Sequence record: NC_105825.1
Direction: 5' to 3' (one strand)
From: Escherichia phage ECOP18
DNA: 64,000 nucleotides
Shown: piece after piece, positions 1 through 64,000 of the stretch
How positions within the stretch are numbered: position 1 is the first letter of the stretch
How the letters are laid out: each line of letters starts with the position of its first letter
The notes under the pieces: model-generated
What the model saw: only the letters and a program-made list of their open reading frames with translations
Databases searched by the model: none
Told to the model about the DNA's origin: nothing
Translations under genes and position numbers: made by a program

Positions 1-57
1 GAAATGGTGAAAGGTATTGATATTTCTACTTTTACCACTAGCACCGAAATCGAGTAA
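1..57 (+). CDS. 3' end of an upstream ORF (partial)
   Basis: Open frame from the window edge to TAA at 55-57, followed by a GC hairpin gtgggga/tccccac at 66-88. Confidence 0.3.
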   Translation, partial: EMVKGIDISTFTTSTEIE

Positions 58-122
58 TAATATTTAGTGGGGATTATTTCCCCACTTTACTATTCCCTTG
101 TTAATTAATAGGAGGCTAACTA

Positions 123-617
123 ATGGCTGAGGAAAAATACGGCTTCTCGCTAGGAGAAGTGAGCACGGCTAAACATGATATGATCATTTTAGTCGATTGT
201 CATACTGGCTATTGCGGAGAAGGGAACACCGAAGAATACTTTGTTCCTGCTGGTACGGATCTGGACGCTTTCGCTCATGAAATGGCTATTGATAATGCTT
301 CTCGTTTTGGTAGCGATGGCTATGAAGACGAAGAAACTGGCGAATGGTATGAAAATGAAAACGTATATGCAAGCCTTTATCATTATCAGCTAAGTAAATC
401 CGGCACATATGTAAACGGCGGCGATCCTATTAATTCCGTCATGAAATTAATTATTAAATATGGTGGCGTCGAGATAATTGATAACAAAGCGGTAATATAC
501 GCAAACCGATTAAAACAGCTTGTTTATATTCCTGATAGTACCCGATGGGATGAATACGCTGTTTTGCATGACGAATTGAAACGATGTTTCAATATTGAAT
601 CCCTGCAAGTAGTCTAA
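123..617 (+). CDS. hypothetical protein (pre-early-like)
   Basis: ORF track 164 aa; RBS aggagg 8 nt upstream of ATG. Confidence 0.6.
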   Translation: MAEEKYGFSLGEVSTAKHDMIILVDCHTGYCGEGNTEEYFVPAGTDLDAFAHEMAIDNASRFGSDGYEDEETGEWYENENVYASLYHYQLSKSGTYVNGGDPINSVMKLIIKYGGVEIIDNKAVIYANRLKQLVYIPDSTRWDEYAVLHDELKRCFNIESLQVV

Positions 618-631
618 TGTAAAGTTTTGTA

Positions 632-660
632 AAGGTCGCCTTTTATGGTGGCCTTTTTTG
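632..660 (+). terminator. putative rho-independent terminator
   Basis: Hairpin aggtcgcc/ggtggcct with G-U pairs followed by tttttt. Confidence 0.4.
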
Positions 661-722
661 TTATAATGCTTTTACACCAAAACGGTGGATTGAAAATTTT
701 CCCAAAAATTTGGAGGCTTAAA

Positions 723-953
723 ATGGTTGCTTATTCTTCTGCTAGTCATCTGTTTACCGCGCAAGGCTGGGTATCTAATCGTGCTGTCATCTATGAAATG
801 GTGCAGGAGTTCGGCATTGCTAAAACTTATAATACCATTCAGGAACTATATAACGCCGATAAAATCGATCAGCAAACGGCTGGCTTTTTACTGGATACCC
901 TGAAAGCTGAACATTGCACTAAAAAACAAGCCGCTAAAATTGTTTTAATGTAA
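723..953 (+). CDS. hypothetical protein
   Basis: ORF track frame; start moved to the ATG preceded by RBS ggagg (MVAYSS...). Confidence 0.5.
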   Translation: MVAYSSASHLFTAQGWVSNRAVIYEMVQEFGIAKTYNTIQELYNADKIDQQTAGFLLDTLKAEHCTKKQAAKIVLM

Positions 954-1002
954 TTAATAACGGGGCGTTACTTTCGCCCCGATAACTAGGAGGCTATCAC
1001 AA

Positions 1003-1152
1003 ATGGTTATTTTTCGATCTATTTTAGCGGGTATCTTGGGCGCTATTTTATCGTTATTTGCGATAGCTTTCGGCGTTCACGCTGTTATTATTGGCGCTGG
1101 CATTGCTGCGTTTTCTTATCTGCTGGGCTGCATGACTAGTAAAGGAGAATAA
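1003..1152 (+). CDS. small hydrophobic membrane peptide (49 aa)
   Basis: Hand-translated; RBS aggagg upstream; one hydrophobic Gly/Ala/Ile-rich segment; below the ORF-track size cutoff. Confidence 0.35.
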   Translation: MVIFRSILAGILGAILSLFAIAFGVHAVIIGAGIAAFSYLLGCMTSKGE

Positions 1153-1154
1153 AA

Positions 1155-1367
1155 ATGATCCGCAACGTTTCCCTTGCACGTTCGAAAGGCTTTAAGCTGG
1201 TGGATGTTAACACGTTCGAGCGGGAAGATTGTAAAATCGAATATGTAGCACGTAACAAAAATGCCTTTCGTGTTACCGAGAAAAAATTTGATAAGCGCGG
1301 CAACGTGATAGCTGAAACAGTTAAACATTTTGCCACCTTTTACGCTGCTTTTCGTGGGGTATTATGA
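1155..1367 (+). CDS. hypothetical protein
   Basis: ORF track 70 aa; RBS aaggag upstream. Confidence 0.5.
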   Translation: MIRNVSLARSKGFKLVDVNTFEREDCKIEYVARNKNAFRVTEKKFDKRGNVIAETVKHFATFYAAFRGVL

Positions 1368-1467
1368 TTCAGCAAATTAAAACGGCTTTTCGTTTTTGGG
1401 GCGTCCTGCCTTCAATTGGTTTTATTCTGATAATTATTAGTCAGCTAATGATCATCGGCGGAACTAT

Positions 1468-1827
1468 TTGGGAGCTATGCAAATGATAATTTATGAAGGC
1501 AATCGCTTTGTTGCTAATTACCGTCCGGCATTATTAGCAAACTATTTAAACCAGCTTTCCCCAGCTTATAAGGGCGTTATTAATATTTATGAGGGAAAGG
1601 CGCATTATAAAATTAATGCGGTCGTTGCCCGTGAACTAGCATTTCAATTTTTGACCTTTGCATCTTGTGACGTTCAGGTTATGGGTGAGGCATTAATCGC
1701 GGAAAATGAAGAGGATTTTATTAATATTTTCCGTAAGGTATGCACTGAGCGCTTGATAATGAAAGGCGCGTATATTCAATCAACTGCGGAAAGTATTGAA
1801 ACAGCATTTCGAAAGGTGGCGCAATGA
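1468..1827 (+). CDS. hypothetical protein
   Basis: ORF track 119 aa; true start may be ATG at 1483. Confidence 0.5.
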   Translation: MGAMQMIIYEGNRFVANYRPALLANYLNQLSPAYKGVINIYEGKAHYKINAVVARELAFQFLTFASCDVQVMGEALIAENEEDFINIFRKVCTERLIMKGAYIQSTAESIETAFRKVAQ

Positions 1828-2050
1828 GATTATATATTTTCGTTGGTAATGTTAAGGCAGCTAATGATTCCGCTGGTGGCGACAACGTTCGCCACCATTG
1901 GCAAAAATATATTTACTAGGAGTTATTATGTCTGGTTTAATGTTTACCTTATTAGTAGTTTATAGCATAATTACGGCAGGAATAGTAACTTATGTTACTA
2001 GTAAAATTTGGCCGGGAATATATGGTAATTTTTAATAACGGAGCGTTATT

Positions 2051-2254
2051 ATGAGCAATAAAATTATTGTAACCAAAATCAGTACAATGGTTGATGTTTT
2101 TTACGTGCCAGATACGCCGGAGAATCGGCAAGCGGTCGAGCGGGGCGAATATGATAAAGTGATTTATGATCACGATGGTTATTATCAGTATTTGGTGGAT
2201 TCCTACGGGGAGGAGGAGAAGATCACGCATCGACTACCGGAGGAGGGTTTATGA
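2051..2254 (+). CDS. hypothetical protein
   Basis: ORF track 67 aa; RBS ggagcg upstream. Confidence 0.45.
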   Translation: MSNKIIVTKISTMVDVFYVPDTPENRQAVERGEYDKVIYDHDGYYQYLVDSYGEEEKITHRLPEEGL

Positions 2255-2404
2255 AACGATGGTTTAATCACTGGTACAAGCGGTTTTTAGTACGCCGTCG
2301 CAAGTCTAGGCATCAAGATGAGTGGCGGGAGTGGGCAAAGCGTAACGGTTGCCCGCTACTATAATAATCACGGGGCGCAACTATCGGGAAGTGCCCCCAA
2401 TTCT

Positions 2405-2427
2405 CAAATGAGAATGATTCTCATTTG
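2405..2427. repeat. perfect 23-bp palindrome caaatgagaatgattctcatttg
   Basis: Read directly; related aaatgagaatcattctcatt palindromes recur at 2790-2920. Confidence 0.7.
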
Positions 2428-2648
2428 ACCGCGCCCGCGATGGTTAGCCTGCTAATGATTAGGGTGTTACGTGTCGCCTTGTGTGATCGTTAGCGAGCTA
2501 ACTAATTTTCAAGCCTCCTCCAATTTTGCCCTTGTTTTAGTATCTCCACCAAAATTAAACGCGTTAGAATGCGATCTAGGACGTTTTAACGCTATATTAG
2601 AATTATTCACTGCGTAGGAATACTGTATATTTATACAGTAGGATAAGC

Positions 2649-2657
2649 TGTGGATAA
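2649..2657 (+). promoter_or_regulatory. DnaA-box-like 9-mer TGTGGATAA
   Basis: Reverse complement of the TTATCCACA consensus; lies next to a ctgttaataa motif. Confidence 0.45.
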
Positions 2658-2721
2658 GTCTGTTAATAACACCCCAAAATGGCTAGGATTCTGTCAAGTC
2701 AAATCGTGCTGTTAATAAGTC

Positions 2722-2730
2722 TGTGGATAA
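2722..2730 (+). promoter_or_regulatory. DnaA-box-like 9-mer TGTGGATAA (second copy)
   Basis: Same 9-mer, again next to ctgttaataa. Confidence 0.45.
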
Positions 2731-2789
2731 CTTAAATAATAGTGTTTCTCACTTCCGTTCTTAAATACGAATCACTATCATTTGCGTTC

Positions 2790-2958
2790 CACTTTCTAAA
2801 TGAGAATCATTCTGCTTTTTAAAGGAGAATCGTTTCACTTCCTGAATAATTCTCACTTCCATTCTTAAATGCGAATTATTATCATTCTCATTCCGCTTTT
2901 TAAATGAGAATCATTCTCATTATCATTCGCATTCAGGCGAGCAGGGCAATTGCCCTGC
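2790..2958. repeat. cluster of inverted repeats (aaatgagaatcattctcatt and gcagggcaattgccctgc)
   Basis: Read directly; non-coding. Confidence 0.6.
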
Positions 2959-2963
2959 GCTTT

Positions 2964-3633
2964 TGTGCAAATCCGACATTGCTCCACGGGTGTTACGTGC
3001 GGGCGTGTATGTGCGAATCCGACAATTTTTGGTAGTGTGCAAATCCGACCCGAAAAATTTTTATAGTGTGCAAATCCGACAATGAATTTTCCTAAAAACT
3101 CCAGCAATCACGAACTGCGTTCGAATCCTGTGGGGTATGTGCAAATCCGACACGGTTTTTCTAGGATTAAGATGTGCGAATCCGACAAGATTTTTGTGAC
3201 TTCGATTGGAGGGTGTGTGATTGTGTGAGTTTGGGGAGAAGTTGAGAGAGCGAGAAAAATTTGAGGGAACTGCGGGAGGGGCGCATGTTTGGTGCGGAGC
3301 ACCTGATTTGCGGGGATTTTGGGGAAGAGTTGAGAAGATTTGGGTTAATTTGAGATTAGTGCAGAAAAAGTAAAATTTTATTAGCTAAATGGAGCAAAAT
3401 AGCTTGACAAGTGAAAATTCTTGTGGCTCTAAAAACTCAGGCAATCATGGGCCTTCGGCCCGAAATAATGCTGCCATTTTCAGGAGATTATGTGTCCATG
3501 AAAACTCAGGCAATCATGGGCCTTCGGCCCGAAATAATGCTGCCATTTTCAGGAGATTATGTGTCCATGAAAACTTAGGCAATTGTGCAAATCCGACCAG
3601 TTTTTAAACTTATGTCAGTGTGCAAATCCGACA
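2964..3633 (+). repeat. iteron-like array, 8 direct copies of TGTGC(A/G)AATCCGAC(A/C)
   Basis: Copies start near 2964, 3010, 3036, 3067, 3138, 3173, 3584 and 3619, each followed by a T-rich spacer; no coding frame. Confidence 0.7.
3432..3587 (+). repeat. 69-bp tandem direct repeat, 2 full copies plus a degenerate third
   Basis: aaaactcaggcaatcatgggccttcggcccgaaataatgctgccattttcaggagattatgtgtccatg repeated exactly at 3432-3500 and 3501-3569; contains hairpin gggcc-ttcg-ggccc. Confidence 0.8.
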
Positions 3634-4077
3634 GTAATTTCTGGAAATGTGTTTTGGAAAAATGCCCTCTAGAAATAACCGCCCTCCCAATAACCGCCCT
3701 GTATTAAACCGCCTAGTATATGTTCCTAGAAACTTAGGAGAACCGCCCTAGAAAGAGGGAGTATTTCGTGAGAACTCTGGAGTTTCTAGGAAAGTGTTGT
3801 GCCATCCTAGCAGAAGAGCGGCAACCGGTGTATCATCTTGAACACAAATATTGCCTTTAAATATTTTTAGTTATTTAAAAGTAAATATACCCCCATTTCA
3901 TGTGAGATTCCTCGTGGGGCGCGTGAGTATTACGGAAGAACTCTAATATTGGCCCGCGCTAAGACTAGCCGCTATAGCACAGACGCAAATAGAGTTGTAA
4001 TAATCATCGCCCCTAGAGTTCACAATAAGAGTTATTGTTAATCTATGAGATTATTATAACATACATTTTTAATAACG

Positions 4078-4833
4078 TCAAGAAGATTTTACTAATGTTT
4101 TTGGATTCTTCTTGGCTTTGAGATATATCCCTTTAGATGCTAGATAGATATATGTTGCTAGAAATGAAGATTCTGATCCCGATTCCTCATAGGTTAACGT
4201 ACCTCTAGGGTATTTATTTGTTTTAGGAGCATAGTTAAGCACAGCCGCAGTTAATGACCCTAATCCTAGAACATCTGCAAGACGTCTAAAGGTATTCTCT
4301 TCATCATGGATAGCATAAAGAATGTTATCTTCAATATCCGTTAATGGAATTTTACGGGTATGAGATACTGCAATCCGTGCTATCATAGCTCCAATTGTTT
4401 TATTAATATCCTCGAAAGAAACACTCTCCATATATTTTAGAGGGGGAAGATGGTCATATTTACATTTCTTAGGTGGAATAAGAAGTTGTTCAGGATAAGC
4501 CTCTAGTGCCTGACGAACGTTTGCTTCTGGATATGTTGGTAAAGGTTCATCTATAATAACATGTAAGAAATTAGCTCTGTGCCCCTTAGCAGTTGGATCT
4601 AAAGACTTCAATATTTTGTTCATATCCACGTATGAATACGCTAGATCTGCTTGAGGAGCATTAATATCAAACTTAATCTTCTTACCTTCCCATTTAGCAG
4701 GGAACATCTCACAAACAAACATTACTGCATGTTTAACATCTGGCTCTAGCTCTGATAGACATTTGTGATCTGCTGTTACTGCTAAAGCGAGTATATTCTT
4801 AAATTTATTAGCTTCTTCAATCATATATCCCAT
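4078..4833 (-). CDS. hypothetical protein
   Basis: ORF track 251 aa; first gene of the minus-strand block. Confidence 0.55.
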   Translation of the reverse strand: MGYMIEEANKFKNILALAVTADHKCLSELEPDVKHAVMFVCEMFPAKWEGKKIKFDINAPQADLAYSYVDMNKILKSLDPTAKGHRANFLHVIIDEPLPTYPEANVRQALEAYPEQLLIPPKKCKYDHLPPLKYMESVSFEDINKTIGAMIARIAVSHTRKIPLTDIEDNILYAIHDEENTFRRLADVLGLGSLTAAVLNYAPKTNKYPRGTLTYEESGSESSFLATYIYLASKGIYLKAKKNPKTLVKSS

Positions 4834-5162
4834 GCCTGCTGACTATTATCACTAACTTGTGTCTTTTTCTTTCTTTGTGGTTTAAAAGCTCCTTTAGTAT
4901 TGCTTCTATTAGGCTCTAATTTATACCACAGCATTCCTAGCTGGTTAACCATATGAGCAACATTTCTAGGAGTCAATGGTGGTAGAAATTCGCAGTTTGA
5001 TATTTCCACTAATATATTAAGTAACTCTGTCTCTTTAGCTTTACTGTTTACTACCACCACGTATTCTAATGTTTCTACCTCGGAATCCTCGTCTTTATAG
5101 TAGAGGCTAAGAGTAATTAAATTGTCACCAGCAGGAGTTATTTTTGTTTTACCAAATATCAT
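4821..5162 (-). CDS. hypothetical protein
   Basis: ORF track 113 aa; tightly packed with neighbours. Confidence 0.5.
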   Translation of the reverse strand: MIFGKTKITPAGDNLITLSLYYKDEDSEVETLEYVVVVNSKAKETELLNILVEISNCEFLPPLTPRNVAHMVNQLGMLWYKLEPNRSNTKGAFKPQRKKKTQVSDNSQQAWDI

Positions 5163-5755
5163 TAATTACCTCTCTTATCTTCATTAATAGCAGCTCCCAA
5201 CGCCTCCATAATAGCATCCTCTAAACTTCCATGTTTACCAGGATTATTAAAATGAATAGTACAAACAGAACTCCTAGAAACTCCAGCATCCACAGGTGCT
5301 ACGCTTCGCATATCAGATTCAAAAGCTTCTTGAGTATGTTTCAACTGCACAGAAGGGCCGTAATCTTCACCAACTCGATAAGATTGATTAGACGACAGCG
5401 TACCACCGCATGGAACATTGTGTAAATCCGATGATTTATTTAACAGTGCAATACCGCCTTTTGACCACGGGTCACTAACAGTGGTACTGGGACGATTTAC
5501 CTCAGTCTTCACGAGTTTATAACCAGCGTCTATTAGTGCATTAATCAGGTTATCAGCTGGGATGCGAGCCGTGCCAAAAATCTTACGAGCATCTTCAAGC
5601 TTACCTTCAAAATCTTTACACGCTCTAAGGTCGGTGTGTGCAAATGTTAGCTTCATAGATTTGAATTGTACAGTAGCAGTTAAATCTTTAAAGCTATAAT
5701 CCCATGTGTTCAGTTCATGGTCTAGTACTAATTGAATAGGTTGTTGTGTAAACAT
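5162..5755 (-). CDS. hypothetical protein
   Basis: ORF track 197 aa. Confidence 0.55.
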   Translation of the reverse strand: MFTQQPIQLVLDHELNTWDYSFKDLTATVQFKSMKLTFAHTDLRACKDFEGKLEDARKIFGTARIPADNLINALIDAGYKLVKTEVNRPSTTVSDPWSKGGIALLNKSSDLHNVPCGGTLSSNQSYRVGEDYGPSVQLKHTQEAFESDMRSVAPVDAGVSRSSVCTIHFNNPGKHGSLEDAIMEALGAAINEDKRGN

Positions 5756-5940
5756 TATTTATTCTCCAGTTTGTCTAACAGTTTATGGGCTGCTAGATTA
5801 TATTGTTTGAGTTCACGATTAAGGATTTGGTTCTCACACTTTAGCTCTAGATTCTTGTTGTTAAGAATGTTGCAGATTAGTAGAAGTGCTAGTATTAGTA
5901 ACAGAGAACCTACGAGCATTAAAAGAAAAAGAGTTTCCAT
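5755..5940 (-). CDS. small membrane protein
   Basis: 61 aa, one hydrophobic helix followed by a coiled-coil-like tail. Confidence 0.45.
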   Translation of the reverse strand: METLFLLMLVGSLLLILALLLICNILNNKNLELKCENQILNRELKQYNLAAHKLLDKLENK

Positions 5941-6173
5941 TATTTAATTCCCATGTAACGTTTGAGATATATGATGAAGTCTTCTGCTGTATGCTCTACG
6001 CTACCTTGAGCTACGAATAGCTTGAGAGCTTCACGTTGTAACTTAAGAGCAGCCAACTCACCCCGTAATTTTACCAGATCTTCTGCTAGTTCTCTAGCTC
6101 TACGCATAATAGCAAAAGATACAAGTACTACGATGAATAACATAACTACTAAAATAATTGCTATGATTTCCAT
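5940..6173 (-). CDS. small membrane protein
   Basis: 77 aa, N-terminal hydrophobic helix. Confidence 0.45.
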   Translation of the reverse strand: MEIIAIILVVMLFIVVLVSFAIMRRARELAEDLVKLRGELAALKLQREALKLFVAQGSVEHTAEDFIIYLKRYMGIK

Positions 6174-6451
6174 ATTAACATCCAGCTTTTATCACACATT
6201 TGGGCATGATCTATCAGTTCATTCATTGATGTGTTGTTATCATAAATGCACTCTAGTATATACTTTCTGTCAAATTCGTCAACCAAATATTCTACATTAT
6301 TTATTACTACTTTATACAGATCTGGGACTAGAGAGCATGTATTTGGTACGGGGCGACTGCTTAAGTCTATTTCATTATAGCCCCATGTTGTTTTAAATAG
6401 TTTGTTACTAAGTGCTGCTAATGGATTTGACCATATAATATAGCTACTCAC
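6161..6451 (-). CDS. hypothetical protein
   Basis: ORF track 96 aa. Confidence 0.45.
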   Translation of the reverse strand: MSSYIIWSNPLAALSNKLFKTTWGYNEIDLSSRPVPNTCSLVPDLYKVVINNVEYLVDEFDRKYILECIYDNNTSMNELIDHAQMCDKSWMLIWKS

Positions 6452-6890
6452 TATTTATCTCCATTCTTAACTTTGAAAACTTATTATACCAAACTATATG
6501 ATTATCGTCAATTACAAATTTATGATAACATGCTGGTACGGTATAAGTTCCATAATCCGTGACACGCTGCACAACCTTGTGTGCACACAGTCGACAACCG
6601 TGCCCTTCTAAATGAGATCTAGCCGTTTGCCAGTAATAACCATCATGATCCGGACAATAGATCTCGACTTGCTGTTGCATTGTTTTATAATTTACACGCT
6701 CATACCCAAAGAAAGCTCCATGAGCTGCAACAGCTTTCTTGATAAATATAAGGTTTAGTGCTTCTTGCTGAAAGTCGGGATGTAGCTGCTTAATCTTATT
6801 TCTATTAATAGATCCATCAGATTTGATAAACCTATTTATTGGGAAGTTGTTAGCTTCCTCGATTAATAATTCATTTACTTTTTCTCTCAT
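6444..6890 (-). CDS. hypothetical Cys/His-rich protein
   Basis: ORF track frame; start moved to internal Met (MREKV) to avoid overlap with the upstream gene; CPDHDGYYW...HGCRLCAH segment. Confidence 0.4.
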   Translation of the reverse strand: MREKVNELLIEEANNFPINRFIKSDGSINRNKIKQLHPDFQQEALNLIFIKKAVAAHGAFFGYERVNYKTMQQQVEIYCPDHDGYYWQTARSHLEGHGCRLCAHKVVQRVTDYGTYTVPACYHKFVIDDNHIVWYNKFSKLRMEINSE

Positions 6891-6891
6891 A

Positions 6892-7116
6892 TTAGATATT
6901 CTCACAGCTAAGGTAGAAGCATTCGTAAGCATCACCAGTAAACTCTTTATCTTGTAGTATACACTTAGCCTGGTCTTGTGGTACTCCGGCATCTAATAAT
7001 TGTTGTTTACTTGGCTTTTCAGCGAATACTTTTACAAAATATTCGCCATCCTGATTATACTCATTTATATCTCTAGTAAGGACATATACTTGCATTTGAA
7101 GTTCCTTGAAACACAA
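6892..7116 (-). CDS. hypothetical protein
   Basis: ORF track 74 aa. Confidence 0.45.
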   Translation of the reverse strand: MCFKELQMQVYVLTRDINEYNQDGEYFVKVFAEKPSKQQLLDAGVPQDQAKCILQDKEFTGDAYECFYLSCENI

Positions 7117-7120
7117 AAGG

Positions 7121-7150
7121 CCAGAACAATTAAGTCCTGGCCTCTAGAAT
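7121..7150 (-). terminator. putative rho-independent terminator
   Basis: Hairpin ggccag/ctggcc followed by a U-rich run on the minus-strand transcript. Confidence 0.45.
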
Positions 7151-7521
7151 TAATGAAGTTGTTTACCACTTCTTAAAATAGTGGCCGTTTCCATAAGATT
7201 TAACGTTGTATCACGCTTTTTGATTTGTTTGTCCAGTTCATCGGTACGTTTGCCAATGTAAGCGTTAATAGCCATATTCATAGCTGAGGCAAGATCTTCT
7301 TTGGTTATCTCTTCATTATCTAAAGCTAATTTAGCTAAAGAATCGAAAGTACTAGAAAGGCCTATAAGATCTGAGGTTTCACTGGCCAAAATAGGGTTAA
7401 TATTATCTATTGTTACTTCTAACATAGAGTTAACAATATCTTCTCCGTCTACTAGACCAGATTCAATATTACTCTCCCATTCCTTCATCTGCTCCAGCAA
7501 GGGATTTTTCTTTTCTGTCAT
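7150..7521 (-). CDS. hypothetical protein
   Basis: ORF track frame; start uncertain (internal Met chosen). Confidence 0.4.
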   Translation of the reverse strand: MTEKKNPLLEQMKEWESNIESGLVDGEDIVNSMLEVTIDNINPILASETSDLIGLSSTFDSLAKLALDNEEITKEDLASAMNMAINAYIGKRTDELDKQIKKRDTTLNLMETATILRSGKQLH

Positions 7522-7930
7522 GGTAGAGATTTCCTGTGTCAGTTGGTAAGAAGGATGATTGCGTTTTAGGTGGATGTTGTTTAGCAATCCAGTTAAGAAT
7601 CAGCACACGACTAGGAACAATATCAGTGTTGTACCAGAAATCGTGAACCCATTGACGAGCATCCTCAAACTTACCAAATTTATACGCTTTCTTAAACAAT
7701 TCAAACCCAAAACAATCTGGTGTAAAGTCTACTTCACGATACTGAATTACTTTAGAACCAGTTAGGTCTTGGATCGCTGCATTAATTTCTGTATGCGAGA
7801 ATTTTGTTTCGTGAAACTTGTTAAAGAATCGGTAGTTGAAGCGTCCGTTCGTTTCGACAAACAACTGGATGAAGAGATCGTTAAATTGGTTATCAAACCA
7901 GTAATTCTGTAGTTGTTGTAGTGCTGTCAT
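7469..7930 (-). CDS. hypothetical protein
   Basis: ORF track 153 aa. Confidence 0.5.
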   Translation of the reverse strand: MTALQQLQNYWFDNQFNDLFIQLFVETNGRFNYRFFNKFHETKFSHTEINAAIQDLTGSKVIQYREVDFTPDCFGFELFKKAYKFGKFEDARQWVHDFWYNTDIVPSRVLILNWIAKQHPPKTQSSFLPTDTGNLYHDRKEKSLAGADEGMGE

Positions 7931-8127
7931 TTACGAACTCCGTTAATCGCCATAATGATGCCTTCGTACATAAAAGGAAGTAACCCAGAAGTATAGAATA
8001 TATTTTCCGTTATTCCTAAATGTCTAAAAAGTATATTAAATAATGCTGTTAGAAACACAACCTGAGGCAGTAGTACAAAATACTCAGTTACGATCTTTGG
8101 TGCCTGATAAACAAGACGTTTTATCAT
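7927..8127 (-). CDS. small membrane protein
   Basis: 66 aa, hydrophobic. Confidence 0.4.
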   Translation of the reverse strand: MIKRLVYQAPKIVTEYFVLLPQVVFLTALFNILFRHLGITENIFYTSGLLPFMYEGIIMAINGVRK

Positions 8128-8226
8128 TGTTTTTAAGTCTCCTTATTACTTTGGCCTGCTCCACAATAATGAAAACTGCGAGCACTAATAGTGCTATTAG
8201 CCCCGCAGTAACTGGTACTAAATCAA

Positions 8227-8553
8227 TCATGGGAGACGCCATACGTAATTAGCTGTCTGTAGGATCTTAGGTGTGTCATTATGATACATTACTACAGACT
8301 TTGGTGAGTAGCTATCAGCTAGTTCTTTACGAATCATTTCACACTCTTCACCAGTATCAATATTTTTAACTATCACTTTCATATTAAGTGGTGTTAATAC
8401 AGAAAGTGGTTTCCAAGAGTCCTCAATTTCAATTCCTACCTTTTTCTCAATTATCCTGATAACTTCTAATGTATCATCCGGAATACTTATATTATTATTC
8501 ACAAACTGTAATATCTCATGTAAGGTATTTAATTCATTAAAATTAAGCTTCAT
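8227..8553 (-). CDS. hypothetical protein
   Basis: ORF track 108 aa. Confidence 0.5.
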   Translation of the reverse strand: MKLNFNELNTLHEILQFVNNNISIPDDTLEVIRIIEKKVGIEIEDSWKPLSVLTPLNMKVIVKNIDTGEECEMIRKELADSYSPKSVVMYHNDTPKILQTANYVWRLP

Positions 8554-8788
8554 CTTTAAGAATGTCCTCTACCATATCACAAGACTGTTGCAATTCATCA
8601 GCAATACGTTTAATATCGGTTTTTGTTACTTTACCAACTAACATCACCAGTAGCATAGAAAAGATAATAAGTGGAACTGGAATAACAAATAAAGCTACCT
8701 TAACAACATTCTTTGGTGCCCATGTGTGGTACTTGGTAACCAGTACACCAACCACAATCAAATAAAACGCTAGAATAAACATTATCAT
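8543..8788 (-). CDS. membrane protein
   Basis: 81 aa, two hydrophobic helices. Confidence 0.45.
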   Translation of the reverse strand: MIMFILAFYLIVVGVLVTKYHTWAPKNVVKVALFVIPVPLIIFSMLLVMLVGKVTKTDIKRIADELQQSCDMVEDILKDEA

Positions 8789-9066
8789 TTTTTAATCTCC
8801 GTAATTATCTGAGCACGCATCACTTTATTAGGTAATTTTGTATTCCCAGCTATTGCTTCAATATTGTTTAGTTTTTCTTTTAGAATATCTGAGCGTCTCT
8901 GTGCTAGTTCAATATCTTGTTCTTGCTCTAGCAAACGGTGGTGTAGTCCATCATTAGTAATAAGCATACTTTCCATGTTTTTTCGTGCGTTTACAACGCC
9001 AATAATTCCACCAATCGCTACTAGCGTAGTAAGAACCAGTAACCCAATAAGAATTTCTGTAATCAT
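8785..9066 (-). CDS. membrane protein with coiled-coil tail
   Basis: 93 aa, N-terminal TM helix. Confidence 0.45.
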   Translation of the reverse strand: MITEILIGLLVLTTLVAIGGIIGVVNARKNMESMLITNDGLHHRLLEQEQDIELAQRRSDILKEKLNNIEAIAGNTKLPNKVMRAQIITEIKK

Positions 9067-9184
9067 TTATTTAATTCCTCTAAAGTAGGTAAGGGTTTTG
9101 TATGATCAAAAGTTTCTATAACAGCGTTAGACCCATGTAGTTCTAAACGTAGTTCATTAGCTCTTTGAACTGCCAACTCTAAAT

Positions 9185-9598
9185 CTAAATACCTAAAGTA
9201 GCCTCCGTGTATTGTAATACTTTCGGCGCTTCTGACCTGGACTCTCCATTGTTGTCGATCTTTTTCCAGGTAACTCCTAAGTACCCCGAATTAGATTGAG
9301 CGATTTTGCTGCGATTATTTTCTTGGGACGTACAATCTTTTAAATTACACCATCTATTATCGTTTCTTATATTATTTAAGTGGTGTACTAGATTTGGAAT
9401 ATATCCCTCCATGTACAAAAAGGCTAATCTATGGGCTGCATATCTTTTTCTACTTATCCCAATAAATATATAGCCATCCTTATCAGGACTACCGGCAATA
9501 CTACCTGCTTTACCCCGCCCTCTACTGACTTTCCTTATAAACACGCCCGTTTCCGGGTGGTATTCAAATAGCTCTTTTAATTTTTCTTGTGTTAGCAT
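9185..9598 (-). mobile_element. HNH homing endonuclease (free-standing)
   Basis: 137 aa; AHRLAF...HHLNNIRNDNRWCNL resembles the HNH His-Asn-His signature. Confidence 0.6.
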
Positions 9599-9870
9599 TT
9601 TTTCTTTAATTGCTTGACTTCACGCTCAAAGCTAGCTGCTCGGCGTTCTGCCACTGCTTGATGCTCCTTAGCAAAGCGTGCCTCTTGTTTTGCTAAGTTA
9701 AAGGCCATAGCGTTCTTGTTAAGAGAATCGTACATCTTCTTCATCGCCGGAATAGACATTTTCATCAGTTGCCCCTCAAATCCTTGCATGTCGAGAAGAA
9801 TTGCTAATACATTGGCCATTTCAGTCTTGGTAAGGTTAGAGGCGTCGAAGTCTTTAGTCATGTTTTCCAT
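9592..9870 (-). CDS. hypothetical protein
   Basis: ORF track frame; start moved to MENMTK downstream of the conserved promoter leader. Confidence 0.5.
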   Translation of the reverse strand: MENMTKDFDASNLTKTEMANVLAILLDMQGFEGQLMKMSIPAMKKMYDSLNKNAMAFNLAKQEARFAKEHQAVAERRAASFEREVKQLKKKC

Positions 9871-9902
9871 TAGAATTTCCTCTCTCATTAATTTATGAAC
9901 TT

Positions 9903-9931
9903 ATTATACAGAATTTTAAGGCTTAAAGCAA
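9903..9931 (-). promoter_or_regulatory. early sigma70-type promoter (TTGCTT-17-TATAAT)
   Basis: Minus-strand -35 TTGCTT and -10 TATAAT, 17-bp spacer, AT-rich upstream, conserved leader. Confidence 0.6.
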
Positions 9932-9948
9932 CTGAATTTTTTAATTAC

Positions 9949-10380
9949 TTACCAATCGTTAACAACGCCGGAGAACTCAGAAGCAAAAACTTTTTCAAAT
10001 TTCTCTGCAATTTCAGGATGATCTTTGCAGATCAGCTCAATACAGGCTTCTGGAGTCATTCCTTCATCTTCAGGATCACCGTAATACTTGTCCCAAAGAT
10101 CATCAGGGATGATGTGCTCTGCCAAATCTTGGAAAGAGATTAGCTGATAACGTTCTGCTTCCTCAGGGAGGAGGATTTCACAAAGATCTTTATCTATGTC
10201 ACTACGGTAATCAGCAATTAGCAGGGCATTGCAAGCATGACACTCCCAAACCATCAAGCGCTCAGAAATAGGATTAGACTTATCCTGAACGTAGGACTGA
10301 AACAGGGTTCGGAAAGTAGCTTTAACTTGTTCAAACTTATCTGCTGCTGCAAAAACTAGAGCTTTATCAACTTTGTTCAT
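9949..10380 (-). CDS. hypothetical protein
   Basis: ORF track 143 aa; RBS in the conserved leader. Confidence 0.55.
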   Translation of the reverse strand: MNKVDKALVFAAADKFEQVKATFRTLFQSYVQDKSNPISERLMVWECHACNALLIADYRSDIDKDLCEILLPEEAERYQLISFQDLAEHIIPDDLWDKYYGDPEDEGMTPEACIELICKDHPEIAEKFEKVFASEFSGVVNDW

Positions 10381-10410
10381 TTTTATTCCTTCTCATCAAT
10401 TTATAAAGTA

Positions 10411-10439
10411 ATTATACAGAAACTTAGGCATTTTAGCAA
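10411..10439 (-). promoter_or_regulatory. early sigma70-type promoter (TTGCTA-17-TATAAT)
   Basis: Same architecture as 9903-9931. Confidence 0.6.
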
Positions 10440-10539
10440 ATAAAACTTTTAATTAAAATGCCTAGTCCTGTGCCAATAGCAATACAAATGATTATAAGTA
10501 TTGCTACTGTTTGTATTACTCGTTTAATAATACCCATGA

Positions 10540-11061
10540 TTAGACATTTAACATCCAACTAGTTTTATCATGAGAAGTATATGTACCACTCATTATGTCT
10601 TCCAGCCGTACTGGTGATTTTGCATACTCAACGCAAACGTTAATATAACGAGGGTCTCCCATTAACTCAAAGTGAGTATGCCCGTGTAAGTTCTTCTTGC
10701 CCCTTAACTCTTCTGGATGTACTGGAGCATGGGAAAGCCAAAAGTTTTTATACTTAACTAGGGATTGTACATTATCTACTACTCCTACTAAGTCTTTGAA
10801 AGATAATCCTTCTCGCTCTAAGTCGTGGTTCCCCAAAACTAATGTAGTTCTAACATTGCTAAAGAGTTTTTCGAACTTCTCCAAACCATTTCTAGATACA
10901 AATGCATCTCCTAAAATATAAAATACTGTACGCTTATCTTTCATGGATGTAATAGTATCCATAATAAATTCATCATGCTCTTCCATAGTAGAGAAGATTG
11001 GTCTGAATTTAGTAATATTTGCATGTCCTAAGTGGAGATCACTCCAAAAGCAAACTTTCAT
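10540..11061 (-). CDS. calcineurin-like metallophosphoesterase
   Basis: 173 aa; motifs SDLHLGH, GD, GNHD, GHTH. Confidence 0.6.
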   Translation of the reverse strand: MKVCFWSDLHLGHANITKFRPIFSTMEEHDEFIMDTITSMKDKRTVFYILGDAFVSRNGLEKFEKLFSNVRTTLVLGNHDLEREGLSFKDLVGVVDNVQSLVKYKNFWLSHAPVHPEELRGKKNLHGHTHFELMGDPRYINVCVEYAKSPVRLEDIMSGTYTSHDKTSWMLNV

Positions 11062-11936
11062 TAAAGAATCCTCTGTATGCCACAGCTATCTTCTCGAAGC
11101 GTGGTAAATGTTGTGATTTTCCCCGTTTCATCATTAACTTGCGCAACTGTCAACTGCCCGTTGAAAACACCGCCAGTATCAAGATAAACACGATTCTGGT
11201 ATAAAATAGGGTAAGGTACTCCAGTATGCCCGTGAAACACAAAGTCTACCCCACTAACTGGAGGTACTTCTATCCTGTATTTTTCTTTAAATCCTGCATA
11301 ACGCTGGAAATACGAGTGTTCCTCACCCTTTTTGGACAAATGGAAGCCTATTTCTTGGATTACATCTCGATCCCATAAGTATGGTTCAACATGGTATCCA
11401 GGATGGTCGTGTGGGTCTTCCTTAGCTGCTTCTACTTGTGCAATAAGATTATCCCATACTGGGGTTTCTACTTCATTACCACATTCTTTGTACGTAAAAG
11501 GTACACCACCATGAACAACACCAAACTTCTTACCACGATGTCTAACAGTTAGGAATACTGGCATTTTTTCAGCCATATCTTCGGCAATATTTTTAATGGT
11601 ATCCTCGTCTAGCTCATTCATAGCCCACATACCGCCATTATACATCCAGTTAGCCCAATCTCCTACAATCATAAATTGGTCATGATTACCACGAACGCTA
11701 CAGAAACGTGGATTATATAGGAATTTGGCTAGAACTTGTAGGTTCTGCGTGCCCCGATCAATTAAATCCCCCACGCATACAACGCAATCTTTCTTGCCGT
11801 TATAGCCAGCTAACTGTAGTGCATCTTCTAGTAAATCGTTGCATCCATGAATATCACCAACAAAGAATAAGTTAACATCATCAGGTACTACTAGTGTTTT
11901 ATGCACATTAAATTCTTTTTTCATAATTATTCCCAA
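11061..11936 (-). CDS. Ser/Thr protein phosphatase (PPP family)
   Basis: 291 aa; GDIHG, GDLIDRG, GNHD motifs. Confidence 0.7.
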   Translation of the reverse strand: MGIIMKKEFNVHKTLVVPDDVNLFFVGDIHGCNDLLEDALQLAGYNGKKDCVVCVGDLIDRGTQNLQVLAKFLYNPRFCSVRGNHDQFMIVGDWANWMYNGGMWAMNELDEDTIKNIAEDMAEKMPVFLTVRHRGKKFGVVHGGVPFTYKECGNEVETPVWDNLIAQVEAAKEDPHDHPGYHVEPYLWDRDVIQEIGFHLSKKGEEHSYFQRYAGFKEKYRIEVPPVSGVDFVFHGHTGVPYPILYQNRVYLDTGGVFNGQLTVAQVNDETGKITTFTTLREDSCGIQRIL

Positions 11937-12172
11937 ATAACATTTAAAATAGTTGTACCATAATTATTTGATAGTTTTAGAGTATAACCATCTTTATAGA
12001 GGGCTTTTATAGCTTCATAACTAATTTCATCACGATTAAATTGTATAAAAGAACCCCCAGCCTCTACAGAAGCTAGAATCCGTCTTTTAACGTATCTATA
12101 CGGCTTCTTTCTGCTCTTGAGAAGAGCAGCTCTATTAACTCTAGCTAAACGTTTTGCTTGCTCTGCTAACAT
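11927..12172 (-). CDS. hypothetical protein
   Basis: ORF track 81 aa; RBS aggagg in the leader. Confidence 0.5.
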   Translation of the reverse strand: MLAEQAKRLARVNRAALLKSRKKPYRYVKRRILASVEAGGSFIQFNRDEISYEAIKALYKDGYTLKLSNNYGTTILNVIWE

Positions 12173-12199
12173 TTAATCCTCCTATCAATCTATATAAAT

Positions 12200-12228
12200 A
12201 TTATACCAAAATTTTTAGCAAAAAGCAA
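12200..12228 (-). promoter_or_regulatory. early sigma70-type promoter (TTGCTT-17-TATAAT)
   Basis: Same architecture. Confidence 0.55.
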
Positions 12229-12269
12229 GTAAAATAAAAGCCTGATCAGCTAAGATCATGCTTTGTTTA

Positions 12270-12560
12270 TTAGTCCTCTGGATTATCATCCAGGAAATTT
12301 TTAATAGCTTCGTGCATAGTTTCTTTACGAAGCTGACGTCCAATCAGAATATGATTAGCTTCTACTCGACCATTAGGTAAGCGATCCGCCAGAACTACTA
12401 CAGGAACTTGGCGTACTCCAAATTTCTGCATTAATTCTGTATTATCAGTCTCTTTATGGACTTCCAAATTATATTCATTGACTACTTTATCAAATACTGG
12501 CTCAAACATTTTGCAAGGATTGCAAGTAGAACCTTTCAATAGATATACTAATTTACTCAT
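12270..12560 (-). CDS. thioredoxin/glutaredoxin-like protein
   Basis: 96 aa; CNPC active-site-like CxxC near the N-terminus. Confidence 0.55.
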   Translation of the reverse strand: MSKLVYLLKGSTCNPCKMFEPVFDKVVNEYNLEVHKETDNTELMQKFGVRQVPVVVLADRLPNGRVEANHILIGRQLRKETMHEAIKNFLDDNPED

Positions 12561-12984
12561 AGTTATTAATGGCCTCTAAGAAGTTTTTCATAGTTTTTAC
12601 GGTTGCGGTGCTCAGATCAAGACTTACACCCAAACACTCGGTTAGTGCTTCCTGATAAGGAGCCTTTAATCTGCCTTCTGGGACTTCTACCTTCTTATAT
12701 TCTTTATTTTTGACCTTTTTAATCATAGTCTCTAGTACAAGAAGCGGTAATTTAGCACCTTCAATATCAGTACCCAAAAGTTCAGTTAAAATTTTATTAA
12801 GATCAAGACGAGTTAACTTTTTGCCCTTAGACATAGATGCACCTACCTTTGTATCAATAGATTTTTCCGCTTTCTTTTCGAGCTTTTTGTACTCAGGAGA
12901 GTCATGATTACGGAGTGCAATGTTTAGCTCGTAATGTGGTATACGAAAATGTTCCGCCATTTGAGTATAGAAACGATCAGACAT
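12553..12984 (-). CDS. hypothetical protein
   Basis: ORF track 143 aa. Confidence 0.5.
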   Translation of the reverse strand: MSDRFYTQMAEHFRIPHYELNIALRNHDSPEYKKLEKKAEKSIDTKVGASMSKGKKLTRLDLNKILTELLGTDIEGAKLPLLVLETMIKKVKNKEYKKVEVPEGRLKAPYQEALTECLGVSLDLSTATVKTMKNFLEAINNYE

Positions 12985-13059
12985 AATATATACCTCTCTT
13001 AACTAATTTATGTATATATTATATAATAACTAGGGCTAAAAGTCAACTACTTTTTTATC

Positions 13060-13476
13060 TTAATTTACTGCATGTATAAATCTTTTCCTAACTAGATACA
13101 TAGTTATTGGGTAAATTGAGTACATAAGTATCGGGGAGAAAAGGGTGAAATACGCTGTAACTCCCCCAGCTAACATCAAAGGTATTAATGCTAGAGTAAG
13201 GGCCATAAGAATCATACCGAATGAAACAGCCAAAGCTATGGATATAGGATTCTCTAGTTCCATCCATAACCAACAATATTTCGTATCTCTATGGCAATTG
13301 CATTTACAAACGCCGAATGAACCCATAATTATATACTCTAGTCCGTGAATAACCTTTATTAATAAGCTATTTCGGGTAGTTAATGCAATGATAGTAAAGA
13401 CTATCATTAAAACGAATACTACTAGACTTATTTTCCAGATACCTAGCAGCATCATAGTGAATAGTTCTGCAAACAT
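13060..13476 (-). CDS. multi-pass membrane protein
   Basis: 138 aa, at least 3 hydrophobic segments. Confidence 0.5.
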   Translation of the reverse strand: MFAELFTMMLLGIWKISLVVFVLMIVFTIIALTTRNSLLIKVIHGLEYIIMGSFGVCKCNCHRDTKYCWLWMELENPISIALAVSFGMILMALTLALIPLMLAGGVTAYFTLFSPILMYSIYPITMYLVRKRFIHAVN

Positions 13477-13553
13477 GGCTTTCTCCTATCTTCAAAAATT
13501 ATTAAAGCCCCCTTTGCCTAAAAAGGCGGGAATATTCCCGCCTCAGTTATTAA

Positions 13554-13967
13554 TTAAACTAGTTCGACATGACCGCCATCATAGGTACCACGTTTTATTT
13601 CATCGTGATAATCTCCTGAAGCATTCCAATCGGCACCAAAACGAAGTTTAATGCCTAGTTCTTTACCAGCTTGTTCAAAAGCCTTTTTAACTGCCCAAAA
13701 TGCTTCTAGGTCATTCCAATCAATCTTGCCATTAATGTATGGAGCAAAATCAAGAGCATCTCCAGTAATATGCTTGCTTTTACTAGGATCTTTTAAAAAT
13801 GAAGTACCATTAGCAATATTCTGGGCACTTTGTGCTACTGTACGAATACCCTGTACGATCGTGAAATCATATGGAGATAATTCTAAAGCTCTACGAGCTA
13901 CTTTTTGTAGCTCTGGCTTAACGGTAGCTAATTGTTTTTCGCTATTTTTACCAAATTTAAAACTCAT
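13554..13967 (-). CDS. lys: endolysin (L-alanyl-D-glutamate peptidase-like)
   Basis: 137 aa, the size I recall for T5 endolysin; sits immediately downstream of the putative holin; assignment from memory, not a search. Confidence 0.55.
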   Translation of the reverse strand: MSFKFGKNSEKQLATVKPELQKVARRALELSPYDFTIVQGIRTVAQSAQNIANGTSFLKDPSKSKHITGDALDFAPYINGKIDWNDLEAFWAVKKAFEQAGKELGIKLRFGADWNASGDYHDEIKRGTYDGGHVELV

Positions 13968-14620
13968 ATTGATCTACCTAAAGATCTCTGTTGTGGGGAA
14001 CAGAGCTTTGTTAAATACTCGTTAAATTTCTCAGAATCGGCTGCATCTACAGGATTATCTTTCCAAGCAATACCAATATATCCAGCATAGATATTGTTTA
14101 GATTGAAATACGGACAAGTGTATATGTAATTAAAAGTAACGTTCTTAAACGCAGGTATATTTAACCCCATGTATTTATTTACTTTTACACTTAAATCCGA
14201 CGCGTAGTTAAAGCCGTCTAAGTGACGTCTATATAGCTCAGACGTCTTATTTACCGCTTTATCGGCCAAGTCAGCCCTATCTAATTGCGCATTGCTTTCC
14301 CATGCAATAATGTTAGAATAATCATTAATGGCATCGGGTTTATACTTGACTACAAAAACAGCATCCGCACCCGTTTGGGAAAAAAGCACCATGCTCTTTT
14401 CTCTAGCTACGTTAGGAAAATTACTTATCCTTTGAGTTTGAACATCCTGTAGAACCGCAGACGTGGAGAAAGTCTTTAAGAATGACATCACCTCACTAGT
14501 ATTACTAACAAATAAGAAAATAATGACAGCAACTAAGATAGTTAGCAGACGTTTAAGAAGCGATGCTGGATCTTTCGCTTCTTGGAGCAGTACCGTTAAT
14601 AATTGTAAGAACTTTTCCAA
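13964..14620 (-). CDS. hol: putative holin
   Basis: 218 aa; N-terminal TM helix; TTG start with GGAGG RBS; 4-nt overlap with the endolysin gene. Confidence 0.45.
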   Translation of the reverse strand: MEKFLQLLTVLLQEAKDPASLLKRLLTILVAVIIFLFVSNTSEVMSFLKTFSTSAVLQDVQTQRISNFPNVAREKSMVLFSQTGADAVFVVKYKPDAINDYSNIIAWESNAQLDRADLADKAVNKTSELYRRHLDGFNYASDLSVKVNKYMGLNIPAFKNVTFNYIYTCPYFNLNNIYAGYIGIAWKDNPVDAADSEKFNEYLTKLCSPQQRSLGRSI

Positions 14621-14737
14621 TTGTAACCTCCTCTAACCAGTACCATTATACTAATTTTGGAGGAAAATTACAATGTGTTTTTAAAGATTTTCTTTGGAGC
14701 ACAAAATTTTGTCGTTGTCAAGAAGAATTTTAGATAA

Positions 14738-14770
14738 AAGAAAAGCCAGGGTCGTTAAACCCTGGCTTAA
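14738..14770 (-). terminator. rho-independent terminator
   Basis: Hairpin ccagggt/accctgg followed by a U-run on the minus transcript, just after the ClpP-like gene. Confidence 0.55.
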
Positions 14771-14776
14771 AACTAC

Positions 14777-15376
14777 TTACTCTTCTTTATGCTCCTCTGA
14801 TTGAGGTAACTGGGCTTTATTATACTGCTCAGATCGATATTTTGCCAAGATTTCAATACGCTTATGGATTTCTTTGCTATCTAGATAGATATTTTTGTTG
14901 TATTTTACCATCTCGTCGATTTCGTCTATTGAGAAGAACGGATAGTAGACATCTAGCATCATATCTTCTACTAACTTGTTGTAAGATTCATAGGCTTTCT
15001 TGATTTCTTGACCCTTCTCACAGAATCCGCCAGAGAACGTGTGTCCCATTAGCGTAGCATGTGGATGTACTACCCATCCATGACAGGATAGGAAAATTGT
15101 ACAGTAAGCAGAAGCACTAGGACCAACCAGATGCCCTATAACTGTTCCACGGCAATTAGCAATTAAGTTAGATAACTGTGCAGCAGTATCAACATAACCA
15201 CCTGGGCCATTAATCATCAGATTAATTTCGTCGTCCTCATTTGCCTGCATAAGTACCATTGATAAATCACGGTATTCATCCGGCGGGCCTAATTCTTCAT
15301 CAAAGAAAAAGGTATACTCATTAGATTGGCGAATGGAGTGAAACAGGTTAGTCTTTTCTTCTTTTTTATTAGTCAT
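14777..15376 (-). CDS. ClpP-like serine protease
   Basis: 199 aa; NGPGG and S14-like core residues. Confidence 0.5.
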   Translation of the reverse strand: MTNKKEEKTNLFHSIRQSNEYTFFFDEELGPPDEYRDLSMVLMQANEDDEINLMINGPGGYVDTAAQLSNLIANCRGTVIGHLVGPSASAYCTIFLSCHGWVVHPHATLMGHTFSGGFCEKGQEIKKAYESYNKLVEDMMLDVYYPFFSIDEIDEMVKYNKNIYLDSKEIHKRIEILAKYRSEQYNKAQLPQSEEHKEE

Positions 15377-15388
15377 AGCGATCCTTGA

Positions 15389-16141
15389 TTATCCAACTAG
15401 TGGTTCTAGCTCTAAGTCACAGAAGTTATAAACTTCTAGTTTAAGGTTATTGATACCATCGAATTTATTAACTAATTCGTGAGTAATATATTTTGCAGGA
15501 ATACCACTTTCAGATGGATGATCTGATTTAATAGTGAACTTCTGCTCAGCGGGTACTACATTTACTATCAAAGAATCCATATCTAAATGGTTTGTTTCTC
15601 TGAGTAACTCTCCTTCATTGGGGAATCTAACATCTGTTATTACGGCGACATCTGGGTCGTCTTTAAAGATGGATTGCTCCAGAATTATGAGCCAAATGCG
15701 TTCATGCACCAGCTGCCTTCCTAGCTCTGTCCCTACGAGCTGTAACATTTTTCTCGGAGAAATAAATAAACTATAAAGTCCGTCTTCTTTATTCTCTGAG
15801 ATAAGTTGTTGAGGATTAAGATATTTTTCCTCAAAAATAGGCCAAACGTACGAGAAGTCTTCAAACTTATCGATACCGTACTTAAACCACACATCTCTGG
15901 CTCGCTCCAATTGAGATTGTGTGACCGTAAACCATTGGTCAATCTCTTTTCCTCTGCGCTCTCCTAGAAACTCTGGAGTTACACCGAGGATTACGGATGC
16001 AAGTTCATAAACAGGCTTAGCAAAACTATAACGACGGGATAAACACGTTGGATACGTGTCATTACACCAATCGATAATTAATTTTGCAACGGTATCTTTT
16101 CCCGAACCAGCTTCACCATGTAAACCAACTAATACTGACAT
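15389..16141 (-). CDS. P-loop kinase (dNMP-kinase-like)
   Basis: 250 aa; Walker A GEAGSGKDT at the N-terminus. Confidence 0.55.
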   Translation of the reverse strand: MSVLVGLHGEAGSGKDTVAKLIIDWCNDTYPTCLSRRYSFAKPVYELASVILGVTPEFLGERRGKEIDQWFTVTQSQLERARDVWFKYGIDKFEDFSYVWPIFEEKYLNPQQLISENKEDGLYSLFISPRKMLQLVGTELGRQLVHERIWLIILEQSIFKDDPDVAVITDVRFPNEGELLRETNHLDMDSLIVNVVPAEQKFTIKSDHPSESGIPAKYITHELVNKFDGINNLKLEVYNFCDLELEPLVG

Positions 16142-16494
16142 TAATCTTTCCTATTGTTAATTGGTGGATAGTAAACTAAGCAACGTTTTTCTTGTAAATC
16201 TTGGCGATAGAAGCAAACCATACCAGTCAGTCGTGAGATATATGAATATTCTGCCTCGCGGCATTTTGCCAACATATTCCAATCTTTATATGGTACAACA
16301 ACTACTACGCCATCTTCGCCATTTGTAGCTAATTTCTTTTCGAATTTGAAATCAAAGCTACAAGGCTGAAGTCCTTTAGGCCAGTCTACATGAGCTTGCT
16401 TTAACTCATGAGATGACTCTGGTTTTATTTCTTCTGCACAGCCTGTGATTGTGATTGCGGCTGCGAGCAGTATTCCAAGTTTCCAGTTAAACAC
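16141..16494 (-). CDS. lipoprotein (possible o-spanin)
   Basis: 117 aa; lipobox LAAAITITGC; 70-nt out-of-frame overlap with the upstream TM/coiled-coil gene. Confidence 0.4.
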   Translation of the reverse strand: MFNWKLGILLAAAITITGCAEEIKPESSHELKQAHVDWPKGLQPCSFDFKFEKKLATNGEDGVVVVVPYKDWNMLAKCREAEYSYISRLTGMVCFYRQDLQEKRCLVYYPPINNRKD

Positions 16495-16874
16495 GCTAAT
16501 CTTTCCTCGAACTCTTTACTCTGCTTTTTAGCAATTAATGTTACCAATCCAGGCTTTGCAGCTATAATATCTTGGCGACTAAGAGCTTTATCTAACTGCT
16601 TAATCTTTTTGTCTAGATCTGCTTGCGAAATATTATTCATTGTGAAATACTGATTCATTCTAGTCTCACGAAGTTCACTTTCAGCTTTCACCTTATTAAG
16701 GGAAGCCTCTAGAGAAGAAATCTTTTTAGTAGCTACCGCAAGATCTCCCGCTAAAGTCTCCACTTTATCTACTAAGTGATAAGCACCGAATCCGATGCCT
16801 ATCGCTAGACCTGCTCCCAGGATATACCACTTACCGTGCCATATTCCTGAAAGAAGTTTTTGTATCAAATCCAT
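16425..16874 (-). CDS. TM plus coiled-coil protein (possible i-spanin)
   Basis: 149 aa; N-terminal TM helix then a long predicted coiled coil. Confidence 0.4.
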   Translation of the reverse strand: MDLIQKLLSGIWHGKWYILGAGLAIGIGFGAYHLVDKVETLAGDLAVATKKISSLEASLNKVKAESELRETRMNQYFTMNNISQADLDKKIKQLDKALSRQDIIAAKPGLVTLIAKKQSKEFEERLACLTGNLEYCSQPQSQSQAVQKK

Positions 16875-17529
16875 GCGCTGCTAACCTGTCTTTATCTGAT
16901 ACTTTAATCATATCAGGCTCACCAGTTCCTAGTACACCGAAGATATACTGTTCGAGAACTTGGTGTAAACGGTATAAGTTACTTTCAATTTCCTGCCACG
17001 GAATACCGGACTGATGGAAACGAATGTTAGTCTGAATTACGAAGTTACGAACATCATCGTTATCGTTCTTCTTAATACCTTTCACATATGCAATTGGTAC
17101 ACGCAGTTCGGATAAGATGCGTTCTGCTTTAGGTTTTGCTTCAGCGAGCAAATCACGCATTGTTTCACGAACATCTCCGAGACTCTTATCCATTAAGTAA
17201 GAGCGAGCATGTAATCCCATCTCTTCCATTTTATCGAACATAGAGTCGAGGTTGAACGTTTTGAAGCTAAATGCTGGATGCCAGCAGTATAGCTCGTGTA
17301 ACCAGTAAACTTCACCTGCAACAAATAGTGGGTTTACAAAATATTCGAAATCACCACGGAAAGATAGCGAACCATCACGAAATACCTGGCGACTATGCAC
17401 GATGTTCTTTTCTGCATCATCAGTTACTTTAACCAGTAACTCTTCAGTTTTACGCTCCCAAACACGATCTGGGTCGAACAAACTGTTCTGCAAATCATAC
17501 ACATCGGCGAACTTAGAAATAATCCTCAT
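16831..17529 (-). CDS. hypothetical protein
   Basis: ORF track 232 aa; RBS in the leader. Confidence 0.55.
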   Translation of the reverse strand: MRIISKFADVYDLQNSLFDPDRVWERKTEELLVKVTDDAEKNIVHSRQVFRDGSLSFRGDFEYFVNPLFVAGEVYWLHELYCWHPAFSFKTFNLDSMFDKMEEMGLHARSYLMDKSLGDVRETMRDLLAEAKPKAERILSELRVPIAYVKGIKKNDNDDVRNFVIQTNIRFHQSGIPWQEIESNLYRLHQVLEQYIFGVLGTGEPDMIKVSDKDRLAAHGFDTKTSFRNMAR

Positions 17530-17560
17530 ATTTAATCCTCTTGCCTCAATCTATAAACAT

Positions 17561-17589
17561 ATTATACAAAAGTTTGGGCATCTAAGCAA
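17561..17589 (-). promoter_or_regulatory. early sigma70-type promoter (TTGCTT-17-TATAAT)
   Basis: Same architecture. Confidence 0.6.
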
Positions 17590-17611
17590 CTAAAATTTTA
17601 TTATAAAAATA

Positions 17612-17645
17612 GCCCAGTCGCAAAAGTGCAGGCTGGGCTTTGTCA
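17612..17645 (-). terminator. rho-independent terminator (hairpin could act on both strands)
   Basis: agcccag...ctgggct hairpin with T/U runs on both sides. Confidence 0.5.
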
Positions 17646-17683
17646 TTATTTGCTTTTGCTAGTAAGCTGACTTAGTGTCAATC

Positions 17684-18064
17684 TTATGTAATATTAGTTT
17701 TTCTAGCTTTGTGCAGTACCCCTGCATTTCTCCATAACTTAATATCATCTACTGTTTCTTTATAAGGAGCTATGGTAAAACCTAGTGGGCCAGCACTAAA
17801 TAATCCTAAGAATCCTATTGCACGCATATAGAATAAGCATTCTTCGCCTGTCATTCCTTCAACTGCTTTTCTTTGTTTTTCGTTTTCAAACTCGTGCTCC
17901 TTGTTGTCTATACGAAGGTGTTTAATGAACCATTCAGCAGAATATTCATCTAAGTGTCTAAGTATAGCTACTGCATACCCAGCGCCGATTAAAAACCAAG
18001 TGGTAACAAGAATTAGTACTATAGTCATATAATCTCCAGTTAAGGTCAGCGACCAACTCACCAC
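17684..18064 (-). CDS. membrane protein
   Basis: 126 aa, two TM helices. Confidence 0.5.
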   Translation of the reverse strand: MVSWSLTLTGDYMTIVLILVTTWFLIGAGYAVAILRHLDEYSAEWFIKHLRIDNKEHEFENEKQRKAVEGMTGEECLFYMRAIGFLGLFSAGPLGFTIAPYKETVDDIKLWRNAGVLHKARKTNIT

Positions 18065-18138
18065 TTACCGCACTAAGGGGCACGACTCCCTTATCCGTAA
18101 CAGTTGCAGGTGACGCAACTCGGTCCTACGCGAGTTCT

Positions 18139-18423
18139 TTAGGTATTCTGCATTTCAGCTTTAAATTTTTTCATATTACGAGTCTTTCTATAAAAGAAAA
18201 ACACATATGTTGGGCCTAGAAGAATATCCACAATAAATATCATAGATCTAGCACATCTGAGTAATGTTTTATCATCAAGAGGAGGCAGATCTAACGGTCG
18301 AGTTTTATGTATAACGTATAATATTACATCTTTATTCTTAGAAATATACAGATCATCAACCAAGCTGTAAATAGCTACTATAGACCCAATGACGAACCAA
18401 AGAGCAAATGGAGAAATAATCAT
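18139..18423 (-). CDS. membrane protein
   Basis: 94 aa, hydrophobic. Confidence 0.45.
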   Translation of the reverse strand: MIISPFALWFVIGSIVAIYSLVDDLYISKNKDVILYVIHKTRPLDLPPLDDKTLLRCARSMIFIVDILLGPTYVFFFYRKTRNMKKFKAEMQNT

Positions 18424-18716
18424 TTCAGATCCTTTTCATTAATTAGAATATTAGTAAACAGTGGAGTAACCCCTAGACTCATAGTAGGTCCAAACGTATT
18501 CATGGCTACCCACAATTGCATAGTGATCATCCCATCTTTAATCTCCGGATCTTTATATTCTTCGATACGTTTTTTGGCAAAGGCAACTACATCTGGAATA
18601 CTACCGTTCTTTACAACATGATCATGCCAAAACTGAGCGTTTTCACTTCGTAGGAATGTTAAAACATCCTTAGTTGCTGGAATCTGCACTGTGCTATTGA
18701 TGTTTAGTCTTTTCAC
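18420..18716 (-). CDS. hypothetical protein
   Basis: ORF track 98 aa. Confidence 0.5.
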   Translation of the reverse strand: MKRLNINSTVQIPATKDVLTFLRSENAQFWHDHVVKNGSIPDVVAFAKKRIEEYKDPEIKDGMITMQLWVAMNTFGPTMSLGVTPLFTNILINEKDLK

Positions 18717-19113
18717 GTTCTTCTCTCCGACGTTTAGATTCTTTCATCATATGAGCTGCTACAACTTCGTGGTAGTAGTCATTAATGTTATCTTCTGGCA
18801 AGAAATGCTTAATAGTCTCTAGCTGACAAATAACTCGATGAAGATGGCTATTTGGTAGACATAATTTCATCCCCGCAACAAATCCAGAGAAGCCTGGAAC
18901 ACTGAACATAGGTTGGGCTTCTACTCTACCTTCAGAGTTGATATTAAGCTCAATTGAGATACCCATTTTCATGCTGTAAAGCTGGCAGTACTCCCCATTA
19001 CCAGACCTTGACCAAATAGTGAAGTCCTCATCAATTTGATCTTGGATTTCTGTAATTGCAAATTTAATTCTAGGGTCTAAATTATTCATCTTCACCTTCA
19101 AAGTCGCAATCAT
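18694..19113 (-). CDS. hypothetical protein
   Basis: ORF track 139 aa. Confidence 0.5.
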   Translation of the reverse strand: MIATLKVKMNNLDPRIKFAITEIQDQIDEDFTIWSRSGNGEYCQLYSMKMGISIELNINSEGRVEAQPMFSVPGFSGFVAGMKLCLPNSHLHRVICQLETIKHFLPEDNINDYYHEVVAAHMMKESKRRREEREKTKHQ

Positions 19114-19387
19114 AACGACAAGTAAAAGAATCAGAACTATTAGTACGTTGAGTGGTTATTTCACCGCGTTTGCTAATAGTAACGGCTGGAGTAGAGAAGT
19201 TTTTATTAGTATATATTTCTACTTTACCATTACGTTCCTTAACATCACGAACTTTACCATACTCGGTAATAATGCCGTTCTGTTGGACTTTAACATTACC
19301 ATTTTTCATAGAAACTTTGGTAGATGCCAGAGAACCGAAACTAACTGCGGAGATCATCAGTGCAATAATAAACTTATTCATCTTCAT
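19082..19387 (-). CDS. secreted protein (signal peptide)
   Basis: ORF track frame; start moved to MKMNKFIIALMISAVSFGSLAS. Confidence 0.4.
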   Translation of the reverse strand: MKMNKFIIALMISAVSFGSLASTKVSMKNGNVKVQQNGIITEYGKVRDVKERNGKVEIYTNKNFSTPAVTISKRGEITTQRTNSSDSFTCRYDCDFEGEDE

Positions 19388-19655
19388 CCTCCCCACTACA
19401 ATCACGACATACATCATAATCGTTGAAAGAACGTTCGTGAGCTTCACACCACCAAGAACAAGAATCGCAGAGAAACATTTCGGTTTTCTCCAGTGCTTGA
19501 CCTAAAAGATCATCAGCTTCCTCAGCAGTAATCTTCAATCCGCACACATCTGCCACACGTTCTTTAATTAAACGACCTGCTTCATGGTAGGACATACAGG
19601 TTCCCGCAACATCATGTTCAAGAACATGAATGGCACAGTCTAGGCGATTTTTCAT
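19374..19655 (-). CDS. Cys-rich acidic protein
   Basis: 93 aa; several CxxC-like pairs; RBS in the leader. Confidence 0.5.
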   Translation of the reverse strand: MKNRLDCAIHVLEHDVAGTCMSYHEAGRLIKERVADVCGLKITAEEADDLLGQALEKTEMFLCDSCSWWCEAHERSFNDYDVCRDCSGEDEDE

Positions 19656-19695
19656 TTCAAACCTCTCTCATCAATTTATAAACATATTATAGCAA

Positions 19696-19724
19696 GAAAA
19701 GAGAGGTTTAGCAAATGAATTATT
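19696..19724 (-). promoter_or_regulatory. early sigma70-type promoter (TTGCTA-17-TATAAT)
   Basis: Same architecture. Confidence 0.6.
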
Positions 19725-19731
19725 TCAGAAT

Positions 19732-20079
19732 TTAGTCATAGCACCACCATAACCCACGCTTACGCATGTCATGATCGCGATTATAATCATAATTTTCTGG
19801 ATCTTTCATCACGCGGTGGAGTTCTTGACGATTCCCTTGACGAACCATTTTATTAGAATGCCACTTAACATTCTTACTAATAGAATTCCAGTTATAACCA
19901 TCCTTTTTCTCATTACGAATGGTTGCTTCCTTCATTTCTTTCTTGATGTCGTCCCAGGATTTGGCATAAATAACACGAATCCAGTAGCCATTTTCTTTGA
20001 AGAAAGAATATTCTTGAGAAAAGTGTTCTTTAGACTTCCACCACTGATCACCAGATTGTTTACGATAAGTACGGCTCAT
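19732..20079 (-). CDS. hypothetical protein
   Basis: ORF track 115 aa. Confidence 0.5.
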   Translation of the reverse strand: MSRTYRKQSGDQWWKSKEHFSQEYSFFKENGYWIRVIYAKSWDDIKKEMKEATIRNEKKDGYNWNSISKNVKWHSNKMVRQGNRQELHRVMKDPENYDYNRDHDMRKRGLWWCYD

Positions 20080-20200
20080 ATTACCTCCATTAAGTCTTTT
20101 AAATTAACCTAATGTGGATGAATTTTATTATACATAGATTATTTACCTATATACAGAAAAACCCCAGACTACTTATTCAATAGCTGGGGTTTGTTATTAA

Positions 20201-20515
20201 TTACAGATCGGGGCGTTCATCTTCGAAACAGCCTGAGCTGATTCCTTCTCCGAATCCTACAAAGCCATCAAATTCATCATTTGAGATGCCCATAATCATC
20301 GCTTCCATTTTCCTGATCTCCGAGGTTTTCATGCCTGCTTTACTATTCTTATAGTACTTGCGAGGGTTCCCGCACATCCAACAAGAACAGATGCAAGGAG
20401 TAGTAGTGATAATACCTAACCGCTTAGGGCTTTCTTCATGTGGAAAGACTGTCCAGTACTTCTTGCGGTTGTTCTTCACACGTTGCCGGTGATGGCGTCT
20501 TAATGCTCGATCCAC
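20201..20515 (-). CDS. basic Cys-rich protein
   Basis: 104 aa; CICSCWMCGNP cluster. Confidence 0.45.
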   Translation of the reverse strand: MDRALRRHHRQRVKNNRKKYWTVFPHEESPKRLGIITTTPCICSCWMCGNPRKYYKNSKAGMKTSEIRKMEAMIMGISNDEFDGFVGFGEGISSGCFEDERPDL

Positions 20516-20596
20516 ACATTTCTCCTAAAACTTGGGAGATAAACGGAGTTTGCTCGACTACCTTACGTAGTTCGTAGAAACCGTACCCAAACCCCA

Positions 20597-20965
20597 TTAC
20601 ATCGCCTGAGTAAATGTACGACTAATAACATCGTTCTGCTGTTCACGCGTCAGTGCGTTAAAACGTACAGCATAGCCAGAGACACGGATGGTCAACTGAG
20701 GATATTTTTCAGGATGTTTCTGCGCATCCAAAAGCTGATCACAGCTTAACACATTGACATTTAGGTGCTGACCACCTTCGATTTGAGGGGCGACTTCCAC
20801 TTTGACTTCACGGAAGGCTTCGGGATCGAATTGTGGTGTGATACCTTCTAGATCTTCAACTAGAACTTTCTGTTTAAGTTCACCGTTGTCGGAGTATAGC
20901 TGAATAATCTGATTTTCATGAACAAGGTTAATTACGCCAGATTTAAGATTTTGATATGCTTTCAT
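20597..20965 (-). CDS. grcA: autonomous glycyl-radical cofactor (GrcA/YfiD-like)
   Basis: 122 aa; C-terminus [11 protein letters not shown]...[39 protein letters not shown] closely matches the GrcA / pyruvate formate-lyase C-terminal glycyl-radical domain, including RVSGY. Confidence 0.7.
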
Positions 20966-21007
20966 TAGATCTCCCCGATGTTAGAATTTGGCTCAGCTAT
21001 TTATTCT

Positions 21008-21202
21008 TTATACTTTTCCATAGTATACGGAAACTGTCTTACCAGTTTGGTTCATGACATATGCTACTTCATCTTCTTTTAAAAAGATGGCTTGGTCTAC
21101 TCCAACTATAGCCAATCTTTTATTTCTAGGATTAAAGCTTACACTTTTGCCTGTATGAATCTGTTCCCCATTCTTGGCTGACATTATTTTAATTGTTAAC
21201 AT
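21008..21202 (-). CDS. hypothetical protein
   Basis: ORF track 64 aa. Confidence 0.4.
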   Translation of the reverse strand: MLTIKIMSAKNGEQIHTGKSVSFNPRNKRLAIVGVDQAIFLKEDEVAYVMNQTGKTVSVYYGKV

Positions 21203-21239
21203 AGCTGCTCCTAAAGTTAGCTATCTCTAGCTCTTTTAA

Positions 21240-21316
21240 TGGTAGTTAGTAGTGGATTTGAACCACTGTAGTCGCTCCGTATGAAGGAGGTGCATAACCA
21301 CTCTGCCAACTAACTA
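21240..21316 (-). tRNA. tRNA with CAT anticodon (Met or Ile2)
   Basis: Cloverleaf read by eye: acceptor TAGTTAG/CTAACTA, T-loop TTCAAAT, anticodon loop TTCATAC, CCA encoded. Confidence 0.55.
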
Positions 21317-21482
21317 GTTAATTCTTTATAGGTTAGATCTAGAAGATCTTTCTTACTGATAAGTCCTTCTCTATATTGGTCAATAAACATATCTATTCTA
21401 GAGTTCTCTGAGACTTCTATATCAGAAAGTTCAGCAAATATTTTTGCAAGTTTATCAATATCTTCCATACATAACCTTAATT

Positions 21483-21559
21483 TGGTACTCCGGGAGGGAT
21501 TTAAACCCCCGATCTCTCGGTTATCAGCCGAGTGCTTTAGATCGCTAAGCTACCGAAGC
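21483..21559 (-). tRNA. tRNA-Ile (GAT)
   Basis: Acceptor GCTTCGG/CCGGAGT, D-stem GCTT/AAGC, anticodon stem CTCGG/CCGAG, loop CTGATAA, CCA encoded. Confidence 0.6.
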
Positions 21560-21560
21560 A

Positions 21561-21740
21561 TTAACATTTTACAGCAGAACGTTTGCCATTTCTAGGTGCA
21601 CCTGGAAGTCGTGCACGTTCTGCCATTCTTCTCTTAATCTTTGAGATATTTTCTAGTGTTTGTTCCTCCGGCTTAATACCTGAAACACTACACCACTGAT
21701 TACCATCCCATGCGGTAATGATCATAACACCATTACTCAT
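21561..21740 (-). CDS. hypothetical protein
   Basis: ORF track frame; start uncertain (internal Met). Confidence 0.3.
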   Translation of the reverse strand: MSNGVMIITAWDGNQWCSVSGIKPEEQTLENISKIKRRMAERARLPGAPRNGKRSAVKC

Positions 21741-21766
21741 GATCTTTTCTGTAAAAGTAATCCTCA

Positions 21767-22060
21767 TTATAGCAACTCGTCTAAGCAAGAGGTATATTTA
21801 AGTTTACCATCTTTATCTACTTTGATTTCGACTTCCGCTCGTGGTACTTGATGAACTACACCATGAATCATCTTATAGCGAATGCCTTTAGCTGGTTCAT
21901 GCTCTTTTGGAAATACTTGCTTAACCGTTACTACCTTAAAACCCTCACGCGGTGTTAACACTACTACTTGATCACCTTCTTTGATCTTCCAAGAGCCAGG
22001 AAATTCATAGGTATAGCGTTGACCACCAGTTTGGAACACAACAGAAAGATAACGTTTCAT
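21767..22060 (-). CDS. hypothetical protein
   Basis: ORF track 97 aa; RBS in the leader. Confidence 0.5.
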   Translation of the reverse strand: MKRYLSVVFQTGGQRYTYEFPGSWKIKEGDQVVVLTPREGFKVVTVKQVFPKEHEPAKGIRYKMIHGVVHQVPRAEVEIKVDKDGKLKYTSCLDELL

Positions 22061-22090
22061 TTGGCTTCCCTCTCATTAATTTATATAAAT

Positions 22091-22119
22091 ATTATAACAA
22101 TAAATAAGAGAGAAAGCAA
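22091..22119 (-). promoter_or_regulatory. early sigma70-type promoter (TTGCTT-17-TATAAT)
   Basis: Same architecture. Confidence 0.6.
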
Positions 22120-22127
22120 ATGAATTT

Positions 22128-22295
22128 TTAATAAAGTTTAGTCACTTCATAAACTATACTACGAGATTCTTTATTACGTTCTATTAAATTAGAATATGCT
22201 TTTTCAGCTTCATTTTTAGTATTAAAGTCTATAACGTGGGAGGTATTCGCTCTATTTGATTGACTATACCAGATAACTACTAATAATTTAAACAT
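22128..22295 (-). CDS. hypothetical protein
   Basis: ORF track frame; start moved so it does not overlap the tRNA at 22310. Confidence 0.35.
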   Translation of the reverse strand: MFKLLVVIWYSQSNRANTSHVIDFNTKNEAEKAYSNLIERNKESRSIVYEVTKLY

Positions 22296-22309
22296 AATAG
22301 TCCTTAAGT

Positions 22310-22396
22310 TGGTGCTGGGCACAGGATTCGAACCTGTAACGGGATTACTCCTCCTGATTACAAATCAGGTGCATTCAACCATTCTGCCGACCCAGC
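22310..22396 (-). tRNA. tRNA, 87 nt with long variable arm, isotype unresolved
   Basis: Acceptor GCTGGGT/GCCCAGC, T-arm ACAGG-TTCGAAT-CCTGT, CCA encoded; anticodon loop reads TTTGTAA (UGU), which does not fit a type II scaffold. Confidence 0.45.
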
Positions 22397-22561
22397 AGAA
22401 CCCGTTATTTCAACGGGATTTCTTTTTCAATAATAGGAGACTTATCAGTCATAACCGCCATTGCCATTTGTTGTAGAAATTCAAAGGTGAAGGCTACACG
22501 TTCTTCACCAATCTCTACTTCTACACGTTTCTTTTGTTTATCGATCTTGACTTTTAGGTTA

Positions 22562-22813
22562 TCAGCCATTAGAGAGTACAGTACTGGTAGTTGGCAATAC
22601 TACAGATGAAGCAACAGTGTTTAAATGCTTTCTCCAGTCTAGGTTAAATTGTTTTCGAAACTCTTCATAAGGTTCTTCTGGATAAAAGCTAAAACCTCCT
22701 TTCTCATCATTCAGGATAACAGAGCCGTCAGTTTGTTCGTATGCTCGGTATGTTTCTCCAATAACAATAACTCGTTTTTCGGTACTTTTATTACGAAACT
22801 CAAAAACGTGCAT
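22562..22813 (-). CDS. hypothetical protein
   Basis: ORF track 83 aa. Confidence 0.45.
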   Translation of the reverse strand: MHVFEFRNKSTEKRVIVIGETYRAYEQTDGSVILNDEKGGFSFYPEEPYEEFRKQFNLDWRKHLNTVASSVVLPTTSTVLSNG

Positions 22814-22829
22814 AATGTTTCCTTAAAGT

Positions 22830-22906
22830 TGGAGCGGCTAGAGGGAATCGAACCCTACTCAGCGAGGCTTGGAAGGCCTGCGGCACAACCCGTGTGCTTA
22901 ACCGCT
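22830..22906 (-). tRNA. tRNA-Gly (TCC), tentative
   Basis: T-loop TTCGATT, anticodon loop CTTCCAA; acceptor register ambiguous by 1 nt. Confidence 0.45.
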
Positions 22907-22913
22907 TATTGTT

Positions 22914-22989
22914 TGGCTGGAGAAGGAGGAATCGAACCTACCATTAACGGAGTCAAAGGCCGTTGTGCTAACCGTTACACTACTCTCCA
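22914..22989 (-). tRNA. tRNA-Gln (TTG)
   Basis: 76 nt, standard numbering fits: acceptor TGGAGAG/TTCTCCA, D-stem GTGT/GCAC, loop CTTTGAC, T-loop TTCGATT, CCA. Confidence 0.6.
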
Positions 22990-22995
22990 ATTATT

Positions 22996-23071
22996 TGGCT
23001 GGGATGCCACGGATCGAACGTGGAACCTTCGGAGTCAGAGGCCGACGATCTGCCAATTGATCTACATCCCA
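22996..23071 (-). tRNA. tRNA-Gln (CTG)
   Basis: 76 nt: acceptor TGGGATG/CATCCCA, D-stem GATC/GATC, loop CTCTGAC, T-stem CCACG/CGTGG, CCA. Confidence 0.6.
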
Positions 23072-23083
23072 ATAATTTTTATT

Positions 23084-23278
23084 CTACGGAAAAATTGTTG
23101 TTGGCTCAGATTCTTCCAAACGTTTGCCTTCATGATCAACACGAATAACGCCGCATCCTTCGCAAATCACAACTGCACCATAACCTTCTTTGACCTCAGC
23201 TTCTGTAATCAAACCAGAAAGATCACCAGTATCTTTACCCCACATATCAATGGAGCATTGTTTGCAGAAATCAGCCAT
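23084..23278 (-). CDS. small Cys-containing protein
   Basis: ORF track 64 aa; CxxC...CxxC. Confidence 0.4.
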   Translation of the reverse strand: MADFCKQCSIDMWGKDTGDLSGLITEAEVKEGYGAVVICEGCGVIRVDHEGKRLEESEPTTIFP

Positions 23279-23303
23279 ATTTTATTTCCTATTTAAGTTA
23301 ATT

Positions 23304-23380
23304 TGGGGTGGCTAGTGAAATTCGAATCCACATAGGCCTGATTCACAATCAGGATCATTAACCAATTATGATATAGCCAC
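23304..23380 (-). tRNA. tRNA-His (GTG)
   Basis: Acceptor GTGGCTA/TAGCCAC, anticodon stem CCTGA/TCAGG, loop TTGTGAA, T-loop TTCGAAT, discriminator C, CCA; no encoded G-1. Confidence 0.6.
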
Positions 23381-23611
23381 AATTGAAAACTCGCAGGGTT
23401 AGCGAAACCTTCCTCAATTAGCATGTTCTAGAATACTAATCAAGTTATCTCCTATTGCACGCAGCTCAAGACGAGTACGAATTTTCAATTGTGGCGGCTC
23501 TCAGAAACTCTTCTACTCTAGTCTTAGCAGCTTACTCCCGAACGCATGTCGGGGAAGTCTTACTAAGCGCATCAAATAGCACCGTTACACTTTGAGCCAT
23601 TGGTGTATTAA

Positions 23612-23700
23612 GAAGCAGAAGGACTTGAACCTTCACGAGATAGACCATTTATCTCAGCCGCTTTATGAGGTATGTTGCAGGGAGTGGATGTTCCCTATAA
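23612..23700 (-). ncRNA. tRNA-like element (T-arm GAAGG-TTCAAGT-CCTTC), no clean cloverleaf found
   Basis: Strong T-arm motif but I could not pair an acceptor stem by eye. Confidence 0.25.
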
Positions 23701-23746
23701 ACCTTTTAGGCAGCCCCGTCTACCGATTCCGGCATACTTCAGGATT

Positions 23747-23841
23747 TGGAGGTAGGTAAGGGGATCGAACCCTTACACCGTATCACTACGATCAACCGAT
23801 TTCAAGTCGGAGTCCAGCGCCAGCCATTGGATTGACCTACC
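23747..23841 (-). tRNA. tRNA-Ser (TGA), type II
   Basis: About 95 nt; acceptor GGTAGGT/ACCTACC, anticodon stem CCGA/TCGG, loop CTTGAAA, long variable arm, CCA. Confidence 0.5.
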
Positions 23842-23853
23842 ATATAAATTGTT

Positions 23854-23944
23854 TGGCGGAAGAGGAGAGATTTGAACTCTCAAGCCGTTTTACCAGTCAG
23901 CCACTTTCCAAGCGGTTTTCGTCACCAATTCGATTTGCTCTTCC
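23854..23944 (-). tRNA. tRNA-Ser (GGA), type II
   Basis: 91 nt; acceptor GGAAGAG/CTCTTCC perfect, T-arm GAGAG-TTCAAAT-CTCTC, anticodon loop TTGGAAA, CCA. Confidence 0.5.
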
Positions 23945-23964
23945 AATAACAAGATGATGCCTCT

Positions 23965-24045
23965 ATCACACCAGGCAGTTACGCCTCGCTGGGATTCGAA
24001 CCCATTAAAACAGCTCAACCGAGATAGTAGGTTTAATTTACTCTG
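23965..24045 (-). ncRNA. tRNA-like fragment (T-arm TGGG-TTCGAAT-CCCA) without a pairable acceptor
   Basis: T-arm motif only. Confidence 0.25.
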
Positions 24046-24056
24046 ACCATCAAATT

Positions 24057-24133
24057 TGGTGCGTGACAAGGGATTCGAACCCTCAAAACCCGACTTCTAA
24101 GGACGGTATGTATGCCAATTCCATCAATCACGC
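24057..24133 (-). tRNA. tRNA, type I length, anticodon loop reads CTTAGAA (UAG)
   Basis: Acceptor GCGTGAT/GTCACGC, T-arm GAGGG-TTCGAAT-CCCTT, CCA; D-arm weak; a Leu-type anticodon in a short-variable-arm scaffold. Confidence 0.45.
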
Positions 24134-24138
24134 GTATT

Positions 24139-24217
24139 TGGTGGAGAATAACGGAATCGAACCGTTCTGATGTCCTCGGTGCAAGCGAGGTGTCCACTCC
24201 ATGCAGACCCATTCCCC
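24139..24217 (-). tRNA. tRNA-Ala (TGC)
   Basis: Acceptor GGGGAAT/ATTCTCC with a G3-U70 wobble, anticodon stem CCTCG/CGAGG, loop CTTGCAC, CCA. Confidence 0.6.
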
Positions 24218-24455
24218 AAATTATTTAGTTTACTAAGGCTATTAGCTCGGCGTAACTACAGCACCTTCGCTTCGAGCGGAAGGAACCGCGTCATCTCGCA
24301 AACCCGATACACTATTCAGTTGCCACTGAATCTAGTGGACTAATCTAGAACTTCTCCCGAATCGTAGGGATCGTGCTTTTTGGCAGCCAGTCCTAGGTCG
24401 AACTAATACCTTAGTGAACTATGATGAGGATTTCTCCTCATCAATTTATATAAAT

Positions 24456-24484
24456 ATTATAACAAGAAATTAAGCATTAAGCAA
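24456..24484 (-). promoter_or_regulatory. early sigma70-type promoter (TTGCTT-17-TATAAT) driving a non-coding leader and tRNAs
   Basis: Same architecture; no CDS for about 240 nt downstream on the minus strand. Confidence 0.55.
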
Positions 24485-24502
24485 CTGCGTTTTTCTTGAA
24501 AT

Positions 24503-24581
24503 TGGTAGATCGCCTGGGACTCGAACCCAGAACCTTCCGATTAAAAGTCGGATGCTACTAAACCTATTGAGCTAGCGATCT
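24503..24581 (-). tRNA. tRNA-Lys (TTT)
   Basis: Acceptor AGATCGC/GCGATCT, anticodon stem TCCGA/TCGGA, loop CTTTTAA, T-arm CTGGG-TTCGAGT-CCCAG, CCA. Confidence 0.6.
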
Positions 24582-24586
24582 ATTAG

Positions 24587-24750
24587 TAACCATTATACAC
24601 TTCTTTAATAGAGTGGACTTTTAAGTAAGGGTGATTAGTACTAAACTCTACCATTACTTCATCCCAATTTTTACCATAATGAGCGAGTAAGGATTTTGAT
24701 GTATTCTTACCTAACCGTTTGTCACTTACTACTAATCGAAATACTTTCAT
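24587..24750 (-). CDS. small hypothetical protein (54 aa)
   Basis: Hand-translated MKVFRLVVSDKRLGK...; below the ORF-track cutoff. Confidence 0.3.
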
Positions 24751-24770
24751 TTCGAAATCCTCTATTAAAA

Positions 24771-24848
24771 TGGAAGCGGGTGCAGGAATCGAACCTACCT
24801 CTTTCTAGCTTATGAGACTAGCGATCTCTACCAGAGATCTAACCCGCA
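24771..24848 (-). tRNA. tRNA with CAT anticodon (Met/fMet/Ile2)
   Basis: D-stem GATC/GATC, anticodon stem CTAGT/GCTAG, loop CTCATAA, T-loop TTCGATT, CCA; U1-U72 unpaired. Confidence 0.55.
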
Positions 24849-24854
24849 ATTGTT

Positions 24855-24930
24855 TGGTCAGTGCGGCAGGACTCGAACCTGCGACCCGAAGCATCCAAGG
24901 CTCCCACGCTACCAACTGCGCTACGCACTG
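24855..24930 (-). tRNA. tRNA-Pro (TGG)
   Basis: Acceptor CAGTGCG/CGCACTG, D-stem GCGC, anticodon stem GGAGC/GCTTC, loop CTTGGAT, CCA. Confidence 0.6.
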
Positions 24931-24939
24931 TTAATTCTT

Positions 24940-25137
24940 TTATTGTGGAGGAATATTAATAATTCGTCCGTCTACACAATAAACGGTACTAGGAATTGTA
25001 CTATATATGTAGAAATTCTTTATATTACTCTCTCCGCCACAGAAATTTTTAGCAAATTCATACTCTTTATTAATGGTTGAGTCAAGTTTAAAACAACCAG
25101 TAAGTAGGAATACAGACAGCAGTAAAACTTTTTTCAT
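24940..25137 (-). CDS. small lipoprotein
   Basis: 65 aa; signal peptide with lipobox LLTGC; RBS in the leader. Confidence 0.5.
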   Translation of the reverse strand: MKKVLLLSVFLLTGCFKLDSTINKEYEFAKNFCGGESNIKNFYIYSTIPSTVYCVDGRIINIPPQ

Positions 25138-25169
25138 TTTGCTTTCCTTCTCAACACTTTATAAGGTAT

Positions 25170-25198
25170 ATTATACAGAGAATTAAGCATAATAGCAA
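25170..25198 (-). promoter_or_regulatory. early sigma70-type promoter (TTGCTA-17-TATAAT)
   Basis: Same architecture. Confidence 0.6.
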
Positions 25199-25337
25199 AT
25201 GAATTTTTAATAAATTTACTTATTGTGTAGGCCACCTGGAGGCTACCAACCCCACGGCTGACAAAGAAGTTTGCGAGACCTCTCTTAAGTGCCAGAATAG
25301 ACCCGCCGATCTATCGGAACCTACATAATAAGTAAAC

Positions 25338-25470
25338 TTTATAGTGTCATTCTAGACAGGACTCGAACCTGTTATCACTTGTGCGGACTTACGAGAACCA
25401 TTCTTTCACTCGAATCGAACGAGCTTCTGCCCTCGCCAAGCTGGTTTCCCCATCAACCACGCTAGAATGT
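25338..25470 (-). ncRNA. roughly 130-nt tRNA-like structured RNA, unresolved
   Basis: Ends ATTCTAG...CTAGAAT pair perfectly; two T-arm-like motifs (TTCGATT and TTCGAGT) inside; no CDS. Confidence 0.3.
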
Positions 25471-25632
25471 TTGATTGTTTTCAGTGCAAGAGTCCGAGTC
25501 TTGGACACGACCGCTTCGCAAGTACATAGGCAGCTTATCATGAGTCAGCACTTCCGAATTGCTAGCTCCGTGTTCTGCACTGAAATTTTATTAGTTTAAC
25601 CGTAAAGTATTATCTACTTCACCATTAATTGT

Positions 25633-25938
25633 TCAGCATTCTTCTGGGATTGCTGGTGTAGCCTTATATTCCCACCATTCAGAACCGTCGTATTCACCAC
25701 GTTCTAACCAAGTTCCATCAGTAAACCACACGTTACCATAAAGCAATTGCCCACCGAAACCAGAATCATATTTAAAGTCTAGATTATTTAGAAAATCTTC
25801 AATATCTTTTTCTGTATAACCTACGGGTAACACCCAAACTTCTTTGTCCCCATAATAACCGAATTCTATCTTAATACACTTAACTTCAGAATTAATATTC
25901 TTTAAGGCAAGTAACAATTCTTCTTTAGCATTAATCAT
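25633..25938 (-). CDS. hypothetical protein
   Basis: ORF track 101 aa. Confidence 0.5.
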   Translation of the reverse strand: MINAKEELLLALKNINSEVKCIKIEFGYYGDKEVWVLPVGYTEKDIEDFLNNLDFKYDSGFGGQLLYGNVWFTDGTWLERGEYDGSEWWEYKATPAIPEEC

Positions 25939-25963
25939 AGCATATTTCTCGTACTAGTTTAAT

Positions 25964-26040
25964 TTGGCGCGACCGATGGGATTTGAACCCACATTCTCTC
26001 CCGTGACAGGGGAGTACCATTACCAAGCCAGCCCCGGTCG
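25964..26040 (-). tRNA. tRNA-Asp (GTC)
   Basis: Acceptor GCGACCG/CGGTCGC, anticodon stem CTCCC/GGGAG, loop CTGTCAC, T-loop TTCAAAT, CCA. Confidence 0.6.
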
Positions 26041-26050
26041 CATAATTCAT

Positions 26051-26236
26051 TTACTCAGCTTTGAGTTTTTCAATAGCTGCATTAAGTTCTTTAAGAAACT
26101 TTTTTCGTACATTAAGACGGTTGAGACTTACTAGTATATCATGTTTAAGTTCTTCGATGTATTTCTTCTCAACTTCAATATTGTTGATAGTGCTATCACG
26201 ATGAACTTCTAGCTGTGCAATTACATTCTTGGACAT
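26051..26236 (-). CDS. hypothetical coiled-coil protein
   Basis: ORF track 61 aa. Confidence 0.4.
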   Translation of the reverse strand: MSKNVIAQLEVHRDSTINNIEVEKKYIEELKHDILVSLNRLNVRKKFLKELNAAIEKLKAE

Positions 26237-26338
26237 GCTTGTTTCCTCAGTTATTAATGAAAATGGTATCTGTGACTGAATTCGATGTCAGCAATGATAG
26301 CTGGTTGGCTACCGGTTTACTTAACTCTACACAGAATT

Positions 26339-26421
26339 TGGCGGGCCGTGTAGGATTCGAACCTACGTTGTCTTTCGACATGGATTAACAGTCCACCGCC
26401 AAACCGCTTGGCTAACGACCC
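26339..26421 (-). tRNA. tRNA, type-II-like (83 nt), anticodon loop CTGTTAA (GUU)
   Basis: Acceptor GGGTCGT/ACGGCCC, 3-bp D-stem, variable-arm hairpin GTC-GAAA-GAC, T-arm GTAGG-TTCGAAT-CCTAC, CCA; Tyr-like scaffold with an Asn anticodon. Confidence 0.45.
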
Positions 26422-26573
26422 TAAATTTATATTGCTGACTAGGATTTTCACCTAGACGGAGTTAGCACCGTAGCGTGTAGCGGCATACCTCTCCAAACCG
26501 TGCCTCATCTTTCAATTACGGAGACAGTGTTCCTACGCGTGCCTGAATTGATTTAACAACTCTTTCAGCAAAT

Positions 26574-26649
26574 TGGACGACCGCATGAGATTTGAACTCA
26601 CATAAAAAGGATTTGCAATCCTTCGCCTAAGCCATTCAGCCAACGGTCG
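26574..26649 (-). tRNA. tRNA-Cys (GCA)
   Basis: Acceptor CGACCGT/GCGGTCG, anticodon stem AAGGA/TCCTT, loop TTGCAAA, T-loop TTCAAAT, CCA. Confidence 0.6.
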
Positions 26650-26697
26650 ATTTATCTTGTTCTGTCATGTTGCTTCTCCAGTTCAATTTATGTAATT

Positions 26698-26726
26698 ATT
26701 ATACAGAACTTTTGGAAACTAAGCAA
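26698..26726 (-). promoter_or_regulatory. early sigma70-type promoter (TTGCTT-17-TATAAT)
   Basis: Same architecture; precedes tRNA-Cys on the minus strand. Confidence 0.55.
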
Positions 26727-27006
26727 CTACATTTTTTAAAAATTTGATGCCTTTCTTTTTCTTCTTATATTTCCACGTTAAGGGATTCTGTCGATTATGA
26801 ACGCTTGAGATCTTTGTCTCGTCAAAGTTCTTCAATATCATGTAATCACAGGATAATTGTTCTAATGGAATGTGATCACCGTCAAAAGCGTATACATAAG
26901 GCTGTTGACTAGCACGATAATGATAGACTTTGTTAATTCTACGTTTCAGCAACTTATCCGCGCAGTAAATAAAGAAGTTTTCAGGATGCATCAGCAGCTC
27001 CCTCAA
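26719..27006 (-). CDS. hypothetical protein
   Basis: ORF track 95 aa; its 3' end overlaps the promoter footprint, so boundaries are uncertain. Confidence 0.4.
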   Translation of the reverse strand: MRELLMHPENFFIYCADKLLKRRINKVYHYRASQQPYVYAFDGDHIPLEQLSCDYMILKNFDETKISSVHNRQNPLTWKYKKKKKGIKFLKNVVA

Positions 27007-27099
27007 TTTGGTGCACCCTGTTCGTATCGAACGAACCTCTCAAGCTCTTCAGGCAAGCGCTAATCCATCTCAGCTAAAGGTGCAAATTTTGGCAAACCT

Positions 27100-27170
27100 A
27101 CTAGGACTTGAACCTAGACCGTACGGTTTTGGAGACCGACATGCTGTCCAGTAACACTCTAGGAATGCAG
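27100..27170 (-). ncRNA. tRNA-like element (T-arm CTAGG-TTCAAGT-CCTAG), acceptor not pairable
   Basis: T-arm motif and an encoded CCA but no matching 5' acceptor strand. Confidence 0.25.
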
Positions 27171-27173
27171 GAT

Positions 27174-27250
27174 TGGCGTCCTGTGCGGGGATCGAACCCA
27201 CAAATCCTACCTTGAAAGGGTAGTGACTTTACCAGTTTGTCTAACAGGAC
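27174..27250 (-). tRNA. tRNA-Glu (TTC)
   Basis: Acceptor GTCCTGT/ACAGGAC, anticodon stem CTACC/GGTAG, loop CTTTCAA, T-loop TTCGATC, CCA. Confidence 0.6.
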
Positions 27251-27257
27251 TTAAATT

Positions 27258-27348
27258 TGGTGTTGGATGATGGAGTCGAACCACCCGAGACCCTTCCGAG
27301 TCGGCAGATTTACAGTCTGCTTCGCTACCTCTACGATACTAATCCAAC
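27258..27348 (-). tRNA. tRNA-Tyr (GTA), type II
   Basis: 91 nt; anticodon arm AGCAGACTGTAAATCTGC identical to the E. coli tRNA-Tyr arm as I recall it; acceptor GTTGGAT/ATCCAAC, CCA. Confidence 0.7.
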
Positions 27349-27476
27349 ATATTTAAAAGTATTCAAATACTAGTTTAAACACTTTTAGATATGTTTCCAA
27401 ATTAGATAACTATTATATCAAGTTTTATGGCACTGAGCAAGTCAAATTTTAAAGAACTTGCTCAGTGCTGTATTAG

Positions 27477-27752
27477 TTAGTCGAACTTAGGAGCGACAGT
27501 TAAGGAGAATGGAAGTTCGAAAACTTCTTCGCCCTCATCACTAACAGTAATTACACGACCTTTAAGTTCAGACATTGAAATATCAATATCAGCTTTTGCA
27601 TCTGGAGCCATGCCAGCTTCAATACATTTAGCTTTAACTTCCGGCAGAAGTTCTACATCGTAGAAATAAAGCCATTCAATCTCACCTTCCCAGCCTTCCC
27701 AGGATTTACAGATTGCACTTTCAATACCAGTTGCTATAACACGATTTTGCAT
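27477..27752 (-). CDS. hypothetical protein
   Basis: ORF track 91 aa; RBS aaggag in the leader. Confidence 0.5.
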   Translation of the reverse strand: MQNRVIATGIESAICKSWEGWEGEIEWLYFYDVELLPEVKAKCIEAGMAPDAKADIDISMSELKGRVITVSDEGEEVFELPFSLTVAPKFD

Positions 27753-27782
27753 TCGTTAACTCCTTCATCAATTTATATAACT

Positions 27783-27812
27783 ATTATACCAGAAATTTAA
27801 AGCAAAAGGCAA
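27783..27812 (-). promoter_or_regulatory. early sigma70-type promoter (TTGCCT-18-TATAAT)
   Basis: Variant -35 and 18-bp spacer. Confidence 0.5.
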
Positions 27813-27842
27813 GTACATTTTTAAAAATTCTGTTTGGAGGAG

Positions 27843-28049
27843 CTAAACTCCAGATTCTTCAGCTAAGTCTAGGCTAATAAGAGATATAGCCATAATTGCT
27901 GCTCCGTGTTCTCTTTCTCCTGTCTCTTTAGCTAGGGTTATAATATCAAGAAATTGCTTATGAAAGTCTGCAACCTCTTGAGTCATACCTGCCTCAGCAA
28001 TCATGCCTTTAAGCATGAAACGTTGTGCGGTAATTTCGGGATTAGCCAT
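27843..28049 (-). CDS. hypothetical protein
   Basis: ORF track 68 aa. Confidence 0.45.
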   Translation of the reverse strand: MANPEITAQRFMLKGMIAEAGMTQEVADFHKQFLDIITLAKETGEREHGAAIMAISLISLDLAEESGV

Positions 28050-28224
28050 GTTGTTTCTCCAGTTTCATGTTTAATAGTCTACAAATAAAATCAATGTCTT
28101 CATCTGTGCCTAGATCTCTATCTTCAAGAGTTGCCTTGAAGTTTTTCGTCAATTCCATGAGGATAACTTCTATAGAACGACGTGTTGGCGGAGGTGGATG
28201 TCTATACATCTTATTTCCTTAAGT

Positions 28225-28301
28225 TGGTAGGGGTGGTGGGATTCGAACCCACAAAACCTGAATTTTAAGTCCAGTACCTATGCCAATTCGATTACACCCC
28301 C
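28225..28301 (-). tRNA. tRNA, type I length, anticodon loop CTTAAAA (UAA)
   Basis: 77 nt; acceptor GGGGGTG/CACCCCT, anticodon stem CTGGA/TTCAG, T-arm GTGGG-TTCGAAT-CCCAC, CCA; Leu-type anticodon in a short-variable-arm scaffold. Confidence 0.45.
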
Positions 28302-28402
28302 ATGTAATCAGTTTATTAGTTGATACATATTATAGCCTAGTGAAAATCCTACTACTAGTCCCACAAACCAACCAATATAATAATCTTTTAGTTTCACAGG
28401 TA

Positions 28403-28588
28403 TTATCCTCGTTCAATATCTAGGGAAACACCGCAGTTAGGATTAATACCTGTACCGTTGCAATTTGAACAAATCCAGATATTGCAAAAAGTATCTCCTG
28501 CTTCTGCATCAGAACTTTCACCAATTCCCCTACACTCAGGGCAGGCACATTCTTCTAGCTCTTGCTTGAGTTCTTGAAACTTGGACAT
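28403..28588 (-). CDS. zinc-ribbon-like small protein
   Basis: 61 aa; CPECRG...CSNCNG. Confidence 0.45.
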   Translation of the reverse strand: MSKFQELKQELEECACPECRGIGESSDAEAGDTFCNIWICSNCNGTGINPNCGVSLDIERG

Positions 28589-28597
28589 ATAGTCTCC

Positions 28598-28786
28598 TTA
28601 GTCAATTACTTTTGAGGCTTCAAGGGAGTCGATATAGTATACGTTTTCTACCATAATCATATAATCTGCCACTTTATCCATAGCTTGGGCCTCAGAGGTA
28701 GCTCTGGCTAACCTATATCCTTTTTTATATTCATCCGGGTATTCTCTATCTTGAATAAATACAACATAAACTATGTATAATTCCAC
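28598..28786 (-). CDS. hypothetical protein
   Basis: ORF track frame truncated to a GTG start with RBS so it does not run into the tRNA at 28806. Confidence 0.35.
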   Translation of the reverse strand: MELYIVYVVFIQDREYPDEYKKGYRLARATSEAQAMDKVADYMIMVENVYYIDSLEASKVID

Positions 28787-28805
28787 TTGTAATCCCCTAA
28801 TTAAG

Positions 28806-28884
28806 TTGGTGGCTCCCCGAGGATTCGAACCTACGTACCTTCCGGTTATGAGCCGGGTGCTCATACCATATGAGCTTGAGAACC
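28806..28884 (-). tRNA. tRNA with CAT anticodon (third CAT tRNA)
   Basis: Acceptor GGTTCTC/GGGAGCC with G-U pairs, D-stem GCTC/GAGC, anticodon loop CTCATAA, T-loop TTCGAAT, CCA; T-stem weak. Confidence 0.45.
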
Positions 28885-28890
28885 AGAATT

Positions 28891-28979
28891 TGGCGGAAGA
28901 AGTGGGAATCGAACCCACAAGGCTATATTTCAAACCGACAGATTAGCAATCTGCTGCAATACCGTTATGCTATTCTTCC
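28891..28979 (-). tRNA. tRNA-Ser (GCT), type II
   Basis: 89 nt; acceptor GGAAGAA/TTCTTCC, anticodon stem GCAGA/TCTGT, loop TTGCTAA, CCA. Confidence 0.55.
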
Positions 28980-28994
28980 GAATTTATAAGATAT

Positions 28995-29023
28995 ATTATA
29001 TTAGAAATTTAGCTTCATAGCAA
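28995..29023 (-). promoter_or_regulatory. early sigma70-type promoter (TTGCTA-17-TATAAT) for a tRNA transcript
   Basis: Same architecture. Confidence 0.55.
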
Positions 29024-29522
29024 GAAAATTTTTCAAGTTTTCGGTAGACATCTCATCCACATCTACGGGAGAAACAAAGCCGTTTAATTTTCTAGCAAAT
29101 TTTTCACCCGCAGGATCGTTGTCTCCGACAGCTACCAATTTAAAAGGTAATAATTTCAGTTGCTTTAATAACGCTTTTCCTGGAGAAGAACCTAACATTG
29201 CCAGGGCTGGATAACCAGCGTTATGTAGCGCAACTGCCTTAAATACAGATTCAGCGATCAATACTACTTTTTCATCTCCATTGAGAGTTTCTAGTCCCCA
29301 TACACACTGGGTAGTAGAATAAGTAAAATATTTAGCTTCAAAGGGACACTTACTATGACCTTTTGGAGCAGAAGGATTATACGTCTGATAGCCTCGCAAC
29401 ATCCCGGAGAAGTCATACAACGGGACTGTTAGCCATCCTTCCGGACTTAACCAGCAATGATATTTATCTGTATCAAATCCTCTGGATAAGAGGTGCTGTG
29501 TTAGCTCATCAACATTCATATT
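29001..29522 (-). CDS. TOPRIM-domain-like protein
   Basis: ORF track frame; start moved to MNVDELTQ with RBS gagagg; LIAES...VGDNDPAG resembles the TOPRIM E...DxD motif. Confidence 0.4.
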   Translation of the reverse strand, partial: NMNVDELTQHLLSRGFDTDKYHCWLSPEGWLTVPLYDFSGMLRGYQTYNPSAPKGHSKCPFEAKYFTYSTTQCVWGLETLNGDEKVVLIAESVFKAVALHNAGYPALAMLGSSPGKALLKQLKLLPFKLVAVGDNDPAGEKFARKLNGFVSPVDVDEMSTENLKNFLAMKLNF

Positions 29523-29549
29523 TGGTTCCTCTCTCAAATTTATAGATAT

Positions 29550-29578
29550 ATTATACAGAGAATTTAGCATTCAAGCAA
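29550..29578 (-). promoter_or_regulatory. early sigma70-type promoter (TTGCTT-17-TATAAT)
   Basis: Same architecture. Confidence 0.6.
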
Positions 29579-29694
29579 TCAAATTTTTTAACTTTTTAGA
29601 GGAAAATCATAGGGCACTTAAGGGTAGCAGATAAGTGGGGAGGACCAAAATTTGTGACCCCACTAAAAATCCGGGGGCAATTTTTAAAGACCCC

Positions 29695-29723
29695 TTGACA
29701 TTTTCGCTGGGGTAGTGTAAAGT
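29695..29723 (+). promoter_or_regulatory. sigma70-like promoter TTGACA-17-TAAAGT (not the early-family type)
   Basis: Consensus -35, 17-bp spacer, weaker -10; about 60 nt upstream of the plus-strand island. Confidence 0.45.
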
Positions 29724-29785
29724 ATATGTTATGGATGAGTGATCAAAGAGACACACATTTTCTATATACTAGGAGGTGTCAAAAT

Positions 29786-30775
29786 ATGACAGAAGAAGTA
29801 GCTAAGAGTCCTGAGACCGTCGCTAGCGTTGCAGCAGAACTGCACCGTCACGAGGAATCAGATAAGAAAAAGTGGGAGAAGGTCAGAGTCTACGAAGAAA
29901 AACATCGTGAACACGATGATGAAGAAGAAGATGACGATGATGAACATTGTCATAAATATGGAAAACATAAAATGCAAGAACCAGTAAACGTATTCACTAG
30001 TGGCTTCCCTGGCCTACTGGGTGGTTACCCAGCAAACGCAGGTGCTTTCGGTGGTGAAGGTATGGGACTATTCGGAGCTATCCTAATCGGTGCTCTATTA
30101 ACCGGCGGATTCGGTGGTTTCGGTGGATTCGGTGGACGTGGTGTAGTTGGTGAAGGTACCGCAGTTGATGCAGTACTTCAGAACCAAGATACCGCTAGTA
30201 TTCTAGCAGCTATCAACACTACTCGTACAGAGGCTAACCAGGGTACTGGAGCTGTTTTAAGCGCAGTTAACAATGGTTTTAGCCAGACAACCCAAAACCA
30301 GAGCCGTGATACTCAGTCTGTACTAACTACGATCTACGGTACAGGTGCTAATCTGTCTAATCAGATCTGCCAGGAAACTCGCAACGTTATTCAGGGTCAG
30401 TTCGATCTTTCTCGCCAGATTGATCAATCTTTCGCAGCTAACCAGATAGCTCGTGCACAAGATAAGTTTGATTCTGCACAGATCGCTTTCCAGCAGACTT
30501 TACAAACTAATAACCAGTTTGCCGCTGTTCAGGCTCAGATGTGTGCTAACCAGAACTCTCTGGAACGTCAGATCGCTGAATGTTGCTGTGAACTTCAGAC
30601 TGCGATCGCTGGTGTAACTACTGCGCGTATCCAGGATGAGTTAGACGCATGTCGCCTACGTGAAGCAATCGCTGCGGGTAGCGGTGCTAACGGTCAGGTA
30701 ATTAATCAAATCGCTTTAAGTCTTGGTGCTATCACTCAGACTCTGGCTGGTCTGCAGGCTAAACTGCCGGCTTAA
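29786..30775 (+). CDS. low-complexity protein: acidic N-terminus, Gly-rich hydrophobic segment, Gln/Asn/Thr-rich C-terminal region
   Basis: ORF track frame; start at ATG preceded by RBS aggagg; GMGLFGAILIGALLTGGFGGFGGFGG glycine-zipper-like segment; no recognisable family. Confidence 0.55.
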   Translation: MTEEVAKSPETVASVAAELHRHEESDKKKWEKVRVYEEKHREHDDEEEDDDDEHCHKYGKHKMQEPVNVFTSGFPGLLGGYPANAGAFGGEGMGLFGAILIGALLTGGFGGFGGFGGRGVVGEGTAVDAVLQNQDTASILAAINTTRTEANQGTGAVLSAVNNGFSQTTQNQSRDTQSVLTTIYGTGANLSNQICQETRNVIQGQFDLSRQIDQSFAANQIARAQDKFDSAQIAFQQTLQTNNQFAAVQAQMCANQNSLERQIAECCCELQTAIAGVTTARIQDELDACRLREAIAAGSGANGQVINQIALSLGAITQTLAGLQAKLPA

Positions 30776-30796
30776 TATTAAGGGGAGGAGCCCCTT

Positions 30797-31213
30797 ATGA
30801 GTAAATATGGTTTTGTAAATAACGGACTTAATCAAAGTATGGGCTCCCAGCAGCCCATTCCGGGTCTGGATAACCCCTACTTACAACAGTTGCAACAGCG
30901 TTTAGCAGAAGCGCAACAGATGCAGCAACAACTCCAGCAAAACCCTGGAAGTGTGAGTCCTATGCAAATGATGCAGCAAATGAGCGGGCAGTCGCAAATG
31001 CCTCAACAAATGCAGCAACAGGTGCCTCAGCAGCAAGTTCAGCAACAAACCCAACAACCGCAGGTTTCTGCGGAAGGACAGGCAGTACTAGCCCTTTTCG
31101 AAGACTTCGCAAAGACAGAGGATGGGAAACAGCTTGTATCACTTATGGGTAAGTTTAATAGCTTCTGCCAAAGCCAAGTTGCAAAAGCTCAAAATGGGGG
31201 TAGTAACTCCTAA
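30797..31213 (+). CDS. Gln-rich low-complexity protein
   Basis: 138 aa; RBS ggggagg upstream; QQ tracts throughout. Confidence 0.5.
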   Translation: MSKYGFVNNGLNQSMGSQQPIPGLDNPYLQQLQQRLAEAQQMQQQLQQNPGSVSPMQMMQQMSGQSQMPQQMQQQVPQQQVQQQTQQPQVSAEGQAVLALFEDFAKTEDGKQLVSLMGKFNSFCQSQVAKAQNGGSNS

Positions 31214-31222
31214 GGAGGAAAT

Positions 31223-31417
31223 ATGTGTTGCAGAAAATCTGTTTCGTGCTGCCCAGTGCCTGTAGCACGTTGTTGCTCTCCAGCAATGTTTACGCAAATA
31301 CCGGCGTTCAATCCCTTTGCCTTTAAACCTACTCTTATCCTGCCCCCTAGAGTAGATTTTCAGTCAAGATTGGCCTCCCGTATGGGTGGTTGCTGTACAC
31401 CGAGAGTATGGTTCTAA
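31223..31417 (+). CDS. Cys-rich small protein with four CC doublets
   Basis: 64 aa; RBS aggagg; MCCRK...SCCPV...RCCSP...GCCTP. Confidence 0.45.
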   Translation: MCCRKSVSCCPVPVARCCSPAMFTQIPAFNPFAFKPTLILPPRVDFQSRLASRMGGCCTPRVWF

Positions 31418-31431
31418 ACCAAAAACAAAAG

Positions 31432-31466
31432 CCCCTGCCGAAAGGTAAGGGGCTTTTTCTTTTGCC
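31432..31466 (+). terminator. rho-independent terminator
   Basis: agcccct-gccgaaaggta-aggggct hairpin followed by ttttctttt. Confidence 0.65.
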
Positions 31467-31479
31467 TTAAATACAGAAA

Positions 31480-31510
31480 AGCCCGCGCTCTCGTAGGAAA
31501 CGCGGGCTTG
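31480..31510 (-). terminator. rho-independent terminator (convergent)
   Basis: cccgcg...cgcggg hairpin followed by a U-run on the minus transcript after the SPFH gene. Confidence 0.55.
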
Positions 31511-31532
31511 GTTCGAAGATTACGTGTAACTA

Positions 31533-32480
31533 TTACTTGTTACGCATATCCATGATCATTTGACCATCGTAGCCAGTACCTACCACAGTCTGAGGTACAC
31601 CACCTTGATACTTCTGAGCACGGATCATTTCAACTTCCAGTTGTTTCCAACGAATCATTTCAGGAGTAATGGTACGTTGCAATGCGGCGTTAGCTTCAGC
31701 TTCTTTCTTAGCTGCGTACAGTTTAGCATCTGCGTCACGTTCATTAGCAATAGCTTGGTTGTTACGAGCTTCACGATCTGCTTCTGCTTGTTTAACTTTT
31801 TGCTGTGCTTCCTGTTCAACGCGAGCAAGTTCAGCTTTCGCAGCATTAACTTGCTCTTCACGAACTTTGGTATTCTGTACCTGTTCCATGATTACTGGCG
31901 GCAAGGTAATATCCTGAAGGAATACCTGCTTAACTGTGTAACCATATGGGCGCGCATACTCTTCAACTTCCTGTTGAATTGCAGTTTGCAATTGAGCCTG
32001 AATTTTAGCATCAAATAAATCTTGTGCTTTAGGTACAGACTTACCAAACTCACGAATAGTAGACAGTAATTTTTCAGTTACATACTTGTCTAGTGCCTGA
32101 TCCTGAGTACCTGCGTTAATACGGTTAATCGGTGCTTTAGAACCATCAAACTGCAACATAACAGTCAGGTCAACAGTGGATTTAAACTTATCCTGGCTAG
32201 GAACCTGAAGTTTATCTAATTTTACAGCAATATCTTTTGTACTAAAAGTATCGAAAGATGCAAACGGGTTTACAAGATGGAAGCCCGGCAATACTGGATT
32301 AGGGTCTACTTTACCCAGGAATGTTTGGGTTTTAACCGTACCATCAGAAACAATAGTATATGAATTAAAAGCTAGGATTAAACCTGCTAAACCAACTACA
32401 GCACCAATACCCCAACGTTTAATAGTACGAATTACTTTCTGCTCAGAAGTCAGTTCTTTCATATTTTTAGTAGCAAACAT
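31533..32480 (-). CDS. SPFH/band-7 (stomatin/prohibitin/HflKC-like) membrane protein
   Basis: 315 aa; N-terminal TM helix, then an Ala/Gln/Glu-rich coiled-coil region typical of SPFH proteins; assigned by overall architecture. Confidence 0.5.
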   Translation of the reverse strand: MFATKNMKELTSEQKVIRTIKRWGIGAVVGLAGLILAFNSYTIVSDGTVKTQTFLGKVDPNPVLPGFHLVNPFASFDTFSTKDIAVKLDKLQVPSQDKFKSTVDLTVMLQFDGSKAPINRINAGTQDQALDKYVTEKLLSTIREFGKSVPKAQDLFDAKIQAQLQTAIQQEVEEYARPYGYTVKQVFLQDITLPPVIMEQVQNTKVREEQVNAAKAELARVEQEAQQKVKQAEADREARNNQAIANERDADAKLYAAKKEAEANAALQRTITPEMIRWKQLEVEMIRAQKYQGGVPQTVVGTGYDGQMIMDMRNK

Positions 32481-32513
32481 ATATTTCCTTTGTTTTAGTT
32501 ACAGTTAATAAAA

Positions 32514-32589
32514 TTGGCCGAGGTGACAGGATTCGAACCTGCATAAAGGAATTTAGAAGACTCCTGCCTCTCCCTTAGACTACACCCCG
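32514..32589 (-). tRNA. tRNA-Arg (TCT)
   Basis: 76 nt; acceptor CGGGGTG/CACCTCG, anticodon stem GGAGT/ATTCC, loop CTTCTAA, T-loop TTCGAAT, CCA. Confidence 0.5.
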
Positions 32590-33084
32590 TTTAAGTATTT
32601 TTAAGAACTCTCGTAAAAACTCTTAAAAATACAGACGATACCGGGAGAGTCATAAGTCTCACTCATTAAGTATTTCAAGACAAAATACAGTAACGTCTAT
32701 TATTTTCCAGTTTAAGTCAGGGTGACTTAGTGGTTATGTCCTGCGGTATATTGAGGACTCGGTTAGGCTTGGGGTCATGACTTCCCACCTTTTGCTGCTA
32801 CTCAACAGGAGTTATCGCGAATTACCTGTGCTATTGTGCACCATTAGTGACATCTCTCATGTCAGCATTTCCCACTTTGTGGATAGCTTGAAAAACTACT
32901 CCGATATGGAGAAAGAACTTCACTATCCTAGAATACCTTCTAAAGTTCTTCTTTAGCCTGGACATAGTTAAATCGTAATAAAACTATTCAGCAGACTGGT
33001 TGGTTAGTCTGGAACCAACTACCGCGTGGTTTAGGCAGTGCGCAACTAACCTCGGAAGCTTTTATGTTAAAAGCATCAGTTATC

Positions 33085-33170
33085 CAGTTCTTACCGACCG
33101 TAGGATTCGAACCTACATCTTCCACCAGTTACGGCTTGATAATACCAATTATACTAGGACGGCAGTGTTA
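33085..33170 (-). ncRNA. tRNA-like element (T-arm GTAGG-TTCGAAT-CCTAC), no clean cloverleaf
   Basis: T-arm motif inside an 830-bp ORF-free stretch that is transcribed from the promoter at 33387. Confidence 0.25.
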
Positions 33171-33386
33171 CTACATAAGTGATTTCCACACCCCACTATT
33201 TATAAATCAGAGAAGAGTTTAGGGGAGAGGTTTCAGACGCCTCATTTTACACGTTCTAGCCACTAACCGGGATTGCCGCCCCCTGTGTACTAGTTTTACA
33301 ACTAACCCACCGACTCTATTCAATGCGCTCCGGTTGGGATTCTGCACTCAGCGTAATCGGCTCGCTGTTCCCTAATTTATGAATAT

Positions 33387-33415
33387 ATTATACAGAATTT
33401 ATAAGCATTTAGCAA
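33387..33415 (-). promoter_or_regulatory. early sigma70-type promoter (TTGCTA-17-TATAAT) driving a non-coding region
   Basis: Same architecture; nothing coding downstream until tRNA-Arg. Confidence 0.55.
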
Positions 33416-33423
33416 ATGAATTT

Positions 33424-33858
33424 TTAGAAAAATTCACTAGCAATCAAAGCAGTTGTTTTACCGTCATAACGTCCGGGAAATTCTGCCTTAATAGTTTTCA
33501 TTAATAGAGCTTTGGTAATACCTGGGTTTAATTTAACCAGTTCTGCAAAATACTCACGAATCTGAACCTCAGTCAGTTGACTTGGCTGATACTCTTGCAG
33601 CATGGAATAAAGCAGTTGCTCATAGTCTACATCAGTAGGAACTTCCATACCAACTTTAATAGCGCGTTGTTTTGCATTTTCTAGAGCCTTAATCTGAGCT
33701 TTCAGATAGGCTACGAACTCGGTTCGAGTAACAATGTCTTTATCAATACGTTGCAGATCACCAATCATGGTCTGAAGATTAAGTGCCCGTTCCTTATCAC
33801 CGTGAGTACGTGCTAGACTAAGTAGTGCACGAAGGGTCATTAGAATATTTTCACCCAT
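33424..33858 (-). CDS. hypothetical protein
   Basis: ORF track 144 aa. Confidence 0.5.
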   Translation of the reverse strand: MGENILMTLRALLSLARTHGDKERALNLQTMIGDLQRIDKDIVTRTEFVAYLKAQIKALENAKQRAIKVGMEVPTDVDYEQLLYSMLQEYQPSQLTEVQIREYFAELVKLNPGITKALLMKTIKAEFPGRYDGKTTALIASEFF

Positions 33859-34029
33859 TATTTCATCCCCAATGCTTGGTTAAAAGATTGTTCTGTCATA
33901 ACTGCTGAGACTTTGGCGAAATCAAACTTTTTAGGGTTCGTAGTTATTTCAGCAACGTTAGAAGTTTTAACAGTTTTCGTAGTACGAATACCGCGAGTGT
34001 TAACACCAATAATTACAACTGATTTCATA
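33859..34029 (-). CDS. small hypothetical protein (56 aa)
   Basis: Hand-translated MKSVVIIGVNTRG...; RBS in the leader. Confidence 0.35.
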
Positions 34030-34060
34030 TTTCGCTTCCTCTCATTAATTTATGAAAGTA

Positions 34061-34090
34061 TTATACAGAAATTTAAGTAGCTAAGCAAGT
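34061..34090 (-). promoter_or_regulatory. early sigma70-type promoter (TTGCTT-18-TATAAT)
   Basis: Same family, 18-bp spacer. Confidence 0.5.
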
Positions 34091-34096
34091 AAATTT

Positions 34097-34564
34097 TTAA
34101 GTTTTAGTGACAACAGGTTTATAGAATGTATGTCCCTTAATCTTAGTTGTTTTCTTAAACTTCTTTGTCCAGTAAGGTTTATCTTTACCACTATGGAAGT
34201 ATAGTGCTCCATATGTAGGATCTTGTGGTAAATCAACGTAGTATATCACTCTAGCTAAATTCTTAGCGGTTTGCCAAGCCTCATCAGTTTTATCAACTTT
34301 TGGTCTCTTAGATACCCAAGAGAACTGGTTAGACTGATATACTACTTTACAGTAGGAATCTGGGAATTTACCGGAGTTTACACGGTTTTTAGTAACATGT
34401 GCAATCGCCGTCATTCCCTTTATGCCCTCACCACGACTTTCGAAATAGATATTTTTAGCAATGCAATCTATTTCTTTTGCATCGTGCGATGCCTGACTAC
34501 TAAAGCTGAAGGTAAGGGCAGCTACTAAAAGCAAAGCTGCCTTCATTCTTTTTACTCCTGCCAA
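34097..34564 (-). CDS. secreted cell-wall-hydrolase-like protein (SleB-like)
   Basis: 155 aa; signal peptide; NIYFESRGEG...HVTKNRV...YFHSG resembles the SleB-type hydrolase domain. Confidence 0.45.
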   Translation of the reverse strand: MAGVKRMKAALLLVAALTFSFSSQASHDAKEIDCIAKNIYFESRGEGIKGMTAIAHVTKNRVNSGKFPDSYCKVVYQSNQFSWVSKRPKVDKTDEAWQTAKNLARVIYYVDLPQDPTYGALYFHSGKDKPYWTKKFKKTTKIKGHTFYKPVVTKT

Positions 34565-34869
34565 TCATATTCAACACGATTGGGATTTTCTTTATACCCT
34601 AAGTCAAGCAAATCATTACGCATATTTTGCTTAGCTACTGGGTTCGAGGTTACTAGTACCACTTTCTTTGGTCTCTGCCCAAATTCTAAGAGTAAACGAA
34701 GAATTTGATAACCTTCCATACCATCTACAGCCAAGTCATTATCCATATAAACGAAATGGCCGGTGGTATCAGTTTTATTCAGAAACTCTACAGCGGCTTC
34801 TGGGGTTCGAATGATAATGTCCATTCCGTGAAGATTACGCACATCATCAATCAAAATATGAAAAGTCAT
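34552..34869 (-). CDS. hypothetical protein
   Basis: ORF track 105 aa. Confidence 0.5.
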   Translation of the reverse strand: MTFHILIDDVRNLHGMDIIIRTPEAAVEFLNKTDTTGHFVYMDNDLAVDGMEGYQILRLLLEFGQRPKKVVLVTSNPVAKQNMRNDLLDLGYKENPNRVEYDWQE

Positions 34870-34899
34870 AATAGCCTCGTTTCATCAATTTAAAAATGT

Positions 34900-34929
34900 A
34901 TTATACAGATAACTTAGTAAATTAGCAAA
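34900..34929 (-). promoter_or_regulatory. early sigma70-type promoter (TTGCTA-18-TATAAT)
   Basis: Same family. Confidence 0.5.
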
Positions 34930-35311
34930 TACATTTTTAAATTGTGAAACTAGTAAACCGATAAACAGCCTAGAGGCGCCACAGGCCATATCTTATGAGC
35001 CATGTACCTTTGATCTAGGGTTTGAATCATCAACGAATACTTTGCATCTTTTAGCTTTAGAAGTTTAGAAGTTTGAGTTCTTTAAACTTTTCAGCTTTCA
35101 TACTTAAATGTTGATCTTTGAAGTTGTGTCGGTAATATCAACGACGCTTTGTTCTTACGTGTCAGCTTAAAAGGCTGGTGTAATAAACATAATCTCCAAT
35201 AGATTATACTTTATAGTATGGTCAGCGGTCCTATTTAACCTCGTATTTCAACCGCTGCTGCGAGGTAAGATGCTTGGGCTTTCGTCTACCGATTTACTAG
35301 CTTTTAAATTA

Positions 35312-35950
35312 TTACTCTACTTCAATGAAGGTAGAGGCGTTAGACTCGGACAGAACAAAGTCAACATTTGTTGCAAAGTCCTGATATTCCTCGTCATGCT
35401 GCTTAATCAGCTTTTCCAGTTCCAGCGGATCAATCAAGAATGGAGTATTCTTGAGTTCCAGCAGGTTGAGCTGCATTTTAACTTCATCTTCGGAAGTTTT
35501 CTTATCGCGGGTAGCCATGCTATCCTGCAAACGCTCATATTTAGCATCAAACTGTGCTTTCTGCGTATTAAACTTAACCGTAGCGGCATGGAACTGCTTA
35601 CGCATGTTAGCCAGCAGTTGGGCTTTAAGTTCCATAGAACGCTTAGCTTCAATTGCTTCCGCAACAGTCATCTTACGAGAGCCAATCTCAACGATTGTTT
35701 CCGCATTGCTTTTAATCAGAGCAGCTTTGATACGATCACGCTGGGACATCATATCCAGCAGAGACTGGAAATCAGTCTTAATACGAGTAGACAGATCAGC
35801 TACTTCGATTGCAGCGCCAACTACAACTTGGTTTTTATCCTTACCTTCACCAACAGCGATCAGAAGCTGCTGTTCAGTAGCTTTACGGATTTTAGCTTCC
35901 AGAGATTTGATAGTTGCCAGAGCGCGAGTTTTAGAAATACGAGTAGTCAT
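35312..35950 (-). CDS. hypothetical coiled-coil protein
   Basis: ORF track 212 aa; on the strand of its neighbours; the two plus-strand ORFs here are antisense shadows. Confidence 0.5.
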   Translation of the reverse strand: MTTRISKTRALATIKSLEAKIRKATEQQLLIAVGEGKDKNQVVVGAAIEVADLSTRIKTDFQSLLDMMSQRDRIKAALIKSNAETIVEIGSRKMTVAEAIEAKRSMELKAQLLANMRKQFHAATVKFNTQKAQFDAKYERLQDSMATRDKKTSEDEVKMQLNLLELKNTPFLIDPLELEKLIKQHDEEYQDFATNVDFVLSESNASTFIEVE

Positions 35951-36003
35951 TATTTGCTTCCTTATATGAAGTTTGAGATTTGAATTTGTTTAAAGTTGGT
36001 CTA

Positions 36004-36186
36004 TTACAGACCAATTGCCAGCAGAGTGCGTAGAACAGTATCATTACTGTTATCAATTTTAGGATTAGCACGATTTAGCAGATCAAAGATTTTCTGGGTA
36101 CCTGATTGACGTTCAGCCATACGACGGATACCCAGATTACGAGTAGCTTTCTTACCATTTTTACGAACATTTTTAGATACTGGCAT
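36004..36186 (-). CDS. small basic protein
   Basis: ORF track 60 aa; Lys/Arg-rich. Confidence 0.45.
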   Translation of the reverse strand: MPVSKNVRKNGKKATRNLGIRRMAERQSGTQKIFDLLNRANPKIDNSNDTVLRTLLAIGL

Positions 36187-36226
36187 ATATGTTTTCCTTT
36201 TATTGTTTTCTCAAATTTATGAATAT

Positions 36227-36255
36227 ATTATACAGAATTTTGAGGCCGGAAGCAA
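36227..36255 (-). promoter_or_regulatory. early sigma70-type promoter (TTGCTT-17-TATAAT)
   Basis: Same architecture. Confidence 0.6.
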
Positions 36256-36256
36256 A

Positions 36257-36958
36257 TCAAATTTTCATTTTTTCGATCATAGCTGCAACACAATAGCTTT
36301 CAACTAAGGCATCAAATGCAGGATCATGCTTAACCGGATAGATCCCATAACGAATAGTGTCCATCTTCTCCATTTTAGCTATTGCCCAGCTAATACCTTC
36401 GGTCTCTAGAGCTTTATAACTGTATCCAGCTTGCATCCAGAGATTACGAAGAGATCGAACATTACCCAAATTCCAGAATTTCCACGGAACTACCTCTTCA
36501 TTAGTTCCAGAATGGAACGTGTTTGCAGAGTAGATAGTCATATCAAACTCTGGGCCATTGCCATAATACAAAGCATTTTCACCTAGAGCCAACTCCATAA
36601 TATTTTGAGCCATAGAGAAGGCAGCATAGTTTGAGCCTAATTTATTAGTGCAATGATGTTTACCATTTTGGAAGGCAATCAGTTTTGGATTACGTTCCTT
36701 CATGGCTTCCATAATGTGGATAGCAGACGGGCTATTTTTAGCTTGATCCATCCAGAATGCTAGAGTAGATGCTGTAACTTTGGCACCAGAATTAAGCTGA
36801 TCCTGCACATCCAAAGTAACAAATACTAGATCAGGGTCTTTATCAATTCCATGCATAGCCACAAAAGCGAAAGAAGGCATTGCGATATGAGTAGTACCAC
36901 AATCTCCTGGAGTTCCCAGAGATTCAATATCTAGCATACCAAATGGTTTTACTTTCAT
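36257..36958 (-). CDS. DEDD-type 3'-5' exonuclease-like protein
   Basis: 233 aa; N-terminal DIESLG resembles the Exo I motif of DnaQ-like exonucleases. Confidence 0.45.
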   Translation of the reverse strand: MKVKPFGMLDIESLGTPGDCGTTHIAMPSFAFVAMHGIDKDPDLVFVTLDVQDQLNSGAKVTASTLAFWMDQAKNSPSAIHIMEAMKERNPKLIAFQNGKHHCTNKLGSNYAAFSMAQNIMELALGENALYYGNGPEFDMTIYSANTFHSGTNEEVVPWKFWNLGNVRSLRNLWMQAGYSYKALETEGISWAIAKMEKMDTIRYGIYPVKHDPAFDALVESYCVAAMIEKMKI

Positions 36959-36986
36959 AACTTATCCTTTATTGTGTAGAAAACTA

Positions 36987-37223
36987 TTAAAGAGCTGTCT
37001 CTTTAATAGACTCCCACTTCTTGGGGTCTTTAAAACCAGGAAGCATATCCTCACCGACATCCCAGTTTTCTTCCATAGAAAAATCGGGCCATTCATCCCA
37101 GCTACCTTCCAATTCTTCGTAACAGGTATCCATTACCTCATGACTAGAAAGTCGTGTATAATCTCTAGCGGACTTATGAGTGCTAGCACGATTAAAGTCA
37201 TTCTTTGCTACAAAATTACGCAT
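36987..37223 (-). CDS. small acidic protein
   Basis: ORF track 78 aa. Confidence 0.4.
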   Translation of the reverse strand: MRNFVAKNDFNRASTHKSARDYTRLSSHEVMDTCYEELEGSWDEWPDFSMEENWDVGEDMLPGFKDPKKWESIKETAL

Positions 37224-37264
37224 AGTTTCTCCAAATAAGAGGGGCTTTCGCCCCCTGATTTAAA

Positions 37265-37480
37265 TTACTTGCCCAGCAGTTTAAGAATATTTTCCATAAT
37301 AGTTTGGGCAGACTTTTCACTCTTGTTGGTTTCAGCCAACTTTAAAGCGAGTTCTTCCTGCTGTTTCTGAATATCAGCAGCGATTTTTTGATCAGCCTCA
37401 ATACGAGCTTGAAGCTCATCAGTGATAGTGGTAAAGGAAGCAATGATTTCAGTAACGGAACGTGGTTTCTTAGAGAACAT
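37265..37480 (-). CDS. hypothetical coiled-coil protein
   Basis: ORF track 71 aa. Confidence 0.45.
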   Translation of the reverse strand: MFSKKPRSVTEIIASFTTITDELQARIEADQKIAADIQKQQEELALKLAETNKSEKSAQTIMENILKLLGK

Positions 37481-37543
37481 AAAAATATCCTTGATTAGTT
37501 AGAGAATCGGTAGATTGTAGGGGCAGAAGCCCCTACTTATCTA

Positions 37544-38059
37544 TTACTTCGCTTTACGCTTGCGAGCTGGTTTAGCAGATTTACGAGCGGAATCACCAGT
37601 GAACTTAATGCCTACACCGTAACACAGAGCGCGAACATTATCTTTACTATACTCTACGCCAAAGATATTTGGCTTAACAGAACCAAACTGTCCACGAGTA
37701 TCACGCAATACATCTGCTGTTGGTTTACGCTTCTGGTTAACTGCCTTCTCATAGTCTTTCATAGACATACCATTACGAGAGAACAATTCAGCCCCAGCGT
37801 TGAAGCTCAGGGAAACTGGGACAGATTTGTGGCCGTAATTTTCTACATACATAACCATTTTGTAAGATTTACGGGTGGTATTTTTAGCTTTAGGCTTTTG
37901 ACGAATCGGAGCCGGATTATTCAGTGCTTGCGCAGCCTGAGCATCGGTAGGATGCTTACGCAGGTGACGTTCCAGACGAGCTTTGCGATTAGCCTCGGTC
38001 TGTGGGAAAGTTTTAACTGCCGGAGCTGCTTGAGTTTTTGCGTTTTTCTGCTTAGCCAT
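37544..38059 (-). CDS. basic, probably nucleic-acid-binding protein
   Basis: 171 aa; Lys/Arg-rich at both termini. Confidence 0.45.
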   Translation of the reverse strand: MAKQKNAKTQAAPAVKTFPQTEANRKARLERHLRKHPTDAQAAQALNNPAPIRQKPKAKNTTRKSYKMVMYVENYGHKSVPVSLSFNAGAELFSRNGMSMKDYEKAVNQKRKPTADVLRDTRGQFGSVKPNIFGVEYSKDNVRALCYGVGIKFTGDSARKSAKPARKRKAK

Positions 38060-38097
38060 TATTTGTTTTCCTTTTTGTTTATCAATTTATGAAGTAT

Positions 38098-38126
38098 ATT
38101 ATACGAGAATTTGAAGCGTTTAGCAA
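38098..38126 (-). promoter_or_regulatory. early sigma70-type promoter (TTGCTA-17-TATAAT)
   Basis: Same architecture. Confidence 0.6.
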
Positions 38127-38142
38127 ATGAATTTTTTAAAAA

Positions 38143-38421
38143 TTATCTACCAACCATCTTAGCTTGTTCGGCATCTGAGACATATTGATACGCTCCTTTA
38201 TTATACGCTGGAGCAGTACACATTTTCTTACGCTCAATCTCTTCTTGAGCTTTTCTTTCGCGTTCAGCTAATTCTTCATCCAGATAAACTAAACGTTGCT
38301 CTGGAGGAGGTGGGAGACGTGTTTCTGGCTCACCAATATTAGCCTTTCTTATTTGACGAGGTGATTGTGCACGTTTTCTCAATGGCTTAAATCCTAATGA
38401 ATTTGAGTTATAAATCCGCAT
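38143..38421 (-). CDS. hypothetical protein
   Basis: ORF track 92 aa. Confidence 0.5.
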   Translation of the reverse strand: MRIYNSNSLGFKPLRKRAQSPRQIRKANIGEPETRLPPPPEQRLVYLDEELAERERKAQEEIERKKMCTAPAYNKGAYQYVSDAEQAKMVGR

Positions 38422-38448
38422 AAAGCCCTCCTCACTTTCAATACGAAT

Positions 38449-38477
38449 ATTATACTAAATTAGAGGGCTTTAAGCAA
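38449..38477 (-). promoter_or_regulatory. early sigma70-type promoter (TTGCTT-17-TATAAT)
   Basis: Same architecture. Confidence 0.55.
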
Positions 38478-38497
38478 GAAAATTTTTAATTTATTTA

Positions 38498-38974
38498 TTA
38501 CATCTCGGCAAGTTCTTGCTCGGTAATAACTGTGTTACACAATGCATCTACAGCCTCATTACCACTAATACCAGAATGCCCTTTAACCTTAATAAAGGTA
38601 GGATTAGTATTATGAAAGTTGATATACTGCTGTGTTAATCTAAATGCTTCCTGCCAAAGTTCTAGATTAAGAGGGACTTCACCATCTGCTTTCTTCCAAC
38701 CTTTCCTTTGCCAAGAAAACATCCAACTTTCCATACCATTTTTGCAATAAGCAGAGTCAGTATAGATAGCAATTGGTCTATTATCTTTTCTAACAGACCA
38801 ACGTAGAGCTTCTACAATAGCTGTGAGTTCCATCTCATTATTTGTAGTTTTAGGATTATAACCAGATTTAGAACCTAAACGATCGTCGTTATCATCATAG
38901 ACAATAAAACCCCAAGCACCTGGACCTGGATTAGACTTACAAGCACCATCTGTGTAAATGTGGAAAACCGACAT
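38498..38974 (-). CDS. rnh: ribonuclease H
   Basis: 158 aa; DGACKSNPGPGAWGF N-terminal motif and conserved acidic residues of RNase HI. Confidence 0.7.
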   Translation of the reverse strand: MSVFHIYTDGACKSNPGPGAWGFIVYDDNDDRLGSKSGYNPKTTNNEMELTAIVEALRWSVRKDNRPIAIYTDSAYCKNGMESWMFSWQRKGWKKADGEVPLNLELWQEAFRLTQQYINFHNTNPTFIKVKGHSGISGNEAVDALCNTVITEQELAEM

Positions 38975-39237
38975 TATTTTTCACCTTCTGTTACAACTCT
39001 AGTTTTTGGCGGAGTAGGAGGCATTGGTGGAACTCTTTGGTACTCTCTTTGTGGACCATTTGATGCTAAACACGGCTCAGGAGGCTTAGGTTTTATAACC
39101 TCTAATTCCCTATCCAAGAATTCCTCTATTGCTCTATCTACAAAGTAGTCATAAGGTAAATGATAGTATTCTGATAGAGTAAGAAGTTTATGTTCTTGCC
39201 TTTCTGTTAAATAAATTTTCTTTCTAAAGAGTCCCAT
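38974..39237 (-). CDS. hypothetical protein
   Basis: ORF track 87 aa. Confidence 0.5.
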   Translation of the reverse strand: MGLFRKKIYLTERQEHKLLTLSEYYHLPYDYFVDRAIEEFLDRELEVIKPKPPEPCLASNGPQREYQRVPPMPPTPPKTRVVTEGEK

Positions 39238-39263
39238 ATGTGTACCTCCAATTTATAAAATAT

Positions 39264-39293
39264 ATTATATTTAAATTTCACTAAATAAGCAAA
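39264..39293 (-). promoter_or_regulatory. early sigma70-type promoter (TTGCTT-18-TATAAT)
   Basis: Same family. Confidence 0.5.
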
Positions 39294-39331
39294 TGAAATT
39301 TAAATATAATAGCCCCGAAGGGCTATTTAAA

Positions 39332-40171
39332 TTAAGAAGACATTTTAGCTTTAAGAGCTGGATGCGGATCATATCCTTCAAGCTGGAAGGACCAAGCCGC
39401 AGTATTATTCTCTAATAAATCATAAAGGTCTACAAATTCTGGCATTACTAGAGTTGGCAGAGGACGTGGTTTACGTTTCAGTTGCTCCTCTACTTGCTCT
39501 ATATGATCACTGTAAATGTGTGTATCTCCACCACTAAAGATGAGATAACGAGGTTTTAGCCCAGTCAGTTTTGCCAGGATATGTGTTAATAAAGCATAAC
39601 TAGCAATATTGAAAGGTAGGCCTAGAAAACAGTCTACAGAACGTTGTGTCCATTTAAGATCTAAGTATCCATCATTACTTACGTAACACTGGAAACCATA
39701 GTGACATGGTGGTAGTGCCATCTTATCTAGTTCGGCAACGTTCCATGCAGATACTAGGTGTCTACGACCATGTGGATTATTCTTGAGACCCTCAATGAGT
39801 TCTGTGATCTGATCTCGTCCACCAAAGTTGCGCCATTGTTTACCATATACTGGTCCCAGATTACCTCTGTCATAACCCATGCTTATGGCTTGGTCTTCAT
39901 AATTTGGAGTCCAGATAGTCCACTGTCCTTCGTCACGCCCAAATGTGGATACTCGCAAATCATGGAGATTTGTAGATCCAGATAAAAACCATAAGAGTTC
40001 TCCAACTACCGATTTCCAAGCTAGACGTTTAGTGGTTACGGCAGGGAACCCCTCACGTAGGTCGAACTTAGCATAGGAATCAAAAATTGAAACTGTGCCT
40101 GTTCCTGTACGATCGTTACGTGGTTCGCCTAGTAGAATTACATCTGTTAGAATTTTTAAATATTGTTGCAT
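39332..40171 (-). CDS. thyA: thymidylate synthase
   Basis: 279 aa; GEPRNDRTGTGT, LAWKSVVGELLWFLSG, PPCH motifs. Confidence 0.85.
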   Translation of the reverse strand: MQQYLKILTDVILLGEPRNDRTGTGTVSIFDSYAKFDLREGFPAVTTKRLAWKSVVGELLWFLSGSTNLHDLRVSTFGRDEGQWTIWTPNYEDQAISMGYDRGNLGPVYGKQWRNFGGRDQITELIEGLKNNPHGRRHLVSAWNVAELDKMALPPCHYGFQCYVSNDGYLDLKWTQRSVDCFLGLPFNIASYALLTHILAKLTGLKPRYLIFSGGDTHIYSDHIEQVEEQLKRKPRPLPTLVMPEFVDLYDLLENNTAAWSFQLEGYDPHPALKAKMSS

Positions 40172-40704
40172 TAATAAGTAACCAATTCCTGTACAAATCG
40201 CAGGCTGTTATCACTGTTTGCGCCAGTTGCGTAAACTAAACGAGTAGATTCATAGTTGTAATCTAGAATCGTATTATCCAGATGTACATCTGCCTCTAGT
40301 TTTTGATCACTAAAGATTGTGGATACGAAAGCACTTTCAATATGACCGTGAATATACATTTCGTACAGTAATGTTGCGCCACCTAAAACCACTGTCTGTT
40401 GATCTTTTAAGAACGTAGGCAATGTATCCCCAATCTTAGAAATTGGGGTGTAAATATCATGTGTAATATCGTCTGGCAGTGGACGATCAGCACGAATAAA
40501 TAGATCAGAAGCTCCAATCATACGTTCCCTAACGGCGTATGGAAGAGCTAAATAAGTACCAGCACCAATGATGATGTTATCTGGATTCAACACGTCCAGT
40601 TGAGAATAGAAAGCATCTAGTTCTTCTTTGAAGGAAGCCCACGGAAGTTTACCGCGGAGGCCGAACTCCCCATTCGGCCCAACTGCATACATTGCTGTAA
40701 TCAT
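40171..40704 (-). CDS. dihydrofolate reductase
   Basis: 177 aa; DHFR-like N-terminus (MITAMYAVGPNGEFGLRGKLPW); adjacent to thyA. Confidence 0.65.
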   Translation of the reverse strand: MITAMYAVGPNGEFGLRGKLPWASFKEELDAFYSQLDVLNPDNIIIGAGTYLALPYAVRERMIGASDLFIRADRPLPDDITHDIYTPISKIGDTLPTFLKDQQTVVLGGATLLYEMYIHGHIESAFVSTIFSDQKLEADVHLDNTILDYNYESTRLVYATGANSDNSLRFVQELVTY

Positions 40705-41846
40705 AAGAAATCTCCAAATTCATTACCCAGATCTTTCAGAGTATCAGTAGAGGTTTCGGTGACTTGACCTACACGATATGCTGCACCAATCTGGATTTCT
40801 TGTGGAGCAGGCTGTAAAGAAGTGGTATCCAGCCAGTTCATGATCCACGGAATGGGGTTCTTGGTGATTACTGGTAAATGACTAGGCCATTCTACACCAA
40901 TGTGCATAAATGCATTACGCCCCACAAAGTACAGATATTCTTCTAGAAGTTCTGCATTCAAGCCAATCAGACTACGACCTTTGAAAATGAAATGACCCCA
41001 TTCAATTTCAGTTTTCAAAGTTTTCAGGAGCTGTGCTGGTGCTTTAGCCACTGCTTCATCTACCAGATCTTTGTCAAACTGCTGGAACATAATCTGGATG
41101 ATTGCTTTGGACATCTGAGTGTGCAGAGCTTCATCTTTAGCGATTAATTGCAGATTTTTAGCAATACCTTGCAGAATATCGTTCTCTGCTAATGCAAAGG
41201 TACATGCAAAGGATGCGTAAAACTGCATTGCTTCCAGACCATAGATCGCAAAGTAAGCGTCTAATAGTTTAGCCTGAGTTTCACGTTTAACTTCAGGGAA
41301 CTCAGTTTCTGGATATGTATTGTCGCCACGATGATCGCGTACTGCGATGAAATACTGACCTAACTGATATAGCTCATCAAATAGCTCAACAGAATCAGCG
41401 ATTCGTGCGAATGCTTCCTGGTTTTTGGTTACAGAATCAATAAATTCTGCTGGGTCAGTCAGCACATTACGAATAATATTACTATAAGCACGACTATGCA
41501 GATCTTCGAAGTAGCTCCACTGCTTGAGCATACCTTCCAATTCTGGACGGCTTACAAGCGGCATAATAGCTGCTTCAGGGGCACGACTGATAAAGGAGTC
41601 GGTTTGGGTTTGCCATGCTAAGTTCAGGAGTGTAATTTCCTGAATTTCACGTGGGAGATTAGGCCATTGTTTCTTATCTGCTTCCAGACTGATTTCAGTT
41701 TCAGTCCAAAATTGAGAGCGTTGCAGTAGTGCCAGACGTTCTAGTTCTGAATGTGCTACACGTACATAATCTGCGATACCGAGAGAATCTCCCAGGAAAA
41801 GGTCAGCGTTAGTATGATCCCAATTCAGGTTTAGTAAAGTAGTCAT
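40701..41846 (-). CDS. nrdB: ribonucleotide reductase class Ia beta subunit
   Basis: 381 aa ferritin-like protein with conserved E/H iron ligands; directly downstream of nrdA. Confidence 0.75.
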   Translation of the reverse strand: MTTLLNLNWDHTNADLFLGDSLGIADYVRVAHSELERLALLQRSQFWTETEISLEADKKQWPNLPREIQEITLLNLAWQTQTDSFISRAPEAAIMPLVSRPELEGMLKQWSYFEDLHSRAYSNIIRNVLTDPAEFIDSVTKNQEAFARIADSVELFDELYQLGQYFIAVRDHRGDNTYPETEFPEVKRETQAKLLDAYFAIYGLEAMQFYASFACTFALAENDILQGIAKNLQLIAKDEALHTQMSKAIIQIMFQQFDKDLVDEAVAKAPAQLLKTLKTEIEWGHFIFKGRSLIGLNAELLEEYLYFVGRNAFMHIGVEWPSHLPVITKNPIPWIMNWLDTTSLQPAPQEIQIGAAYRVGQVTETSTDTLKDLGNEFGDFL

Positions 41847-41877
41847 TGATTTTCCTCTTTCTCACTATTTCAGGAAT

Positions 41878-41906
41878 ATTATAGCAAATCTGGTAGCGAT
41901 TAGCAA
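41878..41906 (-). promoter_or_regulatory. early sigma70-type promoter (TTGCTA-17-TATAAT) upstream of nrdB
   Basis: Same architecture. Confidence 0.55.
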
Positions 41907-41952
41907 GTAAAATTTCAAAGAAAAAGGAGACCCGAAGATCTCCTTGTTTTTA

Positions 41953-44283
41953 TTAAATAGTACAACCACCGGATGCACAACCTGCTGCTTCTTCTCCAGC
42001 ACCTCCACCATTTGCGGTATTGAAGTTAGCATAATACCAAGTTTTCCACCCATACTTAACAGCAGTCATGAAATCACGAACTACTACTGGGCCAGGAATA
42101 ATTTCATTCTCAAACTTGGTGTAGTCATAGTACATATTCGTACTGATAGACTGACTGAAGAATTTCTGCATAGTTGCTACCCATTTGATCCACTCGATAC
42201 GATCTACATCATAAGCCAGTTTATAGCTCATTAACGTTTCCCAATCGGTTGCACCCGGGGCAATTGCAATTACTTTATTCACTGCACTACCTTTGATAGA
42301 TACAATCTTACGAGGCGGTTCAATAGAGTTAGTAACACCTAACAGAACAGAAGAACTTTCTCCCGGCATCTGAGCAGTCAGAACAGAGTTACGCATACCG
42401 TATTTCAGAATATCTGCACGTAGAGACTCCCAATCCATTTCTAGACCTACGGATACCAGTTCATCAACAGTTTTCTTATACGTGTCGATTACTAGAATTC
42501 CTTTAGATGGTTTAGTACGATCAAACCACTCACATGCACCCTGTTCTTTAGCCAGGCGTACAGAGGCTTTATGCAGGAAGTAAGACAGTTTTTCAGCCTC
42601 ACGGTGAATCCAGTTACGGGCTTCAATACCTTCGTAAGCCAGACCTTCTGCTGCCATTGCACCCGCTGCATTCATCAGGCCAATACCAACATTACGACGT
42701 TTCTTAGCCGTATATTCCATAGTTGGGAACGGATAATCCTGAATTTCAATAATTGTATCAACGAATTTCAGAAGGATGTAGCAAGTTTTTTCCCACTCAG
42801 CCAGAGATTCCATGCGTCCAAGTACAACACCACCTAAGTTACACAGGGATACTTCACCAATATCCTCCGGCTTCATTTGATCAAGCTGCTCTTTTGTCTT
42901 ATACAGCTCTGTAATATGATGGAACGGGCGTGTAGGCTGAGTAATTTCAACACAAAGGTTTGTCATGCGGATCGGATCAAGGAAGTTACCGTGACGATTG
43001 GATTCCCCAATGTGGTGAGCATACATACGTCCTGTTTCCATTCGGATACGTAGCCAAGTATCTAGGATTTCTTTTGCAGAGACCTTAGGAGCTGCTGGAA
43101 CTGTCTTTCCTTCGTGGTCGATCTTTGTAAGAGATGCCACACGTTTCTCCGCTGCCACATAGATTTCTTCAAATTTAGCCTCGTCATCACTATAAAACGC
43201 CTCATGAACTTCTGGAGCATAGAAGTATGACATTAGCGTAATATCTTCGTTTTTCAGATAACGTTTTAACAAAAGATTGTTGAAGCTCAGAGAATAATCC
43301 ATCTTATCGATTTTATTCTCATCTGTAGCACGTTGTTGCTTAACCTGCATCAATTGAATGATTTCAGGATCGAAATATGGATAAGACACTGTAGCAGAAC
43401 CACCACGAGTTTGCTGAGTATTGGCCTTTACTGAGCGGTCAATGTGTCGATAATATGGCAGTTTTCCGGAATGCGGGAATGCCCCATTTCGCACCGGATC
43501 AGCAATTGATCGGCTTTCAAGATGATACCCGATTCCCGCTCTGGCTGCGACCATTTTGAAGACGATGTGCTCGGCGGTGTCGATTGAATCCAACGTGTCA
43601 GTGGAATCCACGAGACAGCAACTAGCAAATCCACGGTCACTAGAGCGCAAGCCAACCAATGGCGGCGTAGGAATGTTGATTTTGTGTAGCGACATTGCGT
43701 TGTAGAGGTCGATTGCATCTAGAATTGTCCAATTAGGTTGAGATAACATCGCCATTGCCATACCCATATAGGCAAATTGCGGAGTTTCGTAAATTTCGCC
43801 AGTTGCGATATTACGACGGGAATACTTATCAAAGAATTGTTTCAATCCTCCGCTAGTGAAAAGACGGTCACGATCATGGTCAATAACCTGATTCAAAGCC
43901 TCAAACTGCTCATCGGTAATCCATGCACTCATGTCTTCCCATGCACCTACACTAACCATATGATCGTGGAAGAAGCGTAGAGAAGGTGGTTCGAAGGAAT
44001 CATAAAGGCGTTTACGCATCTGCGCAAGACGTAATTCCTTTGCTGGCACGTCGTATGCTGGGTTATCTTTAATAAGACTTTCAGCAGCCTTAATTAAAGC
44101 ATCCATCAGAGTGTCGGAATCCACAACCCCTTTAGGCAGAGTTTTTTGGGCAGCCATAGTAATGGCAGACCAACTTACATCAACTGTTTTACAACCATAC
44201 TCTGCCCAACCATTGAGTTTTTCAGGAGCAAAGTCTTCTACAGTACCGTCACGTTTAATTACTTTTTCAATGCGATGGCTCAT
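41953..44283 (-). CDS. nrdA: ribonucleotide reductase class Ia alpha subunit
   Basis: ORF track frame, start moved to MSHRIEKVIKRDG (ATP-cone-like N-terminus) with RBS; C-terminal Cys-containing tail; about 776 aa. Confidence 0.8.
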   Translation of the reverse strand: MSHRIEKVIKRDGTVEDFAPEKLNGWAEYGCKTVDVSWSAITMAAQKTLPKGVVDSDTLMDALIKAAESLIKDNPAYDVPAKELRLAQMRKRLYDSFEPPSLRFFHDHMVSVGAWEDMSAWITDEQFEALNQVIDHDRDRLFTSGGLKQFFDKYSRRNIATGEIYETPQFAYMGMAMAMLSQPNWTILDAIDLYNAMSLHKINIPTPPLVGLRSSDRGFASCCLVDSTDTLDSIDTAEHIVFKMVAARAGIGYHLESRSIADPVRNGAFPHSGKLPYYRHIDRSVKANTQQTRGGSATVSYPYFDPEIIQLMQVKQQRATDENKIDKMDYSLSFNNLLLKRYLKNEDITLMSYFYAPEVHEAFYSDDEAKFEEIYVAAEKRVASLTKIDHEGKTVPAAPKVSAKEILDTWLRIRMETGRMYAHHIGESNRHGNFLDPIRMTNLCVEITQPTRPFHHITELYKTKEQLDQMKPEDIGEVSLCNLGGVVLGRMESLAEWEKTCYILLKFVDTIIEIQDYPFPTMEYTAKKRRNVGIGLMNAAGAMAAEGLAYEGIEARNWIHREAEKLSYFLHKASVRLAKEQGACEWFDRTKPSKGILVIDTYKKTVDELVSVGLEMDWESLRADILKYGMRNSVLTAQMPGESSSVLLGVTNSIEPPRKIVSIKGSAVNKVIAIAPGATDWETLMSYKLAYDVDRIEWIKWVATMQKFFSQSISTNMYYDYTKFENEIIPGPVVVRDFMTAVKYGWKTWYYANFNTANGGGAGEEAAGCASGGCTI

Positions 44284-44626
44284 TTGGTTTTCCTTTTTAT
44301 AGTTATCAGGATTTAGGAAATAGTTTACTTTATTCTCAGTCATTTGGCAAATAAAATTTTCTGATAGAAAAGGCCCGAGTATTTTCATACCCAGGCCTTC
44401 TGTGTTGTCAGTCTAGTTTTTGGCCACTTAAGTTCTCAGCAGAATATCTATCGAGGTACTTAGTTCATTATAATTGAAGGGCCGATTTGGATTTGAGGTT
44501 ACAATTTTCCACGCTAGGGTAGTCTTAGGACTTTCTTCCCCTTCCTTACGTGTAATCATATTAGCAGCACTCAGTGAAGTACGATGTATTTTAGTTTTAC
44601 GGTGTAGATGTACAACGTCTCCCATA

Positions 44627-45388
44627 TTACACCTTCCCCATGTCTTTAAAAATATCGTAGAATGCTTTAGACTCAGCAGAACGAACGTTATCAATCAATT
44701 CGATCATTGAGAATGGGGCATTTTCGTATTTCTCATAGACTTCCATAAGTAGTGCTAGACCTGAGTCACATTTAATGTCTTTCTGAGCTATATCTCCGCA
44801 GATAATTAAACGGCAGTCTTGTCCTACACGAGTTAGGAGACAAATCATTGCCTCAACGGAAATATTCTGAGCTTCATCGACAATTACATAGGAGTTGTTG
44901 AAAGTTCTGCCACGAGCATGTTCTACAGCCAAAAATTTAATTTTCTGACGTTCGACATATCCCTTATAGGCATGATCACCGATGGCCCATTTCATACCAT
45001 CAGCTATTGGCTCTAACCAAGGCTCTAGCTTTTCCGCTAGATCACCAGGAAGCATACCAAGAGACTTACCTAGAGGTTCATTAGGACGTACGAGGATCAC
45101 TTGCTCAATATCTGAGTGAATGTCTACGAGTTCCTGAGCTGCAAGAACAGACGGGATAAAGGTTTTACCAGTACCTGGCTCACCGATACCCACAGTCACT
45201 GTGTTGTTCTTGATCATATTGATATATGATTTTTGCTCGCGGTTTTTACCTACTAGGGATTTAGCAACTGGGTTAGCGTAATCATTAGAAAAATCAGCCT
45301 GAATTACGTTATTCTCATATTTGTTGCCACGCTTTCTTGAACCATTGCGGTTCTCTCTTTTTTGACGTGCTTTTCCCATAAATAACAC
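44627..45388 (-). CDS. phoH: PhoH-like ATPase
   Basis: 253 aa; Walker A GEPGTGKT and PhoH-like Walker B region. Confidence 0.75.
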   Translation of the reverse strand: MLFMGKARQKRENRNGSRKRGNKYENNVIQADFSNDYANPVAKSLVGKNREQKSYINMIKNNTVTVGIGEPGTGKTFIPSVLAAQELVDIHSDIEQVILVRPNEPLGKSLGMLPGDLAEKLEPWLEPIADGMKWAIGDHAYKGYVERQKIKFLAVEHARGRTFNNSYVIVDEAQNISVEAMICLLTRVGQDCRLIICGDIAQKDIKCDSGLALLMEVYEKYENAPFSMIELIDNVRSAESKAFYDIFKDMGKV

Positions 45389-45452
45389 TCCTATAGTGTA
45401 CTTCGCTAACAGAGGATCAACAAAAAGATCTTGTTTATCAACTTACAAATAT

Positions 45453-45481
45453 ATTATACCAATATATACAGTAAAAAGCAA
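45453..45481 (-). promoter_or_regulatory. early sigma70-type promoter (TTGCTT-17-TATAAT) for phoH
   Basis: Same architecture. Confidence 0.6.
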
Positions 45482-45673
45482 CTACAATTTTAAATAAGCC
45501 TATGATATTGCATTTAAATAAAAAATTTGCTTGCTTTTAACGTGAGATGTGTGATACTAGATAATCATTTTATATCGCGTGCACGAGTGCGTGATTATAC
45601 AATTTTTAATAGAGATTGGCAAATAAAATTTTTTGACTCAGATCATGTTACAGAACTTTATAGTAAAATATTG

Positions 45674-45702
45674 TTGACATCCGCCCTCGAATGAGTTATA
45701 AT
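45674..45702 (+). promoter_or_regulatory. sigma70 promoter TTGACA-17-TATAAT for nrdD
   Basis: Perfect consensus hexamers, 17-bp spacer, about 30 nt upstream of the nrdD ATG. Confidence 0.65.
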
Positions 45703-45731
45703 AGTAGTCTTAGTTAGAGAAGGAGAGTATA

Positions 45732-47606
45732 ATGAATCGCAATGAAGAACTAAAGTATAAAGAAATGCAGGCGTTAATTAGAAACTGCAAAGAGATTATC
45801 GAAGGGTCAGCAGATGAAGAGCTGCTGTTTAATAATGCCAATAAACCCTCAGAACGTTTCCCTACACAAAGGGATATGCTTGCAGGTGAATTGAGTAAGT
45901 ATCTGATTCTAGAAGAAATGCCCATTCAGATTCGAAATGCTCATATGATTGGAGATATTCATTTCCATGATGCTGACTATGCTGCATTAGGTATGACTAA
46001 CTGTTGTCTGGTAGCTCTGGAAGATATGTTGAAGAATGGTATGAAGGTTGGTAATGCTGAAATTAGCACTCCAAACTCTATCACTACTGCGGCAGCTATT
46101 ACAGCTCAGATTATCACTCAGGTTAGCTCCCATCAGTATGGTGGTACTTCTGTAGATCGCCTTGATGAAGTATTAGCCCCTTATGTTCGTAAATCCTATG
46201 ACAAAAATCATGCGTTTGCAAAACGTTGGACTAAGGATGAAGCCAAAGCATCCGTAATGGCTACGGAGATGACTGAAAAAGAAGTCTATGATGCTTGTCA
46301 GGGTCTAGAGTATGAAATCAATACGATGTTCAACTCTAATGGTCAGAGTCCATTTATTACCTTTGGTTTTGGTCTAGGGACTTCTTGGGAAGCACGTCTA
46401 GTACAGAAAGCAATACTGAAAGTACGTATGGATGGCTTAGGCATCAATAAACGTACAGCTATCTTTCCGAAACTGGTGTTTGTTCTGCGTGATGGCGTAA
46501 ATATGAAGCCAGGAGATGTTAATTATGACGTCAAGAAGTTAGCTATGAAATGTACTGCTGAACGTATGTATCCAGATTATATCAGCTATGATAAGGTTGT
46601 AGAAGTTACTGGGGACTATAAAGTTTCTATGGGCTGCCGTTCATTCCTAGCTGCTACAGAAGATGGTGAAACTGCCGGTCGTAATAACTTAGGTGTTGTT
46701 TCTGTAAACTTGCCTAGAATTGCTATCGAAGCTGAAGGAAATATTGACCTATTCTTTGATTTGCTTGAGCTACGTGTAGATACAGCATTAAAAGCGTTGG
46801 AGTGGAGAGTTGATCGCTTAAAATACATTCAAGCTAAAGCTGCACCCATCCTCTATATGTCAGGAGCCTTTGGGTTACGTTTGGGGCCTGATGAATATGT
46901 ATTCGATCATTTCTATAACCGTGCTTCTGTATCTCTAGGGTATATTGGTTGCCATGAAATGCTACAGTTCATGTTTGGCAAAGATGTAGACACAATGTCC
47001 GAGACCTGCATCAAGTTTGTTCAGCGTGTATTGCAGTACATGCGGGATAGAGTCGATCAGAAGAAGGAAGAAACTAAGTTAGGTTATAGCCTGTATGCTA
47101 CACCATCAGAATCCCTATGTGACCGTTTTTGTCGTCTAGACCGTGAATACTTCCCGGAGCATGAAGATATTCTGTCCAAAGGATACTACACTAACTCTCA
47201 CCACCTTGATGTAGAACGTAAAGTTGCTCCCAATGTGAAATTTGATTATGAATCTAACTTTACGCCGATTGCTTCTGGTGGATGTATTTCCTATGTAGAA
47301 CTACCGGATATGAAACGATTCCCAGATGCACTGGAATGGGTTATTAATTATGCTGCTAGTAAGGTTCATTACTTCGGTATTAATACTCCAGTGGATTCTT
47401 GTGGTAAATGTGGATTCTTAGGTGAAACAATAGCATCCGAAGATGGGTTTAAGTGCCCTATCTGTGGTAATCATGACCCTGAAACTCTTGAAGTAACTCG
47501 TCGAGTTTGTGGGTATCTTGGAAATCCGGGTGCTCGTCCATTTAACCCCGGCAAACAGCACGAGGTTATGGGCAGAGTGAAACATCAGGATATTCGAGCT
47601 AAATAA
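45732..47606 (+). CDS. nrdD: anaerobic ribonucleotide reductase (class III)
   Basis: 624 aa; C-terminal Zn-ribbon cysteines (CGKCGF...CPICG) and glycyl-radical motif RRVCGYLG. Confidence 0.8.
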   Translation: MNRNEELKYKEMQALIRNCKEIIEGSADEELLFNNANKPSERFPTQRDMLAGELSKYLILEEMPIQIRNAHMIGDIHFHDADYAALGMTNCCLVALEDMLKNGMKVGNAEISTPNSITTAAAITAQIITQVSSHQYGGTSVDRLDEVLAPYVRKSYDKNHAFAKRWTKDEAKASVMATEMTEKEVYDACQGLEYEINTMFNSNGQSPFITFGFGLGTSWEARLVQKAILKVRMDGLGINKRTAIFPKLVFVLRDGVNMKPGDVNYDVKKLAMKCTAERMYPDYISYDKVVEVTGDYKVSMGCRSFLAATEDGETAGRNNLGVVSVNLPRIAIEAEGNIDLFFDLLELRVDTALKALEWRVDRLKYIQAKAAPILYMSGAFGLRLGPDEYVFDHFYNRASVSLGYIGCHEMLQFMFGKDVDTMSETCIKFVQRVLQYMRDRVDQKKEETKLGYSLYATPSESLCDRFCRLDREYFPEHEDILSKGYYTNSHHLDVERKVAPNVKFDYESNFTPIASGGCISYVELPDMKRFPDALEWVINYAASKVHYFGINTPVDSCGKCGFLGETIASEDGFKCPICGNHDPETLEVTRRVCGYLGNPGARPFNPGKQHEVMGRVKHQDIRAK

Positions 47607-47614
47607 GCTAATCA

Positions 47615-47647
47615 GCCGGGTTGCTAGTCGACCTGGCTTTTATTTTA
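47615..47647 (+). terminator. putative terminator after nrdD
   Basis: agccgggt...acctggct imperfect hairpin followed by ttttatttt. Confidence 0.4.
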
Positions 47648-47648
47648 T

Positions 47649-47677
47649 TTGCTTTCAGCCAAAAATTTATATATAAT
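47649..47677 (+). promoter_or_regulatory. early-family promoter (TTGCTT-17-TATAAT), plus strand
   Basis: Same hexamers and conserved leader ATAGATTTATAAATTTGAGAGGAG. Confidence 0.6.
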
Positions 47678-47705
47678 AGATTTATAAATTTGAGAGGAGA
47701 AAGCT

Positions 47706-47987
47706 ATGAGCGAGTTGCTTCCTAAAGTAGATGTCTCCCATCTTGGAGAGCCTAGTGAAGAACGTAAGGCTCTAGATTGGTTGGGTGGATTTGATTATCG
47801 TCGTGTTGTTGCAACATGGAATGATAAGAAAGTTAAGAAGTTTCGGGTACATTATGTAGGTAAAGACAAGTGGCTCTGGATTGATTATGAAGAATCGAAG
47901 GGATCTACTAAGGCTGTGAAAATTTATCGTATGTATGGGTATTATTATGCCCACTGTGATAAGAATGAATTTACAGTACAGAACTAA
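47706..47987 (+). CDS. hypothetical protein
   Basis: ORF track 93 aa. Confidence 0.55.
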   Translation: MSELLPKVDVSHLGEPSEERKALDWLGGFDYRRVVATWNDKKVKKFRVHYVGKDKWLWIDYEESKGSTKAVKIYRMYGYYYAHCDKNEFTVQN

Positions 47988-47996
47988 GGAACAAGA

Positions 47997-48200
47997 ATGA
48001 AAAACGTAAAACATCTTAAATATCGCTTAATTTACAACGGACGTATGGAAACAGAAGACCTGGCCCAGTTAGCTATTAATTCTAATGAGGTTACAGTGCG
48101 TGCGCTGGCAATTGAAAAGTTGCGTGCCTCTTATGAAAATCGTGTTATGGAATTGGAGGAGAAACTTTATGGCATTCTCGAAGCCGATGCTACCAGATAA
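47997..48200 (+). CDS. hypothetical protein
   Basis: ORF track 67 aa. Confidence 0.45.
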   Translation: MKNVKHLKYRLIYNGRMETEDLAQLAINSNEVTVRALAIEKLRASYENRVMELEEKLYGILEADATR

Positions 48201-48390
48201 GGGTTTAAACGCCGCTTTGGAAAACGCATTAATGCAGCACTGGGAAACTGGTTATAAGGATGGTGTTGAATCCTGCGCTACTATGTTAGAAGTTATTGCT
48301 AATACCTTAATGGAGAAAGGCAATAAAGAATTAGCTGAGCTATTAGACAGTATTGGGCAAAACTTCAGAGAACAGGTGAAAAATGCGTAG
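48169..48390 (+). CDS. hypothetical protein
   Basis: ORF track frame; start moved to MAFSKP with RBS ggaggag. Confidence 0.4.
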   Translation: MAFSKPMLPDKGLNAALENALMQHWETGYKDGVESCATMLEVIANTLMEKGNKELAELLDSIGQNFREQVKNA

Positions 48391-49210
48391 ATTAATTATT
48401 ATTAGCGGTGCAGGTTTGAGTGTTGAAAGTGGTGTACGAGCTTTTCGTACTGATACTGCTAGTGGTAAAGCACTGTGGGATGATTATGATCTAGAAGAAG
48501 TATGTAATATTCATGCCTTTCGTGGTAATTTTTATCATAAAACCCATATGTTTTACAACAAGCGTCGTGAAGAGCTAAAAACTGTTGAACCCAATCTTGC
48601 ACATTTGCGTATTGGTGAATGGTATAAACAATATCCAGGTCAAGTAGTAAACTTGACTACCAATGTTGATGACCTTATTGAACGTGCAGGCGTTCCACAT
48701 AGCGACATTCTGCACATTCACGGATATTTAAAAGAGGTTGTTGTAGCTGACAGCTACAATAGTAGTAATAAACGAATTATTGATGTTGGGTATAACTCTA
48801 TTGACCCAGATGATTATAAATGGGTTAAACCTAATGTAATCTTCTTTGGTGAGCATGCTCCAGCATATACAGAAATGTACAATGTTTTTGATGGTATTAC
48901 CAGTCAAGATATGATCATTGTGGTTGGTTGCTCTAACCAAGTAATTAACTTCTACTGGGAATTATTTCCTGTTCTTAATTTGACTGCTGCCAAATTAATG
49001 GTAGTTAACTACTATGATAGTGCCCTAGCGACAGAGCCAGGCTATCAAGGTATGACTCGTAGTGAGATGTACCAGTTGGAAGAACGCGGTGTCCCTTACT
49101 GGAGTAAAGGTGCGGTAGATGCTTTCAGTGATCCTGATTTTATTGCTCGTGTGGAAGCTCATTTAGAGGGTAGACCTTATATGCTGGGGAACAGACATGT
49201 CCATAGTTAA
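48383..49210 (+). CDS. Sir2-family (NAD-dependent) protein
   Basis: 275 aa; N-terminal IIISGAGLSVESGVRAFR matches the Sir2 GAG(I/L)S.ESG(I/V).(T/A)FR NAD-binding motif. Confidence 0.6.
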   Translation: MRRLIIISGAGLSVESGVRAFRTDTASGKALWDDYDLEEVCNIHAFRGNFYHKTHMFYNKRREELKTVEPNLAHLRIGEWYKQYPGQVVNLTTNVDDLIERAGVPHSDILHIHGYLKEVVVADSYNSSNKRIIDVGYNSIDPDDYKWVKPNVIFFGEHAPAYTEMYNVFDGITSQDMIIVVGCSNQVINFYWELFPVLNLTAAKLMVVNYYDSALATEPGYQGMTRSEMYQLEERGVPYWSKGAVDAFSDPDFIARVEAHLEGRPYMLGNRHVHS

Positions 49211-49379
49211 ATCTGTGTATACACATCCTGATGATATATTTGTATGGGCGGACGGTAGTTGGTGCTATCGCTGTGAGCTGTGGGAAATGGACTATAAATC
49301 CGATGACTATGGTGTTATATATGTTGATACGGTTGAGTATGATACGTTCTTAGAAAGGAACAAAGATGGAAATAAGTAA
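49197..49379 (+). CDS. hypothetical protein
   Basis: ORF track 60 aa. Confidence 0.4.
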   Translation: MSIVKSVYTHPDDIFVWADGSWCYRCELWEMDYKSDDYGVIYVDTVEYDTFLERNKDGNK

Positions 49380-49872
49380 TACTCCAATTATTTTTCTAGA
49401 CATTGATGGGGTGCTCAATTCGAGCATCTCCCACCATCATGCACCTGATGATGAAAAGATTTTCTTTGGAAGTGATTGGGTTTTCAAACCGCTTCTCAAG
49501 GCTTTTCAAGACTTTATTCGTTCTTCTCCAATAATGATTGTTGGGGTATCTTCATGGTTCTCTGTCAGGAATGAGATGGAGAACGTTCAGATTATGACCG
49601 GATTAGATCTTATCAATCGTTTTATTGGTACAACGGATTTTACTGGTGGTGGGCTATCTAGGGGTAATTCTGTTCTTCGCTTCGTTGAAAAGCATAAGCT
49701 CAAACATTGGTGTGTGCTGGATGATGCTGGTGCTATGATGTATCAGTACCCAACGGTTATAGTCAATGGTAGAACTGGAATAAACCTTCAAGATTTAAGA
49801 GCTGTTAGCTATATGTTAGAATTTAGTCCAGATCTTGAAATGTGTAAAGCTCTACAACAACTTAAGGTGTAA
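49366..49872 (+). CDS. HAD-superfamily phosphatase-like protein
   Basis: 168 aa; N-terminal FLDIDGVLN (DxDGV motif I). Confidence 0.5.
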   Translation: MEISNTPIIFLDIDGVLNSSISHHHAPDDEKIFFGSDWVFKPLLKAFQDFIRSSPIMIVGVSSWFSVRNEMENVQIMTGLDLINRFIGTTDFTGGGLSRGNSVLRFVEKHKLKHWCVLDDAGAMMYQYPTVIVNGRTGINLQDLRAVSYMLEFSPDLEMCKALQQLKV

Positions 49873-49874
49873 AT

Positions 49875-50300
49875 ATGTTCAATAATGTATTTTCTAAAGC
49901 TAACCCAATTTTGGTTAATTTTTGGCGTACTCTTCCAGCCAACCTGTATAATGAGGCTATTAACTCTTTGAAAATATGGTGTGAGAATAACGAAATCTCC
50001 TTTGCTTTTAAAGATGATATTGATGAGGCCCCTTGTATTGGTTTAATTGTTCAGGTAGAGGAGGGTCTTGAAGAGATTGTGGGCTGGAAAGAGTTAGACG
50101 AAATGGGCTTAGTTTTTGCGTTAAATTATAAGCTGTTTATGCCTGCTAAGCATCGCCTTGTTGTTAACTATAAAACTAGTGAATCTCCTGGTTTTCAGGT
50201 TAATGAACGTTATGGTTGGTCTTACTCACCGGAAGAAGTAAATGAGGGGATTCAGAAACTTCGACGTTTCGGGTATATGATCCCAGGTTTAACTGCTTAA
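49875..50300 (+). CDS. hypothetical protein, paralog A
   Basis: 141 aa; shares P/CIG, MGL(I/V)xALN(F/Y) and (I/M)PGL(N/T) segments with the next ORF. Confidence 0.55.
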   Translation: MFNNVFSKANPILVNFWRTLPANLYNEAINSLKIWCENNEISFAFKDDIDEAPCIGLIVQVEEGLEEIVGWKELDEMGLVFALNYKLFMPAKHRLVVNYKTSESPGFQVNERYGWSYSPEEVNEGIQKLRRFGYMIPGLTA

Positions 50301-50309
50301 GGAGGCAGA

Positions 50310-50702
50310 ATGGAACAAGTATATTGGCGTCAGATTGATCCTAGTTTGGTGAAGCGTGCGGAGAAGCTGCTACAACGTTGGTTGGGGGTAAGACAAGCCT
50401 CCTTCACTTTTCCGGAGCAGCAAATAGACGATCCCTGTATTGGTGTTTTCCTATCAGGCTACGCTAGGGAATGGGAATTGGATTGGAATGAGTTGTCTGC
50501 TATGGGTTTAATTGTTGCCCTAAATTTCTCTTTGTTACACCCACGTGGTTTGGCTATATGTCGTGTGCCCGATGATGGTTGTTCGCCCCATCTTTTACAG
50601 GTGGAAGATGATATTTTGGAGTACACTCCAGATATTCTCAAAGAAGCTAAAGAACAATTAAACCGTGTTGGGATCTATGTTCCAGGCCTGAATGATGAAT
50701 GA
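50310..50702 (+). CDS. hypothetical protein, paralog B
   Basis: 130 aa; tandem paralog of 49875-50300. Confidence 0.55.
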   Translation: MEQVYWRQIDPSLVKRAEKLLQRWLGVRQASFTFPEQQIDDPCIGVFLSGYAREWELDWNELSAMGLIVALNFSLLHPRGLAICRVPDDGCSPHLLQVEDDILEYTPDILKEAKEQLNRVGIYVPGLNDE

Positions 50703-50793
50703 TTTTTATTAGCTGAACTTTGTAATCCGGGCTATTAGTGCTCGGATTATTACATAATCTTTTCAGTCGATTGACAGTCAAAATAAATTGTCG

Positions 50794-50822
50794 TTGACAA
50801 TTTGGATGGATTATGTAATAAT
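50794..50822 (+). promoter_or_regulatory. sigma70-like promoter (TTGACA with an AT-rich -10 region)
   Basis: TTGACA at 50794 and also at 50771; -10 register ambiguous (TGTAATAAT). Confidence 0.4.
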
Positions 50823-50841
50823 ATATGTATTGGAGGTGAGG

Positions 50842-51294
50842 ATGTCATTCACACAGCAAGAACTTTTAGATAACTTCCGATATGAAGATGGTAAGTTATT
50901 TAGAACTACAGGAAGAAATGCAGGGAAAGAATGTTGTGTTTCTACGGGTAACGGATATTACCGTATATCTCTAGGGAATAGGACTATGCTTCGGCATAGA
51001 GCAATATTTTTAATGCACCATGGATACTTACCTGATTTAGTAGATCATGTGAACACTATAAAAGGTGATGATCGTATTGAAAATCTTAGAGAGCAGACGG
51101 TATCCGGTAATCTAAGAAATATCAAATACAAGAAAGGAATGCATGTTTACCCTTCTGGTAGTAAGAACTGGCAAGTAGTATTTACTATTAACCGTAAACG
51201 GATAGTTAAAGGAACATATGACAACTATGAGGTTGCATGTTCTATGGCCAAGATGTTTAGAGGTCAATTATACGGTAGGGAATCAATCCAGTAA
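50842..51294 (+). mobile_element. HNH homing endonuclease (free-standing)
   Basis: ORF track frame, start moved to MSFTQQ with RBS ggaggtgagg; HRAIFLMHHGYLPDLVDHVNTIKGDDRIENL is the same motif family as 9185-9598. Confidence 0.6.
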
Positions 51295-51299
51295 AATTT

Positions 51300-51828
51300 C
51301 ATTTGCAAGGGAGTATTATTTTATAGTATAATATTCCCATAAATGAGAGACATTAGTAAAAATTGATTTTGCTAATTTTTCTTGTTTACAATCCGCGATA
51401 CGGAACAGTTAGGCTGCCCCATTAAGGGTTGTTTTAACTGTTACGTGTTAGTTTTTAAACAAATAATTAATAGAATACTTAGCGATCTACATCCCGTAGG
51501 AACCCTGGTAAGGCCTCGAAGCAACCTAGTGTGAGGTGGTTGTGAAGTGAGACGGGAAGAGTGAAAAACTCTGAGAAGTGATGACGTAAGGTATACTGCA
51601 TCTAGTATGAGCTAGTACATGAAGCATTAGGTGAGCAAATCTGGCTTAGCGGCCATCCTCAAGGATTTGTGCGGTATAGTGAAGCGGCAGTGTAGCGTGA
51701 AAGGGGAAGTTGCCACCCCCCTTCAGTATTTGCGATTAATTGTTGAGAAATTGACAGTAACAGTTGTTCTATTCTTTCTGAATAGTCCTAAAGAAAACTT
51801 ATTTCATATCCAACACAGGAGTATTGTT
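51300..51828. other. 530-bp ORF-poor region, GC-richer than its surroundings
   Basis: No RBS-preceded ORF; several GC hairpins; sits between the HNH gene and the large helicase gene. Confidence 0.4.
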
Positions 51829-54618
51829 GTGTTCTCAATCCTACAAGGTCATGCAGGATTTCATCGTGATTTAGCCACAGGCAATTGGCGAGAAGTTAAA
51901 GCAGAAGACTATCTTTTTGCTAAAAGATTTTCCTCAAAGCATCCTGAAGGTAAACCAGCTTCAATGCCCTTCAAGTTTGATGTAATTGATGAAGTTGATC
52001 CTCAAACCCTAGTAGAAATGCTTCCTCTTATGAGACGTTTAACGTCTGACCCTCATATCGTTGCGGTACGAGGTCGATGTCTTGCACCTAAAAATAATGT
52101 GCGACGTAAGAAGGGCAACTTTAATGTATCTAACCCAAGTCATATAATCGCAATGGATGTGGATGGTATTGTAGATACAGGTGGTTGTAACAAGTTTGAT
52201 CTTGTTGGCATGGCTCGACATATTATTAGAATGTTAAATAGTATTAGTGAGGATATGTTCCCTCTTGATGCAGGGTTTATCGCTCATGCATCGTCTTCGG
52301 CTGGGCTAAAACCAGGTATCCGAATGCACTTAATACTAGAATCTAATGTTAAAGTAACTCAGGGTCAAATCAAATTCTTATTTACATCTATCAACGAAAG
52401 TAGTAGACAAAAGTATGGCTTTGATATTGCCGACTTAGCTTATTACTCTTCCGTACAGCTTCATTATTTTGCAGATCCGTTATTTATCGATGGTATAGTA
52501 GATCCGTTTAAAGCGGAGGGTGCTTCACGTCTGGTATTTGTTAAGGGTTCTAAAGTAAATTTACCCAATAATCTGGTTGACTATGAAACAACTAGAGGAG
52601 AGTTTAAAGAGGAGTTCTACTCCTTACTCGATCAAATTAAAGGTAAAAAGGCTGCCTCTGATAAAGTAGAAGAAACCATCAGCGAGTTAGAAGAAGCCGA
52701 GGATGGAGTGTATCTACGTATTATTCCTAAACTCTATCACAGAGCTTTAGAGGATGGTGTTGATTTTGCATGGCTAGAAAAAGAAATCCGCCCAGCCTTA
52801 TCAGAATATATTGCAACTAAAGATAATAGTCGTAATATTCAAGACTACTTTAATAACGGTCGTAAACAGGCTCTGAAAGCGTTTGTTAATAATTCTAAAC
52901 GCGATATACCTGATGTTTTAAAAGGTATTCCACTTAAAAAGCTAGAAACTAATTCTCTAGAAACTGATAACTTCTTGAAATTAAACACTGTACCACCAGA
53001 AGGTTATATGACTTTTGTAAAAGCAAGTCTAGGTACAGGTAAAACTACGGCGGTTGTGCGTTGGTTGGATTCAGGAGTTATTAAAGGTAATTTCTTAGCA
53101 ATTACCAATACTCGAGCACTGGTATCTTCAAATGCTAAGAAATTTAGTGCAGGACAATATGATAAGTCTGTAGATATGCTTAATTTTAAGCGTGGTGCTA
53201 TTGACCGTATGTCCACAACTATTCACTCTTTGCATAAATTCAAGAGTTTTATTGGTCAAATTGACGCAATCTTTATCGATGAATGTGATGCAGTAATGAA
53301 TGACCTATTATTCGCCCCGGTTGTTAAGCAACGTCGCGAGTGTATTCAGGTTCTTAGGGATATTCTTGCAACTGCAAAAATCATTATATTATCCGATGGT
53401 GATATTAGTGCGGAAACAATTGAAGCATATGGTTCTTTGATTGAGTTCGATAAACCAGTTGCATTCTATAATCATCACCGTAAGATGCTGTCAAAAGCTC
53501 ATGCTTATGAGTTCCCTGATGAATCCAGTATTTGGGTTGCACTTCAGACTTCTCTAGAGATGGGTGAGAAATCTATTCTAGTATCTGATTGTGGTCCTGA
53601 TGAGCTGAATGAGAAGGGTATGGCACTACGTCGTAATACTGGTGCGTTAGTTAAGGAAATCCATTCAAACTCCACCTCAGATGTGGATATTCGACGTATT
53701 CTGGATTATACAACTAATGAGCTAATTGATCAACAAATTGATTGCTTATTATGTAGTCCATCCGTAACGAGTGGCGTTGACTTCAACTATTTCGATAATG
53801 TATTTGTTATTACTAGAACCAGTAATCAAGCGCCAAACATGCGTTTTCAAGCAATCAGGCGCGACCGTGGTGCTCAGAACATCTATTATTTTATTGATAA
53901 ATCCACAAGTGGATTCTCCGCAGGTTCTGAACAATATAACATTGATGAGGGTTGGCTGGAGTTAGCACAGCAATTATACGCACGTCGTAGGGAGCTGGAA
54001 TCTAGGAACTATACTAGTACTTTACGTTATTACTTGCTTGATCAGGGTGCAACTATTGATATTTTCAGCGAAAGCTGGGGAACTATTGAAGGTGCTGGTA
54101 AAGAGTACACAGAAGAGCGAATCAAAGCTATTCTGCACTCAACTCCTGATTATTGTGCTCCACGTCATGCGGATGCGTATGAGGCTAAACTACTTCTTGT
54201 TCGCTATTATCATCTTGGGTCTATTAAAGATGTAACAGTTGAGCATGTTGAACAATATATCAAAGATAAACCGAATGATCGAGCTGCATTCTTCCATAAG
54301 ATGCACGAGATGTTCTGGGAAGATATTAAGAAGTGTTCAAATGTTACTATCAAACCATTCATAGAAGCTCTGAAAGGTAAGAAGAAAGATTTCTTCCTTA
54401 AAACAGGTCAGAGTGCTAACCCAAAATATGCTAGAATGTATCTTGGTATGATGGGTATTGGTAAGGATATGAACACTGAAAATATTGTAGACTGGTACAG
54501 AACCTATTGTAAAATCGAGTGTATGCCAATTCCTTATAAGTTCATGACTGACGAGGAAAAACATATGCATGATGAAGCAATGTCAGAGCTAGGTGCTAGA
54601 AATGACAGTGAAGAATAA
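51829..54618 (+). CDS. SF2-type helicase / putative replication-origin-binding protein
   Basis: ORF track frame, start moved to GTG after RBS aggag; Walker A SLGTGKTT and DECD box (IFIDECDAV); about 929 aa. Confidence 0.6.
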   Translation: MFSILQGHAGFHRDLATGNWREVKAEDYLFAKRFSSKHPEGKPASMPFKFDVIDEVDPQTLVEMLPLMRRLTSDPHIVAVRGRCLAPKNNVRRKKGNFNVSNPSHIIAMDVDGIVDTGGCNKFDLVGMARHIIRMLNSISEDMFPLDAGFIAHASSSAGLKPGIRMHLILESNVKVTQGQIKFLFTSINESSRQKYGFDIADLAYYSSVQLHYFADPLFIDGIVDPFKAEGASRLVFVKGSKVNLPNNLVDYETTRGEFKEEFYSLLDQIKGKKAASDKVEETISELEEAEDGVYLRIIPKLYHRALEDGVDFAWLEKEIRPALSEYIATKDNSRNIQDYFNNGRKQALKAFVNNSKRDIPDVLKGIPLKKLETNSLETDNFLKLNTVPPEGYMTFVKASLGTGKTTAVVRWLDSGVIKGNFLAITNTRALVSSNAKKFSAGQYDKSVDMLNFKRGAIDRMSTTIHSLHKFKSFIGQIDAIFIDECDAVMNDLLFAPVVKQRRECIQVLRDILATAKIIILSDGDISAETIEAYGSLIEFDKPVAFYNHHRKMLSKAHAYEFPDESSIWVALQTSLEMGEKSILVSDCGPDELNEKGMALRRNTGALVKEIHSNSTSDVDIRRILDYTTNELIDQQIDCLLCSPSVTSGVDFNYFDNVFVITRTSNQAPNMRFQAIRRDRGAQNIYYFIDKSTSGFSAGSEQYNIDEGWLELAQQLYARRRELESRNYTSTLRYYLLDQGATIDIFSESWGTIEGAGKEYTEERIKAILHSTPDYCAPRHADAYEAKLLLVRYYHLGSIKDVTVEHVEQYIKDKPNDRAAFFHKMHEMFWEDIKKCSNVTIKPFIEALKGKKKDFFLKTGQSANPKYARMYLGMMGIGKDMNTENIVDWYRTYCKIECMPIPYKFMTDEEKHMHDEAMSELGARNDSEE

Positions 54619-54621
54619 AAA

Positions 54622-54835
54622 ATGGGAAACAAGGAAGTTTCCAGTAAAAGAACGTAAAGTTCCTATTTATGATACTTCGGAAAAGCTATGTAGGGTGGTA
54701 CCGCACAGATTAGCTGGCATCCCTAACATATCCGAATGGTTACTTAAACAACGGAGGACTAACGTATCCCTTCGCATAGGGTTTGAGTTAGATAAAGTAT
54801 ACGCTGAACTTTCTTCTTTGCTCAAAGAATCATAA
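54622..54835 (+). CDS. hypothetical protein
   Basis: ORF track frame, start moved to MGNKEV. Confidence 0.35.
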
Positions 54836-54844
54836 AAAATTTAT

Positions 54845-54873
54845 TTGCTTTCAGGAAAATTTTTCTGTATAAT
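54845..54873 (+). promoter_or_regulatory. early-family promoter (TTGCTT-17-TATAAT), plus strand
   Basis: Consensus hexamers and conserved leader. Confidence 0.6.
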
Positions 54874-54904
54874 AGATTCATAAATTTGAGAGAGGAGTTT
54901 AAAT

Positions 54905-55609
54905 ATGGCTGGTTCTCGCAGGAAGAAACATATCCATGAAATCCCGGATGAAGTCTTTAAAAAAGTTATAGAGCATCTGGAGAACGGTGGTACTAAGAAA
55001 GCAGCATGTGAAATGCTCGGCGTATCCTCCAATCCGACTATGGAAAGGATGATAGAAGAGTGGCAAGATCGCCAAATTCAAGTTGCCGAGATGAAGAAAA
55101 AGAAACGTGGTACACTCATTGAAGGTATTGAGTTGGCCAACGTTATTGAACAGTATCTATCTGGTGATTCCTTTGAGGAGATTGCCGATCGTAATTATCG
55201 TTCTGTAGCAATGGTTAAATCTGTTCTGGAACGCTATGGTGCTCTGCTTCGTTTGAATGATATTGTAGACCCATTGAATCCGCCAATTATTCCTGATGAT
55301 GCTGTAGCAGAAGAATTTGAGATAGGCGAGCTTGTTTGGGTTCCTGGATACCAGTGTATTGGTGAAATCAAAAAAGCAATGGATAACCCCGTTGGTTGCT
55401 ACCGTGTATGGCTTCTATCGGAAGGCAAACAACAGAATGTTCATTATATGAATTATGAATTAGCTTCTGTAAAGCATTTGGAAAAGCTGGGGGTAGATGT
55501 AAAATCTCTGGGATATAAATGGACTCGGGAAGAAGTCATTACATTGATTAACGAAGCTGTTAAGGCTGCCCTGAAACTTGATAAAGAAAAAGGAAAACGC
55601 CGTGAGTAA
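54905..55609 (+). CDS. putative HTH DNA-binding protein
   Basis: 234 aa; GGTKKAACEMLGVSSNPTMERM resembles a helix-turn-helix. Confidence 0.45.
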   Translation: MAGSRRKKHIHEIPDEVFKKVIEHLENGGTKKAACEMLGVSSNPTMERMIEEWQDRQIQVAEMKKKKRGTLIEGIELANVIEQYLSGDSFEEIADRNYRSVAMVKSVLERYGALLRLNDIVDPLNPPIIPDDAVAEEFEIGELVWVPGYQCIGEIKKAMDNPVGCYRVWLLSEGKQQNVHYMNYELASVKHLEKLGVDVKSLGYKWTREEVITLINEAVKAALKLDKEKGKRRE

Positions 55610-55838
55610 ACTAACTGATTTACTTAAAGATGGAGATGTAAAATATCTCCAGCGGGATAGCTGGGAAAATAGTAAAGAATATACTGTACTATTGAAATTT
55701 GACGTAGACAGCAATACTGTACGCCAATACGTGTGGATGCCTTCAGACACTACGCTGCTGCCTAGTGATGAAGAGGTTGAATTAACACTAGACGAAGCTC
55801 TAGCGGATGATTGGGAGATTGTTGAGCTAGATGTGTAG
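55578..55838 (+). CDS. hypothetical acidic protein
   Basis: ORF track 86 aa. Confidence 0.45.
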   Translation: MIKKKENAVSKLTDLLKDGDVKYLQRDSWENSKEYTVLLKFDVDSNTVRQYVWMPSDTTLLPSDEEVELTLDEALADDWEIVELDV

Positions 55839-55858
55839 CAATTACCGAAAAATTTCAG

Positions 55859-55887
55859 TTGCTTAATCCTACAATTCTTGATATAAT
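55859..55887 (+). promoter_or_regulatory. early-family promoter (TTGCTT-17-TATAAT), plus strand
   Basis: Consensus hexamers. Confidence 0.6.
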
Positions 55888-55944
55888 ATTCTCATAGTTT
55901 GAAAGAACTATTCTGTTTAATTCTTAATTAAGGAAATATAAAAT

Positions 55945-56355
55945 ATGACTACTCCAACTCAGTGGACTGATGAACTGTTTGAAAAAATGTCTTCCGAATA
56001 CGTTGCTCGTATGGAGCAATTCCCAGAGGATGAACGTCCGGGTGTTAGCATGGAAATTGTTAGCGAAATCGCCCAGGAAAATGGTGTAACTCCGAACGGT
56101 TTTCGTATGAAGCTGACTAAAGCAGGTTTGTATATCAAGAAAGCTGCTGGCTCTGCTTCTAAATCTAGCGCATCTACTGGAGAAAAAGCTTCCGGTGGTT
56201 CTCGTACCTCCAAAGCCCAAGCTCATGCTGATCTTCGTTCAGCATTCTCTGATGCTGGCTTAGCACCAGATTTTCTGGATGATGCAATTATCGACAAACT
56301 GACCGGTAAAGCGGCTGCTCATATGGCAGAAGCAATCCGAGCTATCACTAAGTAA
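55945..56355 (+). CDS. hypothetical protein
   Basis: ORF track 136 aa; RBS aaggaaa. Confidence 0.55.
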   Translation: MTTPTQWTDELFEKMSSEYVARMEQFPEDERPGVSMEIVSEIAQENGVTPNGFRMKLTKAGLYIKKAAGSASKSSASTGEKASGGSRTSKAQAHADLRSAFSDAGLAPDFLDDAIIDKLTGKAAAHMAEAIRAITK

Positions 56356-56391
56356 TTTTTAGATAAATCCACCAACAAAAGGAACACAGTT

Positions 56392-56688
56392 ATGACCAAA
56401 GCTGAAATTATTGCACAATGTGAAAAATTTGGTGAGTTTTATCTTCATTACGAGAAACTTCGTCAGAAAGGAACCACGTACCTTCAGGGTACGATGGAAT
56501 TTGATCCAGCCCAGGATAAATATCTGGCTGAGCGTATTAAACGTGAACGTATTCGTAAAGCGAAAGATGATGAGATCCTTGTCTTCTCTCGTACTAATGA
56601 TAGCTTCCGTTTTATTCCTGTCGAGAAAGTCCGTCGTGTGACTAGCCTCCAGTCAGAGTTAGATCGTGCTTCTCCAGTAGGCCGATAA
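56392..56688 (+). CDS. hypothetical protein
   Basis: ORF track 98 aa; RBS aaaggaa. Confidence 0.55.
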   Translation: MTKAEIIAQCEKFGEFYLHYEKLRQKGTTYLQGTMEFDPAQDKYLAERIKRERIRKAKDDEILVFSRTNDSFRFIPVEKVRRVTSLQSELDRASPVGR

Positions 56689-56703
56689 GAAACCAATTAG
56701 CCC

Positions 56704-56731
56704 CTATATGGGGCTTTTTGTGTATTTGGGA
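56704..56731 (+). terminator. rho-independent terminator
   Basis: agcccctatatggggct hairpin followed by ttttgtgtattt. Confidence 0.6.
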
Positions 56732-56738
56732 TATGTAA

Positions 56739-57044
56739 ATGAGCGAACAGGTAAATCAAAACTATGATGGACACGTTGATGACCAGTCCATCATACTTTG
56801 GGAGAAGGAGGGAGAACAAGTAAGATTAACAGTATCTGAATTTCGTGGGAATCTATACATGGGTATTCGTTACTGGCTTCTTGATATTAATGATGAATGG
56901 TTTCCAACGAAATCTGGCTTCTCTTTTCCTTACACCCTAGAAACAACATCACAGCTTTTCTATGCGTTTACACAGATTCTTAGCGAATCTGAGGTTTTAC
57001 ATGAAGTACAGAAACGAGCTGAAGAACTCAAAGCCAAGAACTAG
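56739..57044 (+). CDS. hypothetical protein
   Basis: ORF track 101 aa. Confidence 0.5.
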   Translation: MSEQVNQNYDGHVDDQSIILWEKEGEQVRLTVSEFRGNLYMGIRYWLLDINDEWFPTKSGFSFPYTLETTSQLFYAFTQILSESEVLHEVQKRAEELKAKN

Positions 57045-57074
57045 GCATTCTTGGCTTTTTCTTTATAAATGTAT

Positions 57075-57103
57075 TTGCTTTCAACTCAGTTTTGTTATAT
57101 AAT
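57075..57103 (+). promoter_or_regulatory. early-family promoter (TTGCTT-17-TATAAT), plus strand
   Basis: Consensus hexamers and leader ATTTATATAAATTAATGAGAGGA. Confidence 0.6.
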
Positions 57104-57117
57104 ATTTATATAAATTA

Positions 57118-57333
57118 ATGAGAGGATTAATCATGGCAATGACAGTAACACTTCCCAAGATTCAAGCAAAACTTAATCTACTTTCCACAGCACGCATTAA
57201 TTATCAGGATAACATAGGCACAGTAAATCAAAAGGTGTACAAAGATGCGTTTCTGAAAGAATCTGCTGATTTGATGGATATGGTTACACAATATAATAAA
57301 GAACTCAAGATGGAAATCGCCGATGATGAATAA
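57118..57333 (+). CDS. hypothetical protein
   Basis: ORF track 71 aa. Confidence 0.5.
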   Translation: MRGLIMAMTVTLPKIQAKLNLLSTARINYQDNIGTVNQKVYKDAFLKESADLMDMVTQYNKELKMEIADDE

Positions 57334-58297
57334 TGTAAAAGACTTTATTAAGCGTTGTCAAGAAGCATATTATCAAGGCATGTCTTTAATCTCTGACGAA
57401 GAATATGATCGTCTGATTAAAAGATTTCCACTAGAAGAAGAGATCGGGCCTAAGGGTGATATTCCACACCTGTATCGTATGTATTCTTTACAGAAAGTTT
57501 ATTATAATCGTGGAGATAAACCTCCGTTTAACCCATTAGGTCAGGTGGAAACTGATAAGTTAGATGGTTGTGCGATTTCTCTGCTATATATTAATGGCGA
57601 TTTTGTTCAAGCACTAACTCGTGGTAACGGTATTTTAGGAAATGATGTCACAAGCAACGTAAGATTGCTGAACATCCCCAAAAAGATTTCCCAAAAAGTA
57701 CCTACTCAAATCACTGGTGAAGTTCTAATTACAAAAGAAGTAGAAAATAAACGTAACTTTGCCTCTGGTGCTATTAACCTCAAAGATAGCGATGATTTCG
57801 TACAACGTATCGGGGAAGGTGGTTTAATCTTCGTTGCATATGGTATCCAGTGTTCTGCTGAATCTGTAGGTATTACAGAAGCATATTTAAAAGATATGCT
57901 TTGGCTAGAGAATGAGAACTTCTTAACAGTTGTTAATGTGCGTTCCTTCTTTAAATGGATTCCGACGGACGGTAAAGTTGTCCGTATTAATGATAACAAC
58001 AAATTCTTCCGAGAAGGCTGGACTAATAAATTCCCTCGTGGAGCATTCGCTATTAAAGAGGATGAAGAAGGCGAGATTACAACCCTTACTAAAGTTGAAT
58101 GGCAGGTAGGGGCTTCTGGTAAAGTAACTCCAGTTGGTTATTTCGAACCGGTAATTATTGATGATGCTACAATTGTTAAAGCGACTCTTAATAACGTTGA
58201 TTATATTAACTCTCTTGATTTAGAGATCGGTTGCCAGATTCGAGTGATTCGTGCTGGTGGTGTAATCCCGTGCATAGTAGAGCGAGTATACGATTAA
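57323..58297 (+). CDS. NAD-dependent DNA ligase, N-terminal adenylation part
   Basis: 324 aa; KLDG lysine-adenylation motif in LigA-like context (ETDKLDGCAISLLY). Confidence 0.65.
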   Translation: MMNNVKDFIKRCQEAYYQGMSLISDEEYDRLIKRFPLEEEIGPKGDIPHLYRMYSLQKVYYNRGDKPPFNPLGQVETDKLDGCAISLLYINGDFVQALTRGNGILGNDVTSNVRLLNIPKKISQKVPTQITGEVLITKEVENKRNFASGAINLKDSDDFVQRIGEGGLIFVAYGIQCSAESVGITEAYLKDMLWLENENFLTVVNVRSFFKWIPTDGKVVRINDNNKFFREGWTNKFPRGAFAIKEDEEGEITTLTKVEWQVGASGKVTPVGYFEPVIIDDATIVKATLNNVDYINSLDLEIGCQIRVIRAGGVIPCIVERVYD

Positions 58298-58440
58298 TAC
58301 ATAACCCTTTGCTACCCATCTACCATATCGGAATTATAAAGTGGTTATTGACATTTTCGCCGCTTAGGTATATACTATTATCATTCAGTTGAGGGATAGA
58401 AAGTTATGGCGAGGGTAAGCAAAGTTAGTTAAAATTGTAG

Positions 58441-58469
58441 TTGCTAAATGCTTAAATACTTGCTATAAT
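58441..58469 (+). promoter_or_regulatory. early-family promoter (TTGCTA-17-TATAAT) between the two ligase ORFs
   Basis: Consensus hexamers. Confidence 0.6.
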
Positions 58470-58496
58470 ATTTATATAAATTGATAAGGAAGAAAT

Positions 58497-59270
58497 TTGA
58501 TGAAAATCGAAATTCCAACACAATGTCCCTCTTGTGGTTCTAAGCTAGATCTTGTCAACGGACAATTATTCTGTCGGAATAAGTCCAACTGTCCAGCGCA
58601 ATCAAGTAAGTTAATTGAGAACTTCTGTTCAAAAATGAAGTTAAAGGGCTTTGGCCCGAAAACTATTGAGAAGCTGGAGCTGACGAAGATTTCAGAACTC
58701 TTTTACCTAACCGAAGAAGATTTGGTTAGAGCCGTGGGTAGTAAGGTTGCCGCTAAGTTAATTAGCGAATTAAATACTAAAGTTCGCGGAGACATTGACT
58801 TTGGTTCAGTTCTCGGTTCTTTAGGAATCCCTCTAATTGGAGAGGTTGCAGCAAAGAAATTATCCCAAAATTGCACTAGCTTCCATGATGTGAAGGCTGA
58901 CGGCAAGGCTGGAGAAAATTATAAAGCCTGGCTAAATTCCCCACAAGGCAAGGATGTTATCGAATTACCGTGGAAATTCTCAACTGGTGCTAAAGCTAAA
59001 ACCGTCGTTACTGATGATTTAGTTGCCCAGCCAAATGGAATCGCGGTATGTATTACCGGATCTTTGCAAGATTTTGCAAATCGAACGGATGCAACAAACT
59101 ACTTAGAAGGTCTAGGATACACGGTTAAGAAATCCGTTACCAAAGACGTCAAATACCTAATCTGTGAGGATGAATCAAAACGTTCTTCCTCATCTTATAA
59201 GAAAGCCGAAACGAATGGGATAGAAATCCTGTCGATTAAAGAACTATTGGAGAAAAATAATAATGTCTAA
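58497..59270 (+). CDS. NAD-dependent DNA ligase, C-terminal part (Zn-finger/HhH/BRCT-like)
   Basis: 257 aa; Cys4 cluster CPSCGSKLDLVNGQLFCRNKSNCPAQ, then HhH-like and BRCT-like segments. Confidence 0.6.
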   Translation: MMKIEIPTQCPSCGSKLDLVNGQLFCRNKSNCPAQSSKLIENFCSKMKLKGFGPKTIEKLELTKISELFYLTEEDLVRAVGSKVAAKLISELNTKVRGDIDFGSVLGSLGIPLIGEVAAKKLSQNCTSFHDVKADGKAGENYKAWLNSPQGKDVIELPWKFSTGAKAKTVVTDDLVAQPNGIAVCITGSLQDFANRTDATNYLEGLGYTVKKSVTKDVKYLICEDESKRSSSSYKKAETNGIEILSIKELLEKNNNV

Positions 59271-60030
59271 ACTGAACTGGAACGTAGAAGGTGTAACCGA
59301 GTCTCTGAAAGCAAAAGCCACTGCTCTGGGTGTTGCTGTAATCTCTCAAGAACAAGTAGCTGCTATCGCTGCTGAACTGGCCGCTGAAACTGGCAAAGAT
59401 GTTACCGCTCGCTCTGTTGGCTCTAAACTGCGTAAAGAAGGTTTTGAAGTACAGAAAGCTAACGAAGTACAGAAATCCCCGTGGACTCCTGAGCAGGAAG
59501 CTGAACTGGTTGATTTCCTGAACGCTCATGCTGGTCAGTATACCTATGCTGAAATCGCTGCTGCTGTGGCTGGTGGTCAGTTCGGTGCTAAGCAGGTACA
59601 GGGTAAGATTCTGAGTCTGGAAATGACCGCTTCTGTTAAGCCAACCGAAAAAGCTGCTGCTGTTCGTTCCTTCACTCCAGATGAAGAAACTGATTTTGTT
59701 AATCAGGTTGTTGCTGGTGCTACTATTGAAGCTATCGCTGCTCACTTCGGTCGTAATATTAAGCAGATCCGCGGTAAAGCTCTGAGCCTGCTTCGTGAAG
59801 GTCGTATCGCTGCTATGCCGGTACAGGAAACCTCAAGTGCTAAAACTAGTGAAGATCTGTTAGAAGGTCTGGATCTGGTTAACATGACTGTTGCTGAGAT
59901 CGCTGAGAAAACTGGTAAGTCTGAGCGCGGTGTTAAATCTATGCTGTCTCGTCGTGGTCTGGTTGCTAAGGACTATGATGGTGCCGCTAAGCGTGCTAAA
60001 CTGGATGCAAAAGCTGCGGCTGCTGAATAA
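59263..60030 (+). CDS. protein with four internal HTH-like repeats (possible DNA-binding protein)
   Basis: 255 aa; repeated about 33-aa units (AAIAAELAAETGKDVTARSVGSKLRKEGFEV; AEIAAAVAGGQFGAKQVQGKILSLE; EAIAAHFGRNIKQIRGKALSLLREG; AEIAEKTGKSERGVKSMLSRRG). Confidence 0.5.
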   Translation: MSKLNWNVEGVTESLKAKATALGVAVISQEQVAAIAAELAAETGKDVTARSVGSKLRKEGFEVQKANEVQKSPWTPEQEAELVDFLNAHAGQYTYAEIAAAVAGGQFGAKQVQGKILSLEMTASVKPTEKAAAVRSFTPDEETDFVNQVVAGATIEAIAAHFGRNIKQIRGKALSLLREGRIAAMPVQETSSAKTSEDLLEGLDLVNMTVAEIAEKTGKSERGVKSMLSRRGLVAKDYDGAAKRAKLDAKAAAAE

Positions 60031-60042
60031 TCTGGTAAATTA

Positions 60043-60076
60043 AACCTAAGGGGAGGGGGCTATGCTCCTTCCCCTT
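60043..60076 (+). terminator. rho-independent terminator / attenuator
   Basis: ggggaggg...ccttcccc hairpin followed by ttttt. Confidence 0.5.
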
Positions 60077-60112
60077 TTTGCATTTAGAAGGCACGAAAGC
60101 GTGCAAAGGAGA

Positions 60113-61585
60113 ATGACCTTGTTTAACGTGCAAGCTGTAGTGTTGAAGATGCTTCTAGCTTCCGAACAGAAGCAAATAGCATTGGAAACATTCTCAAAAC
60201 TGCATAAAGATCATTTTAATGACGCTTTCTCCTCAATTTACCAAGCCGTCCAGAATTATTATAAAAAATATAACACAATGCCGTCCATTGACGCACTTAT
60301 GCTTGAAGCTAATAGGAACGCCCGCCTTTCTCAAGCTCTAGTCGTCTTAGCTAACACTCAAATTCCAGAAGTGAGCATGGAACAGGCACTTGAAGTCCTA
60401 GAGGCTGAATATACACAGGATTTATTCCTGAAGCTTCTAGAAACAGACGTGCTTCAAGATTTAACAATGCTGGATCAGGGAGAAATTCTCAACCGAGTTG
60501 CCTCCCTTCACTTAAAATTAGAAGAGAAAGTAACGAATACTGGAAAAGTATTCAACGCAGATAACATGCGTATTTTCCAGAGAGAAGAAGATACCAAACT
60601 GAACTTAATCGCTCTTGGTATTTGTAATGAGTTCGACGCTCAAATTGGTTTAGCTCGCACAGAAACGTTACTGCTTGGTGGTTGGCGTGGTACTGGTAAA
60701 TCCATTATCTGTTCAAACATACAGGTTCAGCAATATTTGAATGGAGATATTGCTCCATACTTCTCAATTGAGATGAAAGAACATGAAGTATTTAGACGTA
60801 ATCTAGCCATGTTAGCCGGGGTATCAGCACTAGCAATGCGTAATAATACTCTAGAAGGTGCAGCTCTATTGAGATTAGCCAGAACTAGAGCTAGAATGTT
60901 CAACGGTGGTGAAGAGCTTTTCGATAACTTCGTTAAACAGTATACAATGGCTAAGATGAGTGATTTCTACGATATGGAGAGTAAGCTAATAGAAGGGTAT
61001 GAACTACATACTCCTATGATTATCGTTTATGACCCTGAACTGTCCATTACAACAGTTGACGTAGAATTAAATAAATTAGTTGCTAGATATGGTGATAAAG
61101 TTACAGTAGCTTTACTGGACTATATTAACCAAACCCGACTTCCAGATTCTAAAACCATTGATATGTATGACTGGAAAGAACAGATGGTTGTTAGCTCGTC
61201 TTTCAAATCCATCTGCCAGAAACATAACGTGGCTGGCGTAGCTCCTTACCAGATCGATCAAGATGGTAGAACACGTATGTCAAAGGGGATTCTTGATTCC
61301 GCAGACATGGCTGCTAATCTTAATGCTGCAAAAGCTGATAATGGTCAAGGTGCTATTATGTTTGACTTCGTTAAGACTCGTTCTTCTGATAGCGTGAAGT
61401 TTATGCCTAAAATGAACTGGGAAACCCTGCGGATGGATAACACTACCAATCTAGCAATGGAAGATATATCTCAAATGGAAGCTGAGTTCGTTATCCCTAT
61501 TGAGAAGGATAAGCCGGCTCAACCTAAACGTGCTAAGAAAGACAAAACTGAAAATTCAACAGGTGAACAGGCCAGCGATATATGA
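60113..61585 (+). CDS. DnaB-like replicative helicase
   Basis: ORF track frame, start moved to MTLFNV with RBS aaggag; Walker A GGWRGTGKS; about 490 aa. Confidence 0.6.
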   Translation: MTLFNVQAVVLKMLLASEQKQIALETFSKLHKDHFNDAFSSIYQAVQNYYKKYNTMPSIDALMLEANRNARLSQALVVLANTQIPEVSMEQALEVLEAEYTQDLFLKLLETDVLQDLTMLDQGEILNRVASLHLKLEEKVTNTGKVFNADNMRIFQREEDTKLNLIALGICNEFDAQIGLARTETLLLGGWRGTGKSIICSNIQVQQYLNGDIAPYFSIEMKEHEVFRRNLAMLAGVSALAMRNNTLEGAALLRLARTRARMFNGGEELFDNFVKQYTMAKMSDFYDMESKLIEGYELHTPMIIVYDPELSITTVDVELNKLVARYGDKVTVALLDYINQTRLPDSKTIDMYDWKEQMVVSSSFKSICQKHNVAGVAPYQIDQDGRTRMSKGILDSADMAANLNAAKADNGQGAIMFDFVKTRSSDSVKFMPKMNWETLRMDNTTNLAMEDISQMEAEFVIPIEKDKPAQPKRAKKDKTENSTGEQASDI

Positions 61586-62472
61586 GTAGAATAACAGAAC
61601 TACTTGATCTGAAAGGCATTGAATATAAAGACACAGGTGGGGACATCCTCATCTGTTGTCTCAATCCAGATCATGACGATAAACACCCAAGTTTGCGTAT
61701 TGATCCTGAAACAGGTATTATGCACTGCTTGAGTTGTGGCTTCGGTAAAGGTATACCGAGCATTTACCATTATTTTAATGAGACTCAGTACCGACAGTCT
61801 CCAAGACTATCGCAGGTACGTAAAAAGATTTCAGAGATTAGGAATGGATCTACAAATCTTGCAATTCCTGAATCTGCTTACCTTTTCGAAGGTGATTTCC
61901 GAGGTATAAGTTCTAAGACCTTGAAGAAATATTTTGCTTTCCAACACCAAGCAGACTGGGAAGGCAGAATTGTATTCCCAATCACAGATGCTGTTGGACG
62001 CAATATCCTATTTTTGGGTCGTTCTATAAACAGTTCTGCCCCTCCTAAATACTTAGTAAAACCAAAACAAGTTTCACCACCGATTTTCCCTGTACGATAT
62101 AATACTCCAGTTCTTATTCTAGTTGAAGGTATCTTTGATATGCTGAACCTAGAGGATAATGGTATAGACTATGCTTCTTGTTGCTTTGGTACACATCAGT
62201 TTACCTCGGATAATATTGCAGATAAGTTCAGCCCTTATATTATTGCTGGTGTAAAAGTTGTTGTTATCTTACTAGATAATGATGCTTCTGGTAATAAGGC
62301 TGCACAAGCATTGGCCAAGTTAATTCGTACAAAAACGCGTTTAACACCTGTAGTTGCTAACTTTCTTCTACCCGAAGGTAAAGACCCCGGTGACTTAAAT
62401 AAAGAAGAAATTGATATGTTAGCAAAACGTATTGAAATTTTAGTTGCTGAATCGCTTAAAGATTTGGTATAA
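61582..62472 (+). CDS. DNA primase (zinc-finger plus TOPRIM)
   Basis: 296 aa; CHC2-type zinc finger (CCLNPDHDDKHPS...HCLSCG), TOPRIM E (LVEGIFD) and DxD (LLDNDASG). Confidence 0.7.
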   Translation: MSRITELLDLKGIEYKDTGGDILICCLNPDHDDKHPSLRIDPETGIMHCLSCGFGKGIPSIYHYFNETQYRQSPRLSQVRKKISEIRNGSTNLAIPESAYLFEGDFRGISSKTLKKYFAFQHQADWEGRIVFPITDAVGRNILFLGRSINSSAPPKYLVKPKQVSPPIFPVRYNTPVLILVEGIFDMLNLEDNGIDYASCCFGTHQFTSDNIADKFSPYIIAGVKVVVILLDNDASGNKAAQALAKLIRTKTRLTPVVANFLLPEGKDPGDLNKEEIDMLAKRIEILVAESLKDLV

Positions 62473-62477
62473 TATAT

Positions 62478-62520
62478 TGGTAAGTTAGAGAAGAAACACT
62501 GAAGTTATACTTACTTACCA
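62478..62520 (+). promoter_or_regulatory. inverted repeat tggtaagt...acttacca in the polymerase leader
   Basis: 8-bp arms about 27 nt apart, immediately 5' of the polymerase RBS. Confidence 0.3.
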
Positions 62521-62534
62521 AGAGGAGATTAAAT

Positions 62535-64000
62535 TTGAAAATCGCAGTAGTTGATAAAGCCCTAAACAACACTCGTTACGATAAACATTTCCAGCTATAC
62601 GGCGAGGAAGTTGATGTATTCCATATGTGTAATGAGAAGTTATCTGGTCGTTTGCTTAAAAAGCACATTACTATTGGAACACCAGAAAACCCATTTGATC
62701 CGAATGATTACGATTTTGTTATACTAGTAGGTGCTGAACCTTTCCTGTATTTCGCAGGTAAGAAAGGCATTGGTGACTATACTGGTAAACGTGTAGAGTA
62801 TAATGGATATGCTAACTGGATTGCGAGTATCAGCCCAGCCCAGTTACACTTTAAACCTGAAATGAAACCAGTTTTCGATGCAACAGTAGAAAATATCCAC
62901 GATATTATCAATGGTCGTGAGAAGGTTGCAAAAGCTGGTGATTACCGTCCTATTACTGACCCTGACGAGGCGGAAGAATATATCAAGATGGTGTATAATA
63001 TGGTTATCGGACCTGTCGCATTCGACTCCGAAACCTCAGCACTATACTGTCGAGATGGTTATCTGCTTGGTGTTTCTATGTCTCACCAAGAGTATCAGGG
63101 TGTATATATCGATTCTGATTGTCTCACAGAGGTTGCAGTATATTATCTCCAGAAAATTCTGGATAGTGAAAACCACACTATTGTTTTTCACAACCTGAAG
63201 TTTGATATGCACTTTTATAAGTACCATCTGGGACTTACTTTTGATAAAGCGCATAAAGAACGCAGGCTCCATGATACTATGTTGCAGCATTATGTTCTAG
63301 ATGAACGTCGTGGTACTCATGGCTTGAAATCTCTAGCAATGAAGTATACCGATATGGGTGACTATGACTTCGAACTAGATAAGTTCAAAGAGGATTACTG
63401 CAAAGCACATAAAATCAAGAAAGAAGATTTCACCTATGATTTAATTCCGTTTGATATTATGTGGCCTTACGCTGCGAAAGATACCGATGCTACCATACGT
63501 TTGCACAACTTCTTCTTACCAAAAATTGAGAAGAATGAAAAACTTTGTAGTCTGTATTATGATGTCCTAATGCCTGGTTGTGTATTTCTCCAGCGTGTTG
63601 AGGATCGTGGTGTACCTATTTCTATTGATCGTTTAAAAGAAGCTCAGTACCAGTTAACCCATAATCTGAATAAAGCTCGTGAAAAACTGTATACTTATCC
63701 AGAAGTCGTTCAGCTAGAGAAAGATCATAACGAAGCGTTTAACCCAAACTCTGTTAAACAACTCCGTGTTCTTCTGTTTGATTATGTTGGCTTAACTCCA
63801 ACAGGTAAATTGACGGATACTGGAGCAGATTCTACAGATGCAGAAGCTCTGAACGAATTGTCTACGCAGCATCCAATTGCTAAGACTCTACTAGAGATTC
63901 GTAAGCTAACTAAGCTGATCTCTACTTATGTTGAGAAGATTCTTCTGAGTATTGATGCAGATGGTTGCATTCGTACTGGTTTCCACGAACATATGACTAC
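62535..64000 (+). CDS. DNA polymerase, family A (5' part; runs past the window end)
   Basis: Hand-translated from TTG start after RBS agaggag (LKIAVVDKALNN...); 3'-5' exonuclease-like FDSETSALY motif; frame stays open to 64000. Confidence 0.7.
   Translation, partial: MKIAVVDKALNNTRYDKHFQLYGEEVDVFHMCNEKLSGRLLKKHITIGTPENPFDPNDYDFVILVGAEPFLYFAGKKGIGDYTGKRVEYNGYANWIASISPAQLHFKPEMKPVFDATVENIHDIINGREKVAKAGDYRPITDPDEAEEYIKMVYNMVIGPVAFDSETSALYCRDGYLLGVSMSHQEYQGVYIDSDCLTEVAVYYLQKILDSENHTIVFHNLKFDMHFYKYHLGLTFDKAHKERRLHDTMLQHYVLDERRGTHGLKSLAMKYTDMGDYDFELDKFKEDYCKAHKIKKEDFTYDLIPFDIMWPYAAKDTDATIRLHNFFLPKIEKNEKLCSLYYDVLMPGCVFLQRVEDRGVPISIDRLKEAQYQLTHNLNKAREKLYTYPEVVQLEKDHNEAFNPNSVKQLRVLLFDYVGLTPTGKLTDTGADSTDAEALNELSTQHPIAKTLLEIRKLTKLISTYVEKILLSIDADGCIRTGFHEHMT

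What the first reader, a model, noticed from the sequence alone, without database searches (positions are those of the whole stretch)
23385..25625. tRNA-like fragments and ORF-free transcribed stretches between tRNA genes
Several segments (23612-23700, 23965-24045, 24225-24420, 25200-25625 and 27100-27170) contain good T-arm motifs (GGTTCGANTCC) or paired termini but do not fold into a complete cloverleaf by eye. One is about 130 nt long, with perfectly paired ends and two T-arm-like motifs. They lie downstream of early promoters, so they are probably transcribed. Candidates are degenerate tRNAs, tRNA-derived regulatory RNAs or processing substrates.
Basis: inference. Interest (0 to 1): 0.5.

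Follow-up and report, generated by a model that had tools for sequence, protein, structure and literature searches.

The report
Phage T5 stable tRNA-like RNAs
The ORF-free stretches between the tRNA genes are the small "stable RNAs" already annotated in phage T5 (RNAIII, RNAI, RNA1, RNA2H, RNAIV, RNA2): conserved folded RNAs, two built on a tRNA frame, whose function is still unknown.

Summary
The window is a T5-like phage (Tequintavirus) with its tRNA cluster on the minus strand. The flagged stretches match, at 85-99% identity and in the same order, six misc_RNA features of the reference T5 and BF23 GenBank records. Those records label them "stable RNA with unknown functions" or "tRNA-like stable RNA". 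They are RNAIII 23382-23487, RNAI 23492-23598, RNA1 23599-23743, RNA2H 24237-24408, RNAIV 25224-25326 and RNA2 25345-25469. The segment 27100-27170 is simply tRNA-Trp.

The RNAs are not decaying pseudogenes. Their helices covary across genera, and every mechanical ORF over them is broken in relatives. RNA1 and RNA2 keep a tRNA frame of acceptor stem, D arm, anticodon stem and T arm. A conserved structured insert of 48-60 nt replaces the anticodon loop, so they cannot decode.

Two points go beyond the existing annotation:
- Two more conserved stretches closed by a terminal stem (23945-24056 and 25470-25592) are annotated in none of the four records I inspected.
- RNA2 has relatives in T4-like Acinetobacter phages and in a 164-kb uncultured phage contig. 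None of the RNAs matches an Rfam family.

Verdict: real, but already known. Function remains open. A tRNA-mimic or decoy role is my preferred guess and is untested.

The parts
23382..23487 (-). RNAIII, a 106-nt stable RNA. A 12-bp terminal stem encloses three hairpins. Its 3' end abuts the 5' end of tRNA-His.
   Evidence: 105 of 106 bases identical to T5 misc_RNA rnaIII. Fold z-score -2.9. Too little variation among relatives to test covariation.
23492..23598 (-). RNAI, a 107-nt stable RNA. It runs from 5' GGCUC to GAGCC-GCCA 3', that is, a 5-bp terminal stem followed by a tRNA-like GCCA end. Its central hairpins differ between genera.
   Evidence: 98 of 107 bases identical to T5 rnaI. 4 of 19 predicted pairs keep pairing through changes on both sides.
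23599..23743 (-). RNA1, a tRNA-like stable RNA of about 144 nt. It has an acceptor stem (23735-23740 with 23612-23617), a class-II-type D arm, an anticodon stem, a long variable arm (23637-23655) and a T arm (23618-23634). The anticodon loop is replaced by a 48-nt insert carrying a hairpin (23678-23697) with the near-invariant loop AACAUCCACU (9 of 10 positions identical in all 17 sequences).
   Evidence: Homologous to T5 rna1. 98.3% of cells paired; 11 of 32 pairs changed on both sides, against 1-2 in slid controls.
23747..23944 (-). Context: two genuine tRNA-Ser genes (23747-23841 and 23854-23944) that ARAGORN misses at default settings.
   Evidence: Annotated as tRNA-Ser in T5_ev212. Weak hits to the Rfam tRNA clan. 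ARAGORN finds one of them at a relaxed threshold.
23945..24056 (-). Conserved spacer, unannotated in the records inspected, between tRNA-Leu and tRNA-Ser. It has a T-arm-like hairpin (UGGG UUCGAAU CCCA, motif at 23992-24002), a second hairpin and a short closing stem. In T5 itself this site holds the HNH endonuclease gene hegC.
   Evidence: 97-100% identical in the related phage loci that lack hegC, and unannotated in BF23. A Klebsiella phage copy keeps both hairpins through compensatory changes: UGGG/CCCA becomes CAGG/CCUG and AGGC/GCCU becomes GGGC/GCCC. Fold z-score only -0.1. This is the weakest part.
24237..24408 (-). RNA2H, a 172-nt stable RNA. A 10-bp closing stem (UAUUAGUUCG/CGAGCUAAUA) encloses four hairpins. 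It lies just downstream of promoter P13b and a leader hairpin.
   Evidence: 167 of 172 bases identical to T5 rna2H. Fold z-score -2.4. 9 of 49 pairs keep pairing through changes on both sides; the 3' hairpin has a different sequence in Epseptimavirus phages but still pairs.
24430..24503 (-). Early promoter P13b, the homologue of the T5 feature of that name. It drives RNA2H, tRNA-Ala, tRNA-Leu and the genes beyond.
   Evidence: 71 of 75 bases identical to the annotated T5 promoter P13b.
25143..25217 (-). Early promoter P13a. It lies downstream of RNAIV and RNA2 and so does not drive them.
   Evidence: 68 of 75 bases identical to T5 P13a. TTGCTA, 17 nt, TATAAT found at 25198-25170.
25224..25326 (-). 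RNAIV, a 103-nt stable RNA. A terminal stem encloses three hairpins.
   Evidence: 100 of 103 bases identical to T5 rnaIV. 9 of 36 predicted pairs changed on both sides.
25345..25469 (-). RNA2, a 125-nt tRNA-like stable RNA. It has an 8-bp acceptor stem followed by ACA, a D arm, a 5-bp anticodon-type stem and a T arm (25356-25372). The anticodon loop is replaced by a ~55-nt insert holding a second T-loop hairpin (25408-25424) and the conserved stretch UGAAAGAAUGGUUCUCGUAAGUCCGCA.
   Evidence: 121 of 125 bases identical to T5 rna2. Covariance model R1: 92.9% of cells paired, 23 of 31 pairs changed on both sides, against 6-11 in slid controls. Ordinary tRNAs align end to end with the model. Relatives occur in T4-like Acinetobacter phages and in locus L066.
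25470..25592 (-). Unannotated element closed by an ~11-bp stem (UUUCAGUGCAG / UUGCACUGAAA, about 25478-25586), between the ORF homologous to T5.067 and RNA2. A candidate additional stable RNA.
   Evidence: 97.6-100% identical across the full-length matches in related phage loci, and unannotated in T5 and BF23. Fold z-score -1.8. Too little variation to test covariation. The ORFs across it are broken in relatives.
27090..27166 (-). tRNA-Trp (CCA), an ordinary tRNA gene and not a fragment.
   Evidence: ARAGORN. Rfam tRNA at 36.3 bits, above the gathering score. Annotated as tRNA-Trp in T5 and T5_ev212.

Best explanation
The flagged stretches are genes for the small stable RNAs of T5-type phages: RNAIII, RNAI, RNA1, RNA2H, RNAIV and RNA2. 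Two further elements of the same style are not annotated.

Shown here:
- Each stretch is the positional and sequence homologue of an annotated T5/BF23 misc_RNA.
- Each folds into a compact structure closed by pairing of its own 5' and 3' ends.
- The helices are maintained by compensatory substitutions in the five RNAs that vary enough to test (RNAIII varies too little).
- None of the stretches is protein-coding.
- RNA1 and RNA2 are built on a complete tRNA frame in which a conserved structured insert replaces the 7-nt anticodon loop.

Inferred:
- The RNAs are transcribed on the minus strand within the polycistronic early tRNA transcripts. RNA2H is read from P13b, and the others from promoters further upstream.
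- They are probably cut out by the host tRNA-processing enzymes, RNase P at the 5' ends and 3' trimming. The reasons are that they abut tRNAs and each other with gaps of 0-4 nt, and that they present acceptor-like terminal helices, some ending in NCCA.
- They accumulate because they are compactly folded.

RNA1 and RNA2 have no anticodon loop, so they cannot decode. My best guess at their role is that they act as tRNA look-alikes that bind a protein which normally handles tRNA, with the conserved insert as the specific contact. The partner could be a host tRNA-targeting defence nuclease, a modification or processing enzyme, or a phage translation-related factor. I hold this at about 0.25. The GenBank annotation itself says 'unknown functions'.
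For: Identity and synteny:
- The window is 99.9% identical to Tequintavirus phages.
- Each stretch maps onto T5 AY543070 misc_RNAs rnaIII, rnaI, rna1, rna2H, rnaIV and rna2, which carry the notes 'stable RNA with unknown functions' or 'tRNA-like stable RNA'. BF23 has the same set.

Structure under selection:
- RNA1: 98.3% of cells paired; 11 of 32 pairs changed on both sides, against 1-2 in slid controls.
- RNA2 family: 92.9% paired; 23 of 31 pairs changed on both sides, against 6-11 in slid controls.
- RNAIV 9 of 36 pairs, RNA2H 9 of 49, RNAI 4 of 19.

tRNA frame:
- Model R1 aligns true tRNAs end to end at 15-30 bits.

Not coding: every mechanical ORF across these stretches acquires stops or frameshifts in T5, Epseptimavirus or Klebsiella phage relatives.

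Conserved apical sequences:
- AACAUCCACU in RNA1, where 9 of 10 loop positions are identical in all 17 sequences.
- AAUGGUUCNCGUAANUCC in RNA2, kept from T5-like phages to T4-like Acinetobacter phages with only isolated substitutions.

Processing layout: RNA1 3' end at 23599 and RNAI 5' end at 23598; RNAIII 3' end at 23382 and tRNA-His 5' end at 23381.
Against: - I have no expression data. 'Stable RNA' rests on the depositors' annotation and on 1980s biochemistry that I recall but could not read in the paper library.
- The alignment used for the RNA2 counts was fitted to the model, which favours the structure.
- Most sequences are closely related, so each compensatory change counts several times.
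- RNAIII and the element at 25470-25592 vary too little to test.
- The element at 23945-24056 folds no better than shuffled sequence (z = -0.1).
- For the decoy idea specifically: no partner is identified and no conserved neighbouring protein gene exists. The PARIS study traced the T5 suppressor to a fragment carrying tRNA-Pro, fMet, Lys and Val and then to tRNA-Lys, not to these RNAs, although a deletion covering several of them was among those tested (PMC11464382). The same paper calls the deletions in the T5 tRNA region 'non-essential'.
Confidence: 0.9

Rival explanations
1. They are decaying tRNA pseudogenes or leftovers of rearrangements driven by homing endonucleases in the tRNA cluster. 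On this view they are transcribed only because they sit inside tRNA operons and have no function of their own.
For: - The tRNA cluster is mosaic. T5 carries HNH endonuclease genes that are absent here, and the stretch 23945-24056 occupies the hegC site.
- tRNA-Val is missing relative to T5.
- The copy in Acinetobacter phage 133 lacks a convincing acceptor stem and D arm.
- 23945-24056 looks like a 3' tRNA half and folds no better than chance.
Against: - Compensatory substitutions maintain the helices in RNA1, RNA2, RNAIV and RNA2H.
- The insert loops are invariant or nearly so, while the stems around them change.
- RNA1 is kept as far as Klebsiella Sugarlandvirus. RNA2 is kept as far as Myunavirus, T4-like Acinetobacter phages and a 164-kb uncultured phage.
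- The stable RNAs are better conserved between this phage and T5 than several neighbouring tRNA genes.
Confidence: 0.06
2. They are structural spacers that serve only in cis. They would fold so that the polycistronic precursor is cut correctly and neighbouring tRNAs mature efficiently, and their stability would be a by-product.
For: - They abut tRNAs or each other with gaps of 0-4 nt.
- Every element is closed by a terminal helix, which would isolate the folding of neighbouring tRNAs.
- No antisense targets for the conserved loops occur in the 64-kb window.
Against: - A spacer role needs structure but not invariant loop sequences over long evolutionary distances.
- In the 164-kb contig L066, the RNA2 relative has no tRNA gene anywhere in the 10-kb locus, so it is kept without tRNAs to process.
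- In the other phage genera examined, many tRNAs sit 5-10 nt apart with no such spacer.
Confidence: 0.2
3. RNA1 and RNA2 are genuine tRNA genes interrupted by small introns that are spliced out to give decoding tRNAs.
For: ARAGORN with introns allowed reports tRNA-Phe(aaa) with a 41-nt intron for RNA1, and tRNA-Arg(ccg) with a 48-nt intron for RNA2. One related phage record annotates a tRNA-Leu over the RNA1 region (H43).
Against: - The inserts are far too short for the self-splicing group I introns known in bacterial and phage tRNA genes (established knowledge). No intron family matched even at E <= 10.
- The putative anticodon nucleotides are not conserved: CCUAAAAGG here against CCGAAUAGG in T5. 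The insert itself is the most conserved part.
- The GenBank features give the stable species as 144 and 125 nt, which are the unspliced lengths.
- RNA1 combines a long class-II variable arm with a 'Phe' anticodon, which fits no bacterial tRNA identity set (established knowledge).
Confidence: 0.03
4. The stretches encode small proteins, as some automated annotations of close relatives suggest.
For: Phage vB_EcoS_MM-1 annotates plus-strand 'hypothetical proteins' across RNAI, RNA1 and RNA2H. Mechanical ORFs of 30-72 aa exist here.
Against: - All eight ORFs examined are interrupted by stop codons or frameshifts in T5, BF23, Epseptimavirus or Klebsiella phage homologues.
- The substitutions follow base pairing, not codon positions.
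- Several of these ORFs overlap true tRNA genes on the opposite strand.
Confidence: 0.01

Closest known systems
Bacteriophage T5 and BF23 stable RNAs RNAI, RNAIII, RNAIV, RNA2H and tRNA-like RNA1, RNA2, RNA3 (GenBank AY543070, AY692264, NC_042564)
   Same: Same genes. They occur in the same order between the same tRNAs, with 85-99% identity, the same lengths and the same terminal stems.
   Different: Nothing essential. In this phage the spacer at 23945-24056 sits where T5 has hegC, and tRNA-Val is absent. The elements at 23945-24056 and 25470-25592 are not annotated in those records.
Phage T4 species 1 and species 2 RNAs (rnaC, rnaD) in the T4 tRNA cluster
   Same: Same kind of thing: small stable RNAs of unknown function, 119-139 nt, encoded inside a phage tRNA cluster directly next to a tRNA gene. 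rnaC ends in a T-arm-like hairpin.
   Different: No detectable homology. The RNA2 covariance model hits only the true tRNAs in the T4 locus and not rnaC or rnaD. BLAST finds no similarity either.
Canonical tRNA (Rfam RF00005)
   Same: RNA1 and RNA2 keep the acceptor stem, D arm, anticodon stem, variable region and T arm with a GGUUCRANNCC T loop. Some members end in NCCA.
   Different: A 48-60 nt structured insert replaces the 7-nt anticodon loop. There is no RF00005 hit at E <= 10. The acceptor sequence is not conserved, so no constant aminoacylation identity is apparent.
Bacterial YrlA (Y RNA-like) tRNA mimics and the tRNA-like domain of tmRNA
   Same: Non-decoding RNAs that imitate part of a tRNA in order to engage proteins that handle tRNA (from established knowledge; not tested here).
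   Different: No Rfam match to YrlA or tmRNA and ARAGORN finds no tmRNA. In RNA1 and RNA2 the RNA ends form the acceptor stem, and the extra module sits in the anticodon position. The window contains no Ro/Rsr or SmpB partner gene that I noticed.

Membership tests
T5-type stable RNAs (rnaI, rnaIII, rnaIV, rna2H, rna1, rna2) | Sequence homology to the annotated T5/BF23 features | tested here: met
   Identities of 105/106, 98/107, 122/140, 167/172, 100/103 and 121/125.
T5-type stable RNAs (rnaI, rnaIII, rnaIV, rna2H, rna1, rna2) | Same position and strand within the tRNA cluster | tested here: met
   The gene order is tRNA-Ser, RNA1, RNAI, RNAIII, tRNA-His; then P13b, RNA2H, tRNA-Ala; then RNA2, RNAIV, P13a. 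This is the same as in AY543070 and NC_042564.
T5-type stable RNAs (rnaI, rnaIII, rnaIV, rna2H, rna1, rna2) | Accumulate as discrete stable RNA species in infected cells | not testable with these tools
   Rests on the depositors' annotation 'stable RNA'. No RNA data are available here.
Canonical tRNA (RF00005) | Acceptor stem, D arm, anticodon stem and T arm with a T loop | tested here: met
   Met for RNA1 and RNA2 only: helices supported by covariation, the T-loop motif, and end-to-end alignment of real tRNAs to model R1. RNAI, RNAIII, RNAIV and RNA2H have only a terminal stem.
Canonical tRNA (RF00005) | Seven-nucleotide anticodon loop with a conserved anticodon, scoring above the family threshold | tested here: not met
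   No RF00005 hit at E <= 10 on any of the six RNAs. ARAGORN finds them only as 'intron-containing'. The putative anticodon is not conserved.
tRNA gene with group I intron | Self-splicing intron (P1-P9 core, about 200 nt or more) in the anticodon loop | tested here: not met
   The inserts are 41-60 nt. No intron family matched in Rfam at E <= 10.
tmRNA / YrlA tRNA mimics | Match to the family's covariance model | tested here: not met
   No such hits. ARAGORN reports no tmRNA.
T4 rnaC / rnaD | Homology to T4 species 1 or species 2 RNA | tested here: not met
   Model R1 hits only tRNAs in the T4 locus L007. The sequences show no similarity by eye. Only RNA2 was tested with a model.

The most novel reading that the evidence does not exclude
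RNA2, and by analogy RNA1, may define an undescribed family of phage tRNA mimics. The family would consist of a complete tRNA frame whose anticodon loop is replaced by a conserved module (a T-loop hairpin plus UGAAAGAAUGGUUCNCGUAANUCC). It is shared by T5-like Demerecviridae, T4-like Acinetobacter phages and at least one other large phage, and it is absent from Rfam. On this reading the RNA acts in trans. It could be a decoy or inhibitor of a tRNA-targeting host defence nuclease, or a cofactor for a translation-related protein. In two phages the element sits next to a small RF-1-domain protein or a YqeY-like protein.
Probability: 0.2. Interest if true: 0.7.

Novelty: already known. Interest (0 to 1): 0.3.

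Why it matters
Phage tRNAs have recently been shown to defeat bacterial defence systems that cut tRNA; the PARIS work on T5 tRNA-Lys is one example (PMC11464382). The T5 stable RNAs sit in the same cluster and are under clear structural selection. Two of them are tRNA look-alikes that cannot decode, yet the reference T5 and BF23 records still label them 'unknown functions'.

The mapping given here, the covariation-supported structures and the cross-family relatives of RNA2 make these RNAs concrete candidates for deletion and pull-down experiments. For genome annotation, the practical point is that these stretches should be labelled as ncRNA genes. Some pipelines currently label them 'hypothetical proteins'.

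Tried and rejected
1. Rfam at gathering thresholds and at E <= 10 gave no family for any of the RNAs. The only hits were to the tRNA clan, on real tRNAs.
2. Literature searches for the T5 stable RNAs in the open-access library found no paper on their function. One search was too broad to be useful. The original papers from the 1980s are not held.
3. Homology of RNA2 to T4 rnaC/rnaD was rejected.
4. A bacterial origin for RNA2 was not supported. The core pattern in 185,579 genomes gave three hits, none followed by a T-arm sequence, so I read them as chance matches. The metagenome scan added only T5-like and Klebsiella-phage-like copies plus hits of the same kind.
5. Antisense targets for eleven conserved loops or single-stranded segments were sought in the window. 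Nine matched only their own gene; the two shortest also had scattered matches at up to two mismatches, which I did not follow up.
6. Protein coding was rejected.
7. Assigning RNA1 to a specific tRNA ancestor was inconclusive. It resembles class II tRNAs in general and its D loop is Leu-like, but no single best match stands out.
8. No conserved protein neighbour of RNA2 was found. The ORF upstream of RNA2 in this window has no Pfam match. The neighbouring ORFs match YqeY in L066 and RF-1 in ZZ1, and other domains or nothing in the remaining phages.
9. MAFFT alone misaligned the divergent RNA2 copies, so a covariance-model alignment was used instead. Its bias towards the model structure is noted.


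Full report
**What the window is.** The 2.4-kb region 23300-25700 is 99.8-99.9% identical to Escherichia phages vB_EcoS_MM-1, T5_ev212 and EC148 (genus Tequintavirus). It matches 593 phage records in all. ARAGORN finds 21 tRNA genes between 21.2 and 32.6 kb, all on the minus strand. Rfam confirms these and adds a few more. The finding therefore lies inside the tRNA cluster of a T5-like phage, and everything relevant reads on the minus strand.

**Checking the observation.**
- The T-loop motif GGTTCRANNCC occurs 23 times in the window, always on the minus strand, against 0.46 expected.
- Nineteen of the copies lie in sequences that ARAGORN, Rfam or a related record's annotation identify as tRNA genes. 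Three lie in the flagged stretches (23621-23631, 23992-24002, 25359-25369). One lies in the distant RNAX region.
- The RNA 'about 130 nt long with perfectly paired ends and two T-arm-like motifs' is at 25345-25469. It has an 8-bp terminal helix and two T-loop hairpins.
- The other stretches have paired termini but no T arm.
- Segment 27100-27170 is not a fragment. It is tRNA-Trp.
ARAGORN misses them at default settings.

**What the stretches are.** The reference T5 record AY543070, its st0 derivative AY692264 and the BF23 tRNA-region record NC_042564 annotate a series of misc_RNA features in exactly these gaps. They are rnaIII, rnaI, rna1, rna2H, rnaIV, rna2, rna3 and rnaX, with the notes 'stable RNA with unknown functions' or 'tRNA-like stable RNA with unknown functions'. 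Local alignment maps them onto the window as follows:

| RNA | Window coordinates | Identity to T5 |
|---|---|---|
| RNAIII | 23382-23487 | 105/106 |
| RNAI | 23492-23598 | 98/107 |
| RNA1 | 23599 to about 23743 | 122/140 |
| RNA2H | 24237-24408 | 167/172 |
| RNAIV | 25224-25326 | 100/103 |
| RNA2 | 25345-25469 | 121/125 |
| RNA3 | 26264-26336 (outside the finding) | 72/73 |

Promoters P13b (24430-24503) and P13a (25143-25217) map as well. RNA2H follows P13b directly. RNAIV and RNA2 lie upstream of P13a, so a promoter further up must serve them. The six RNAs of the finding are an already annotated feature of T5 biology. From memory, they were described by the Ksenzenko, Kryukov and Bayev groups in the early 1980s. 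I could not read those papers in the library.

**Are they real, selected RNAs?** I collected homologues from Tequintavirus, Epseptimavirus (TrudiGerster, phiR2-01), Sugarlandvirus (Klebsiella phage GlastoCabaret), Myunavirus (Pectobacterium phage My1), IMG/VR and metagenomes.

*RNA1.* On a 17-sequence alignment, a tRNA-style structure has 98.3% of cells paired. Eleven of its 32 pairs change on both sides, against 1-2 when the 3' partners are slid by 1-3 columns. No shuffle out of 500 reaches the observed covariation score. The structure has these parts:
- an acceptor stem;
- a 3-bp D stem with a class-II-type D loop;
- a 5-bp anticodon stem;
- a long variable arm;
- a T arm.

The anticodon loop is replaced by 48 nt. 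This insert forms a further stem and a hairpin whose stem covaries (AGGG/CCCU, UAGG/CCUA, GCAG/CUGC). Its loop AACAUCCACU is nearly invariant: 9 of its 10 positions are identical in all 17 sequences.

*RNA2.* MAFFT misaligned the divergent copies. I therefore built a covariance model (R1) and aligned 18 distinct homologues to it.
- 92.9% of cells are paired and 23 of 31 pairs change on both sides, against 6-11 in slid controls.
- The covariation score is 0.517, against at most 0.108 in the slid controls.
- This alignment is fitted to the model and so leans towards the structure. Even so, the acceptor, D, anticodon-type and T stems are visibly rebuilt with different sequences in different lineages.
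- The same model aligns ordinary tRNAs end to end at 15-30 bits. This shows directly that RNA2 has tRNA architecture apart from its ~55-nt insert.

*The other RNAs.* RNAIV has 9 of 36 predicted pairs with compensatory changes, RNA2H 9 of 49 and RNAI 4 of 19. RNAIII varies too little to test.

*Coding potential.* All eight mechanical ORFs that cross these regions are interrupted by stops or frameshifts in relatives. The 'hypothetical proteins' annotated on the plus strand in phage MM-1 are therefore spurious.

**Two stretches that are not annotated.**
It lies between tRNA-Leu and tRNA-Ser and is 97-100% identical in the related phage loci that lack the T5 HNH endonuclease gene hegC, which occupies this site in T5. 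A copy in a Klebsiella phage keeps the T-arm-like hairpin and the next hairpin through compensatory changes. However, the single sequence folds no better than shuffles (z = -0.1), and only one divergent homologue is available. I rate it a plausible structured element and no more.
- *25470-25592.* This stretch is closed by an ~11-bp stem and is 97.6-100% identical across the full-length matches in related phage loci, but it offers no informative variation. It is a candidate further stable RNA.

**How they most likely work.**
- The layout is what one expects of RNAs cut out of a polycistronic tRNA precursor. RNA1 ends at 23599 and RNAI starts at 23598. RNAIII ends at 23382 and tRNA-His starts at 23381.
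- Each RNA closes on itself with an acceptor-like helix.
- RNAI ends in GCCA and RNA3 in ACCA. The Klebsiella-phage RNA2 ends in UCCA.

Processing by host RNase P and 3' trimming is an inference from this layout, not something shown here. RNA1 and RNA2 cannot decode. The most conserved parts are the inserts, and the acceptor sequences vary freely. I therefore favour a role in trans as tRNA look-alikes that bind a protein which handles tRNA, with the insert as the specific contact.

I found no partner. There are no antisense targets in the window and no conserved neighbouring gene. The PARIS study traced the T5 suppressor to tRNA-Lys, although a deletion covering RNAIII, RNAI, RNA1 and RNA2H was among those tested (PMC11464382). 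The mechanism stays at roughly one chance in four. A purely cis role as folding spacers is the main rival.

**Beyond the known annotation.**
- The RNA2 core matched Acinetobacter phage 133, a T4-like phage, in an unannotated gap between tRNA-Gly and tRNA-Cys.
- Model R1 then found copies in Acinetobacter phages Acj9, ZZ1 and AB1I1M-1 at 60-75 bits.
- It also found a full-length copy at 108.7 bits in a 164-kb IMG/VR contig (L066 3708-3831). All four tRNA-type stems there are rebuilt, and there is no tRNA gene in the 10-kb locus.
- The stretch AAUGGUUCNCGUAANUCC is almost unchanged throughout.
- None of the T5-type RNAs matches an Rfam family.
- A pattern scan of 185,579 bacterial and archaeal genomes found no bacterial counterpart.
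- T4's own stable RNAs rnaC and rnaD are analogous in kind but not homologous.

**Verdict.** One flagged segment is an ordinary tRNA. It is wrong in suggesting degeneration.

Novelty is 'already known'. Two modest additions are the pair of unannotated elements and the cross-family RNA2 relatives, which are missing from Rfam. Interest is 0.3. A specialist would not be surprised that these RNAs exist. Their unknown function is a long-standing small puzzle, and the recent work on tRNA-targeting defence systems makes it testable.

Noticed in passing
L006 2466-2575 (Acinetobacter phage 133); L063 407-522 (Acj9); L064 392-512 (ZZ1); L065 397-513 (AB1I1M-1); L066 3708-3831 (164-kb IMG/VR contig): Relatives of T5 RNA2 occur in T4-like Acinetobacter phages and in an uncultured large phage. 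The stems covary and the core AAUGGUUCNCGUAANUCC is nearly unchanged. None is annotated as an RNA and none matches an Rfam family.
   Followed up: partly
L064 528-758 and L066 3005-3508: In phage ZZ1 the RNA2-like element is followed by a 76-aa RF-1-domain protein (Pfam E = 3e-10). In contig L066 it is preceded by a YqeY-like protein (E = 1e-15). Both are translation-related small proteins, but the neighbourhood is not conserved in other phages.
   Followed up: partly
window 26264-26336 (-): Homologue of T5 RNA3 (72 of 73 bases identical), a 73-nt tRNA-like RNA ending in ACCA with a degenerate T loop (CAUCGAAU). It lies next to tRNA-Asn, outside the finding's coordinates.
   Followed up: partly
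window 32590-33219 (-): Homologue of T5 RNAX, a ~700-nt 'stable RNA with unknown functions' adjoining tRNA-Arg. It contains a tRNA-like element that Rfam scores as tRNA at 35.5 bits (33092-33163).
   Followed up: no
window 22833-22906, 23747-23841, 23854-23944, 28810-28884 (-): Four tRNA genes are missed by ARAGORN at default settings: tRNA-Gly, two tRNA-Ser, and a gene that by position I infer to be the T5 tRNA-Ile2 (CAU) homologue. Rfam or the annotations of related phages support all four.
   Followed up: partly
window 24499-24510 and 23945-24056, compared with L004: Relative to T5, this phage lacks tRNA-Val between P13b and tRNA-Lys. It also lacks the HNH homing endonuclease genes hegC and hegD in this part of the cluster. 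Several tRNA genes (Ser, Leu, Ala, Lys, Asn) are much more diverged from T5 than the stable RNAs, which points to mosaic exchange within the cluster.
   Followed up: no
window 24422-24443: A 9-bp hairpin lies between promoter P13b and the 5' end of RNA2H. On the plus strand it scores as terminator-like; on the minus strand it would be a leader hairpin at the start of the P13b transcript.
   Followed up: no
L002 (phage vB_EcoS_MM-1), locus positions 1156-2044: Automated annotation of a 99.9%-identical phage places plus-strand 'hypothetical protein' CDSs across RNAI, RNA1 and RNA2H, and marks several tRNAs as pseudogenes. These CDSs are not conserved as ORFs in relatives.
   Followed up: yes

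What the first reader, a model, noticed from the sequence alone, without database searches (positions are those of the whole stretch)
29695..31466. Self-contained plus-strand island of three low-complexity proteins inside the minus-strand tRNA region
In about 40 kb of minus-strand early genes, this 1.8-kb cassette runs the other way. It has its own promoter (TTGACA-17-TAAAGT, unlike the TTGCT(T/A)-17-TATAAT family used elsewhere) and its own terminator, and convergent terminators separate it from the SPFH gene. Its three ORFs are compositionally odd: (1) an acidic N-terminus followed by a Gly-zipper-like hydrophobic segment and a long Gln/Asn/Thr-rich region; (2) a Gln-rich protein; (3) a 64-aa peptide with four CC doublets. 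I recognise no family for any of them. The organisation suggests a moron-like or host-interaction module, possibly membrane-targeted.
Basis: partly seen in the sequence, partly recalled or inferred. Interest (0 to 1): 0.75.

Follow-up and report, generated by a model that had tools for sequence, protein, structure and literature searches.

The report
Phage T5 accessory three-gene cassette
This is the long-annotated but functionally unknown T5.077–T5.078–T5.079 operon of T5-like phages: a dispensable, often-deleted cassette, also found in unrelated phages, that encodes a probably membrane-anchored cysteine-marked coiled-coil protein and two small partner proteins.

Summary
The window is a T5-like phage (99.8% identical to T5_ev212). 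The island is T5's own transcription unit: promoter P12, T5.077, T5.078, T5.079 and a bidirectional terminator, annotated in T5, BF23 and phage 5.

It is not an insertion peculiar to this genome. About 216 of 400 matching T5-like phage records carry it at the same locus. Phages that lack it (Bas33, EPS7) show independent deletions. In T5 all three genes are 'Not Fit' by CRISPRi-ART, and the BF23 virion proteome does not list them.

New here:
- ORF1 belongs to a large unnamed phage family (at least 877 protein clusters, some in crAss-like phages). Members have a Gly-rich hydrophobic segment, a helical hairpin about 16 nm long and an invariant CCC motif.
- The T5-type three-gene set also occurs in a metagenomic N4-like contig and in Pseudomonas phages RSP and KPP23. 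ORF3 always starts MCC.
- No Pfam, NCBIfam, PADLOC, PDB or Foldseek match explains any of the three proteins.

Best guess (about 0.4): an autonomous accessory operon, read by unmodified host polymerase, that builds a membrane-anchored, cysteine-stapled coiled-coil complex acting at the host envelope. It is not a spanin. Function remains untested.

The parts
29673..29694 (+). A/T-rich element upstream of the -35 hexamer (TTTTAAAG-N5-TTGACA), resembling an UP element
   Evidence: TTTTAAAG lies at the same distance from the -35 hexamer in T5-like phages and in the distant relatives L010 and L011, whose ORF1 is only 36-43% identical. This stretch is 96% identical among 9 T5-like phages.
29695..29723 (+). 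Promoter P12: TTGACA, 17-nt spacer, TAAAGT (sigma-70 type)
   Evidence: Found by the consensus scan. Annotated as 'promoter P12' in T5, phage 5 and BF23. Conserved in L011 (TTGACA-17-TAAAGT) and L010 (TTGACA-17-TAGAGT). Unique in the window and unlike the 25 TTGCTW-N17-TATAAT early promoters.
29730..29785 (+). 5' leader with the AGGAGG ribosome-binding site. The transcription start near 29730 is inferred, not mapped.
   Evidence: 97.5% identical among 9 T5-like phages. The RBS is annotated in phage 5. Bas33 keeps the first ~27 nt of the leader as a deletion scar.
29786..30775 (+). ORF1 = T5.077, 329 aa. Order of parts: acidic, His-rich N-terminal helix; Gly-rich hydrophobic segment (residues 94-112); long helical hairpin; CCC at residues 266-268.
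   Evidence: PHROG 8119, E = 4e-204, function unknown. dN/dS 0.16. Kyte-Doolittle maximum 1.72. AF2 with a 131-sequence alignment: pLDDT 67.7, helices 12-45, 135-163, 168-276 and 279-326. CCC is invariant in 131 sequences.
30797..31213 (+). ORF2 = T5.078, 138 aa. An N-terminal helix (YLQQLQQRL) and a Gln/Met/Pro-rich linker of variable length, then a conserved C-terminal domain (LFEEFAKTEDGKQLV..GKFNSFCQS).
   Evidence: PHROG 7894, function unknown. dN/dS 0.19. 27 columns are invariant across 8 sequences, including the single Cys. It accompanies T5-type ORF1 in all 7 complete loci examined.
31223..31417 (+). ORF3 = T5.079, 64 aa. A basic, Pro- and Cys-rich peptide that starts MCC and has four CC doublets and an FNPF motif.
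   Evidence: AAGGAGG sits 5 nt upstream of the ATG. It is annotated in T5, phage 5 and Sepoy. An ORF of 49-69 codons starting MCC follows ORF2 in L010, L011, L012/RSP and L056. dN/dS is 0.41 in frame against 0.93 and 1.12 in the other two frames.
31427..31466 (+). Rho-independent terminator of the island, with an A-tract before and a U-tract after the hairpin (bidirectional)
   Evidence: Folds at -22.8 kcal/mol, z = -4.5. Annotated in T5 as 'efficient bidirectional rho-independent transcription terminator' and in phage 5 as 'ter1'.
31479..31509 (-). Convergent terminator of the SPFH gene. It is not part of the cassette and stays behind when the cassette is deleted.
   Evidence: Terminator scan: 12 pairs, 7 of them G-C. 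It is retained in EPS7, Bas33 and about 180 island-less records.

Best explanation
The island is the T5 'P12' operon (T5.077-T5.078-T5.079). It is an autonomous, dispensable accessory cassette that is old in T5-like phages, is repeatedly lost by deletion, and is shared by horizontal transfer with unrelated virulent phages.

**Shown.**
- It has its own promoter of host sigma-70 type and its own terminator.
- All three ORFs are under purifying selection.
- Its genes scored 'Not Fit' (dispensable) in the T5 CRISPRi-ART screen, and they are not listed in the BF23 virion proteome.
- ORF1 belongs to a large unnamed phage family: a Gly-rich hydrophobic segment, then a helical hairpin of about 200 residues with an invariant CCC.
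- T5-type members add an N-terminal acidic helix and always travel with ORF2 and ORF3.

**Inferred mechanism.**
- Because P12 has a consensus -35 hexamer and an UP-like element, unmodified host RNA polymerase transcribes it once the main body of the phage DNA is inside the cell.
- ORF1 anchors in the inner membrane through its hydrophobic segment.
- ORF1 oligomerises into a coiled-coil rod about 16 nm long, stapled through the CCC motif by disulfide bonds or by a metal ion.
- The two signal-less partners, ORF2 and the MCC peptide, bind the cytoplasmic N-terminal extension that only T5-type ORF1 has. Their conserved cysteines probably take part.
- The complex acts at the host envelope as a conditionally useful function. 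The most concrete guess is exclusion of superinfecting phage, or stabilisation or timing control of the envelope. It is not an essential step of the lytic cycle.
For: **Identity and autonomy.** The window is 99.8% identical to T5_ev212. T5, phage 5 and BF23 annotate P12, the three ORFs and the bidirectional terminator. The terminator hairpin has z = -4.5. The promoter differs from the 25 early promoters. It is conserved at nucleotide level even where ORF1 is 36-43% identical.

**Dispensable and non-structural.** CRISPRi-ART scores all three genes 'Not Fit' (PMC11879866). The BF23 virion MS/MS table does not list them (PMC10644984).

**Repeated loss.** EPS7 and Bas33 lack the cassette with different end points, and Bas33 keeps a promoter remnant.

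**Mobility.** The same three genes occur in a metagenomic N4-like contig next to the virion RNA polymerase gene, again on the strand opposite to the flanking genes. They also occur in Pseudomonas phages RSP and KPP23. All 7 complete T5-type loci have ORF2 and ORF3; none of 11 loci of the wider family do.

**Real genes.** dN/dS is 0.16, 0.19 and 0.41.

**Membrane-anchored rod.** The Kyte-Doolittle 19-residue mean is 1.72; the median 15-residue value across 131 family members is 1.9. AF2 gives a 109-residue helix at pLDDT 80-90 plus a return helix, with CCC about 10 residues before the turn. CCC is invariant. The only PDB profile matches are trimeric coiled coils, and they are insignificant.

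**Envelope context.** The T5 neighbour is an SPFH membrane protein, and a cell-wall hydrolase gene lies about 2 kb away in relatives. Wider-family members sit beside a phage lysozyme or amidase and multi-pass membrane proteins.
Against: - No experiment or homology ties the cassette to the envelope or to exclusion.
- Topology is unresolved. In the wider family, positive charges favour the C-terminal side being cytoplasmic: K+R averages 0.28 on the N-flank against 0.85 on the C-flank. The argument from the T5-type N-terminal extension points the other way. A monotopic hairpin or a non-membrane state is possible.
- The hydrophobic core is short, about 12-14 residues between Gly runs.
- If the rod is cytoplasmic, the cysteines cannot form disulfide bonds.
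- In crAss-like phages the family gene directly follows the major capsid gene, which hints at a role in virion assembly.
- The time of P12 activity in infection is not known. The only RNA-seq data found are from Bas33, which lacks the island.
- AF2 confidence is moderate (pTM 0.29) and the model is a monomer.
Confidence: 0.4

Rival explanations
1. A cytoplasmic self-assembling scaffold or condensate. The three low-complexity proteins would form a filament or matrix inside the infected cell rather than a membrane complex. The components would be a Gly/Phe-rich segment joined to a long coiled coil, a Gln-rich protein, and a CC-x-P peptide. This recalls intermediate filaments and their cysteine-rich associated proteins.
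For: - ORF2 is 28% Gln and the ORF1 rod is 39% Q/N/S/T.
- ORF1 carries GGFGGFGGFGGRG and a single GLFG.
- The best, though insignificant, Foldseek matches are vimentin filaments.
- ORF2 and ORF3 have no signal peptides.
- The charge bias of the wider family places the rod in the cytoplasm.
Against: - The hydrophobic segment is the most conserved feature after CCC and has the hydropathy of a membrane segment.
- The Gln-rich linker of ORF2 varies in length and is nearly absent in L010 and L011, so low complexity is not the conserved part.
- The Foldseek matches have E above 3.
Confidence: 0.17
2. A protein for binding metal or for redox chemistry. The His-rich N-terminus of ORF1, the Met-rich linker of ORF2 and the CCC, CC and single-Cys motifs would bind a soft metal (Cu, Zn or Ni), or form an inter-protein metal site comparable to the Rad50 zinc hook at a coiled-coil apex.
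For: - Some relatives have HHYHHHHHEHYE..EHEHHGYH in ORF1.
- ORF2 of KookSpook has MQMQPQMQMQQMMPQQMMPQQM.
- Conserved cysteines occur in all three proteins.
- CCC lies near the turn of the hairpin.
Against: The His-rich and Met-rich tracts are specific to some lineages and are absent from L010, L011, L012 and L056. Only the cysteines are core features. No known metal-binding family matches.
Confidence: 0.1
3. A virion-associated fibre, an ejected pilot protein, or a head-assembly factor. ORF1 would be a trimeric coiled-coil structural or assembly protein.
For: - In crAss-like contigs the family gene directly follows the scaffold and major capsid genes (Crass_capsid E = 9e-211).
- In L007 it lies between the capsid and connector genes.
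- The profile resembles trimeric fibre coiled coils such as reovirus sigma-1 and HA2.
Against: - The BF23 virion MS/MS table does not list the proteins.
- In T5 the cassette lies in the early tRNA region under its own sigma-70-type promoter.
- It is dispensable and often deleted.
- The PDB profile search found no match at E up to 1 apart from generic coiled coils.
Confidence: 0.08
4. A spanin-like or lysis-related membrane-fusion device. ORF1 would act as an i-spanin-like anchored coiled coil, and the Pro- and Cys-rich ORF3 as its small partner.
For: - ORF1 has the outline of an i-spanin: an N-terminal anchor, helical coiled-coil segments and cysteines.
- ORF3 is small and rich in Pro and Cys.
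- Some wider-family members lie beside lysozyme or amidase genes.
- The hydrophobic segment begins GLFGAI, as the influenza HA2 fusion peptide does (my own recall). HA2 chains recur among the weak profile matches, E about 0.1-0.9.
Against: - T5-like phages already carry a canonical overlapping i-spanin/o-spanin pair in the lysis region (bas33_0138 and bas33_0139).
- ORF3 has no signal peptide and no lipobox.
- In T5 the cassette is about 17 kb from the holin and endolysin genes.
- It is 'Not Fit'.
- The HA2 matches are not significant and the aligned columns are generic coiled coil.
Confidence: 0.05
5. ORF3 is not translated, or not only translated. The 3' end of the operon would carry an RNA element, and the 64-codon frame would be incidental to it or share the sequence with it.
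For: - The central 120 nt of ORF3 (31262-31381) are 97-98% identical among 9 phages, more than any part of ORF1 or ORF2.
- Synonymous divergence in ORF3 is 0.096, against 0.32-0.33 in its neighbours.
- The RNA fold of 31255-31390 has z = -2.6.
Against: - A strong RBS precedes the ATG.
- Four lineages whose nucleotide sequences are too divergent to align keep an ORF of 49-69 codons that starts MCC directly after ORF2, and all keep a further CC doublet. Three of them (this window, L011 and L056) also keep an [FV]NPF motif.
- The in-frame dN/dS of 0.41 is lower than in the other two frames.
- No Rfam family matches inside the ORF.
Confidence: 0.1

Closest known systems
T5.077 / T5.078 / T5.079 with promoter P12 and the bidirectional terminator (GenBank AY543070; 'ORF 327aa/138aa/64aa' in phage 5, AJ604531; the same features in BF23, AJ604530)
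   Same: It is the same locus, with the same gene order, promoter and terminators, between the Toprim gene T5.076 and the SPFH gene T5.080. DNA identity is 89% to T5 and 97% to phage 5.
   Different: Nothing essential differs. The window's phage is closest to T5_ev212. All database records call the products hypothetical, and two functional labels are spurious (see 'noticed in passing').
Phage accessory genes or 'morons' with their own promoter and terminator, and envelope-directed exclusion genes of virulent phages (lambda bor/lom; T4 imm and sp; T5 llp). These examples are from my own knowledge.
   Same: It is an autonomous transcription unit. It is dispensable, patchily distributed, distinct in composition, and probably includes a membrane protein.
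   Different: It is found only in virulent phages and is not expressed from a prophage. It has three genes rather than one. It is ancestral at its locus and lost by deletion, not recently inserted. No exclusion phenotype is known.
Two-component spanins (lambda Rz/Rz1 type)
   Same: A bitopic-looking protein with a long helical domain and cysteines, together with a small Pro- and Cys-rich partner.
   Different: ORF3 has no lipoprotein signal. T5-like phages have a separate canonical spanin pair. The cassette is not in the lysis cassette and is not required. ORF1 is about twice the length of Rz.
Class I viral fusion subunits (influenza HA2)
   Same: A Gly-rich hydrophobic segment (GLFGAI...) is followed by a long, trimer-type heptad helix and a cysteine motif near a helical turn. 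HA2 chains recur among the weak profile matches.
   Different: E is 0.1-0.9, and the aligned region is generic coiled coil. There is no second anchor, no precursor cleavage and no envelope to fuse. This is a resemblance, not homology.
Vicinal-cysteine knots that staple extracellular coiled coils or triple helices (collagen III GPCCG, matrilin, COMP), and the keratin plus CC-x-P keratin-associated-protein pairing. Both are from my own knowledge.
   Same: Adjacent cysteines lie at the end of an oligomeric helical rod. The partner peptide has repeated CC-x-P (CCPVP, CCSP, CCTP).
   Different: Those systems work in oxidising or extracellular settings. The compartment and the redox state here are unknown. 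The analogy is one of composition only and was not tested.

Membership tests
T5 P12 operon (T5.077-079) | Synteny: between the Toprim gene (T5.076) and the SPFH gene (T5.080), on the opposite strand, in the tRNA region | tested here: met
   Annotated regions of T5, phage 5, BB1, OSYSP and Sepoy. Pfam Toprim and Band_7 hits for the two window neighbours.
T5 P12 operon (T5.077-079) | Sequence identity of the three products and of the regulatory elements | tested here: met
   89-99.8% DNA identity over the full 1.9 kb in 216 records. PHROG 8119 at E = 4e-204 and PHROG 7894 at E = 1e-79.
Moron-like accessory cassette | Own promoter and own terminator, independent of the flanking operons | tested here: met
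   Promoter activity was not measured here.
Moron-like accessory cassette | Dispensable, and variably present among close relatives | tested here: met
   'Not Fit' in CRISPRi-ART. Absent from Bas33 and EPS7, and from about 180 of 400 records.
Moron-like accessory cassette | Acquired as an insertion between conserved neighbours and expressed from a prophage | tested here: not met
   Island-less genomes carry deletion scars. The cassette is present across Tequintavirus, Epseptimavirus and more distant T5-like contigs. There are no hits in E. coli genomes.
Two-component spanin | The small partner is an outer-membrane lipoprotein with a signal peptide and a lipobox Cys | tested here: not met
   ORF3 starts MCCRKSVSCC, with no hydrophobic h-region and no L-x-x-C lipobox.
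Two-component spanin | Located in, or functionally tied to, the lysis cassette, with no other spanin in the genome | tested here: not met
   Bas33 annotates an i-spanin/o-spanin pair beside the dNMP kinase, Clp-like protease, holin and endolysin genes. In T5 the holin and endolysin genes are about 17 kb from the island.
Two-component spanin | The large subunit has an N-terminal membrane anchor and a periplasmic coiled coil with cysteines | tested here: inconclusive
   A hydrophobic segment and a helical hairpin are predicted, but the topology is unresolved.
Glycine-zipper membrane proteins (Pfam Gly-zipper families) | A (G/A/S)xxxGxxxG motif and a match to a Gly-zipper HMM | tested here: not met
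   The spacing is G-x4-G-x4-G (GAILIGALLTG). No Gly-zipper family appears at E up to 1 or among 21 relatives.
Class I viral fusion protein (HA2-like) | Significant sequence or fold similarity | tested here: not met
   The best HA2 match has E = 0.098 and the aligned columns are generic coiled coil. Foldseek against PDB and BFVD found no hit at E up to 0.001.
Anti-phage defence or anti-defence families (PADLOC) | A match to a known defence-system protein model | tested here: not met
   No hit for ORF1, ORF2 or ORF3 at E up to 0.1.
Unnamed 'hydrophobic Gly-rich segment + helical hairpin + CCC' phage family (PHROGs 8119, 9288, 16490) | A Gly-rich hydrophobic segment near the N-terminus, a helical region rich in N/Q/S/T, and an invariant CCC 53-94 residues (median 64) from the C-terminus | tested here: met
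   The profile search gave 192 hits at E up to 1e-3. A search with the wider-family alignment gave 877 at E up to 1e-5. CCC is the only invariant block in 131 sequences.

The most novel reading that the evidence does not exclude
T5.077 would be the founding, experimentally tractable member of a large, undescribed class of phage proteins. The class has at least 877 protein clusters and occurs in crAss-like, T5-like, N4-like and Pseudomonas phages. Its members would build cysteine-stapled, membrane-anchored coiled-coil rods. In the T5-type version, the rod together with a Gln-rich adaptor and an 'MCC' peptide would form a mobile three-gene system with a mechanism not yet known in phage biology. 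Examples would be a new way to exclude or resist competitors at the envelope, or a new way to reorganise the membrane of the infected cell.
Probability: 0.25. Interest if true: 0.7.

Novelty: new member of a known kind. Interest (0 to 1): 0.5.

Why it matters
T5 is a classic model phage, yet this operon has stayed 'hypothetical' for twenty years.

This analysis shows three things:
- Its first gene opens onto a very large, unannotated phage protein family, which includes relatives placed directly after the capsid gene of crAss-like phages.
- The complete three-gene set moves between unrelated virulent phages of Enterobacteria and Pseudomonas.
- It is easily lost.

That pattern is typical of conditionally useful host-interaction or competition functions. 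T5 genetics and CRISPRi tools exist and the cassette is dispensable, so the function can be tested directly. If the function is ordinary, the result still corrects the view that the island is an oddity of this genome, and it flags two misleading database annotations.

Tried and rejected
- **Family libraries.** Pfam, NCBIfam and PADLOC gave nothing for the three proteins. PHROGs gave only families of unknown function.
- **PDB profile searches.** The ORF1 family gave only insignificant coiled-coil matches. The 97-aa partner of the wider family gave none.
- **Spanin idea.** Rejected: a canonical spanin pair exists elsewhere in T5-like genomes, and ORF3 has no lipobox.
- **Strict glycine zipper.** Rejected.
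- **EF-hand reading of 'KTEDGKQLV' in ORF2.** Rejected by eye, because the ligand positions do not fit. This was not tested with a tool.
- **Expression timing.** I sought it in the Bas33 RNA-seq and proteome dataset (PMC13250531), but Bas33 lacks the island.
- **Literature.** A full-text search for T5.077, T5.078, T5.079 and T5.080 found no paper.
- **Wider-family alignment.** The full alignment was too divergent for locus scanning, so a narrower one was used.
- **Prophage or bacterial copies.** The species-genome scan for the wider family found one 2-kb MAG contig. The search for the island in E. coli genomes found none.
- **Rfam.** Nothing inside the island beyond sub-threshold hits on the terminators.


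Full report

The 1.9 kb around the finding is 99.8% identical to Escherichia phage T5_ev212 and 89-98% identical to T5, BF23, phage 5 and more than 200 other Markadamsvirinae.

- TTGACA-17-TAAAGT at 29695-29723.
- Three + strand ORFs.
- A strong + strand terminator hairpin at about 31427-31466 (-22.8 kcal/mol, z = -4.5).
- A convergent - strand terminator at 31509-31479.
- An SPFH/Band_7 neighbour (E = 2e-17).

All 21 tRNAs and every convincing gene from about 4.8 to 45.4 kb are on the - strand. The early-promoter family TTGCTW-N17-TATAAT occurs 25 times exactly, against 0.09 expected, and the island's promoter type is unique in the window. The island's GC content (46.6%) is at the 99.4th percentile of same-sized windows, and GC3 is also raised.

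There are three corrections:
- ORF1 most likely starts at ATG 29786 behind AGGAGG, giving 329 aa as annotated in relatives.
- The promoter match alone is not beyond chance.
- The 'Gly zipper' is a hydrophobic Gly-rich segment with G-x4-G spacing that matches no Gly-zipper model.

**It is a known locus, not an oddity of this genome.**

GenBank records for T5 (AY543070), phage 5 (AJ604531) and BF23 (AJ604530) annotate the same unit. They list promoter P12, ORFs of about 327, 138 and 64 aa (T5.077, T5.078, T5.079), and an 'efficient bidirectional rho-independent terminator'. The unit lies between the Toprim gene T5.076 and T5.080.

The re-annotation used for the CRISPRi-ART screen lists all three genes as 'unknown function' and 'Not Fit' (PMC11879866, supplementary files 8 and 16). 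The BF23 virion MS/MS table does not contain them (PMC10644984). A full-text search for the gene names found no paper.

**Presence, absence and mobility.**

About 216 of 400 matching records carry the whole island. The rest match only the terminator of the SPFH gene.

- EPS7 lacks it, while other Epseptimaviruses (Sepoy, TrudiGerster, AKM_HA2021_32) have it.
- Bas33, a Tequintavirus, lacks it. It still carries the P12 -10 region and the start of the leader (matching window 29713-29756), fused to the sequence that follows the + terminator (31465 onward).
- EPS7 has different break points, at 29629 and 31450.

The empty sites are therefore independent deletions of an ancestral cassette, not uninserted sites.

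Distant T5-like metagenomic contigs, with ORF1 36-43% identical, keep all three genes and keep the promoter nearly base for base (TTTTAAAG-N5-TTGACA-N17-TAAAGT or TAGAGT).

The same three genes also occur in two unrelated settings:
- On a metagenomic N4-like contig beside the virion RNA polymerase gene, again on the strand opposite to the flanking genes.
- In the 63-kb Pseudomonas aeruginosa phages RSP and KPP23, next to the terminase gene.

No copy was found in 5,426 E. coli genomes.

**Are the ORFs real?**

Among nine T5-like phages, dN/dS is 0.16 for ORF1 and 0.19 for ORF2, with synonymous divergence of about 0.32.

For ORF3, dN/dS is 0.41 in frame, against 0.93 and 1.12 in the other two frames. 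In four lineages too divergent to align at nucleotide level, an ORF of 49-69 codons follows ORF2 directly or overlaps its end. It always starts MCC and has at least one further CC. An [FV]NPF motif is present in this window, L011 and L056, and a C-terminal aromatic residue in this window, L011 and L056. I therefore take ORF3 as coding.

One thing is unexplained. The central 120 nt of ORF3 are 97-98% identical across these phages, more than any part of ORF1 or ORF2. Synonymous divergence in ORF3 is only 0.096. The RNA folds somewhat better than shuffled controls (z = -2.6). An added constraint at nucleotide level is possible.

**What the proteins are.**

No Pfam, NCBIfam or PADLOC family matches. 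The PHROG matches (8119 and 7894) have unknown function.

A profile of ORF1 and its close relatives found 192 representatives. A profile of the wider group found 877 protein clusters at E up to 1e-5, none of them named.

The wider family has a median length of 263 aa and this order of parts:
- a short acidic N-terminus;
- a Gly-rich hydrophobic segment (consensus GGIGALLIGALLFGGGLGGFG; median 15-residue hydropathy 1.9);
- a helical region rich in N/Q/S/T;
- an invariant CCC 53-94 residues (median 64) from the C-terminus.

AF2 with 131 sequences models ORF1 (pLDDT 67.7) as an N-terminal helix (12-45), a disordered Gly-rich region, and three further helices at 135-163, 168-276 and 279-326. The 109-residue helix is about 16 nm long. 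CCC (266-268) sits about 10 residues before the hairpin turn.

Foldseek against PDB and BFVD gives nothing meaningful; the best match is vimentin at E above 3. A PDB profile search gives only insignificant coiled-coil matches at E of about 0.1 or above: a designed coiled coil, reovirus sigma-1 and influenza HA2.

Members of the wider family lie on phage contigs of 40-170 kb. Several of these are crAss-like, and there the gene directly follows the major capsid gene (Crass_capsid E = 9e-211). Others sit beside lysozyme or amidase genes and small HTH regulators. These members are followed by a conserved partner of about 97 aa and unknown fold. They never have ORF2 or ORF3. A scan of 185,579 species genomes found a single hit.

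T5-type ORF1 differs by an N-terminal extension of 64-110 residues with a conserved helix (VAAELxxHExxDK). ORF2 and ORF3 accompany it in all 7 complete loci examined.

ORF2 has a variable Gln/Met/Pro linker and a strongly conserved C-terminal domain of about 45 residues with one invariant Cys.

**Most likely mechanism (inference).**

P12 has a consensus -35 hexamer and an UP-like element, unlike the phage's early promoters. The cassette is therefore probably read by unmodified host polymerase as soon as the DNA is in the cell. This was not measured. The only RNA-seq data I found are from Bas33, which lacks the island.

- ORF1's single hydrophobic segment (Kyte-Doolittle 1.72) is the best candidate for a membrane anchor.
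- The long hairpin and the trimer-like heptads suggest an oligomeric rod.
- The invariant vicinal cysteines suggest stapling by disulfide bonds or by a metal.
- ORF2 and ORF3 have no export signals and occur only with the N-terminal extension, so they most likely bind that extension in the cytoplasm.
- The envelope context is suggestive: an SPFH neighbour, a cell-wall hydrolase gene nearby, and lysozyme or amidase genes next to some wider-family members.
- Dispensability and frequent loss point to a conditionally useful function at the envelope, such as superinfection exclusion or control of envelope stability.

I put about 0.4 on this general model, and less on any specific activity.

The main weaknesses are these:
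- Topology is unresolved. The charge bias of the wider family favours a cytoplasmic C-terminal domain.
- The position after the capsid gene in crAss-like phages hints at an assembly role.
- There are no functional data.

**Rivals.**

- *Cytoplasmic scaffold or condensate (0.17).* It fits the composition but not the conserved hydrophobic segment, and the Gln-rich tract is not conserved.
- *Metal binding (0.10).* It fits the His-, Met- and Cys-rich tracts, but only the cysteines are core features.
- *Virion or assembly role (0.08).* The BF23 proteome and the dispensability argue against it.
- *Spanin-like role (0.05).* It fails two defining tests. ORF3 has no lipobox, and T5-like phages already have a canonical i-spanin/o-spanin pair.
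- *ORF3 as an RNA element only (0.10).* The conserved MCC frame argues against it.

**Novelty and verdict.**

The island itself has already been described as a set of annotated hypothetical genes. New here are the link to a very large uncharacterised phage family with an invariant CCC, the definition of a mobile three-gene cassette shared by T5-like, N4-like and Pseudomonas phages, and the evidence that empty sites are deletions.

I file it as a new (uncharacterised) member of a known kind, the phage accessory cassettes. I give about 0.25 that it represents a new type of system. Interest: 0.5.

Noticed in passing
window 31262-31381 (centre of ORF3): These 120 nt are 97-98% identical among nine T5-like phages whose ORF1 and ORF2 synonymous sites have diverged by about 33%. 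Synonymous divergence in ORF3 is only 0.096, and the RNA fold of 31255-31390 has z = -2.6. This suggests an added constraint at nucleotide level, such as an RNA structure or a DNA site, on top of coding.
   Followed up: partly
window 31479-31509, GCGC at 31484-31487: The terminator hairpin of the SPFH gene contains the GCGC core that the T5 record annotates, at the homologous position, as a 'major DNA single-chain interruption' (nick consensus Pu-pGCGC). One of the phage's programmed nicks therefore probably lies just outside the cassette.
   Followed up: no
window 33092-33163 (- strand): Rfam's tRNA model scores 35.5 bits (gathering score 29) for a tRNA-like element that ARAGORN did not call. 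It lies in the stretch that T5 and phage 5 annotate as 'RNAX, stable RNA with unknown functions', downstream of tRNA-Arg.
   Followed up: no
window 29001-29570 (- strand, T5.076 homolog): This is a Toprim-domain protein (Pfam E = 2.6e-5) with a PADLOC hit to the DnaG-like part of a DRT defence protein (E = 6e-7). The CRISPRi-ART annotation table labels T5.076 'subverts retron-mediated defense' and scores it Semi-Fit. An anti-defence gene is thus the island's immediate neighbour.
   Followed up: partly
window 9903-58469: There are 25 exact copies of TTGCTW-N17-TATAAT (0.09 expected). Twenty are on the - strand up to 45.5 kb and five on the + strand from 47.6 kb. They mark the two divergent early transcription blocks and a strand switch between about 45.5 and 47.6 kb.
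   Followed up: partly
L024 3821-4940, L027, L029, L030, L032, L005, L007 (metagenomic phage contigs): In the wider ORF1 family the gene is always followed by a conserved protein of about 97 aa (MASPITVGTTAIVVAP.N..R..IRFQNTG..IYLKK...). This protein has no Pfam, PHROG or PDB match. In crAss-like contigs the pair sits directly after the major capsid gene. A small HTH regulator (GerE/sigma-70 region 4 type, or one that looks MerR/excisionase-like by eye) often precedes it.
   Followed up: partly
L038 1801-2217 (Salmonella phage Sepoy) and L058 4419-4601 (Pseudomonas phage RSP): Two database annotations look spurious. The ORF2 homolog is labelled 'cAMP-dependent protein kinase catalytic subunit' in Sepoy and in HMD-7. 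The 60-aa ORF3 homolog is labelled 'alpha/beta hydrolase like protein' in RSP.
   Followed up: no
window 29640-29722: Short G/C inverted repeats surround the promoter. CCCCACTAAAAATCCGGGG lies upstream, and ACCCC...GGGGT brackets the -35 hexamer and part of the spacer. They are conserved among close T5-like phages but not in L010 or L011. They could be a protein-binding site or a weak terminator for upstream transcription.
   Followed up: no
L042 28791-29518 (Bas33): T5-like phages have an annotated overlapping i-spanin/o-spanin pair beside the dNMP kinase gene, separated from the holin and endolysin genes by the dNMP kinase and a Clp-like protease gene. The T5 annotation table used by the CRISPRi-ART study does not appear to label these genes as spanins.
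   Followed up: no
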